The notes: generated by a model from the sequence alone, not told the origin. A stretch of DNA of 64,000 nt from Macrostomum lignano (GCA_002269645.1 NIVC01001067.1:69107-133106), one strand, 5' to 3'. Counted from the first letter of the stretch, positions 1 through 64,000 are shown. Made by a program: numbers and translations.

Positions 1-3000
1 CAACTGGCTCTTCGAGTACAGCTCAATCCTCAGATTCACAGCTCGATGGCCATTGAGAAGAAGAACTCCGTTCTCACTAAAGACCGTATCTCGAATGCAG
101 CCAGATCAGATTATACAGTTGCTCCGTTTTCCATCTTCTCAAAGCCATGTCGCACTGGTTTTCACGCTGCAGCAGCCAATGCTCTCAGCTGGCAGCATGA
201 CGATGTAGGTCATCACGAATCATTAAGGAACTGTTGGATCTCGGTGCCTCAGTGCGTACTCAAGACAGTCAGAGTCGGACTGCTCTGTCACGAGCGTGCA
301 AAGCGGGTCACGTTGGAGCTGTGAAGGCTCTGTTAAACAAAGGAGCGGATGCGAGTCATCGAGACAACCAGGGCCTGACGTGTGTGCAGGTGGCGGAACG
401 ATATGGACAGCAGCAAGTGCTGCGTCTGATGAATTCTAGAGAATCAGCCACCTCCCCGCCATTCTTTAATCCAAGGACAACAGGGTAAGTCAAATCAACT
501 TTTCTTGCAATATTGATATAATATGCAAGTCAAGTTTACTTTTGGTTTTTAATTAAAATGGCGGCAATTTTAAAGAAAGTGCACATTTACGAGCTAGCTA
601 ATGCTTTGTAGAAAACGCACATGTCTAAAAATTAAACCAATTTATTAAATGCATTCTTAAATATATAGCGCACACAGCTACTGCCGCTAAGTAATTTATT
701 CAAGTTATTATGTTCAATGAAGCTTTATGGACTAAAATCAGACAAGTTAGGAACCAAAGCTTCTGGTTTAATACGAGTATATGTAGCTTCACTTCGTTAA
801 GGCGGAAAGTTGACCTTGAATAAACTTTAAATGCACCCTTGACAACAATTTGAATACAATTCCAACGATTTTCAGATTCAGGGGTGCTGCAAAGTACTTG
901 CGTACACAGAGCGTTGAGCTCAGTTATAAAATTTTCGATCATCTCGCCAAGGCAGGATTCAATAAGAAGAGAGCAGAGTGCCAGCAGCGATTGGCTGACT
1001 GCTTAGAGGGAAGCGCTCGAGTCCTCACACAGGAAGACAGGCAGATGACGGGAAGCTGCGCGGAGGGCTGGGCCAACAGTTTGAGACAAGTAAACGGCAG
1101 AACAGACGCTGACTCGGACATTGACTGGACTGTGCTGATTCCTGGTCAAGAGCTTCATTTGAATGGAGGCTGCAAATGCGATAAACTTTCGACTGAAATA
1201 AGAAATGTCACGAAACTTCAGGTTGCTGAAGGCCATGCGCAGGTTCCAATGGGATCTGGTAAGTGAGGGTAAATAAACTTCTATCGTTGGATGTGTGGAT
1301 TTGCTACTACATTTACACAAACAATGTAATGATACATACAGATTTTTTCCGGCCGTGTTAGCGAAGGCCGAGTTGGCTTTTGATGCGCTTAAGAGGCGCT
1401 CGATTGTATATATATTTTAATTGAAATGAAAGCGATGCCGCGCACTGAACGATAGCATAAAAGCTTATACCATAGACAGGCAGCAATTGTGTAAGCTGAA
1501 GCAGCGTAGCGGCTGAAGCTTATTAATGCAATTGCTGCCGTGAAAGAATCTATTTATGACGGTTTTTTGTACCTTTTTTGAATGTAATTTATTGTTACCC
1601 GATTTTTAGTCAATTCTTTTGTCTATGGTCTACTTTGAAAGAGAAGTAAACAAATCAGTCAATCGTTTAGGGCAATTGGAAAGGACAGTGGCAGGGAAGC
1701 CTCTATGGTCGCTGCGCTCCCCAGGAAGGGACACTAGTTTAGGCAGCATAGAATAGTTTTTTTCATTTTTATGACTGGTAAATCTATATAACTTAACGAG
1801 GCCAACTCCTCCTTCGGAGAAGAAAGGGGAAGAATTCCCATCACCGGAATTCCATTCCCTGAACTCCATCAGCCTAATCCCATTTTCCAACAGCTCTCCG
1901 CGCAATAGAAATCGTCTCCGTGAAACTGAACACCATCGAAATCCTCTCCGCAAAATAGAAATCCTCTCCATGAAACTTGACTCAATCAAAATTTCTCCGT
2001 CAAACAGAACTCAGCTCTCAGAATTCATTCGTTAGGGTTAGGGTTAGGGTTAGAGCTACACACAGCTGCGTGTTGAAAAGGGCCGGTAAAAAAAACATTT
2101 TTTTCTCATTCAGTCAATATCATGTTCTCAGTTAGAGTTAACAAAAAGATTGCGCAATCTAATTCAACCCTCCAATTCACAGCGACCGATCCCCTTCCAA
2201 TACGCAGTGGCAATTAAAAGTTGAACTGATATCTTTCCCTTATGCAGAAAAGCATGCTTTCGAATCCTCATATTTTGAATTTCGAATTATTTATAGCTCG
2301 TAGCAAAAGCTCAAGAAGTTGAAGCTTAGTCTATGGCCATAGACATATTATTATTTCTCAAGTGCTCACTGCGAGAAATATTTATTTTTTTAGCTCATAG
2401 CATCCAAGCTACAATAAGTTGAAGTTTAGTCTATGGCCATAGACATATTGAGCTCTCACTGCGGAAAAAATACACTAATTAGATAGGAAAAATACAGTTT
2501 TTTGAATATTTAATCCCCTTAGCAATGAGCTAGAGCTCATTAAAATAGCCTAAAGCCTGCTCCGGAAAATTTGCAGTTTTCCCATATAAGTTTCGACGCT
2601 GACTTGGCAGTATTGTAGGAGTTCACTTGCTACATACATACAGACAGACAAACATCGCACCAGTTTTAGTATAAGGAGGAGAGAATCTGAAAAGTTTCTA
2701 TGTATATATGTACATAATCCATTTTAAAGGAATTTATCCAACCGATTTTTTTTCAAACTTGCACCATTCGATCAGAAATTCTTGCGAATCGGTACAGTTC
2801 TCTCGGCTAAGAGATTGCTTCATTTTAAAGGGATTCAATATTCGAAAAACTGTATTTTCCCTATCTAATTAGTGTATTTTTCTCGCAGTGAGAGCTCAAT
2901 ACGTCTACAGCCATAGACTAAACTTCAATTCTTGAGCTGATACAATGAGTTATAAATAGTTATACCTAGCTTGTTAAATTTTACAATTTATTATGAATAT

Positions 3001-6000
3001 CTTCGTCTTCAACTTGTTTGAAACCTGAACTGATTGTCTGAATTAAAGCCGGGTGTTACAAAATGTGCATAATCACTTGAACAGAAATGCCTCGACGACA
3101 TTGCGCTACGTTTAAAAGGGAATTGCTGAGATGTCAAGGTCTAATGGGAATTGCTGAAATGTCAAGGCTTAGTGGGGAAATTCCAGAGATGTAAAGTTCT
3201 GGGGTGAATGGCTAAGATTTCAAGGCTTGCTGGGGTATAATTGCTTAGAAGTCAAGGCTTATTGTGGGAATTTTTGAGATATCCATTCTCACTGGGTGGA
3301 ATTGCTGAGATATCAAGGCTCACCGGGGGGAATTGCTGAGATATCAAGGCTTACCGGGGGAATTGCTGAGATATCAAGGCTCACTATTGGTGGATAATCA
3401 TTGGTGGAATTGCTGCGATATATAACTGTCTAATGGGTGCTGTTGTAAACTGTCTAATTGGTGCTGTTGTAACTGTCTAATGGGTGCTGTTGTAAACTGT
3501 CTAACGGGTGCTGTTGTAACTGTCTAACGGGTGCTGTTGTAACTGTCTAATAGGTGCTGTTGTAAACTGTCTAACGGGTGCTGTTGTAACTGTCTAACGG
3601 GTGCTGTTGTAACTGTCTAATAGGTGCTGTTGTAAACTGTTTAACGGGTGCTGTTGTAAACTGTCTAACGGGTGCTACATGTATTGTAAACTGTCTAACG
3701 AATGCTGTTGTAAACTGTCTAACGGGTGCTGTTGTAACTGTCTAATAGGTGCTGTTGTAAACTGTTTAACGGGTGCTGTTGTAAACTGTCTAACGGGTGC
3801 TATTGTAACTGTCTAACGGGTGCTGTTGTAAACTGTTTAACAGGTGCTGTTGTAAACTGTTTAACGGGTGCTGTTGTAAACTGCTTAACGGGTGCTATTG
3901 TAACTGTCTAACGGGTGCTGTTGTAAACTGTTTAACAGGTGCTGTTGTAAACTGTCTAACGGGTGCTATTGTAAACTGTCTAACGGGTGCTGTTGTAAAC
4001 TGTCTAACGGGTGCTGTTGTAAACTGTCTAACGGGTGCTGTTGTAAACTGTCTAACGGGTCCTGTTGTAAACTGTCTAACGGGTGCTGTTGTAAACTGAA
4101 AAGAAAAGTGCTTGCTCGAAAAAATGTTTGGGACACGCAAAGCAGGTCAGCCTGGTAATCTATATAACTAAATCTGAAAAGTTTCTGTTTGTATGTGTGT
4201 AAATAATCCATTTTTAAAAAATTAAATTTTTATGTCCTGCAAAGCGAGTCTAATTGCTAGTTTTTAACTAAAAGTCCTCTTTTCTATAGCCAAATGCATC
4301 CGTAAATTTTCCGGCAACAATAATAAAACAGCCGGCAAACAATTGAATTGGTGCCGAAAGGCTCACTGCCGAAAAAACCACAGACGAAAGGGTACAATGC
4401 ACTTTATGAGTCTTAGCTAAGCTAGAGAAGCCAGTACACCATTTTACCTCCTATTTTTAGCAGTCTTGTTCAAAAGAAACAAGCAGAACTTCAATTCAAA
4501 CACTTTAAGAAATATCAGCCCTTGCGGAACTTCAATTCAAACAAAGTCCCTTTCTATTGAAACAGAAGAACTTCAATTCAGACTGTCTGTGGCCAAAATT
4601 GTCCCCGAATGACGCGCATGCGCAGATTTGAAATTCAAAAGAAACAAAGTCACATTCTATTTCGACAGAGATTTTTGCACATACATTTAGATACAAGTAC
4701 ATTTTTAGTACATTAATCTAATTTTTTGTTTTTCCTGTACTGCATAACTGTACAATCGTTGCGCAATAAGAAACGATATGAATGCTAAAGAGTGAAGATC
4801 AGATTGAAGAAGACGATGAATTGCTGGAAGAAGTTGGAATTTGAAGCAGAATTCGATGAAGATATCATGGAACAGCAGCCTCGGCAGTACGCAATTGTAA
4901 GCAACAGTGACAGAGACCGTATCATCAAGGCTGCTGATCGTGAGGATGACTTTGTGGAACTGGCGCGCCAACTTGGAGTCAAGAGGTCAACAGCGTACAC
5001 GATTGTAAGGTCAGGGAGAGCGGAAAAGCAGCCTACGAGATTCCAGACTCCATTCAGGTGAAGCGGCGGCTTCCACCCTACCATCATTTTGACTCCTGTG
5101 GAGAACTTAATGTCTTGTTGGAAGGCCGCTCTGAAGAGAGAACTGGCAGCAGACCAGCAAAATTTTATCGCTCCGATAGCTGAGCAGCACGGGAACCAGT
5201 CGATGGCGGCCTACGGTGAGACATTCCGTACAGCATGGTGGACAGAACCATTGGCTGCATCTCTGTGGACAAGTGCACTGAGTGGTGCAACCATGTGTTT
5301 ACATGCTTCCCTCGCTGCCTTGGTGGACAGGCAATTGATGGTCAGGTGTCTCAAGTTGGCCAACTGACACTGTCTTGTTTCTGTTTTTCATTTTAGTCTT
5401 ATGTTCGTCGATATGTTGTGTTTTATCCCTTTGTCGAAATAGAATGCGACTTTGTTTCTTTTGAATTTCAAATCTGCGCATGCGCGTCATTCGGGGACAA
5501 TTTTGGCCACAGACAGTCTGAATTGAAGTTCTTCTGTTTCAATAGAAAGGGACTTTGTTTGAATTGAGGCTCCGCAAGGGCTGATATTTCTTAAAGTGTT
5601 TGAATTGAAGTTCTGCTTGTTTCTTTTGAACAAGAATTTGCTAAAAATAGGAGGTAAAATGGTTGTACTAGGCTGCAGAGGACTGAAGTGATGTATATGT
5701 AATGGATGTAAATTTCCTAAATAAAGAAACTGCAATCGATAATTTGTCAGATCAGTCGACTAGAACGCTAAGACATCCCGCGGTGCTTAAGTTGACATTG
5801 CCTTTAAGAACGCCAGAATTTCAATCCTAGCATGAAATTCTCAATCTCTTCTTAGCTATCATATCGGCCTGCATATTACTGTAATAACTTTCCACTGCAG
5901 GCAGCCAACCTGCTGTGCCAGACAAGCCGTGCGGTGTACGGCCCGCCCAGGACACCTGTCATGCTATCGACTGCTGCAGCAGCTTCTGTGAGGACAGTTT

Positions 6001-7357
6001 CAAGAAACTACTTGGATTTCCTTTTACAAATGTTCATCTCGTGCGGGCTACTAGACCAAACTGCACCGATGAACTTAGAGTGAGCTTCAGCTTCCATGAG
6101 AAACAAATCATAAGACGGCTGAACACAGTTCAGGGCCAACTGTTCGTAATCATCAAGTACATATTCAAGCGATATTTGCCTCTCAAAATGAGTACACCTG
6201 GACTCAAGACTTATCATGCAAAAACTCTGATTTTCTTTATGCTAAAGAAACATGGAATAAAGCTCGGGCCGGCTTGGATGCCTCATCGTTTACTTCCACG
6301 GCTGTTGGAGGCTCTCGACATGATGCTGGACTTCATCAACTCAAGCAGCTCACCGGACGAATGTATGCCGCACTTTTTTATGCCTGACGCTCCCCTTTAC
6401 TTCAAGAACGCTGGAGTCGGCGGTGACTTCAACAACACGAAGTCGAGGGTTCGAGAGCGTCTGAGCGAACTCAGAGACAACATCGGCGTAGTGTTTGTGG
6501 AGCTTAAAAAACTCGTGAAGCCTCTTGATCAGTCGAAGAGTTTTTACTTTCATCCTTTCACTCTGCTGCCTCTGTCAGTGCCGCCTGTCGTCACAACTCC
6601 AACCGGGGACGAAACAGAATGGCAAGTGCAGTATTATAAGCTGGCAAATACATACAACCTAATTTATCACTGTTTGAAAGAATTGCAGTCGGAATCGAGT
6701 GACCAGAATAATCTGATGGGGCACCTAAGTCGCTTGAAAGAGCAGCCTTGGTGTCGATGCGCTGCTCTGTGCCTAAAAACAATGGCCTGTTTGAAGTCCC
6801 AAAATGTCCAAGAAGCTGTGAGACTCGCTCTAGACTTACAGAAGCATCGAGTAAAACAAGGATTCAAGCCTGAGGAAATTAAGTCAGTCTATTACCGCCA
6901 ATGCAATTATCGCGGAGTTGAACTGCCCACAGACTCAGACTGGGCTTGGAGGTTCTGCCTCCCCTGCGACTCTCCGCCTAGCTTTTCATTCCTTCCCGAG
7001 TTCACGCAGACTCTGTTCACAACCAGACTATCACAGCCTCGGTCCTCCCATCTGTACGTGAACTTCCGCTGTCTGAGCTGGAGTCTGCAAGCTGAGCTGC
7101 TCCGCGATCGCTCTGCACCTGCAATCGAATTTGACAGTTGGAAGACAGAGTTGGATGAAAACCCGGACTTGGAGGAGCTGCTTACTCTGGCTCAGTACAG
7201 CAACTGCCGCGAGCACGTAGCGTTCTGTCTGCGAACAATGAAGGTGATCAAGCAGAAGAAACGCGTTGCCATTGAGGACCAGGATAATAAGAAGATCGGT
7301 CAAGTCAGAGAGAAGTTGAAAAGCTTTGATGCAGGCTATTTCTGCCAAGTTTTATAG
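1..7357 (+). CDS. Ankyrin-repeat + Mab-21/cGAS-like (cGLR) nucleotidyltransferase; 5' end lies outside the window or is frameshifted
   Basis: Exon ..484 encodes ankyrin repeats (SRTALSRACKAGHVGAVKALLNKGAD, GLTCVQVAERYGQQQVLRLM) and ends in a phase-2 GT at 485. Exon 876-1258 (ttcag acceptor, phase 2) carries the NTase motif GSCAEG...DSDID and ends in a phase-1 GT at 1259. Exon 5901-7357 (ctgcag acceptor, phase 1) carries AQDTCHAIDC, VHLV, LRVSFSFHEKQII, KTYHAKTLIF and CMPHFFMP, all typical of Mab-21 domains. All splice phases match. Confidence 0.8.
2032..2055 (+). repeat. Short interstitial telomere-like tract (TTAGGG)3 TTAGAG
   Basis: Read directly from the sequence, inside the cGLR intron. 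Confidence 0.7.
2391..2945. mobile_element. Foldback/MITE-like element with ~130-bp imperfect inverted arms
   Basis: 2391-2520 (gaagtttagtctatggccatagacatattgagctctcactgcg...tacactaattagatagg) is the reverse complement of 2826-2945 (cctatctaattagtgtatttttctcgcagtgagagctcaatacgtctacagccatagactaaacttc). No TSD was identified. Confidence 0.55.
3121..4098. repeat. Intronic tandem arrays: degenerate ~30-bp unit (3121-3420), then 23-24-bp unit gggtgctgttgtaaactgtctaac (3425-4098)
   Basis: Visible periodicity; source of the TAPVRQFT-type ORFs. Confidence 0.9.
4437..5665 (+). mobile_element. Internally deleted Tc1/IS630-type DNA transposon with ~240-bp TIRs and TA TSD
   Basis: Left arm 4437-4672 is the reverse complement of 5425-5665, with TA at 4435-4436 and 5666-5667. 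The interior encodes an HTH (DRDRIIKAADREDDFVELARQLGVKRSTAYTIVRSGR) joined almost directly to a frameshifted C-terminal motif LPPY..(F)LTPVENLMSCWK, equivalent to LPPYSPxLNPIE. The DDE core is missing. Confidence 0.8.
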
Positions 7358-9274
7358 TTGACTTATGCGTTCATTTTTTCAATCGGCTGTAACCAAAAAC
7401 ATATTAATAATTTAGTAAAGGACAATCCCTAGCATCAAGATTAACCAATAGCGCCAACCCATCTTCTATATATATTAGTTTTAATTTGTTTCAGTTCACT
7501 TGTAGTATCCTATAGCACATACCCACTGCATATATTGTCAATTCATTTTTCTGTTGTGTAATAAGTTTATATTGCTTCTATTTTAACATTGTTTTTAAGG
7601 ATTTGCTTAAAAGCGAATTTTTAATGTCTATTTGATGTAATTTTACAACCATGTACAACATTCTCACGTCCATCGTTGTACGAGTACTTGATGTCGGCTG
7701 TTGTATAGTTATTTTTAAGTTGCGCCATGTCGGATGACGACGTTATTCGTCGGCAAAACGTCGGTAAAATTGTGACGTTGACGGTTTCTTTTGTCTCGCC
7801 AGTTTGTCGGTTGGTAGCTCGTATCAGCTGGGAATATTTAATGTGTAATCTGGTTATTTCAATGAGTTGTATTTTTATGTTTGCTGACGATGGTTGGCAA
7901 TACTTTGTTTTACTGGGTTGGCAATACTTTATTTAACATTTTAATTCTGTGGCTTCGGAGGAGAGGGATCTTGGGTACGTGCTTGTCTGTTAAAACTACC
8001 GCTTGCAAGTTCATTTTTTCAAGCATTATTAAAGAACGCTTCCCGCCAGATCTTAAACTGCATTCAGTCTAAGTACCGTGTTCTCCCACAAGATCATATC
8101 TTCCGAAGCCAACCCACCTGATCCGTTACTTTGTTATCAGTTGCAAGCGAATATTATACTTCTGCCAACCGTGTTTGAGAGAAAAAATACAAAAAATCCA
8201 ATAATCGGCCAGTTGTCATCGATTAATCAAGGTTCTACGTGTTCTTCGCTAATTTGAATACATGTAGCAGCCCGTCAGCACGCGAACTCTTACATCAGAT
8301 CAGATATATTCGTCACAAAATTTATTTATTTTCGCACCTATTTATTTTCCAGCGAAACTTCGATAGATGTCGGAAACATTAGCCGATATCAGATTGCTGT
8401 ACGGGATCCCATCGCACCTAAAAATTATGGTAGCCACCGGAGACTTTTGCATGTATATGTACATGTGCATTTAGGACTTAATTCAGATCTGAGAGCAGGC
8501 AACCCTCGATCGTTATTGCCTCTTGACCACGCAACGCCAACTTGCCGTAAGGACATTACTTAGTGCAGTTTAAGGTTAAGTCATATGGTAGCACTTGTAA
8601 TTTACCTGATTTCGCATCATTGCAATTATGGACTCGGATCAGTGTCTTACATGTACTTGATCTCTTCACCCTGAGTTCTAGAGAGTGCAGTTTCGACCTC
8701 TATTTAGATTTACCGTTTTAAAAGACTCCCATTGTAAACATGCATCTTTCCTTGGTGAATTAAAGCAACATGCGCACGTATAGTATAGCCATGACCTTAA
8801 CGTGTAGCTTTAAGTGTGACTGCGAGTAACAAATTTGAGTCGCAAAACAACTGTCTTTTACACATTTTTGTCTTTAATATGTAAGAATATTGAATTATAC
8901 ATGTTGAAGAAGGCCGCGATTGGAAACAACTGGCCGATATCCTTGGGATCAAGAGAAAGACAGCCAAAACGATTGTCGACACCTACGTTCAAACCGGGCA
9001 CATTGAGAAGCTTCCAGCTGTTTGGACGAAGGGTTTAGACGAATGTTTTACAAACTGGATGAACCGTTTTGCGTGAACACAGTTGTCTATGGTATAATCT
9101 AAATTTAGCTCCCATTAAGAAAGCATTTGTGGACGAAAGGTTTTGCAGTTTGGACGAATTCAATCGCAAAAAAGTATCGTAAAGCGAGGCAATGTCGAGC
9201 ATTTAATTTAAAGAATAGGAACCAGTGATATAATTACAATGTATTTACAATAAAGTAACCGCCATATCAACAAA

Positions 9275-9385
9275 AAACTCCAACGGCAAGAAGATAAAGG
9301 ATGAAAGCGAAGATGAAACTCCAACGGCAAGAAGATAAAGGATGAAAGCGAAGATGAAACTCCAACGGCAAGAAGATAGAAGCAA
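9275..9385. repeat. 41-bp direct repeat, ~2.6 copies, just downstream of the P-like transposase stop
   Basis: actccaacggcaagaagata... starts at 9277, 9318 and 9359. Confidence 0.8.
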
Positions 9386-9457
9386 ATACGGAACTCCAAG
9401 GAAAAGACGACACAAACAGTCAGTAGCTCGTACATAAAGGAAACGCTGGAACTTCAC

Positions 9458-11388
9458 CTACTGAGCATCTAACTTCCGAAGCTTTCTATCATGGGATGTC
9501 GTCGGTATTGGTGGGAGTTTTGACGAGCGTCTTACTAGTCCTTTGAAAAAAACGTTGGCTAGCCGACGGGACACACTGTCCATGCTGAACTGTGTCTTAG
9601 TTGGAAAGTAAAAGTCCTTAATAACATAAAACAGCTTCTGCACGCGAGTTGCGCACGTACGAGAGTGCAGAATAAAACTGCTGTAGCAGAGACAGGATAA
9701 GTCTAACAGCCATTGTGGAGGATGACAAAGCTTTCCGCGAGATAACTCTTCAGTGAATTCGCTGGCTGGAATGCTCGTCTCTGATATCAAATCTGTCCCT
9801 TTGATGCCTTCTTTAGTCGCTGTATAACCTGTCAATTTCCAATAAGCACGGTTTGAATTGTTTTTATGAGATTGTGTAAAACCTCGTTGTGAATTAAATT
9901 TTAATTAATATCCAGCTTACCTGCGATATAGTAGAGCGAAGCCATCTCCGAAATGGAAAGCTCCTCTGATTTAGCAGCACAATTGCTGACGCATTGGCTG
10001 ACGCATTTTCGCAGAAACTCCGCAGACAAAATGTATGTCGGCAATAGTCGGACTACAAACGGTTTTCCACCAAGTAATGGCTTTACCATTATGGCCAAAA
10101 TTGTCCTAGCAACCTGGTCCGGATCGTCGACGGCTCGACCCAGAAGGTGACGGCATCGATATCGAACGGACGGTTGTGTGTACATTTCGTCAAACATAAT
10201 TACGCAGTTTCGCTGAGCTCCTGATAGACTAGCAAAAACTGACTGGATCACATCGGCTGCGTCGGTTTCTGTGCCAACTTCTCCTGTACCTGCTAGTTGC
10301 AGCTGCAGCGTTCGGGGATGAGGCAATGGCAATAGCTTCCGTAGGTAAGAGTAAGCCGAACTACTGATCAAGAAGAGCAATGCTGACTGTCGCACTAGTG
10401 AAATGTCATAGCGGCGATTGTTCCGATTTACTAATGTAAGGCTAAGTTGTCGAATCAAAAACTGAAGCGACGGATGCAAATCAGAGTCAGAATCTATATC
10501 ATCACTGATTCTACTAACAAACGCTTCGACTTCACGTTGGGGATTGGCGTCGGAATTTTTGCACCGCACGACAACAGCATCCAGTTGCGACCAGCGCTTG
10601 AGTGTCGGTTGAAATCCCAACAAGTCTCGAACCGAAATCGGTGTATGCAGTTTGAATTCACGAATCAGAAAGTTGGGTGAGACAAAAATTCGAACACACA
10701 GGTCTCCATCTTTATCTAACGTAAACAAGTAAACGTCTTCGTTCAGAATAGCTGTGTTCAGCGCATGTCGAGATACGACATCCGAATTTTTCACCTCAGC
10801 TCGAAAACTTTCCCATGCCGGCAAAAAATCAAGCAGCTGAAAAGCGTCCATCTCATCGATGTCGCCGCACCTCGCGTCAGAAAGAACACCGCGCTTTTCG
10901 GCCTGTCGGTCCTGATCTAAAATAAGAGTTAAAATAAAAGTAAGATAATTGTGAGCGGCAAAATCGATATAGACGCTAAGTGTTGAGCAATCTTTAAGTT
11001 ACGTACCTTGGTTCTGAACAAAACACGAGCTAGGAACTCCATTAAAAACAGAAGGAGGATTAATTGGCCTTTCGGTAGAGTTTTTCTTGACCATTGGAGC
11101 ATCGCTTGGCCAATGCTTTACGCACACGCCCATATTGTCAGTCACTCTCTAAAACAATAAATTTTGGGTTTCAAGTTGTTTGGACGAGACTGGCATGCAG
11201 AATTGAAGCGGAATTATGCAGCAGTAATGACAGCAAATGATCTGGTTTCTTATCTGGAGAATATTTGGCAGCGCCTTTCTCCATCGCTCTCGCTCCTGTG
11301 GATCTCTGGGAAACGCAAATGTCCATGTTCGAACGGCTTCAGAGTTGTAATTTGACGAGCACGGAAATACCCTGCACTTTCTTGGCAT
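9458..11388 (-). mobile_element. THAP-domain P-element-like (THAP9-type) transposase, four exons, internally deleted
   Basis: Exon 11388-11254 (MPRKCRVFPC...FPRDPQERERW) and exon 11148-11007 (GVCVKHW) together give the THAP C2CH finger. Exon 10916-9921 has YSYLRKLLPLPHPRTL, CVIMFDEMY and LYYIAG. Exon 9828-9458 has SRGKLCHP. The first intron donor reads AT instead of GT. Termini were not found. Confidence 0.8.
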
Positions 11389-11730
11389 TTCATCAAGTGA
11401 ATAAAAAATGCTTCTCTTGATATAGTTCAGCTTAGCTTCACTGCTGGCCGCAGCTAAAGCAATTTTAATTTGCTTGATAGCAGAGAAGGCTTGAAAAAGC
11501 CATAAAACAATACTTTTAAGCGAGTCCCTCAGATTTTTTGCCATGAATTGGCTCGTTTCGCGTCCCGAGGGTTTCAGTTGTCCCTGCATGAATCCTTAAT
11601 CCAAAAGTCCAAATTAAGATTTGAAGCAAGCATTGTTTAGCAATTTGACGATCATTATTCACATTTTTAATGCAGAACAATCCATTACTACAAACAATGC
11701 ATTGTCTGTAGGATCGTCAAACAGAAAAAC

Positions 11731-11847
11731 AATGCAAAGAATCAGCGGTCGCAGCACGTGACAACGATTTGTCTATGGCTCGCGCCTACCGGCGCTCGCC
11801 AGACAATCGTTGTCACGCACTAGGACCGCTGATTATTTTTCCATTGG
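11731..11847. repeat. Imperfect ~115-bp palindrome upstream of the THAP gene
   Basis: atcagcggtc...gtgacaacgatttgtct pairs with agacaatcgttgtcac...gaccgctgat. Confidence 0.6.
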
Positions 11848-11959
11848 TCTCGTCAGCTGGGGTACTGCGCAGCGCATATTGACAGGCAACGTGTGTCTAA
11901 AGCATGCATGCTTGGCAAATTCTGGCATCTGGCCTCTGCCTCACCGTCCCTAATTGGGT

Positions 11960-12785
11960 CCTTTAAAACTTTATTCCTCTCACCTCTCTCCTAGCTCTTC
12001 TCATTCCTCTCACTTTCTTTTCTTATGTTATACGAGTATATCATCTCTATTCTCTTCTCTCTTCTCTCCTCTCTCTACTCTCTAATTATCTATCGTCTCT
12101 CTATACTCTACCCTAGCTCTCTGCTCTCATTTCTCATCTCCTATTTTATCTCTGCTATAGTCTCTTCTCTCTCTCCTCTCACTCCTGTCATCGTTACTCT
12201 CTTCTTTCCTCTCTCTTTTCTCCTCTCTCTTTTCTCCTCTCTCGTTTCTTCTCTCTCGTCTCTGCTCTTTCATCTCTACTTCCTCCTCTTTTAAGCTCTG
12301 CTCTCTTATCTGTTCTCATTTCTGTCTTCTCTCTCCTCTCTCCTCTCTCTTTTCTCCTCTCTTAATTCTCTCTTCTCTCTGCTCGTTGCTCTTTTTTGTC
12401 TCTCCCCTCTTCTCACTTCTCTCTTGCCCCTCTCGATCTCCTCCTTTCTCACTTATCTCTCCTCTCTTCTCTCTCGTTTCTACTCTCATCAAACTTCTCT
12501 CGATCCTCTCTTCCCTCTAGTCTCTCTTCTCTCATCTACTCTCTTATCTCATCTCTAATCTATTCTCTCTTATTTATCATCTCGACTTCTCTCTTCTCTT
12601 CTCTCAACTCTCTCATCTATTCCCTATTACCTCTCCTCTCTACTTCTCTTCTCTACTCTCAGCTCTATATCTCTCGTCTCTACACTCTCCCCTCTCCTCT
12701 CTCCTTTTCTCTCTTCTTTTCTCTCCCTCTCCCTTCCTTCGATCCCTCCTCTCCCCCCATCCTCTCGATTTCTCTCTCTCCTCAA
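11960..12785. repeat. Degenerate CT-rich (polypyrimidine) low-complexity tract
   Basis: About 800 bp of almost pure C/T on the + strand; source of the S/L-rich ORFs. Confidence 0.9.
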
Positions 12786-15700
12786 ACTAATTTTACAGTT
12801 AACTGTAAACGTTTAAACGTTTAAATTTCCAGTTTAATTATAAAACACGCCTCGAGAGGGATGATATGATAGTACTTAGTTCTACTTTAAGTAATTATTG
12901 GATAGCTAGTATGCTTAAATTCATAATATGTGTATCCTGACTGGAATGTAGTTCTTGTTTTCATGGTCAAAATAAATGACCTTTATATAATTTTCTATGC
13001 TCGTTTGAAAATTTGGCTTACATCATATGTGCGCATGTATACATCTGAATAAAAATCTGACTAACTTGAGTTGAAAATGGAAAAAGATTCTATGCCAGTA
13101 GTAGAAACTATCATTTACATGAGCAAATGGCACTCAGCATAAATTTTACTGAATTGGCCCCTAAACTTTTTTGCCTGATCGAATAATTGATCTTGTTGGT
13201 TAAATTTCCGTCCCCATAGAACTCTGAATTTTTCCTGCACTGTACCAAGCTAGGTTTAAGACGACGGCTCTGTACACGTTTGAGCAGGGTAGTGTGTGTC
13301 TGGCAAGAAAACGTCGTCGGGCAAGCTTACCAGACGGGTAAACATGATGGCAGATGGTTAATTAGATCCGACCCGCGGTCAGTAAGGCAACATCGAATTT
13401 CCATCACGAGTTCTTTACAAATTTTTCTTTACAAATATATTACAGATAATAAGTCTCTACAAATTTGACCTTGAACATTAAATAAAAACATTCTTATCTT
13501 CAGTATAAATAAAGTTTTCGAAGTTGATTTACTCAACAATCTTTCGTACGCGCAGATTTAAATTAAATGCTTTGTAATCGTGGCTTTATCTTTTACAATA
13601 ACTCGCGGCAAATCGTCTTTATAAACTTCTATTTCGAAAACTTTTCCAAATACATAGCTCTATAATATATTGGCCAAACAGGCTAATCGCCTGAGCCAAA
13701 TTCTCTTACTACTTACTACTGGCGGCCCCCTGATCGACTCTCCTAATCGACCCTAATTGCAATCAATTAAGTAGGGCTAGTCAAACATGATGGTATTCAC
13801 GAAATACTCTTAAATGTAAAGCAGCCATATTAATTAGCAGGCATGACAGACGACGAACAGCACTAGGATACTATCATGTAATGACGAGCACGACAACAAG
13901 TAATTTTATGTGCCGTTTTGACATACAATGCGATATTATCAATCCAATGGCAATGCAATAGCTAGCTATATAATTTGTTTTGGCCTTTGCTACAATAGAT
14001 TGGCTTGGACCTTGGCTTGCAGGCTGGGCCATTTGCTTTGCTTGGCTATCTATAATTGATCCATCTTTTTAGGGCCTAAGACTAGTAAATAAAAAATAGT
14101 CAATGAAAATAAAAGCTGTAGCAAAAACTACTTGTAACAAAACCATTTAGGCTTTTAGCTTTTACAAGTTAAGGTTTTAGTAAAATATAGCCATATAGGC
14201 CCTATGGCCTCACCCTAGGTACATAAATAGGGAGGGATTTAGTGAGGGTCTTGCTTGCAACTTGCCAATATGCTTATTAAAGGCAAATTTCAGTAAAAAT
14301 AAAAAGTAGGCTAGGCCTAGGATAGGTATTTATCACCCTTTGATCAATGAATAAATTTTCAATGAATATGAAAAATAAAGAAATATAAAGTAAAAAGAAG
14401 AGAAGAAATACTTTTTGGCTTCGTCAAAGAGCCAAGAGGAAAAATTTTAAAAAATTCTTGTTTTTTAGAATGATAGTCCTAACATTTATCATCAAACTAG
14501 GCCTATATTGTCATTTTAATAGAAATGTCTCTTTAAAGTGACAAAAAAAGACCTTGTGGTACAAGTTGTGGCTATGTCATTGTTGTTATATATTTAGAAT
14601 AGAAAAATATGTTTAGATTAGACTTAGACCTAGTCACTTAGGCCCAATTCTACTTTTACTTCTAGTTCTAGATTTGTTATATGGTATGCCAACTGCCAAG
14701 AAAAAATGACAATTTAAAATATATTTTGATAGATACTTACAGCTGGGTTTTTTCATCAAAATTGATATGCCATTTTTAATTTCAATATACCATTGGCATA
14801 AAAAATATAAAATAATACTTTGTAAGACTATATTAATGAAATACAATTTGCCATTGATCATAAAATGCCAATTGTAAGTCATGCAACTATCATAACAAAC
14901 AAGGTAGGCCCTAATCCACACTTTGGATCACATAATATATGCCCAAAAATTTAGGCATGCATTGGCTTTGCACGCCAAAAATAGGCATGCATAGTTGGTA
15001 TGCATCACTCTTGAAAAATAGTATGCATGCACACCTGGCATTTATTTTATGAAATCACAGAGAAAAGTTATTGTAAAATGGCAAAAGGTAATTTTTTAGC
15101 ATAATTTTTAAGCTTTCTATGTTTTTAAAATTGTAATAAAGCATTAAAACAAATCTTTGCATGTATCAATTTTTGCTATAAAAATATTGCCAAAAAGGTC
15201 ATTTTTTGTTGCAACACTAGTGTAGTTTTGAAAATAAGTGTGCATTAATTTTTGGCATATATTTAAACAAATTTAAAAGTAAACTAAAATTTGGAATTAG
15301 GGATTTAACATTGGCAATGGCATAATGGCAAAAAATTGTTATACCATTTTGATATAATAGCATTCTAAATCAATATACTACTTTTAATTTTGATGGCATG
15401 GCATACCTTTGAGTGGATATGACACAAAAAACCCAGGTTTTCTAGCATATATCTATCATTTAAAAATTGTGATAAAAATTTATGGCTTTTACTTTTTCAA
15501 TAAATTAAGGTCTAGGCCTTAATAGTAGCTTAGTTACCCTTGTCTTAGTTAGGAAACAACTTAAAACATGTCTAAGTAAATATTTTAAATTATAAAAATA
15601 TTTTTTTTATTATTTTATTTTTTTTATTTTTTTATTAATAAAAATGGTAAATGAAAAAGAAATAAAAGTGAAAATACAATACAAAATCTTTTATATCACT

Positions 15701-16155
15701 AAATATCCAAATTCTCTATGTATTTTAGGTTTAATACAAACTTTTTTAGACTTTAAGCATGACTTACTTGACTTAGCTGCAGGGCTGTCCTGGGGGTCAC
15801 AGCAAGATTAGACTAAGCATTATTGCAATAAGATTTTAAGATATATTAATTTATTTATATTAATAGATGAGTTGGGATAGTAACAGGGTTTTTTTTGTGC
15901 GCAGAGTGTGCGTATGCACCCTAAATTTTAAAATCGCACCCTGAAATTAAAAAAGTAGGTGCGGTTTAGGTGCGGTCTTATAACCATTTTTCTTTAAAGG
16001 CTTAACCATGCTTAAGCTATTTTTTATGCACTGCCTTAAAATATGAAACAAAATAACTCTTTAAATCCTATTAAGTCATATAGGCGATATAGCCTATAGC
16101 TATAGCCTTATGTAAGATATTAAAATATACATTCCCAGTTGTCTGAAATGTGAGC

Positions 16156-18646
16156 AATGTGAGGGACGAGGGTTTCACGAGAGATATTCAGACAAAGGCT
16201 CCCTAAAACACGCCCCGCAGCGGGCCCCGAACTGCTACACATTATAACATTTTTTGTCAATGCAGTATTTGATTGCAAGGAAAAGTTAAAATAGTAATGG
16301 AATAAATATCTTTACTTTTTTTTTAAATATTATTTTTTATATTCTCGTTTTCATTATTAAATTATAATATTATTATTTTATTAATATTATTATTAATATC
16401 ACTTATTGTTCACCGAATTTTATATTTCAAAGTAAAAAAAACTAAATTTAATAAAAACTTGAAGCTTAACAGAAAACGCATTCTGAAGTGTCTTTAGTTA
16501 TAGTCCAATTTGTTTTAATGTGTAGCGCTGCAGGGCGGTGCAGGGCGTGTTTTAGGGAGACCCATTCAGACAGACATTCAAAATGATTGTCTGTAACTTC
16601 AAACAAAATTGACCCGCTTCAACCATCTTTTTGGCAAATACTTACGCAAATGTTGGGCGTCAAATAAGCTTTAATTTATTAACTGAAGTAAAAATCCTTC
16701 TGACATACATTGATTTAAAAATTGCTTAGCAACACTAGCTCTGATTAGAAATTGCTTTACTGTTGACTAAAATTGTTTTGATCGTAGCAGCCTAAAAGCA
16801 GATACTGGATTTAAAAATGCTTCGATTTACTCTATACGCATGTCTCAGCTTTAAAATGACACCTCAGGCGTCGCAAAAGACAGCTTTGATGCTGAGATAT
16901 TCGACACTAAACATGCATTGCTTTGCGCAATCTCACATTCAGAAATTTCACTGATTTTTTGTCGATATTTGTGCAGTTGCCATGTCCTTGTTTTTCATCA
17001 GAATCTTGTCAAATTCTAGCCATGTCTATACGCATGTCTCAGCTTTAAAATGACACCTCAGGCATTGCAAAAGACAGCTTTGATGCTGAGATATTCGACA
17101 CTAAACATTGCTTTGCTCAAACTCACATTTGGAAACTTCACTGATTTTTATTCAATATTTGTTCAGATGCTTATCTACTTCTCCATTTATTAACCATCGC
17201 ATGGAGCCTTGCTAACGTACAAGTGTATGTAGTTACAGTAAATGGGGTTTTTGTGACTCACTTAAACTTGTTTACGCATTCTACAGCTATTCGCCGCCTT
17301 TCATTGGAGTGATTCATGGAGTCCAGTTGATAAATTTTCACAAATTGGACTGCTTCTACGTCAGATCTCAATATTTGGAACCGTCCTTGAACTATTTCAG
17401 AGTTAAGTGAGCTAATGGCATCAAATGGAAGGCTAGTGCTCGTACTTGTAAGCGAAGCAGGTTCACAATTGAAATGGTTGTATTCATGGCCATGGGATCT
17501 AAACTGATCTGTTTTACTTTCACGATCGCTTTGGTCTCAGAAGGAGCAGCAGTTGATGGACTGAGGTGAGAAGAAGATGTGTCACGACTTGAGCTGTTTT
17601 TAGAAAATATCTTTATCCAATTAAATATTTTCATGCGGCTCCTTAGGTTGTTCCGAATTCCGAGTCTAGAAGTCAAGACAGAAAAAAGTTAAGAACTGCT
17701 ACTGTAGTCCGTAGGGATTGGAAAGCTTAGCAGTACATTAGAAATCGCCTGTTCAATCCAAAAAGTTTGAAGTACATATAGCTATTGGGTTGCAACAACA
17801 GTAGAAAAAATTCTTCCTTTTTATTTTATTCCCACCGCTTACCTCATTCCGATTTGGATAGCAGAATTGCCACGCAAAAAAAGTAAAAACATAACAATAA
17901 ACTATTTGCTTCATATTAATTGCCACTGACTGTTAATAAACGCGACGTCAATTTCTCTCAATAACAGTTGGAACATGTTTCTTGTACACTCGTATATTTA
18001 TTTGAACCGCAAAGCGGTGAAAAAGTCATGATTGGTTGCCATATGTACAAATGTACACTCATAGACTCACTGACTCAGGTACAATCTATGCAATATAAAG
18101 GCAGGAATCATTAAAAATCAAATACTTAAGACAGTTTAAGAGAAGTCCAGGTTTAAACTGGACATGACTAGAATTTGACAAGATTCTGATGAAAAACAAG
18201 GACATGGCAACTGCACAAATATTGACAAAAAATCAGTGAAATTTCTGAATGTGAGATTGCGCAAAGCAATGCATGTTTAGTGTCGAATATCTCAGCATCA
18301 AAGCTGTCTTTTGCGACGCCTGAGGTGTCATTTTAAAGCTGAGACATGCGTATAGAGTAAATCGAAGCATTTTTAAATCCAGTATCTGCTTTTAGGCTGC
18401 TACGATCAAAACAATTTTAGTCAATAGTAAAGCGATTTCTAATCAGAGCTAGTGTTGCTAAGCAATTTTTAAATCAATGTATGTCAGAAGGATTTTTACT
18501 TCAGTTAATAAATTAAAGCTTATTTGACGCCCAACACTTGCGTAAGTATTTGCCAAAAAGATGGTTCAAGCGGGTCAATTTTGTTTAAAGTTACAGACGA
18601 TCGTTTCGAAAGTCTGTCTGAATATCTCTCGTGAAACCCTCACATT
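16156..18646. mobile_element. Long foldback element nested in the hAT element (~450-bp arms, part of left arm tandemly duplicated)
   Basis: 16566-17010 is the near-perfect reverse complement of ~18176-18623. The outer end gagggtttcacgagagatattcagac at ~16168 matches gtctgaatatctctcgtgaaaccctcacatt at 18616-18646. Confidence 0.75.
16194..16563. mobile_element. 370-bp MITE inserted in the left arm of the foldback element, 8-bp TSD ATTCAGAC
   Basis: ATTCAGAC at 16186-16193 and 16564-16571. Inverted termini ctccctaaaacacgcc / ggcgtgttttagggag. Removing it restores arm symmetry. Confidence 0.7.
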
Positions 18647-19129
18647 CTAAACAAGACTCAAGAGAAATTGCACTCTGAGCCTTAAAATCGCACCTTGAAA
18701 TTTGGCACAAGGTGCGATTTCGCACCTTATCTCTGGCGAAAAAAAAACCCAGGATAGTAAGAATAAAAATGACATTCCGCTATTTCTGCATAGAAGTAGT
18801 AAAATCAAAAAAGTTATGTTCAAATATATATTAGCATTAGCAACAATAGTTTTTAATAAAAAATAGTATTTAATAAGCTAAGTACATTATAACAATGAAA
18901 AATTCAAAATATTAAAAGAAAGGTGTTCTTTGTAAATAAGTAATAATGTTTGAAGTTAGCTATCTTTTATTAAATATTATATATACCCATATCCATATAA
19001 TATTGCTGCATATTGTTTAGGAGGCAAGGCCATTAATCCAAATTTAAAGAATGATGCACATGGTTATACAAGGTTGCACTAGAAAGAACAGAGCACTAGG
19101 CCATATGTATATATTTGTAATATTTGCAC

Positions 19130-19475
19130 TAGCTACTTGCTATCTGGGTGGATTTTTGCTATCTGGGTGGATGCTTGCTATCTGGAGGGATGCTTGCTAT
19201 CTGGGGGATGCTTGCTATCTGGGGGATGCTTGCTATCTGGAGGGATGCTTGCTATCTGGAGGGATGCTTGCTATCTGGGGGGATGCTTGCTATCTGGGGG
19301 GATGCTTGCTATCTAGGGGGATGCTTGCTATCTGGGGGATGCTTGCTATCTGGAGGGATGCTTGCTATCTGGGGGGATGCTTGCTATCTGGGGGGATGCT
19401 TGCTATCTAGGGGGATGCTTGCTATCTGGGGGATGCTTGCTATCTGGGGGATGCTTACTATCTGGGGGATGTTTT
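19130..19475. repeat. Tandem array, 18-20-bp unit tgcttgctatctggggga
   Basis: Visible periodicity; source of the GGCLLSGGMLAIW ORFs. Confidence 0.9.
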
Positions 19476-19791
19476 CTATTTCGGAAGAATGTCTGTTATC
19501 TTTGTGAAAACTTTAGTTTATTGTCTTTGTTAATTTTAGAAAAAAAGAAAGAGATTTATAGTGAACATCTTTGTCCATGACAATTTTACTCAAATAAGGT
19601 GATTTATAAGGGGGGCACTAGATTGCTAGTTATTGCACTATTTTTGTAGTGCTATTTATTAATTTGTTTGAGAAACAAATTCAGTTTTGCAATGGTAAGG
19701 TAAACACTATTTTGATTTTGCATTTATGATAGTTATTTCACACACAAGCAATTATTTTTTAATTCTGATAATCTAAAAAAGTCTAAACAAT

Positions 19792-21250
19792 ATGTCTGAC
19801 AAGACAGCAATACTTCTCCTGTACAAACGTATTCTGCGCTACATTGGCAGTCTGAAATTATCTGATCGTGCTTTCATTGTTCAAAGAATGCAACAAGAGT
19901 TTAGGAAGCCATTCTCTACTGAAGAAGAGTTGCTGATGCAAATCAAGGTAATATTGTACTACTCACAGTATTAGCTTATGTTCACTGTTTCAGTTTAAGT
20001 ACATTAAAGGTCAGGGTGTGTGGATGTGTCAGATTAGAATCAGATTTTGATAGATGAGCATAATTATGTCTGGATAGATGTCAGGGTATCTAGATGGGTA
20101 TTAAGGTATCTAGATGGGTGTCAGGGTATCTAGATGGGTGTCAGGGTGTCTATATAAGTGCCAGGGTGTCTATCAGAAGTGCCACTGGGGTGTCTATCAG
20201 AAGTGCCAGGGTGTCTATCAGAAGTGCCAGGGTATCTATATAAGCGTTAGGGTATCTAGATGGGTGTCAGGGTGTCTATATGAGTGTCAGGGTGTCTATA
20301 TAAGTGTCAGGGTGTCTAAATGTGTGTCAGGGTGTCTAGATGAATGTCAGGGCATCTAGATGAGTGTCAGGGTGTCTATATAAGTGTCAGGGTGTCTAAA
20401 TGTGTGTCAGGGTGTCTAGATGAATGTCAGGGCATCTAGATGAGTGTCAGGGTGTCTAGATGAGCGTCAGGGTGTCTACTCTAGATGAGTGTCAGTGTCT
20501 AGATGAGTGTCAGGGCATCTAGATGAGTGTCAGGGTGTCTAGATGAGCGTCAGGGTGTCTACTCTAGATGAGTGTCAGTGTCTAGATGAGTGTCAGGGTG
20601 TCTAGATGAGTGTCAGGGTGTCTAGATGAGCGTCAGGGTGTCTACTCTAGATGAGTGTCAGTGTCTAGATGAGTGTCAGGGTGTCTAGATGAGTGTCAGG
20701 GTGTCTAGATGAGCGTCAGGGTGTCTACTCTAGATGAGTGTCAGTGTCTAGATGAATGTCAGGGCATCTAGATGAGTGTCAGGGTGTCTAAATGTGTGTC
20801 AGGGTGTCTAGATGAATGTCAGGGCATCTAGATGAGTGTCAGGGTGTCTAGATGAGCGTCAGGGTGTCTAGTACTCTAGATGAGTGTCAAGAGTATAGAT
20901 GAGTGTCAGGGGGTGTCTAGATGAGTGTCAGGGGGTGTCTAGATGAGTGTCAGGGGGTGTCTAGATGAGTGTCAGGGGGTGTCTAGATGAGTGTCAGGGG
21001 GTGTCTAGATGAGTGTCAGGGGGTGTCTAGATGAGTGTCAGGGCATCTAGATGAGTGTCAGGGCATCTAGATGAGTGTCAGGGTGTCTAGATGAGTGTCA
21101 AGGACAACAAGGTTGTTCAAATCTTAGTGCCATCTTAGTTGCTTGTATGGATGTCGGATGGTTAAAGCATACACTAGTTACAATCATCACTATTTATTAA
21201 TTTCATTTCAGAGAGGCGAAACTATTCTACAAAATCGTCCATTTTTGTAA
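19792..21250 (+). CDS. 64-aa LYR-motif mitochondrial microprotein, AltMIEF1/AltMiD51-like; exons 19792-19947 and 21212-21250
   Basis: The spliced product MSDKTAILLLYKRILRYIGSLKLSDRAFIVQRMQQEFRKPFSTEEELLMQIK|RGETILQNRPFL follows the LY..LLR....L...DR.F......EFRK......Q...G...L pattern I recall for the human MIEF1 uORF protein. The intron is phase 0, GT-AG. AATAAA at 21383. Confidence 0.75.
20078..21100. repeat. Intronic tandem array, 20-bp unit gtcagggtgtctagatgagt
   Basis: Fills most of the LYR gene intron. Confidence 0.9.
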
Positions 21251-21728
21251 TTATCACGACAGAAGTCTCCTAAATTTCTACAAGCAATTTTGGGAACTTG
21301 CGCATTTTTTAAAAACAGTGTTCTATGTACTTGAATTCTATCATCTGTTTCTTACTAAACTGTAGCGACCTTTTGTGTCTTGAATAAAATATAATGTAGA
21401 GAACGCTTTTTACGCGTAAATAGATTTTCTTGTCTTATTGTTCATTTTTTTATTTAGATTCATACGTAACTAGAAGCTCATTGCTGGGAAAGGTAGAGAA
21501 CTGTTAGAGCTCTATGCAGAAGCTGTGTAAACAATGTACATTCGCAGGTGGTTTTTGATCTCTTTAGCTTCAAAAAAGATAATATAGCTGAGCTTGCTAT
21601 GCTATCTAACTTAGCACAGGGTAGGGTAGAGCGTCTTTACCTCTCAGTTATATTTAAATAAGGCTATCTTGTCCTATCTAGACCTTGTAGATATTAGATT
21701 TATGAAAAACAATTTCTAGCAACTTTTC

Positions 21729-23974
21729 ATGGTTAGTGTTCTTTTTTTCTCTGTTTTTTCTTGTGTTCTAATAATAATTGTTTGATCAGTGTAACAAAAT
21801 AAACTGAATTTCAGGCTGATTCAACCACTGTTGCGGCTACCACGGCCGCTCCGGCTTCTGTGGATCTGCTGTTGGAACCTTGGCTAGTTGTTGTCATCAT
21901 AGTTATTATAGATTTTGTCATACAATGGATCTGCTTTCCAATTGCTTACGGATTGAAAACGGAGAAATTCTACGATATGGCCGGCTCGTTGACTCATCTG
22001 ACTGTTGTGTGGGTGGCCTTTGGTCTTCTGGCCAGCTATAGGCATATAAGATGCATTGTGCAGAGCGTCTGCGTGTCCGTGTGGGCTGTGAGACTGGGTA
22101 TTTTTCTGGTTTACAGGTAAGTTAGGGATTAGTTACTGTTATATTTGACTTCAGGGAAATTTCTTGTTTAAGCTTTTCAGATCCTCAGGATTAGTCAATA
22201 GCCTCTCTCAGATCCTCCCAGAGTGTCACTTTCTGGGCCAGTCTCCCAGATTCTCAGTTGCTGGGCCACCAGCCTCCCAGATCCTCAGTTGCTGGGCCAG
22301 CCTCCCAGATTCTCAGTTGCTGGGCCACCAGCCTCCCAGATCCTCAGTTGCTGGGCCAGCCTCCCAGATTCTCAGTTGCTGGGCCACCAGCCTCCCAGAT
22401 CCTCAGTTGCTGGGCCAGCCTCCCAGATCCTCAGTTGCTGGGCCAGCCTCCCAGATCCTCAGTTGCTGGGCCAGCCTCCCAGATCCTCAGTTGCTGGGCC
22501 AGCCTCCCAGATCCTCAGTTGCTGGGCCAGCCTCCCAGATCCTCAGTTGCTGGGCCAGCCTCCCAGATCCTCAGTTGCTGGGCCAGCCTCCCAGATCCTC
22601 AGTTGCTGGGCCAGTCTCCCAGATCCTCAGTTGCTGGGCTAGCCTCCCAGATCCTCAGTTGCTGGGCCAGCCTCCCAGATTCTCAGTTGCTGGGCCACCA
22701 GCCTCCCAGATCCTCAGTTGCTGGGCCAGCCTCCCAGATCCTCAGTTGCTGGGCCAGCCTCCCAGATTCTCAGTTGCTGGGCCACCAGCCTCCCAGATCC
22801 TCAGTTGCTAGGCCAGCCTCCTAGATCCTCAGTTGCTGGGCCAGCCTCCCAGATTCTCAGTTGCTAGGGCAGCCTCCCAGATCCTCAGTTGCTGGGCCAG
22901 CCTCCCAGATCTTCAGTTGCTGGGCCAGCCTCCCAGATCCTCAGTTGCTGGGTCACCAGCCTCCCAGATCCTCAGTTGCTGGGCCAGCCTCCCAGATCCT
23001 CAGTTGCTGGGCCAGCCTCCCAGATCTTCAGTTGCTGGGCCAGCCTCCCAGATCCTCAGTTGCTGGGTCACCAGCCTCCCAGATCCTCAGTTGCTGGGCC
23101 AGCCTCCCAGATCCTCAGTTGCCGGGCCAGCCTCCCAGATCTTCAGTTGCTGGGCCAGCCTCCCAGATCCTCAGTTGCTAGGCCAGCCTCCTAGATCCTC
23201 AGTTGCTGGGCCAGCCTCCCAGATTCTCAGTTGCTAGGGCAGCCTCCCAGATCCTCAGTTGCTGGGCCAGCCTCCCAGATTCTCAGTTGCTGGGCCAGCC
23301 TCCCAGATCCTCAGTTGCTGGGCCAGCCTCCAAGATCCTCATGTGCTGGGCCAGCCTCCCCAATCTTCATCCCAGCCACCCTCATCCCCGCCGCCAGGGC
23401 CGCCAAGTACGGCGACAAAAGATTCGAAGAGATCCGAAAAAGCTGCGTTCGGTTCTTCATCACGTGGACACTGCAGGCTGTGTGGGTTGGCTGCAACCTG
23501 GCACCCACCATCGCCAGCCTGACCGCATCTGCTACCCTGGCAACTCCCGGCAGCTTGGAATGGCGCGACTATCTCGGCTGGAGTCTGTTCCTCATCGGCA
23601 TACTCACGGAGACTGTGTCGGACATTCAAAAGTCCATATTCAAAGCCAAGCCGGAGAACAATGGCCGATTTATTCGGTCGGGACTGTGGTCGATTTCTCG
23701 ACATCCGAACTATTTCGGAGAAATTCTACTATGGTGGGGCCTGGCTATCTCTGCATCGGCTGGTTTCCACTATTCTAACGAATGGTGGTTCTGGTTCACC
23801 TTTGTTGGCCCGCTGCTCAATACTCTGCTCATCTGCTTTGTGAGTGGTATTCCACTATTAGAGAAGTCCGCTTATAAGCGATGGGGCGAAGATCCCGAGT
23901 ATCAGGACTACTTGAAGAGTACACCTGTACTTGTGCCACTAATCCCGTGCCCGCTGTGCGACTTCTGCAAGTGA
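21729..23974 (+). CDS. DUF1295 / steroid 5-alpha-reductase-like membrane protein; exons 21729-21731 (ATG), 21815-22116, 23398-23974
   Basis: Family motifs KTEKFYDMAGSLT, WAVRLGIFL.YR|AAKYGDKRFEEIR, WTLQAVWV, ETVSDIQK, GLWSISRHPNYFGEILLWWG and SGIPLLEK. Splice phases are consistent (0 and 2). The ATG-only first exon is less certain. Confidence 0.85.
22200..23345. repeat. Intronic tandem array, 28/32-bp unit ctcagttgctgggccagcctcccagatc
   Basis: Fills intron 2 of the DUF1295 gene and grades into the splice acceptor region. Confidence 0.9.
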
Positions 23975-24130
23975 TTTTCGAAGTGAAGGAAGGACGTCAA
24001 AACCGTTTTGAGCAATGTTTAATATTTCCTTGTCTCAAAATAATATCAATCTAACTCTGTCTTTAAAATTCGTAAAAAATCTTTAAAGCACGTACGAATG
24101 GCTTATAAAAACCCTATCTGTAGGATCTTA

Positions 24131-24843
24131 TCCCCATCAAGAATCGGCCTCAAATCCCCATCAAGAATCGCCCTCAAATCCCCATCAAGAATCGCCCTCA
24201 AATCCCCATAAAGAATCGGCCTCAAATCCCCATCAACAAATCGGCCTCAAATCCCCATCAAGAATCGCCCTCAAATCCCCATCAAGAATCGCCCTCAAAT
24301 CCCCATCAAGAATCGGCCTCAAATCCCCATAAAGAATCGCTCTCAAATCCCCATCAAGAATCGGCCTCAAATCCCCATCAAGAATCGCCCTCAAATCCCC
24401 ATCAAGAATCGCCCTCAAATCCCCATCAAGAATCGCTCTCAAATCCCCATCAAGAATCGGCCTCAAATCCCCATCAAGAATCGGCCTCAAATCCCCATCA
24501 AGAATCGGCCTCAAATCCCCATCAAGAATCGGCCTCAAATCCCCATCAAGAATCGCCCTCAAATCCCCATCAAGATTCTCCCTCAAATCCCCATAAAGAA
24601 TCGGCCTCAAATCCCCATCAAGAATCGCCCTCAAATCCCCATAAAGAATCGGCCTCGAATCCCCATCAAGAATCGCCCTCAAATCCCCATCAAGATTCGC
24701 CCTCAAATCCCCATAAAGAATCGGCCTCGAATCCCCATCAAGAATCGCCCTCAAATCCCCATAAAGAATCGCCCTCAAATCCCCATCAAGAATCGCCCTC
24801 AAATCCCCATCAAGAATCGCCCTCAAATCCCCATCAAGATTCT
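24131..24843 (+). repeat. Tandem array, 24-bp unit ccccatcaagaatcg(g/c)cctcaaat
   Basis: About 30 units; same unit as 27150-27860 in the opposite orientation. Confidence 0.9.
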
Positions 24844-25384
24844 TCACCACCCATTGATAATTAATTCGGTCACAGTGTTACAAAAACAATTTTCCTTTCT
24901 ATCAGCGAATATGCTGTCTATCCGATTTTAACGGTTGCTTAACTAAAAGTCCGCGTATTGTTATACTATGAACAATGAATCAAATTTAATAATAGAAACT
25001 CATCTCAGGATGCGTTTTGAAAATTTAGAATTGATTTAAGAAATCGTTTTTTAAAGATTTAACTAATCTTGTTTTATAAATAAAATGTGACTATTATTGA
25101 TATTAATAAGCAAAATTATTGTAGGAATTAGATTTTCGTGTTTCAGTATCAATAAATATTATTTGGCATTGCAGTATGATTACTAATAGCGCGAATAAAG
25201 TTTTTTTATTGTATTATATAAATTTTGTAGAGTTATTTATTTTTCACTGCCGATATTTTCAAACATTTTTTTAGAACGCCGAAATTGATTGCATTGTGAA
25301 TAATTGCATTAAAATATAGCTTATAATTTGTGTAATTTTGTTTGCGTTTTTAACTTTCATTTACTGAGTAGCAACTGATATATC

Positions 25385-26010
25385 GATTAAACTGTCACCC
25401 CTCAGAGTCACTCAGATTAAACCGTCACCCCTCAGAGTCACTCAGATTAAACTGGCACCCCTCAGAGTCACTCAGATTAAACTGGCACCCCTCAGAGTCA
25501 CTCAGATTAAACTGTCACCCTTCACCCCTCAGAGTCACTCAGATTAAACTGTCACCCTTCACCCTTCAGAGTCACTCAGGTTAAACCGTCACCCCTCAGA
25601 GTCACTCAGATTAAACTGTCACCCTTCACCCCTCAGAGTCACTCAGATTAAACTGTCACCCTTCACCCTTCAGAGTCACTCAGGTTAAACCGTCACCCCT
25701 CAGAGTCACTCAGATTAAACTGTCACCCTTCACCCTTCAGAGTCACTCAGGTTAAACCGTCACCCCTCAGAGTCACTCAGATTAAACTGGCACCCCTCAG
25801 AGTCACTCAGATTAAACTGGCACCCCTCAGAGTCACTCAGATTAAACTGTCACCCTTCACCCTTCAGAGTCACTCAGATTAAACTGGCACCCCTCAGAGT
25901 CACTCAGATTAAACTGGCACCCCTCAGAGTCACTCAGATTAAACTGGCACCCCTCAGAGTCACTCAGATTAAACCGTCACCCCTCAGAGTCACTCAAATT
26001 AAACTTTCAC
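25385..26010. repeat. Tandem array, 30/37-bp unit cagagtcactcagattaaactgtcacccct
   Basis: Visible periodicity ending ~200 bp upstream of the Derlin-1 ATG. Confidence 0.9.
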
Positions 26011-26225
26011 CCTTCACAGCCGCTCAGGTTGAAATGTTGTTCCCTCAGTCACAGATCCAACTGTTACCCCCTTAGAGTCACCGGGTTTATAAGAGCCAAA
26101 CTCTTTTATAGGCTAAATGTACAAAGCAATTTATATTAATAGATTTCATATGGATATTCATGCCGCATCCTACTGAACAACTAAACTATAAAGTTAAACA
26201 AAATCGCTAAGCAATCAAATACAGC

Positions 26226-27014
26226 ATGGCACCGAATGAACTGGCTGAGTGGTACTGGAATGTACCGCGCCTGTCTCGCTACTGGTTCACTGGCAGCGTT
26301 GTCCTGCCATTGCTCGGGCGCATCGGCCTATTGAGTCCCTACTCAATGATTCTTGTCTGGGAGAAGCTTGCTTATAGCTTCCATATCTGGCGTCCAATCA
26401 CAGCCCTGCTGTACTATCCCATATCGCCTCAGACAGGATTTCACTATCTGATTAATTTGTACTTCCTGTATTCGTACTCCACCGCTCTGGAGTCTGGTCA
26501 GTTTGCTGGCAATCCAGCTGAGTATGCTTTTCTATTGCTGTTCTGCTGGATCTGTCTGGTTGCTCTTGGTTGCGCTGTTGGTCTGTACCTGCTGATGGAC
26601 CCGATGGTGTTGGCCGTGCTGTACATCTGGTGCCAGTTAAATCGGGACACCATTGTGCAGTTCTGGTTCGGCATGCAATTCAAAGCCATGTACCTGCCTT
26701 GGGTATTGCTGGCCTTTAATATGATTATTCAGGGCGGTGGCTTCACTGAACTGCTTGGCATCCTTGTTGGCCATCTGTACTTCTTCTTGGCCTTCAAATA
26801 TCCTCAGGATTTGGGCGGCCGTCAGCTGATTGGAGCTCCGGAATTTCTTTATCGCCTGTTGCCTAGGCAACGCGGTGGCGTCTCCGGCTTCGGAGTGCCG
26901 CCTAGCAACAGGCGACGCGAAGATGGCACCGACGGAGCCGGCGATGACGAAAGACGCGGTGGCTGGTTTCAGAACCGGTTCCCCGGGGCTGGACACCGGT
27001 TGGGTCAGGATTGA
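26226..27014 (+). CDS. DERL1: Derlin-1 (ERAD rhomboid pseudoprotease), single coding exon, 262 aa
   Basis: RYWF...LPLLGRIGLLSP, IWRPITALLYYPISPQTGFHYLINLYFLYSYSTALE, FWFGMQFKAMYLPWVL, GILVGHLYFFL, and a C-terminal SHP box FPGAGHRLG. Confidence 0.95.
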   Translation: MAPNELAEWYWNVPRLSRYWFTGSVVLPLLGRIGLLSPYSMILVWEKLAYSFHIWRPITALLYYPISPQTGFHYLINLYFLYSYSTALESGQFAGNPAEYAFLLLFCWICLVALGCAVGLYLLMDPMVLAVLYIWCQLNRDTIVQFWFGMQFKAMYLPWVLLAFNMIIQGGGFTELLGILVGHLYFFLAFKYPQDLGGRQLIGAPEFLYRLLPRQRGGVSGFGVPPSNRRREDGTDGAGDDERRGGWFQNRFPGAGHRLGQD

Positions 27015-27149
27015 GACGGATTTGGCTCGCTGATGAACGTGTGTTGTTTAACACTATCTAGTAACTATTGTAGATGTACTTTTCCCTGTTCAGTTTTCAA
27101 CTTGTACTTTGATTTCTGTTATTCAGCTTGACACTAGACCCTAGCACTG

Positions 27150-27860
27150 TTCTTGGATTTGAGGGCGATTCTTTGTGTGGATTTGAGGGCGATTCTTGAT
27201 GGGAATTTGAGGCCGATTTGTTGATGGGGATTTGAGGGCGATTCTTGATGGGGATTTGAGGCCGATTCTTGATGGGGATTTAAGGGCGATTCTTGATGGG
27301 AATTTGAGGCCGATTCTTGATGGGGATTTGAGGCCGATTCTTGATGGGGATTTGAGGCCGATTCTTGATGGGGATTTGAGGCCGATTCTTGATGGGGATT
27401 TGAGAGCGATTCTTGATGGGGATTTGAGGCCGATTCTTGATGGGGATTTGAGAGCGATTCTTGATGTGGATTTGAGGCCGATTGTTGATGGAAATTTGAT
27501 GGCGATTCTTGATGGGGATTTGAGGCCGATTCTTGATGGGGACTTGAGGGCGATTCTTGATGAGGACTTAAGGGCGATTCTTGATGAGGACTTAAGGGCG
27601 ATTCTTGATGGGGATTTGAGGGCGATTCTTGCTGAGGATTTGAGGGCGATTCTTGATGGGGATTTGAGGCCGATTCTTGATGGGGATTTGAGGCCGATTC
27701 TTGATGGGGATTTGAGGCCGATTCTTGATGGGGATTTGAGGGCGATTCTTGATGGGGATCTGAGGCCGATTTGTTGATGGGGATTTGAGGTTTTTTTTGG
27801 GGGATTTGAGGATACTTCTTGATTTGGATTTGAGGGGGATTCTTGAAAGGAATTCGATGG
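27150..27860 (-). repeat. Tandem array, reverse complement of the 24-bp unit at 24131-24843
   Basis: gatggggatttgag(g/c)gcgattctt repeats; the translations DGDLRAIL and KSPSRIGL mirror the upstream array. Confidence 0.9.
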
Positions 27861-28392
27861 GATCTTCAAAGTTTTTTAATTTAAATTTTAATCTCTAATT
27901 ATAAGAAGCTTGTTACTGACCAAAACTTTCATCACAAATATTTCTCCTAAATTCGGAATAAGATGTTTTATGAAAGTGATGCATATAGTCTCATTCTGTA
28001 TCCTTTTTGCGTTTGCCTTCTTGTCATGGAATTTGTGTGTTTGTTTTGCTTATTTAAACTGTTTTGGTTTGGTGTTTACTTCAATTCATGTAATATAGAG
28101 CAGCTCCAGCAAGGTTTTGTGTTTTCATTTAGTTCATCAAGCAACAAATGAGAAAGCTCACTTGTGTTGTGTCTTCATAGCTTGTGTTGTGTCTGTTTTG
28201 TCCTGTCTCAAAGTTTTCTTTTCTGTCAAGGATTACTTTTTATCAATATATTATTTAACATGCTAAATGGATACAGATTGTCACTTGTCTGTGCCGCGTT
28301 TTCTCTTATCGGAATTTGAAACTAACCGAGCCGTTTTTTTGTTTATTAAGAGCTAATCAAAAACGAAAATATAATTATATTGATGGATTTGC

Positions 28393-35111
<6,719 letters not shown>

Positions 35112-36219
35112 TGCGCTTGTACAATGCTTTTAAGTGTCCAAAAATATCCTAAATAAAATTATCCTCATCTATCTACTGAAAGTAGAAATTCAAGAAAATT
35201 CTGTATTCGGAAAAAGATATTCTTGAAATACTTTTATTAGTAGTCTGTGCAGGTTTTCATCTAGGTTCAGTGTTTACAGTTGATAATTTTAGAGATTTAA
35301 TTATAGTCTACAAAATGTACTTTTGCTGTGCACTTTCCTCGATTTGTATTAGTTATAAATATACTAATGTTTTAATTGACCTTCAATTGTTCCCCTATTT
35401 TATGGTCAATTTTCTATCCTATTTTTCCTAGCTATGAATATAATTGTGTTGTGTTTCTCTTAGGTATGTTTTTTCGCATGTCATAAAATAATATCTATAA
35501 TCTGTTTCATAATGTTTGCATACCTACTGGTTATTGTTATTAATATGCTAGCATTTATTAATCTCTCCAAGTGTGTGTTTGCTGCAAATGTAAAGAAAAT
35601 TTATTAATTATGATTATTATTCATTAGTTGTTATTGATTCAGTTGTATTCGCTGATTGAGTGGAAGATTGACAAGCCATGGACAAATTTAACAATGGTAC
35701 TCCACGGCCATTGTGAGGCATTCTCAGCGGCTGTCAGGCTAATGCTGATCGACTTAATTTGGCCTACTAATCTTCTGATGAATGATATTGTAATGAATTA
35801 TACAGCTGCTACCGTATTATGCTACTCACAAGTAGAGTGTGTACCAGCTGTTACAAATATCTACTTTGCGTATTAAACTAAATGATAATACTTGCCTCTG
35901 ATTATAAAATTACTTTTTTGTATCACTTGTGTGGCCGTTGGTGATTTTGGATTCAATTTGTATTGTTTATTGTATGATTGAAAAATGTTTGCATACATCA
36001 AATTACATTACATAGCATGTCGTGGTTTTAATGTGTATATTTTGAATAGCAATGATGCTTATTTAAAGTGCATTGTGTTCGAGCTTTTGTGTTGTTCTCT
36101 TAAGCACACCCGTTATTACGGTGCGTTCCGGGTTCGATTCCGGGTTTGTGCTTTTTTCTGAAACATCGCACTTTCACTGACAATCTGACGGTGAATGTTA
36201 CAGAAAGAAAGTGGCACTC

Positions 36220-36480
36220 ACAGACACGCATTAAGGAGAGGCAGGCAGGCAGGCAGGCAGACAGACAGACAGACAGAGAGGCAGGCAGACAGACAAACAA
36301 ACAGACAGAGGCAGGCAGACAGACAGACAGAGGCAGGCAGACAGACAGAAAGACAGACAAAGGCAGGCAGACAGACAAACAGACAGACAGACAGAGGCAG
36401 GCAGACAGATAGAGGCAGGCAGACAGACAGAAAGGCAGACAGACACAGACAGGCAGACAGACAGACAGAAAGACAGACGG
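36220..36480. repeat. (CAGA/CAGG)n microsatellite between the NudE and DYRK 3' ends
   Basis: Read directly from the sequence. Confidence 0.9.
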
Positions 36481-37665
36481 ATGCTTATCAAAAGTGCTAA
36501 AGTTTTTATAGAGTGCGTTCCAGGTTCGAATTTGTAACAACGCATGAAAAGCGGTGATTTTCGAACAGGTCCCGCGCAGTCACTCCCATAATCTGTCAAT
36601 ACAGCATTCTCAAGCCACTGGAGAAGTTGATTGCAACAGGTGGAGACTGTGTTAATCAGGCTTCATTGATACGTGATGATGATGCAGAACACAATTTGTT
36701 TCTTGAGTCAACCAGAAAGCAGAAATGACAGCAGAGAGCTTGTAGTTGCTTCCGTTTTTGGTTTAGGAAACCATCTGCTACTACTTAAAGTACACGATTA
36801 AAAAATAAATGAAGACTTATAGAAAATAATAATTAATAAACATTTTTATAGACAAGGTGACAAAGCCCACTCGTTAAAAAATAATATTACTTAAAGCTTT
36901 GGTTGTGAAATTGATAAAATAAAATCTTTTTTCAATCAGTCGATTGGCATAATCTAGTTTTGAACAATTTAACAGCATGCTCAAATCAAATCAAGTAACA
37001 ATCTAGTAAATAGAAAACTGGAAAGTGGAGCAACTCTAGGAATCGCCAAACTAATCAAAAATACTATATAAGAAAATGTGAAGCACAAGGCGGGGCTGTG
37101 AGCAACTGTTAGTGGAATACACGATAGAAAACATTTGCACAAATATGTCAAAAGGCCCTTGCTAAACCTGTGGTAAATGGGTGTGCAAAATTCACAGGTG
37201 CGCTATCTGATTCTCAGCGGCTAAATTCAATCAGGAAGCAGGGATTCAAAAATAGCAAATTATACAAAACAATAATAATAATAAGTTGTTCATTTTGAAT
37301 TCGTTTTCTGGAGAGATTAGTGTGTAAAAACAGTGCAAGATGTGTACACAACAGGCCTTCATCAAATTCTATAAATCTAACTATAAGAAACTCAGCAATT
37401 AGCAAGAATATAAAATATCGATACAATCTAAGTTAATGCTCTAATTACCCTACTTAAAGTAGAAAAACTCGCATTTCTCAATTTAACCGTAGATTTAAAT
37501 CTGCAAGATTAAAACAATTCGCTTACTGTTCTACTGAGCGCGGTAACAGTTAGTAGGCTGCTACGTAAAAGACACGCGAAATTGATTGGATTCATTTAAA
37601 TTTCGAATGAACCGTCAAATAAAAAATCCCACGCTGATTAATAAGTGTCAGACAGCTGTCTGTCC

Positions 37666-42520
<4,855 letters not shown>

Positions 42521-45490
42521 AGCTTTGCACTTTACCAGCCTTAGTAGTCTGAGAGAGTTCTCTGTTGGGTGTTGCTGCTTCAACAAGTGCCAGTTTTAAT
42601 GCTATTCAATGTTTAATATCCAAGTCATGTAGATATTCTTGAACAATTAATAGTATCTATCTTCTAGTTAAAATCTGAAATTTGAATGAAATAAGCAAGC
42701 AATAGATAAAAAAGCAATATTTTTTCAATAAAAAAGTAGGAAAAATTCAGTTATATCTGATTTATATTCATTATAAAAGCTACTATATTATCTAATAGAC
42801 ACCAACAGAAATTAATCTACAAAAACAAAAAAGTAAATAAAAATAGAATAATGCTAACAAAAATCAGGAATAAACAAGGACTAACAACCATAGCCTCATA
42901 GGACAATTTTGCTATTAATAAGAATATTATGATTTAGTTATAATGATAATCTTGCAAAAATGCAATCAAAAAGCTTGATTTTTCATTTGCAATTTCAAAT
43001 AAAGTAAAGAACTTATTGCTTGTTTATAAAATTATAGGACAAAAATAATGTAGGATTGTAAGTGTAAGACAATTAAAATTGTCATTAGAATAGGCCCCTG
43101 CTTTACATTTTTAAAGAACTAGCATTGTAAAACATTATTATTCAGCCATTTAAAGGCAATGATCCAGGCCTCTTCATGAATTAACTTTGATTTGTGAATT
43201 TTTTTGTAGAATAACACTGTATTGTGACACTACACATTGCATATATGCTTATGTCATAATAATTACTAATACTATGCATTTTCAAAGCATCTACCTGCTC
43301 TGTCTCTTCCTAAAAAGCTTGCTTGCTGAAGCTTTGATTTGGCAATCCTCGGCCTGAGCAGAAACTTTTATATAGAATTGGTGTACACCATGGGTCCAAG
43401 ACGAGGCCAGACCAGACAAGACAAGGTAGTACTAGTACTAGTCTAGTCTAGACTTCTGTCTTAAAACTTAAAGTCTAAAGCTAAGAAAACTAAAATATAA
43501 AATAAAATTGAATTTTTTGTGTAGGCAATATCTTACTAACCGCGAACTCAAAATATACTGATGAGTTTTAAAAGGCCTGTATTTGATATTTCACAAACTT
43601 CATCATGAAACTTGTTAAATAGTGGGGATTATAAGAGACCTTATTTCTCGTTTGTATCCAGTAATTAAGGCATCTTATGGTGATTAGTGATATTTCTGTA
43701 AGCTGCTTACTTTTTAAGACGACATTTTTATTGTACTTCAAAACATTTTATTGTTAAGGTGATGCGTTAGGGCGATGATGATAAAAATATGATTATGCTA
43801 ATTTTGTTTTAAAAAGCAAAAAACTTGACGAGTTTGACCTGTTAATAGCTAAGTAACCTAAGTTCGACACATAGCATACGATTGGAATTGTAAAATTGCA
43901 CAGAAATTTCAAACATTTCTGTGCTTTATCATTTTATAGCCATTCATCATTAGATAACACCATCATCCCGAAAAATCATTGGCTTAGTAATATACACGGT
44001 CTGCTTGCATCAGTTTTAATTAAAACATATTTTGTTGCACCGCTAGCGTTAAATTCTTTCCTAGCTCATCATCGTCCTTCAGCGTCTTCTACACTGAGTG
44101 ACATATATACGGACATGAAGTCAGGCACGGTGCTTCTCTTGCTGGCGATATACTTACTTCACGTCGAATTCGTACGCCATCGCAGCCTGTCAGCCCATGA
44201 CATGTCGCAGTCGCCTGTGCCCTGTGCCAGCATGATGATTGGTTGAGTAAGGCCATGCAGCGAGAGGGCCAGCAGTCAGGCCCTTGTCGCTGATCCCATA
44301 GCTTTCTCAAACGTATCCTCAGGCATGCACACTCTATGTATAATTATACTCTCCTTTGGATGAAATTGCAGAAATCTTTGACCACGCGGTTTACATGTAC
44401 TTTTACGAGGCCTAGGCCGGTTTTAGTGTAAATAGTTGAAGGATCTGCTCCTGCCGCCCCCTGACTTTCACTAATACAGAGACTTCATTGAGGCAATGAA
44501 GCTGGACAATAAAACAAAAGATTTTGCGGGACCCACTACACGAGTTAGAATCCATTCACCATTGCCTTAAGCGCATTAATTGTGATCCCTCCGGGTTGCT
44601 AGGGTGAAAAAATGGTAGCTATATATATTGAAAGAGGTTAGAGTGCCGCAACGTGCGCGGCCTCATCAAAATCCTACGAGGTACATGTATAGCCCGGGTG
44701 CTTTGGCCTTGGTAACCCGGGGCAGCAGAGTTAGGAAAATGATGCTGGTAGTGTAGGATACTGCAGGGGCCTTGATGCTGGTGGGTTGGCACGCACAAAG
44801 CCTCTGGATAGATAGAGATGGGAAAAAGACAGAAGAGGCTGCATATTTTTTAGACCTGCATGACATGCGCAAGTTAGAGAGTGGTAAAGATCGAGGCCGC
44901 TGCGTAACAAAATTTCAGGTCTTCAATGGCGATTTTAATTTTTCCCCAAAAGCCATTGATGAAATAATTCGTAGGGAGGTTTTGACAGCTTCTTTTTCTT
45001 CTTTTCTTCCACCGCCCCACAACGCTGCCGCTGGCAGCTGGGGGGAGGGCGCTCAGAGGCGCCCCAACCTGCGAAGGAGGGCGATAAGGGGCTCCGGGTC
45101 GTCGCGGATGTCCCTCTCGTCCTCAGTGCTCGCCCGAAGGGCGTCGCCGCGTGGGCATTCAAGGATGATATGCTCCTCCGTGTCGGGCGCCCCGCAATCG
45201 GGACAGCTGGCGTTCTCAGTCAGGCCGACCCGGTGACGTGTGGCCCCGGCCAGGGTGGAGCACCCGGCTCTGAGTTGGTTAATCGCCACCGTTTCTTTCC
45301 TGGTCAGGTGTCGTGGTGGTCGTTGCCAGGGGCGTCCAAGCAGTTCCTGGTCGCGGGCGGACCGCGCGCGTCGGATGGCGGCCTTGGCGGCCTGCAGCGT
45401 AATGGGTTCGTCCTGCTGTTGGCCGCGTCTAGCTTCGTTGGCGCAGCGGTCTGCTTGCTCGTTGCCCGGGACGTCGCAGTGGGCCGGGAC

Positions 45491-45635
45491 CACGGACTAC
45501 TTAAGTAGAAGGACGCGACACGCGCAAAACGTGCAAATTTTATTGGAGGCTGAATATTCAATTTTATGTAGCTCGACTCCAGAAACTCGCCGAAGTGTAG
45601 TTTTTTCTATATAAACGACAATTAAGTAGTCCGTG
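45491..45635. mobile_element. 145-bp MITE (probably P superfamily) inserted in the LINE RNase H
   Basis: Perfect 14-bp TIRs CACGGACTACTTAA / TTAAGTAGTCCGTG. 8-bp TSD GCCGGGAC at 45483-45490 and 45636-45643. Removing it restores FVWVPAHCDVPGNE in frame. Confidence 0.9.
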
Positions 45636-48600
45636 GCCGGGACCCAGACGAAGTCGCACGGGCGCGACATGTGGGCCAGTACCTCCCAGCAGCGGCTTCC
45701 GGCGGCGGTGACCTGCCTACTGGGGCCGCTCTGGAGGGCCGTGAGTGCTGATTTGGAGTCGCTGAGGATCCGCACTGTAAGGCCGTGCTCTGGCGGGAGT
45801 TGAGTAATGTAGTCGAGGGCGGCGCTGATCGCGACCATGTCCGCCTGGAAGCTGCATGCGATCCGGCCAGCCGGGGCGGTGATCTTTTGGCACCAGAGGC
45901 GGGTGCAGACCACCGCGGCACCCCATGCGTCGTGGATGCCCTCCTTGACGCTGCCGTCCGTCCACGCGTCGATGTCACAGGGTGTTAGCTGCTCGAGAGC
46001 TGACATCGCCCTGTCGCGGCGGACGCTCGTCGGGACTGCTCTGCCGCAGCCGTCGGCGAGGGTGAAGTCAAAAGTATGGCTGTACCGGTTGAGCGCGAGG
46101 TGTGCCAGGTCGGGCGGCGGTGGCGGGAACGGCTCTCTGGGCCGGTCTTCGAGGCCACAGGGACCGGTGATTTCTCTCGCGATTCGCCACCAGCAGCCGC
46201 GGAAAGGGCGCTTGTAATCATTGTCTAGTAGCGCGTTAAAATTTGCCTCTTCTTGTCGGCGGGCGCTCTCGTAGGCGCGGTTTCGTAGTCTGCTGGTGGT
46301 GTCTCTGGCCGCAGTCCAGTGTGCTGGGACGTCCTCCGGGAGGCGCAGCACCCGTTCTCGGAGGCAGGCGGCGCGTTCCAGGATGGTGTGGCCAAAGGGG
46401 GGAGGTTGGCCGTCCGAAGCAGCTCCGTGGTTCGAGTTGGGAGCATACATCCGGTGATGATTCTTGCGCAGCTGTTCTGTTGCTGTTCGATAAGCAGTTT
46501 GGTGCTCGGTGCCGCGCTGGCTCCCCAGACTCCGCATCCGTATTCGGCCACGGCGCGGATGGTTGCCTGGTAGGCCGTCCGGAGCCCCTCCTGGGTGGCT
46601 CCTACCGCGCGGTTCGCGAGGTCGGCAAGAGCGCGTCGGCGTCGGCTCATGCGGCGGCAGACGTTGGCTGCGTGCTGGGCGAAGTTCAGCTGACAGTCCA
46701 GGATGAGGCCCAGGAAGGTCGGGTGTTCTTCAAACTGGAGTGGCTCGCCGGCTAGCTCGATCGGGACCCGGAGCTTGCCGTTCACCTCGTTGGGGGCGAG
46801 CGTGAATGTTGAGTAGTTGCACTTGCTGGTACTCAGGGTGATTTTCCACTCTTTGGTCCAGTTGGCTATAGCGTCGAGTGCCGGTTGTATCCTGGCTCCG
46901 CAGCTCGCCAGTGAGGGCTGGGTGCTGAGGACAGCCGAATCATCGGCGTAGAGGCTGATGCCGCAGTCCGGCGCTGCTGTCGTGACTGCCTCCTCTAGGT
47001 CATTCACGTAGATGTTCCAGAGAGTTGGCGCCAGGACCGAGCCTTGTGGGAGTCCCTCTCGGAAGACGCGCTGGCGGCTCAGGGTGCGCCCGAAGCGGAC
47101 TCTTGCGCGTCGGTCGGAAAGGAAGGCTTCCGTCCAGCCGATGGTGTTCTGGTCGATCTTTACTCGAGTCATCTTCACAACGAGGCCTTCCTTCCAGACC
47201 GTTTCGTAGGCTCCTTTGAAGTCCATGCACGCGAGGATGCTCCTGTGCGGTGGAGAGCGTTCCAGGCCGTCGAAGATGTCCTGACAGACCCTGGCGAGCT
47301 GCTCCTCGGTGCTGCGGCCTCTGCGGAATCCGGCTTGTGCCGGGGACAGGGAGCCGTTGGTTTCGAGCTGGCGGTTGAGTCTTTGGAGCACCATCCTCTC
47401 CGCACATTTGGCGATGCAGCTCGTAAGGGCCACCGGTCGGTAGGATGTTGGGAGGGTGGCGTCTTTTCCTTTTTTGGCAATTGGGATGATGATTGCCGAC
47501 CTCCAGCTTCTGGGGCAGCGCTGTTGTATCCACGTGCGGTTGATGAGGTCCAGGAGGCGTTGGTCGGTGGCCGGTGGGAGGCGTTTGAGCATCTCGTTGG
47601 TAACGCCGTCTTCCCCGGCGCTTTTGCCGGATTTGAGTTGTCGGATAGCTGATCTGAGCTCCAGGAGAGTGAAGGGTACCGGCGGCTGGGCTGGTCGTCT
47701 CCTGGCGCGTCTTGCCTCGTAGCGGATCTTGTAGTCCTCCTGTCGGCGGGGGACCCTGGCGGCAGCGGCGTAGATTTGGCAGAAAGTGTCTGCCTTTTCT
47801 TTGTCGGTGCGCACCGGTCGGAGCTCGACGCCGTCGACCGACTTCCGGGTGATGTCGACTTTGCCGCGCGGGACTGGCGTATCTCCTCTGGCTGCGCGCA
47901 GGAGCCGGAAGAGGTTGCTATCAACCGTCATTTCGCTGGCGCGGTCTTCCAGGAAGCCTCTGCGCTCTTTGCGGATGGTATTGCTGGCGGTATGTCGAGC
48001 TGCGTTGTAGGCCGCGAGGTTTTCTGGAGTCGGATCGGACTCGGGCGTCGCCCTTGCTCTGATGCAGGCTTGTCGGCTGATTTCGCAGTCTGGGGTCCAG
48101 AAAGGGCAGCGGTTGTTTTTGGGGCTGCCTCTGGGGATCGCCTGAGTGGCGGCCTCGATGATGTCGGCGCAGAGGGCCGCGTGTTCAGGGTCCACGTCAC
48201 CCCAGTCCTGGGGTCCTTGGATGTCAGCTAGATGTTGTCTGAAGGCGGGCCAGTCGGCCTTGGCGAAGCTCCAGCGAGTGATACCGTGCTTGAGTTCGCG
48301 CCTTGCCATTGCCAGCGGGAAGGTGATGGGGAGATGGTCGCTGCCCATATCCTTTTCGGTCCTCCAACCCGCCGGGATGATCGCGGTCAGGAATCCCTTT
48401 GCCAGCGTCAGATCGGGTGAGCTCCGGGATCCGCTGCTCGGGCTGCTCCTGGTGTGGCTGGTTCCGTTACAGACGTGGAGGCCGTTAGTCGCGCTCCAGT
48501 GTTCGATGAGGTGTCCCCTAGCGTCTTCATCGGTCCACCTGTCCCAGCAGCCGTGGCCGTTGAAATCGCCACAGATGATGGAGTTGGGGCCCACGGGCAG

Positions 48601-49448
48601 GGTGTCGAAGTTCGGAGTCCAAGTGTCCTGGCGCTGGGCGCTGGTTGGCGGGGCGTAGATATTAACGACGGTGATGGGGGACTTGCCGGTGATGTGAAGG
48701 ACGATGGCGGCCGCATCGAGTTTGCCTTGGTCCTGTGCGATCGTGGGTAGTGTGCTGTACCTCACGTCCGAGCGAGTCATGATCAGGACGCCGCCCCTGC
48801 TGGTTGGTTTTTTTTGCCTTTTTGGTTTTCTCCCGGCTAGTGGCGCGCCCGTCTCCTCTCGTTCTCTGGCCTCGGTTTGCTCGGGGCCTGCATCTGTGCC
48901 TGGCCACGGGGCGTCGCGTTCGGTACAGGCGGTACGTCCACTGCGGCATCCGCGGCACCATCTGGCCCGATCGTCTGGAAAGCGGAGGCGGCACCGTGGT
49001 CTCGTCACTCGCCTGGTCGCGGTGCGGGCCACAGGTCGTTGCTGTTGCTGTTGTTGGGTGCCGGTATTGTTGGTGTCCGTGTTGTCGTCTCGAGCGCTCT
49101 CCGTTTCCTCGTTGTAGGGGAGTCCGTCGACTCGCGCTGCGATGCAGTAGTCGGTTGGGGGGGGGGGGTGAACTCCTCGTCGGGCACGAGCTTTGTCTCC
49201 TAAGGGCCTAAGGAGGAGGGCCGGGCGGTTCTTGGCGAGCCAATGGGTCAGCTCTGTGAGGCGTGCTTTCAGTCCGTTGGCGTTGAACTGAAGTGCTCGG
49301 AGCTCTTGATCCGGCTCTGCGCTGGGCCGTCCGTCTCGACGTTTCCGGGCGCTACGGCGTGTCTTGCGGTGGTTGGCTGGGGCGATGGTGGAGTCGCCGC
49401 CTCGCAGCCTGAGCACCGTGTGCATCTCTTCGCAGGTTCGGTGGTAGG

Positions 49449-49526
49449 GGAGACCGTTAGTCGGTACTCCGACGCGATTTCTCGGTCGGTCCAGGGGCAC
49501 GTCGTGGACGTCGTCTCCAAGCCCCC
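49449..49526 (-). ncRNA. HDV-like self-cleaving ribozyme at the exact 5' end of the LINE
   Basis: Manual fold: P1 GGGGGC/GCCCCU (G1-U wobble), P2 GGAGAC/GUCUCC, P3 ACG/CGU, L3 UCCACGA with CC pairing GG (P1.1), P4 CCGAC-CGA GAAA UCG-GUCGG, J4/2 CUAA. G1 is the first base after the TSD. Confidence 0.7.
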
Positions 49527-51118
49527 GTTTTGACAGCTGCTACTGCTGCTGCTTCGAGAGACCGTTCCTGGCTTGAGCTCTGATTCCCTCAGCTAAACTG
49601 CTCAATTCAACTCTCCCATGATGCGCGAATACTGGGAATCCAGTTTTGTAGGCACGCTTGAAACCATAGCGATCCACCACGCTATCACCGAAGTCATCAC
49701 TGCTTCATTAACGATGTCTTAGTTTTTTGGGAATAATTCTGCGGAATTATACATGCATATGCTAGCTAGCTATAGGATATTTGCTAGAGCCAGCTTTTAA
49801 ACTTTCTGCTGGATGCCAGGACGACGCCTTTGGAAGTGTTGTTGGCTGAGCTGTCAAAAAAGATGGTCACTCCTGTTTCCTGATGCAATCGATCGAGTCA
49901 CAAGTTCTGTGCAGCCAGGGTCGACAGAAGGAATTGCGCTCGACAGGGCACAATCGACTTTGGTGGAGTTTCGAGTTTTCTGTCGGTGATAGACTCTTGA
50001 CTCATGATCTACGAAGGAGGGAGGGACAGCAGGTGAGCTGACGGAAGGATCTGGAAAAGACATGTGTGATGGGTTTCGACCTTTCGGCCCCCTTGTGGGG
50101 AAGCCTTCGGCCTCAGGTCTCAGAAATAAATCAATTAGAGTCCTGGCCCCCCACTCCTGTCAGATGGTCAGCCCCATGGTAGCTTGATCTGTGGCGAGCA
50201 GTCTATAGGTCCTATAGCTAAGAGAGGGACAGCGAGAGACAAGCAGGGAGAATTTTGAAGGTAGAGATCAGCTAATCCGCAGATTAACTAACCCGCTGCC
50301 ACCAGCCCGTACGTCCTGGCTCACACCGGGACTCGAAATCGGGCTTTGCACTTACCTGCCAACTAGTGTCTTTTTGCTGTCAATCTCGAAGTCATAGCCG
50401 ATGATAAGGGACACTGCTGGGACTAGATCGCATTTGCCATGCAGGTACAGAGGGGACTTGTGCAGGGGATTCTTGCAGTGGCGAGACTATGGGGTAGCTA
50501 CATGTACTATTACATTGCTAAATACAAAGAATTGTACTTTTGGCCTTCAACGCGCCAACCAGCCTCTCCTAGCGCTGATGATAGGCTAACTCGAACCTCA
50601 GAGACTGCATGATTCATCACCCGAGCCGCTTGGCTAACCTAGACTGCACAGAGTACATCTCTGGAGCCGATTCTGTACTATTGGCAATTTCGCTAACTGA
50701 TTTGATAGATTGATCGACTGAGAACTGCCTTGCCATGCTGCCTTGCCTTGCCACTGTGACTGGCGCCTACTAGCTTAGCTACTCATCTGAGCCATCGGCG
50801 AACAAAGAAATAAAACCGATAAAAATAACTGTCAGACTTAACCTTCTTCTTAGATCACTTCACACTTCAGATTGAATTGGAGTTTTAGACTACTAGCAGT
50901 ATTATTGAATGATTTCTGCCTCAGTAACAGCACTGCTGAACAAATGAGCAAAAGTGTGCGCCTAATCCAGCTACTGAAACAGGGGACAGATAGGGATTCA
51001 CCCAATCAAGTAAGTCTAGGCAGCCTCTCACCCAACCAATCAGAAACTCAACAGCCGGAGACCAGGTAATCCGCAGTGACCAAATCGGCTTAGTGCTTCG
51101 CAGCTGTAGACCCGGGCT

Positions 51119-51308
51119 CAGTGGCGCAACCAGGGGGGGCGGGGGGGGGGCGGTCGCCCCCCCCCTTAGGCGGGGACCGAAAAAAAATCAAAGGGGGGAC
51201 CAAGCGAATTTTCGCCAAAAACAGAGCCACCCCTCCGCCGCCCCCCCCTCCCGGGACTTTACCCTCAGAATCCGCCCCCCCCTTGAAAAATTTCTGGTTG
51301 CGCTACTG
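51119..51308. mobile_element. 190-bp hAT-type MITE
   Basis: TIRs CAGTGGCGCAACCAG / CTGGTTGCGCTACTG (one mismatch). 8-bp TSD CCCGGGCT at 51111-51118 and 51309-51316. Confidence 0.88.
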
Positions 51309-52473
51309 CCCGGGCTGGTGCTGATGTCACGGTGTTCGCAGATAGCTAGCAGGGGATGCACTTAACTTTGATGTTCGCTGCTGATGACCGGGGGGACTCG
51401 TCCTTGATGATGATGGGGGAGGTCGCAATCCGGAGATCAAGAAACGACGGTCGCGCTCCGGGACGTCTCAATCTAGGCTAAGGTCCCAGGAGAAGTTGAT
51501 CCAAGCGGGCCAAAAACACCGGTTTAAATAGCCGCCAACTGGACCGCAGTTTGTTATAATGGAACACGTCGATTCTGATTGGCTGAGCCGATTTGTTAAA
51601 ATGAGCGCCGAATTTTCTGATTGGTTAAGCTGGTTGCTACCCAGAATCACGTGACCGGGAGATCCTATCAGTTCCCACAGGGTCGTAAAAAGATGATAGG
51701 TGCGGCCATAAATCAATCAAAATCGCAACAAAATGATTTATGACTTTTCGCGTAGGATTGACAGAAATTAATGAAAAAATATACATTAGAAAGCTCTTTT
51801 TAAATAGAAAGCGAAGATAATGAAGAGAAATCACTAATCGCTAATCCCAAGGTACTCTCAGGGGTAAAACGCATAGCTGTCAAAGCTGTCACACGCTTGA
51901 GTGAAACCGAACAATAGGCTCTGACCTCATAAATCTTGATGGCCTGTCAAAATGATGAGAAAAAAGCTACCGCCCGCATCCTCTCAGACCATCTGGCGCC
52001 CGCCTCAACACTGAGTGAGGCGCTGGTGGCTGTCAGACCAGCTGCGAAAGCGATGATTTATGACCCAAAAAGCTGCGCCTATGTTATTATGACTACTAGT
52101 ATGACCAGACATTATATCTAGTATAGATTCTATGAAAATTCGCAGAAAAAGGATAAAAATGCCCATTGCCCACTGTTAGTAGGCTAGTAAGTTTAGAGCC
52201 CATGTGCTAGCGCGGGATTTGGAAAAAAGTGCGTCCTCATCATGTGAATGAACTAAAAATAACTGGACAGAGAATGCAGGAGACAAAGCAAACCCAAATT
52301 CCTCTGGGAAACTGATAACCGCAAAACTGGAGGACGGACTAGTAGACTGGAGGACCGGGCTCCTGCGATGGAAACATCTCAGCCGGAGCAACCTTGGGTC
52401 CCATACGTTTCATTCAGGGGGGAAGGGAGGAGTGTGACGTCTGCACTTTTAGGTGTCTATGGCCTAACCCAGG

Positions 52474-52822
52474 ACACAGACCTACACAGACCTACACAGA
52501 CCTACACAGACCTACACAGACCTACACAGACCTACACAGACCTACACAGACCTACACAGACCTACACAGACCTACACAGACCTACACAGACCTACACAGA
52601 CCTACACAGACCTACACAGACCTACACAGACCTACACAGACCTACACAGACCTACACAGACCTACACAGACCTATACAGACCTACACAGACCTACACAGA
52701 CCTACACAGACCTACACAGACCTACACAGACCTACACAGACCTACACAGACCTACACAGACCTACACAGACCTACACAGACCTACACAGACCTACACAGA
52801 CCTACACAGACCTACACAGACC
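52474..52822. repeat. Near-perfect 10-bp tandem repeat (gacctacaca)n
   Basis: About 35 units. Confidence 0.95.
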
Positions 52823-53169
52823 TTGACGCTTTGACTAAGAGGCGTCCCCCGCCCCTCTTACTTCCACAGTGCGAGAGCTTTAGAGTACCTGCTAAGCTAA
52901 GTCGAGTCCTTCTGCTATAAATGTTGAGGACAGACAGATTCTCGTGGGAAGTTGAATCCAACAAGCCATCAATGCAGCTTAGCAGTATAGTTGCGTTCCT
53001 CTAAAAACTAAACAAACTAGAGGTCCTGAATGACAGGAGCTTAACATTTGCACCCCTTGAAAATGGTATCCACCGGCCTTGGAGGCAGGTCTAGTCTAGG
53101 GGCGCTTACAAAAATTATCAAGGGTGCCCACGTCCAAGAGACAGGGGCTCCCACCAAGAGTCAGGGGCG

Positions 53170-54065
53170 CCCACCAAGAGACAGGGGCGCTTATACAAGA
53201 CAAGGGCGCTTATACAAAAAGACAGGGGCGCTTACAAAAAGACAAGGGCGCTTATACAAAAAGACAGGGGCACTTACAAAAAGACAAGGGCGCTTATACA
53301 AAAAGACAGGGGCACTTACAAAAAGACAGGGGCGCTTACAAAAAGACAGGGGCGCTTACAAAAAGACAAGGGCGCTTATACAAAAAGACAGGGGCGCTTA
53401 CAAAAAGACAGGGGCGCTTACAAAAAGACAAGGGCGCTTACAAAAAGACAGGGGCGCTTACAAAAAGACAGGGGCGCTTACAAAAAGACAAGGGCGCTTA
53501 CAAAAAGACAGGGGCGCTTACAAAAAGACAGGGGCGCTTACAAAAAGACAAGGGCGCTTATACAAAAAGACAGGGGCACTTACAAAAAGACAAGGGCGCT
53601 TATACAAAAAGACAGGGGCACTTACAAAAAGACAAGGGCGCTTATACAAAAAGACAGGGGCGCTTACAAAAAGACAGGGGCGCTTACAAAAAGACAGGGG
53701 CGCTTACAAAAAAACAAGGGCGCTTATACAAAAAGACAGGGGCGCTTACAAAAAGACAAGGGCGCTTATACAAAAAGACAGGGGCGCTTACAAAAAGGCA
53801 GGGGCGCTTACAAAAAGGCAGGGGCGCTTACAAAAAGACAGGGGCAACTTACAAAAAGACAGGGGCGCTTACAAAAAGACAGGGGCGCTTACAAAAAGAC
53901 AGAGGCGCTTACAAAAAGACAGGGGCGCTTACAAAAAGACAGGGGCGCTTACAAAAAGACAGGGGCGCTTACAAAAAGACAGGGGCGCTTACAAAAAGAC
54001 AGGGGCGCTTACAAAAAGACAGGGGCGCTTACAAAAAGACAGGGGCGCTTACAAAAAGACAGGGG
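53170..54065. repeat. 20/22-bp tandem array acaaaaagacaggggcgctt(at)
   Basis: Visible periodicity; the flanks carry ggggcgc/ggcgccc motifs reminiscent of hAT MITE subterminal repeats. Confidence 0.9.
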
Positions 54066-54366
54066 TGCCCACCAAATATTGGCGCCCTTTAGGGTTGCGG
54101 CCTCTTCAATTAACATTAACACTGTCTCTCTCTCAAACCACATCCGCAACTATACATTGCCACTGGTTTAACTGATAGCGCATCTTCAGCTACAGCCATC
54201 AACCATCAGCGATTGGTTTTAAAAACGTGCGCCCAATGAGCGCAGACGCAAATTTGAATAAAAACGTTTTTAAATAAAAAGCACTTTGAATAGATCAGTT
54301 TTAAGGCCGACTCCTAAACTCTAAAGACAGAATCAAGCAGTTGTTTCTGAACTCAAACAGCACGCG

Positions 54367-55070
54367 ATGAACTGCCAAAATTTTGAGCACATTCTACCGC
54401 TGCTCCTGCTGCTGCTGACTGCCAGTCCACCAGTGGCTGGCTTCGTCTTCAAAATTGTGAGATCCGAGAGCTCCGCGATGTCTGCCAGCATGAAGTTTGT
54501 AACTGGCAGCGGCACCGTAAACTGCTCGCGGTAGAGTGTGCTCAGACAGCCGACTGCAGTGAGTTCTCCTTGCTGCTGCATGGCCTGTGCCAGCTGTTCA
54601 ACTTGAGCGCCTTCTCTGGCACCTGGTTGAGCTCGCCACCCTGCGAGGTGTTCAAGCTGATGGAAGACCCGGCAGTTGCCACCAGTAAGGAGCGCAACGT
54701 CGCTTGCTTGTACTAGTTTAATTTATTCTGGTTTAACCTAACCTAAATAGTATAGTATAGAGTATAGAGTATACTTTAACCTAACCTAACCTAACCTAAC
54801 CTAACCTAACCTAACCTAAAGTTTAACCTTCTGGTAGCTTTCGTGGCCTAGCTACCTTGATCACCATCTACAACCGGTATTTTTGGCCTGAATTGCTCAA
54901 CAAGTTCAACCTGCTGGTTGATGGCATTGAGTGCAACCGAGTGGACCGCACAGAGAGTCGTTCTGGCCATCGCCAACTTTACCTGCAACGCTTTCGGCAG
55001 CGCTGTTCGAGTCGTCAACCAGATGACCGACCATCTTATGCTCTGCGAAGTTGAGATCTATGGTTACTGA
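54367..55070 (+). pseudogene. Broken secreted PAN/apple-like + F-type lectin (fucolectin/FTP) gene
   Basis: Signal-peptide-like [25 protein letters not shown], then a frameshift into AVECAQTADCSEF...LCQL. The second segment ITIYNR...LLNKFNLLVDGIEC frameshifts into FTCNAFGSAVRVVNQMTDHLMLCEVEIYGY*, the FTP C-terminal LCEVE.YG signature. The N-half of the lectin domain is absent, and the intron contains (CCTAA)n. Confidence 0.6.
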
Positions 55071-56083
55071 GGCGTGAGAAAAATACTTTGTTTAGCAAGG
55101 TCCTTCTACTAGTATATGTACTCAAGGAAAAACATTTTATTTCTCAAAAACGTCCCAAAATTCAGTTTTATTAATTGCAAAAAGTCAGTACCAAAAAGGA
55201 AGTTTATTATTTTTCTGAAGAAAAAAAATGAAAAATTTAGATGAAATCTCAGCTTGTTTTGTTATTTTACTTCATTTTAATTGGCCCAAAAATGAAGCTA
55301 TATAAGACTTTTTTACTCTGAATTTTATTTGATTTTATGAGCGTTTATAGATAGATTAGCTGTCAAATATAAAACAAAATATTTGCAATAAAAGCTCTAG
55401 AAGGTACGATTTCCTATCTTTAAAGTTGTATTAGTAAGATATATTATTTTTTTTAAACGAAACGAAATCCTTTGCGTATTTTTATAACTTATAATTTATA
55501 ATATGACAATATCGATGGGTTGTTAATGGCAACAAACTGCAATTCAAGAGAACAATTTTGAAAACTAACATTTCTTAGAAAAAAATTAGAAGGCAGGTTT
55601 TACCAAAAAAATAAATTACGGAGAATGTAGGTTTTCATTTTTTAGTCCAAAGGATAAAGACCCAAAGGCCTATCAACAGTTATTGCCAAGTTTGTACTAC
55701 ATAAAAAAGAAAACCGCATTTTTTCGATAAACATTTTCAAGAAACGTATAGCTTCTAATCCTTCTACTTGAAGTAGGCCTTGCCAACACGTGTATCTATA
55801 AGCTGGTTAAGGTGCATTCATAAAATAATTGCGATTAGCTATAAATCACAGCGATAAGAAGCAAAGTCAATGCTTGCTGGTAGTCATAGCAACTAAACTA
55901 AAAACATATAAGAGTATAGCTAGCATATCTCTGCATGCCAATCAATTGAAGTTGTGGAATTTAAACACGCGGCGCTGCAAGCTTTCAAAAGAGGACAATC
56001 ACCACCGAAAGACAGATCAATGTTCGCGCGAATGAATAGAAATTCAAAGTGGAATTTAAAAATTCTGATCAAGTTGGAAGCCA

Positions 56084-59000
56084 TCACGGCTCCTCAGCAG
56101 CAGCCGAGAATCTGGTGAGGGAGTTCGCCATCCTGCGTCTTGGCTGCCCGTTCTCAGCGACCAGCTTCAGGCCGGGTACTGAGAACACCGAATCAGCTGA
56201 GGGCAGTGGGCGGGGGTTGGTCTGCGTGTGCTTTTTGAAACTGCCGATTGTTGCCTAAACACCAGCTCGATAAATTCGCCCATTAACTAATAGCGTCACT
56301 CATTAAGCTATAGACTCACTCATCGAATTACTCATAAACTCACTCATCGAATTACTCATAAACTCACTCATGAATCACTCATGAACTCACTCATGAATCA
56401 CTCATAAACTCACTCATGAATCACTCATAAACTCACTCATGAATTACTCATGAACTCACTCATGAATCACTCATAAATTCACTCATGAATCACTCATGAA
56501 CTCACTCATGAATCACTCATAAACTCACTCATGAAGTCACTCATAAACTCACTCATGAACTACTCATAAACTCACTCATGAACTACTCATAAACTCACTC
56601 ATAAACTCACTTATGAATCACTCATAAACTCACTCATGAATCACTCATGAACTCACTCATGAATCACTCATAAACTCACTCATGAATCACTCATAAACTC
56701 ACTCATGAATTACTCATGAACTCACTCATGAATCACTCATAAATTCACTCATGAATCACTCATGAACTCACTCCTGAATCACTCATAAACTCACTCATGA
56801 AGTCACTCATAAACTCACTCATAGAGTCACTCATGAGATCATTCGGAACTCTACTACTGAACTCAGTCACAACTATCTCACTCTCGCACACCCCATTCCC
56901 TCACTGGGCTGCAGCCGGTGCAGGCAGTCCGGCAGGCAGTCAAAGTACGGATGCCGCAGCGCCTCAGCGGCGGTGCAGCGCAGCTCCGGCCGGAGCTGCA
57001 GGCAGGCGCGGGCCAGCGAGTCGGCGTGGGCGATGGACAGCAGGCGTGGCACCATGCGGTGCAGGCGGCCGCCAGTGGACCCGATCGGTGCCACCCGACG
57101 CTGAGGCGACAGCAGCAGCTGCTGCTTGAGTTCTTGCCGTTGCTGCTGCTGCTGCTGTTGTTGCTGTTGCTGCTCCTCAGTTGGCTGAGCCGGTTTCAGT
57201 CGAGCCCATCCGGGCAGTGACGTCACTTCCGGCCAGACTTTCTCTGTGGGCTGGCCGGTCACCTGCATGACGCGATTTGGCTTGGCTTAGCATAGTATGA
57301 GTGGGTGAGTCGCTTTTGCAGCTGTTAGTGGTCAAGTAGATAAAGTAGGTCGATAGATGAGTTAATGTACTGTCAAGTATAAAGTAAGTAGATAAGGTAG
57401 CTACAGTAGATAGGGTAGCTACGGTAGATAGGGTAGCTTCAGTAGATAAGGAAGCTTCAGTGGATAGGGTGGCTCTAGTAGATAAGGCAGCTTCAGTAGT
57501 AAATGTAACTTTAGTGGATAGGGTAGCTAAAGTAGATAGGGTAGCTTCAGTAGATAAGGAAGCTTCAGTGGATAGGGTAGCTCTAGTAGATAAGGCAGCT
57601 TCAGTAGTAAATGTAACTTTAGTGGATAGGGTAGCTAAAGTAGATAGGGTAGATACAGTAGATAGGGTAGCTCTAGTAGATAAGGTAGCTACAGTAGTAA
57701 ATGTAACTTCAGTGGATAGGGTAGCTACAGTAGATAGGGTAGCTTCAGTAGATAGGGTAGCTTCAGTAGATAGGGTAGCTACAGTAGATAGGGTAGCTAC
57801 AGTAGATAGGGTTGCTTCAGTAGATAAGGTAGCTACAGTAGATAGGGTAGCTTCAGTAGATAGGGTAGCTTCAGTAGATAGGGTAGCTACAGTAGATAGG
57901 GTAGCTACAGTAGATAGGGTAGCTACAGTAGATAGGGTAGCTTCAATAGATAGGGTAGCTACAGTAGATAGGGTAGCTACAGTAGATAGGGTAGCTTTAG
58001 TAGATAGGGTAGCTACAGTAGATAGGGTAGCTACAGTAGATAGGGTAGCTACAGTAGATAGGGTAGCTTCAGTAGATAGGGTAGCTACAGTAGATAGGGT
58101 AGCTTCAGTATATAGGGTAGCTTCAGTAGATAGGGTAGCTACAGTAGATAGGGTAGCTTCAGTAGATAGGGTAGCTACAGCTACAGTAGATAGGGTAGCT
58201 TCAGTAGATAGGGTAGCTTTAGTAGATAGGGTAGCTACAGTAGATAGGGTAGCTACAGTAGATAGGGTAGCTTCAGTAGATAGGGTAGCTACAGTAGATA
58301 GGGTAGCTACAGTAGATAGGGTAGCTACAGTAGATAGGGTAGCTACAGTAGATAGGGTAGCTTCAGTAGATAGGGTAGCTTCAGTAGATAGGGTAGCTAC
58401 AGTAGATAGGGTAGCTACAGTAAATAGGGTAGCTTCAGTAGATAGGGTAGCTACAGTAGATAGGGTAGATAGGGTATAAGAGTAGCCACAGTATATAGGA
58501 TAGCTTCAGTAGACAAGGTAGCTACAGTAGATAGGGTAGATAGGGTATAAGAGTAGCCACAGTATATAGGATAGCTTCAGTAGACAAGGTAGCTACAGTA
58601 GAAAATGTACCGTCAGTAGATAGGGTAGAGATAGTAGGTAAAGTAGCTACTACAGTCAATGAGGTGGCTACGGTAGATAAAATAGCTGTAGCCAACGCAG
58701 ACAAGCTCATGTGTACCTAAAATATTTAGATAAAGTAGCTACAGAAGATAAAGAGCCAAAGTGCACCAGGTAGCCAAAGTAGACAGGCTTAGCTCTACCT
58801 TGAAGATTTTCTTCAGCTGATCCTCCGCAGTCCTGGCTCCCGGAAACAGTGGCGACCCGCTCAGCATCTCGGCGTGGATGCAGCCGACTGCCCACAGATC
58901 CAGGGAGCCGGCATAGGTGGTGCTGCCTAGCAACACCTCCGGCGGCCGGTACCACAGGGTGACAATCTCGGAGCTGTAGGATCTGCTGGGAACTGTTTGA

Positions 59001-61837
59001 GCTCGGGCCAGACCGAAATCGGCCAATTTCAATTCGCCAATAGCTGAGATTAACAAATTTTGCGGCTTTAAATCGCGGTGCAAAATGCGACGTTTATGAC
59101 AGAAGTCCAGACCGCGGAGCAGTTGGAATAGGAACAGCTGAAAGGGGTATACACAAACTGTGCTCAACTTGATTAGCTGACACTATACTCAAGCTCGATT
59201 ACCTGACAATAGTAACACTCGATTACTCTTACTGTGATCAAAGCTGATTTACCAGCATGTTAGCTTAAACATCTACCTATAATTCATCTCACCTTCGCAT
59301 TGTGAGACCTTAATCCTGTCGGATGCTGTTCCATGTACTTGGACAAATCCATGGGCTAAAAAAGATTAGGATAAGCGCAGTAGATACTCGTTTATTAAGC
59401 TTTTATAATTAAACACGGATAGCTATAACTCAATGCTCACCACAAATTCGAACACAAAAGTTAAATTTGTACTGGTGTGAACAATGTCGTGTAGGGTGAC
59501 AATGTTGGCGTGCTTGAGGCCTTTCAGCAAAGAGGCTGCAATGAGATTAAAATACTTGAACATTACACCAGGATATGCTATAATACTACACCCAGGTGTG
59601 CTAGAATACTACACCTGGATGTACTAGAATACGTACCACTCGAGAAGTTACCCAGACCATCACACCAGAGTTGGGCTTTTCTGATGACAGAATTCTTAAA
59701 GGACACGGCTAAATGTTCTTTTAGCTCGTATTTAATTAACCCTCCAGATTTTGTTTTACATTGTCAAAGGTTCTTAGCTACTCAGCCAACCAGTAATTAC
59801 TACTTTAAACACTACAAACTTGAAGCAACGGAGCTACACAAATGCCATAAAGTCACCTTCTCGTATGGCAGTAAACGGGGTACCCTCGTCGTGCTGCAGC
59901 CTGATATCTTTGAGAGCCACGACCGAATTTGTGACGCTGAAATTACAGTAGGAAGTTAATCAAATTGCTTATCTCATCGTTATACGATTAAATGAATCGT
60001 AATTAAATTTTTAGTAGTTAGGGCGTAAAATTAACCACCGGAATGAAGCCCGAAGTCCAAAACACCTCTGCCAAATCAGGGAGCAGAGCAACTCAACGGT
60101 AAACGCGTCTGACTATTGCGCCACGACCCAGGTGGTTCAATTATTCCGTGCGCGGCTGCATCCATTTGGGACTTTGATAATGCAAAACCAAATAACAGCA
60201 AATACTGTATGGTGGCTTCGACTTAAACCCTTCGACTTAAAATACGATGAAACGCGCACAATTAATGCAAAGTTGCCGATTTTCCTATCGATCTAATGCA
60301 ACTGTGGCTACACAGATTAGTCTTGTCCCAAGTTTGTCAACCGTAAAATCCCATTTGATGCAATGCAATAAAAAGAACAGATTGTACTGTAGATTTTATC
60401 CAGCTTTAAAAAACTCGTTGACCAAACCTTCGATCAAACATGCACTAGATTTATATCCATACTGGAAGTCCTAGGTGAGATTGTTGAGATTCCACGGCCT
60501 ATAGGGGTATTGTTGAGGTGTCAAGGGTCAATTGGAAGCTGTTGGCAGGCCAAGCCAGAGGGTTAAGCCATGACTTAAAGGGAGGTTTTGATGCTAAAGC
60601 CCAAAGGGGGTGCTGATTGTAGTTTATATCGTTTATGTAGCAGATTGCTAGTCTTGTGCTAAAAACTAACAACTTCAATTATGGTTTTTATAGAACGCGA
60701 GCTTTACGTCCTGATGCCACGGTTATTTTCTAGTGGTACTTGGATACTTCTGGCTTCATTCCGGTGTCCTAAGCTGACATTTCATTTGGCTTTATTCAGA
60801 GTCTCAGCGGCTCACAGTGAGACGCCCTTGTACACAGTGGCGTAACTGCCTTCGCCCATGGCCTCAAGCCACTGATACGAATTCGAACGGCCAAACGCAG
60901 CCAAAGGTTGGCACCGGCGATTGCTTTTGGTCTTGTCCGAATTAGCAGCGGCATCGACGGTTGGTGTCCTTGATGCTGCCGACGTCAAAGCCGCAGCACC
61001 GCTAGAAGAGATCGCGCCAGTTGAACCAACCACAATGGTGCTGACCGACTGGTGACGGCGAATCTGCAGGGCGCTGCTGCGTCTGGCAAAGTCTGGCGGT
61101 GTGTTTTAAAACGTTGAATGAATCAGTTGATATTCTGAATGCCATATTTCAGCGAATATGTCATTATTTCTACTCGCAAGTAAGTAGTATATTGCTCTTA
61201 TCAGTCGAGTTGATAATTAAGCCGATCAAGTGGAAAATCCCCATTTAATTCCACAGAACTGCACTCGGCCATAGACAATCGAGCGAATCAAGCTGATAAA
61301 AAGTCTGGACGCAGCGCAAAAACCTCGGGGTTAAGACCATAGACTGTAGCTTCTGCTACTCTCAAGCATTAACAACAGCTCTAGTGTCTGTGGCCATAAC
61401 CCCGGAGTTTTCGAGGCCTTAGAGACGGCCGCTAAATACCTTAGAGAATGCTGGAGTGACATATCTAGGTAATGTAGACTCTGTGGTGGAAACGATAAAC
61501 AATGGCTGAAATTTCAGGGCATTCCAAAAAACATGGAAGTTCTTGATTTTCATTAGTGAAGTTTTTTATACTTTTAAACCGAGTTTCACTTTAAACTTTT
61601 AAACCAAAAAGAAAAAAAAACTCTTTAACTCACATTGAAAAAACTTTTGTCTTTGTCGACTGGAGGCCGTGTCCTGAACCTGACCGGTGTCGCCAGGTGA
61701 GCAGTCTTTGTGAGGAGTTGCGCTGGTGACTCTCTGAGTTGGCTGCGCCTGACCATCTGACAGACAGGCGGCGAACAGACTCTGTTTGGTTGGATGCGAA
61801 GGTTCAGATTGATGTTGGAGACTGCAGTCAACGGCAA
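56084..61837 (-). CDS. CDK14: PFTAIRE-type cyclin-dependent kinase (CDK14/15, Eip63E-like); exons include ~61837-61635, ~61080-60816, 59936-59857, 59535-59441, 59355-59293, 59137-58799, 57262-56882, 56221-56084
   Basis: [90 protein letters not shown], and C-terminal [10 protein letters not shown]. The 5' exons are tentative and the gene may extend further. Confidence 0.9.
56315..56835. repeat. Intronic array of alternating 11/12-bp subunits (tcactcatgaa / tcactcataaac), 23-bp dimer
   Basis: Visible periodicity in the last CDK intron. Confidence 0.85.
57330..58740. repeat. Intronic 18-bp tandem array agtagatagggtagct(ac/tc), degenerate at both ends
   Basis: Source of the DRVATV ORF. Confidence 0.9.
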
Positions 61838-62094
61838 CTATTAGAGAATATTGAGGTTTTAACTAAGTTGTCCATTATAGAACCTGTCAATTTTACGCCC
61901 TGATACAACGCTCATGTTCGAGTGAAAGTTCTAGAGTCCAACCCAAAGTGAACCGTTATAGAAGCTGTTCGGAGCGTTTGAAAGACTAATTAAGCCCTCT
62001 TAAATATTAGGAATAATAATAATATTATGAATAATATTATTATTGATTACACCTGCCCCAATTGGGCAGATGTGCAACCGACAGCTCAGCCCCA

Positions 62095-62165
62095 GCTATT
62101 GCGAGGCTTCAACTACCCCAGCTAATACTGGCACCCATTTTACAGCTGGGTGAACTAAAGCAATA
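62095..62165 (+). mobile_element. Possible SINE conserved-core fragment (ctggcacccattttacagctgggtgaact..agcaa)
   Basis: Resembles, from memory, the GGTACCCATTT..ACAGCTGGGTG core of invertebrate Nin/Meta-type SINEs. No head or tail was identified. Confidence 0.3.
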
Positions 62166-64000
62166 CCTAATATCGCCGAAACAAACCAAAGTACTATTTT
62201 AGTATAAAAAGCAAGCAAGGTAGTTAATTTTTTCCGTACCTACCTGCAAAATAAATTAGTCACAAACGCCCTGTGACTAACGTCAACGGCTCGTAAGAAG
62301 ACAGTTTCATATAAAGTACATATTCAACCCCTAGACTTCAACCCCTATATGTCTCGACAGGCATGACTGATTTTTACTGACACACCAGGTCTGAAAAAAC
62401 TTTGCAGTTACTCATTGGTTTCACTAATTCTCGTAGGCATTTAGCTTCTGTTCAAAATCTTCAAATGATAGATAGAGTACCTGGTTTGGGTTCAAGGTAT
62501 TTTATCCGGCTACCGAGATACAGTAGTATAGAATCGACAATCTGATCCACTTTCTATCCCTTGGTTTAATTAATGAAGTTTGCCTAAGAAACGCCGCTAA
62601 GGCACGCTCGACAAGCAGGTACAGCAGTTGATATGGTAAGCTAAATTCTTTATCATACTGGTATCATATCCGCTGCCAGGAACTCTCTCTTTCTCCACTG
62701 TCCGTTTGCTTCGGGAAAAGCCGGCTAGCGTAGATGCCTTTGCAGTGGCTGTGGCTTCTGCAGCATGTCTACAGTCAAAGAAAATTTAGACCCATGGTCA
62801 GTTGAAGACATGGTTTAGAGGAGAGAAGAAAGGATCGGGGAAGGGATAACTTACCTTCCTGGCCTTGCCCAGACCGAAAAATGGGAACGCAAGTAGAGAA
62901 AGGGGTAGGCTGAAAAAGGATAGAAAAAAGTTCAGCTGTGTAGCACGATTTGGGCAACAAGCGATGGCGTTTCCTTAGCCCAGCAACACGCATCAGTCTT
63001 GTATCTTGCCTGTGCGGACTTCTTCTACCATAACATATTAGTTCGTATAGCAAATTTCGTCAAGACTGTTTTTGACAAGAAAAGTTAACAATTTCTATTT
63101 CTACATTCTTTAGTGCATGTAGTTAAACTACCTAACGCAAATGCTGCGTATTTTCATTATGTAACTCATCTACATTCTAAACAAGTGCATAGTAGTAAAG
63201 TGCTCAGGAGAGTCAGCCTAATGGACTGAGTTGCCCGATCACTAGTTATGGGACGATGTCACCTCAGAGCTCGCACAGACTCAAGAAGATCTTCTTGAAA
63301 ACGAAGATTAGATATCTGCAGGCTATAAGGAGCCAGTGTACTTTGAAGTTACCCAACGCTACAAGAACTCGAAGTTTGAGCGTACTTGCAGGTGCATAGG
63401 AGAGTGAAATATCTCGAAGTGCTGATTAACAAGCTGCAATTGCTGTCCTAATTACATGGTCTTATTAGCAATATCTGGCACAGAGGAACACGGCACCGCG
63501 TCTATTTTGTTTGAGACGAGATCCCAGGCGCTTTGCTTCTCAAAGAAGCCTGCTAAAACACAGTGAAAAGTGGCTTAGAAACAGGCTATTTTTGCAGAGA
63601 GAGTTTCTCTCCCCTGCTCCATGGCAGATCTCTCAGCGACTTTGTCAGTTTCCTCAAGCATCGCAATTAATTGAACGCGTGTTGCCGGTAAAAAGACCCC
63701 GAAGTGAACATCGAATCAGTCTCTGATACTTGTAACACTGCATGGTTAACAAGGAGGAAATGCTGGGGATAGTTCCACAGTGAGTAAAGACATCGAGCGA
63801 ACTACATGAAATGAAATTGCTAGATGTCTTTCAGCTCTTTTAGCTAGTATGAAATTTTTTATTAGAATGAACCTACTATGTCAACGTATTAGTTTGAGGC
63901 TTCGTGTTATCTCAATCTGACAAAAATATGAAACCTGAACTATTAATTGAACTCACCGTGGTTGACAGCTGTTTTCCTAGTACTCTGGTTCGCCTCAACC

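What the first reader, a model, noticed from the sequence alone, without database searches (positions are those of the whole stretch)
49396..49425. LINE protein begins with a ubiquitin C-terminus mimic (MHTVLRLRGG): possible deubiquitinase-matured retrotransposon
Seen: the first in-frame AUG of the single ORF (49425) encodes M-H-T-V-L-R-L-R-G-G. This is 8/10 identical to ubiquitin residues 67-76 (LHLVLRLRGG). It is followed by DSTIAPANHRKTRRSARKRR (basic, NLS-like) and then the APE endonuclease. The frame is also open all the way back through the 5' ribozyme. Established: DUBs cleave after LRLRGG; RLRGG peptides are minimal DUB substrates; pestiviruses use ubiquitin inserts as processing signals; Ingi/L1Tc-type LINEs carry a 2A peptide at this same N-terminal position; N-terminal Asp is a secondary destabilising residue in the Arg/N-degron pathway. 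Inference: this lineage replaced 2A ribosomal skipping with a host-DUB cleavage tag. That would remove any leader made by non-AUG initiation on the uncapped, ribozyme-cleaved RNA and give a defined, possibly short-lived N-terminus. I do not know of this being described as a mechanism.
Basis: partly seen in the sequence, partly recalled or inferred. Interest (0 to 1): 0.85.

Follow-up and report, generated by a model that had tools for sequence, protein, structure and literature searches.

The report
Ubiquitin-tail mimic heading a flatworm LINE
A family of jumping genes (LINE retrotransposons) in the flatworm Macrostomum lignano keeps an exact copy of the last residues of ubiquitin (VLRLRGG) at the start of its protein, where related elements carry a viral-type 2A "self-cleaving" peptide, which suggests, without proving it, that host ubiquitin-tail proteases trim the protein.

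Summary
Window 49425-49396 (minus strand) encodes MHTVLRLRGG. It is the first AUG of a 4,537-nt LINE (49526-44990) bounded by an 11-bp target-site duplication. The element's first nucleotide is G1 of an HDV-like ribozyme.

The motif is not chance. LRLRGG is expected 0.016 times in the window. V-[LM]-RLRGG-[DN] sits at the same place in three diverged relatives (41-48% identity), whose flanks cannot be aligned. Across three DNA copies, 6 of 8 motif codons differ synonymously and none differs non-synonymously, so selection acts on the peptide. No ubiquitin fold lies upstream; this is a tail-only mimic.

About 32 of 163 retrieved relatives, including the neighbouring clade, carry D[VI]ExNPGP at this position. 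None carries both signals. An unrelated LINE (P0010) also has an N-terminal LRLRGG.

Cleavage by a host deubiquitinase is still inference. Split-ubiquitin results argue that bulk DUBs do not cut tail-only substrates, although ZUFSP-type enzymes do cut RLRGG peptides.

I found no prior description. The window copy itself is dead. Verdict: new variant of a known kind, interest about 0.65.

The parts
49527..49537 (-). 5' copy of the 11-bp target-site duplication GCTGTCAAAAC
   Evidence: exact repeat of 44979-44989. It directly abuts element nt 1.
44990..49526 (-). Full-length but defective LINE (4,537 nt). Order of features: ribozyme, Ub-tail motif, basic region, APE, RT, RNase H, CCHC, GAA/A-rich tail.
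   Evidence: TSDs; Pfam APE and RVT_1; RNase H by homology to P0001; element GC about 60% in a roughly 40% GC host.
49449..49526 (-). HDV-like self-cleaving ribozyme candidate. P1 GGGGGC/GCCCCU, P2 GGAGAC/GUCUCC, P3 ACG/CGU, L3 UCCACGA, J1/4 GG, P4 region, J4/2 CUAAC.
   Evidence: The descriptor scan finds one hit in 128 kb, exactly here, against 0.3 expected by chance. P2 and P3 covary in L001 and L002. G1 equals the TSD-defined 5' end in both the window and L002. Rfam models do not detect it.
49426..49524 (-). Leader codons in frame with the ORF (GLGDDVHDVPLDRPRNRVGVPTNGLPYHRTCEE). No stop codon and no AUG.
   Evidence: The apparent amino-acid conservation here with P0001 and P0017 coincides with the ribozyme core, so it reflects RNA-level constraint.
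49396..49425 (-). The finding: MHTVLRLRGG, a ubiquitin 67-76 mimic starting at the first AUG of the element RNA.
49393..49416 (-). Conserved core VLRLRGG+D (family consensus V-[LM]-R-L-R-G-G-[DN]-[SG]).
   Evidence: Alignment A5: the only contiguous invariant block between the ribozyme and APE. Synonymous-only divergence. A PDB profile search matches only ubiquitin, eS31 and NEDD8 tails.
49336..49395 (-). Basic region DSTIAPANHRKTRRSARKRR (NLS-like or nucleic-acid-binding). It would be the N-terminus after cleavage.
   Evidence: The basic character is conserved; the sequence is not.
48319..49302 (-). APE endonuclease domain. It carries a +7-nt/TAG lesion (about 49201-49210), a 12-C run one C short (49157-49168), and a lineage-specific insertion of about 100 aa.
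   Evidence: Pfam; frame analysis; coordinates.
48925..48996 (-). Cys knuckle RCRLRFPDDRARWCRGCRSGRTAC inside the APE insertion.
   Evidence: Conserved in P0001 and P0168. The form WCxGC[RK]x3-4C occurs in 2A-bearing relatives.
46777..47478 (-). Reverse transcriptase domain.
   Evidence: Pfam RVT_1, E = 4.8e-36.
45440..45973 (-). RNase H domain, interrupted by a 143-bp MITE at 45492-45634.
   Evidence: Homology to P0001, whose RNase H has a Pfam hit. Insertion with TIRs and a TSD.
45155..45205 (-). C-terminal CCHC motif CPDCGAPDTEEHIILEC.
   Evidence: conserved in P0001.
44990..45010 (-). GAA/A-rich 3' tail ggaagaaaagaagaaaaagaa.
   Evidence: L002 ends with the same kind of tail.
44979..44989 (-). 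3' copy of the TSD GCTGTCAAAAC.

Best explanation
A single-ORF LINE lineage of Macrostomum lignano (ribozyme, then APE, RT, RNase H) carries a short, protein-level-constrained mimic of the ubiquitin C-terminal tail. Its consensus is [LMI]-x-x-V-[LM]-RLRGG-[DN]-[SG]. It lies between the leader encoded by its 5' HDV-like ribozyme and the basic region and endonuclease.

Shown: the motif, its position, its conservation with synonymous-only change, the absence of a ubiquitin fold, the ribozyme-defined 5' end, and the presence of 2A at this position in sister lineages.

Inferred: the element RNA is released by ribozyme cleavage at G1. It is translated from whichever in-frame start is available; leaders to the end of GG are 10, 18/63 and 37 codons in the three copies with DNA. 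A host peptidase that recognises the ubiquitin tail itself (a ZUFSP/ZUP1-like or USP5-like activity rather than a fold-dependent USP) then cuts after Gly-Gly. This removes the variable leader and exposes Asp or Asn, which would make the ORF protein's N-terminus uniform and possibly an Arg/N-degron substrate. In this reading the motif does the job that the 2A ribosome-skipping peptide does in related LINEs.
For: - Motif and coordinates.
- Chance expectation of 0.016 per window.
- Same motif at the same place in P0001 (SVMRLRGGNS), P0017/P0168 (LHRVLRLRGGDS) and L002 (NKVLRLRGGDG). It is the only invariant block in an indel-rich stretch.
- Six of eight codons differ synonymously and none non-synonymously across three DNA copies.
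- Conserved positions match the ubiquitin residues that contact DUBs (V70, L71, R72, L73, R74, G75, G76). Core-facing L69 is free to vary (T/R/S/K). This comparison rests on established ubiquitin structure.
- A PDB-wide profile search returns only ubiquitin-type tails.
- P1' is D, D, D, N. Both residues are destabilising in the Arg/N-degron pathway (established knowledge).
- About 32 of 163 relatives have D[VI]ExNPGP upstream of APE, and none has both signals.
- The Ub-tail clade is monophyletic and neighbours 2A-bearing P0019.
- Ribozyme G1 equals the TSD-defined nt 1 in two copies.
- The ZUFSP catalytic core is highly active on the RLRGG peptide but not on ubiquitin (PMC8776766 abstract).
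- A second, unrelated LINE (P0010) has PLRLRGGG at residues 62-69, against 0.016 expected.
Against: - There is no experimental evidence of cleavage.
- Most DUBs need the folded ubiquitin body. In the split-ubiquitin assay, Cub (residues 35-76) fused to a reporter is not cut unless the fold is reconstituted (established knowledge). LRGG-AMC peptides are far poorer substrates than Ub-AMC.
- No ubiquitin domain is detectable upstream in any member.
- Only four family members were recovered, and all copies with DNA are defective.
- In the window copy the AUG sits at the start of the motif, so leader removal is barely needed there.
- In P0001 a Met replaces L71.
- D/N at P1' is also a trivially conservative substitution.
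- The APE tree is an unbootstrapped NJ tree.
Confidence: 0.4

Rival explanations
1. The ubiquitin-tail-like peptide is conserved but is not cleaved. It stays on the ORF protein and works as a binding epitope or decoy for proteins that read the ubiquitin tail (DUBs, E1, tail-binding domains). Alternatively it is simply the first part of the basic RNA-binding/NLS N-terminus (an RGG-type contact).
For: Protein-level constraint is shown, but cleavage is not. The motif is immediately followed by an Arg/Lys-rich stretch in all members. Fold-dependent DUBs should not cut it (split-ubiquitin, established knowledge). The window and P0001 place a Met within or at the start of the motif, compatible with a motif that is itself the mature N-terminus.
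Against: A generic basic or RGG function does not explain seven consecutive residues identical to ubiquitin 70-76 in three of the four members (P0001 has M at the L71 position), while the basic stretch drifts freely. It also does not explain occupancy of the 2A slot, or the exclusivity with 2A. Free-C-terminus readers such as ZnF-UBP domains would need prior cleavage.
Confidence: 0.3
2. The site is cleaved after or within RLRGG, but not by a deubiquitinase. The agent would be an unrecognised element-encoded protease, or another host protease such as one cutting R|GG and leaving an N-terminal Gly.
For: Viral polyproteins use LXGG-type sites for their own papain-like or OTU proteases (established knowledge). 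About 275 residues between APE and RT, and the APE insertion, have no Pfam assignment.
Against: No peptidase family hit appears in the window ORF, P0001, P0168 or P0010 (window ORF scanned to E = 0.01, the others to E = 10). The unassigned regions are the usual LINE linkers, and the insertion is a Cys knuckle/PHD finger. The extended match to ubiquitin (V70, and L67/H68 in some members) points to ubiquitin-tail readers.
Confidence: 0.1
3. The motif is a relic. A fragment of a host ubiquitin gene or mRNA (its 3' end) was captured at the 5' end of an ancestral element and persists without function, or the resemblance is coincidental.
For: LINE 5' ends can acquire foreign sequence by template switching (established knowledge). 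Only the last 7-10 residues resemble ubiquitin.
Against: Flanks have diverged beyond alignment and by many indels, yet VxRLRGG is invariant and shows only synonymous change. The chance expectation is 0.016 per window. There is a second independent occurrence in P0010.
Confidence: 0.1
4. The conservation is at the RNA level. In this reading the stretch is part of the ribozyme's 3' extension or of a translation-initiation structure, and not a peptide.
For: The upstream amino-acid 'conservation' (GLGDDVHDVPL..., TNG.PYHR.CEE) does coincide with the ribozyme core. A CUGCGAA block is shared just upstream.
Against: The motif's nucleotides differ at most third positions, and at first positions for Arg (agg/cgt/aga), while the peptide is unchanged. 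That is the opposite of the pattern an RNA element would give.
Confidence: 0.03

Closest known systems
L1Tc / Ingi LINEs of trypanosomes (Pr77 HDV-like ribozyme + N-terminal 2A + APE-RT-RNase H)
   Same: Both are single long ORFs. Both have an HDV-like ribozyme as the first nucleotides of the element (PMC4035085). Both place a short processing signal between the 5' leader and the APE domain (Heras 2006, as cited in PMC3708506). Both have an RNase H domain and a C-terminal Cys motif.
   Different: The signal here is a ubiquitin-tail mimic (VLRLRGG|D), not D(V/I)ExNPG|P. It would need a host enzyme and not ribosome skipping. The host is a flatworm. Clade membership by RT phylogeny was not tested.
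Metazoan APE-type LINEs with N-terminal 2A-like peptides (Rex1, Crack, L2, CR1, Ingi clades; Odon et al. 2013, PMC3708506)
   Same: The position in ORF2p is the same, the elements are mostly single-ORF, and a PHD finger is often nearby. The nearest relatives retrieved here (P0019, P0002, P0165, P0042 and others) carry canonical 2A.
   Different: The Ub-tail lineage has no NPGP. That paper does not contain the word ubiquitin.
Natural ubiquitin fusion precursors (polyubiquitin, Ub-eL40, Ub-eS31) and the ubiquitin-fusion technique
   Same: All have LRLRGG immediately before the mature protein, any P1' residue except Pro, and a basic stretch after GG (eS31 was the best single-stretch PDB hit). The ubiquitin-fusion technique exposes a chosen, possibly destabilising, N-terminal residue.
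   Different: Those have the complete 76-residue beta-grasp fold, which DUBs require. Here only about 7-10 tail residues are present.
Cytopathic pestivirus (BVDV) ubiquitin insertions, and viral LXGG polyprotein sites cut by PLpro/OTU proteases
   Same: In both cases a selfish genetic element uses ubiquitin-tail recognition to process its polyprotein.
   Different: Pestiviruses insert whole ubiquitin (or UBL) sequences. Coronaviruses and tymoviruses bring their own protease. This LINE has neither.
ZUFSP/ZUP1 deubiquitinase family
   Same: The catalytic core is highly active on the bare RLRGG peptide (PMC8776766, PMC5824887), so a host activity able to cut a tail-only mimic exists in eukaryotes.
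   Different: It is a candidate enzyme and not a homologue of the element. Whether M. lignano has one, and whether it acts on linear fusions, was not tested.

Membership tests
HDV-like self-cleaving ribozyme at a LINE 5' end | Nested double-pseudoknot order P1-P2-P3-L3-P3'-P1'-J1/4-P4-J4/2(C)-P2', with a G1-U wobble and C-G P1.1 potential | tested here: met
   Window 49526-49449 fits a strict descriptor. It is the only hit in 128 kb; shuffles give 0.3.
HDV-like self-cleaving ribozyme at a LINE 5' end | Helices supported by compensatory changes in relatives | tested here: inconclusive
   P2 (GGAGAC/GUCUCC, GGAGAAA/UUUCUCC, GCGAC/GUCGC) and P3 (ACG/CGU, CUG/CGG, GCG/CGC) covary. P1 is intact only in the window copy: 4/6 pairs in L001 and L002. 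Only three sequences are available.
HDV-like self-cleaving ribozyme at a LINE 5' end | Cleavage site coincides with the element's 5' end | tested here: met
   The 11-bp TSDs place nt 1 at the predicted G1 in the window (49526) and in L002 (1074).
HDV-like self-cleaving ribozyme at a LINE 5' end | Match to curated Rfam HDV-like models | tested here: not met
   No HDV-family hit in the window at gathering score or, at 49000-50600, at E <= 10; none in the relatives at gathering score.
HDV-like self-cleaving ribozyme at a LINE 5' end | Self-cleavage activity | not testable with these tools
   Needs in vitro transcription of about -30..+90, with a J4/2 C-to-U control.
2A-bearing APE-type LINEs | D(V/I)ExNPGP upstream of APE | tested here: not met
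   Absent from the window, P0001, P0017/P0168 and L002. Present in about 32 of 163 retrieved relatives.
Ubiquitin / ubiquitin-like (beta-grasp) domain | Detectable ~70-residue ubiquitin fold (Pfam PF00240 or relatives) ending in the tail | tested here: not met
   No Pfam ubiquitin-family hit at E <= 10 in the stretch upstream of and including the motif in the window, P0001, L002, P0168 or P0010. The window leader to GG is only 44 codons even from nt 1.
Ubiquitin / ubiquitin-like (beta-grasp) domain | C-terminal LRLRGG tail | tested here: met
   VLRLRGG is identical to ubiquitin 70-76 in three members, and MRLRGG occurs in the fourth. PDB profile hits are ubiquitin tails only.
DUB-processed linear ubiquitin fusions | Peptide bond after Gly76 is hydrolysed by a deubiquitinase | not testable with these tools
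   Requires reporter, inhibitor and N-terminomics experiments.
DUB-processed linear ubiquitin fusions | P1' residue is not Pro | tested here: met
   P1' is D, D, D, N in the family and G in P0010.
Viral-type LXGG sites cut by an element-encoded papain-like/OTU protease | Protease domain in the same polyprotein | tested here: not met
   Pfam scans show only APE, RT, RNase H and zinc-finger hits.
I/Ingi-group LINE (APE + RT + RNase H + C-terminal Cys motif) | Domain order APE-RT-RNase H-CCHC in one ORF | tested here: met
   Pfam APE and RVT_1 in the window. RNase H has a Pfam hit in P0001 and is homologous in the window. CCHC at 45205-45155. The ORF is broken in this copy.
I/Ingi-group LINE (APE + RT + RNase H + C-terminal Cys motif) | Placement in the Ingi clade by RT phylogeny against reference elements | not tested

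The most novel reading that the evidence does not exclude
LINE retrotransposons have evolved, at least twice (the Macrostomum lineage and the unrelated ORF1-bearing P0010 lineage), a tail-only ubiquitin mimic as a host-deubiquitinase-dependent processing tag. The tag would be interchangeable with 2A ribosome skipping. It would strip the ribozyme-encoded or otherwise variable leader and install an Asp/Asn N-degron on the endonuclease-RT protein. This would be a previously unrecognised class of host-dependent maturation and turnover signal in retrotransposons, and a natural substrate class for peptide-competent DUBs such as ZUFSP.
Probability: 0.3. Interest if true: 0.85.

Novelty: new variant of a known kind. 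Interest (0 to 1): 0.65.

Why it matters
How ribozyme-processed, uncapped LINE RNAs yield a defined protein is an open question. So is the reason many single-ORF LINEs carry a 2A peptide at their N-terminus.

A lineage that keeps a ubiquitin-tail mimic in the same slot offers an independent handle on that question. It implies that the job of the slot is to separate or define the N-terminus, and not something specific to ribosome skipping.

If the site is cleaved, three things would follow:
- It would be the first retrotransposon known to borrow the host deubiquitination machinery for maturation.
- It would be a natural analogue of the ubiquitin-fusion technique, including a possible N-degron.
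- It would be a physiological-type substrate for DUBs that act on bare RLRGG peptides.

The idea is directly testable in M. lignano, a transgenic-capable model, with simple reporters.

Tried and rejected
1. A complete or degenerate ubiquitin-like domain upstream of the motif. I was led to this by apparent amino-acid conservation upstream (RGL..D..VPL, TNG.PYHR.CEE). I rejected it because there is no Pfam ubiquitin hit, the leader is too short, and the 'conserved' residues are the translated ribozyme core.

2. Rfam detection of the ribozyme. No hits: window at gathering score and, for 49000-50600, at E <= 10; relatives at gathering score only.

3. The search for homologous proteins with N-terminal alignments. 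One search returned nothing, probably because poly-Q/R/P words swamped the candidate list. One search returned only two distant LINEs.

4. A metagenome scan with the N-terminal profile. It returned seven distant LINEs (2A+PHD or gag-type) and no new Ub-tail member.

5. Exact-protein look-ups for the window ORF, P0001 and P0016. None is on record.

6. Using the M. lignano L001 insertion to define the 5' end. I rejected this because comparison with the empty paralogue L011 shows a rearranged locus: 533 bp of host sequence is replaced and 80 extra nt (1920-1999) lie 5' of the position homologous to window nt 1.

7. My first P1 assignment for L001 and L002 (GAGGGC). For L002 I withdrew it, because the TSD shows that stretch is host flank.

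8. A relaxed ribozyme descriptor on 2A-bearing loci. It was too unspecific to conclude anything.

9. L003 (Logan contig). It is a degenerate relative that lacks the motif region.

Full report
**What is at the coordinates.** On the minus strand, window 49425-49396 reads atg cac acg gtg ctc agg ctg cga ggc ggc, which is MHTVLRLRGG. It is followed by DSTIAPANHRKTRRSARKRR and then an APE endonuclease that starts at LRALQFNANG. Pfam finds Exo_endo_phos_2 and RVT_1 in the 1,091-aa ORF 49500-46225. The RNase H and CCHC parts follow in shifted frames. LRLRGG occurs once in the 128,000 residues of the six-frame translation, where composition predicts 0.016.

**The element and its host.** An 11-bp direct repeat, GCTGTCAAAAC, lies at 49537-49527 and 44989-44979. 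The second copy directly follows a GAA/A-rich tail. The element is therefore 49526-44990: 4,537 nt, about 60% GC, in a roughly 40% GC host.

An intronless Derlin ORF in the window is identical to genes on two contigs of GCA_002269645.1. The related proteins P0017 and P0016 are annotated as Macrostomum lignano. The window is M. lignano.

This copy is dead. It has a net +7-nt insertion with a TAG and a 12-C run one base short in APE, a shift in a C-run near 46390, and a 143-bp MITE with 13-bp TIRs inside RNase H. The homopolymer lesions could be assembly errors. The other two cannot.

**The 5' ribozyme.** Element nt 1-78 fit the HDV-like double pseudoknot:
- P1 GGGGGC/GCCCCU with a G1-U wobble
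- P2 GGAGAC/GUCUCC
- P3 ACG/CGU
- L3 UCCACGA
- J1/4 GG
- J4/2 CUAAC

A strict descriptor hits once in both strands of the window, exactly here. Shuffled windows give 0.3 hits. Rfam models do not see it.

In two relatives with DNA, P2 and P3 change by compensatory substitutions. L002 has GGAGAAA/UUUCUCC and CUG/CGG. L001 has GCGAC/GUCGC and GCG/CGC. P1 is intact only in the window copy.

L002 has its own 11-bp TSD (GATGATGCTGT). Its first nucleotide aligns base-for-base with window nt 1. Two independent full-length insertions therefore begin at the predicted cleavage site. I take the ribozyme as well supported but unproven.

The reading frame is open from nt 1 to the motif in all four members. 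The in-frame stop upstream in the window (49542-49540) is host sequence.

**Is the motif conserved?** Yes. An exhaustive HMMER search of 1.84 billion representatives with the N-terminal 370 aa, together with the first word-indexed search, recovered relatives whose N-termini I could read:

| Member | Sequence around the motif |
|---|---|
| Window | EEMHTVLRLRGGDST |
| P0017/P0168 (M. lignano, 48% identity) | NANLHRVLRLRGGDSN |
| P0001 (41% identity) | ENLLSVMRLRGGNSD |
| L002 (JGI metagenome contig) | SCINKVLRLRGGDGG |

In the four-way alignment, V-x-RLRGG is the only contiguous invariant block between the ribozyme and APE. The upstream part differs by indels of up to about 26 residues. The downstream part keeps only its basic character.

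At the DNA level the three available copies read as follows:

| Residue | Window / L001 / L002 |
|---|---|
| V | gtg / gtt / gtc |
| L | ctc / ctc / ctc |
| R | agg / cgt / aga |
| L | ctg / cta / ctc |
| R | cga / cgc / aga |
| G | ggc / gga / gga |
| G | ggc / ggc / gga |
| D | gac / gac / gac |

Six of eight codons carry synonymous differences and none carries a replacement. This is selection on a translated peptide, not on an RNA element and not chance. It also means translation must start at or before the motif.

**What the motif resembles.** A profile of the family N-terminus searched against all PDB sequences returns only ubiquitin, Ub-eS31/eL40 fusions and NEDD8, aligned at residues 63-77, plus two weak exonuclease III matches from the APE end of the profile. 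No ubiquitin domain is detectable upstream in any member. From nt 1, the window leader is only 44 codons to the end of GG. It is a tail-only mimic.

The conserved positions are V70, L71, R72, L73, R74, G75 and G76, with L67/H68 retained in some members. Core-facing L69 is T, R, S or K. That pattern fits a peptide that keeps the face read by tail-binding enzymes and has no core to pack against. This comparison rests on established ubiquitin structure and is not a test run here.

**Relation to 2A.** Of 163 non-family proteins retrieved, about 32 carry D[VI]ExNPGP upstream of APE, often followed by a PHD finger. That is the architecture described by Odon et al. (PMC3708506). None has both signals.

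Relatives that share the unusual Cys-knuckle insertion inside APE include canonical 2A bearers (P0019, P0165) and degenerate ones (P0021). The same insertion is present in P0022 and P0024, whose 2A status cannot be read. In a rough NJ tree of APE domains, the three Ub-tail elements form one clade. That clade is sister to P0008 and next to the P0019 group (no bootstrap).

So the Ub tail occupies the 2A slot in a lineage nested among 2A-bearing LINEs. The overall layout parallels L1Tc/Ingi: HDV-like ribozyme, then 2A, then APE-RT-RNase H (PMC4035085, PMC3708506).

**A possible second lineage.** P0010 is a 1,436-aa LINE protein with an ORF1-like coiled coil, CCHC knuckles, APE and RT. It is only 24% identical to the window ORF. 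It has YADPLRLRGGGDND at residues 59-72. The expectation for any LRLRGG in the 102,000 residues of retrieved non-family proteins is 0.016. This hints at recurrence, but it is a single sequence without DNA.

**Mechanism.** The following are shown:
- the motif, its place and its constraint
- the absence of a ubiquitin fold
- the ribozyme-defined 5' end
- the exclusivity with 2A
- variable positions of in-frame AUGs

Leader lengths to the end of GG are 10 codons in the window, where the AUG is the only one in the first 130 nt. They are 18 or 63 codons in L002 and 37 in L001. In P0001 a Met replaces L71.

The rest is inferred. A host peptidase cuts after GG, discards the leader and exposes Asp (three members) or Asn (one). 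Both residues are destabilising in the Arg/N-degron pathway.

The main objection comes from established knowledge. Cellular DUBs generally need folded ubiquitin: split-ubiquitin Cub is not cut on its own, and LRGG-AMC is a poor substrate. Against that, the ZUFSP/ZUP1 catalytic core is reported as highly active on RLRGG peptide but not on ubiquitin (PMC8776766). I put the cleavage model at about 0.4. A conserved but uncleaved tail mimic or basic N-terminus gets about 0.3. The remaining rivals score lower.

**Novelty.** Full-text searches for LRLRGG or RLRGG together with retrotransposon terms found nothing. The two 2A-in-LINE papers do not mention ubiquitin. This is absence within the searched open-access library, not proof of absence. 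I rate the finding a new variant of a known kind: an N-terminal processing module of ribozyme-headed, single-ORF LINEs. The window copy itself is an inactive fossil. The interest lies in the family feature.

Noticed in passing
window 45492-45634 (TSD copies 45635-45644 and 45482-45491): A 143-bp AT-rich MITE-like insertion lies inside the LINE's RNase H domain. It has 13-bp terminal inverted repeats ACGGACTACTTAA/TTAAGTAGTCCGT and a 9-10-bp target duplication (G)GTCCCGGCC.
   Followed up: partly
window ~48802-49120; Cys knuckle 48925-48996: An insertion of about 100 aa sits inside the APE endonuclease and contains RCRLRFPDDRARWCRGCRSGRTAC. It is conserved in P0001 and P0168; P0168 adds a PHD-like finger there. 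As WCxGC[RK]x3-4C it is shared with 2A-bearing relatives (P0019, P0021, P0165) and also P0022 and P0024, whose 2A status is unknown. A zinc knuckle within an APE domain is unusual.
   Followed up: partly
P0010 residues 62-69 (MetaClust UPI00039352CB): An unrelated LINE protein (ORF1-like coiled coil + CCHC knuckles + APE + RT) also carries PLRLRGGG near its N-terminus. This may be an independent acquisition of the same tag. No DNA or organism is available.
   Followed up: partly
L001 1017-2645 and L011 (M. lignano NIVC01002647.1 / NIVC01000019.1): The GenBank 'hypothetical proteins' PAA56246.1 and PAA91395.1 are chimeric gene models. A polyQ C2H2 zinc-finger host gene is read in frame into a LINE fragment. 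The paralogue PAA93933.1 is the uninterrupted gene. The insertion replaced 533 bp of host sequence and carries 80 extra nt (1920-1999) 5' of the position homologous to window nt 1.
   Followed up: yes
window 49437-49431; L001 2090-2096: A short block, CUGCGAA, between the ribozyme and the motif is shared by the window and L001 (L002 has CUGCCAG). It may be an RNA-level element such as a 3' extension of the ribozyme or an initiation signal.
   Followed up: no
window 49157-49168 and ~46383-46395: Two of the frame disruptions of the LINE lie in long C homopolymers. The assembly is, from memory, PacBio-based (not checked here), so these could be consensus errors rather than real mutations.
   Followed up: no
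window 26226-27014, 23231-23974, 9901-10851, 5915-7357, 33096-33803: Host-side ORFs include an intronless Derlin (present on two contigs of the same assembly), a DUF1295/steroid-reductase-like ORF, a P-element/THAP9-like transposase fragment, a Mab-21-like ORF and a NUDE C-terminal ORF.
   Followed up: partly
L006 ~1595-1700, upstream of the 2A at 1821: A relaxed HDV-like descriptor hit (P3 GGU/ACC, L3 UCUGCGAU) lies about 225 nt upstream of the 2A peptide of a metagenomic 2A+PHD LINE. The relaxed descriptor is unspecific, and sister loci L007 and L009 gave no equivalent hit.
   Followed up: no
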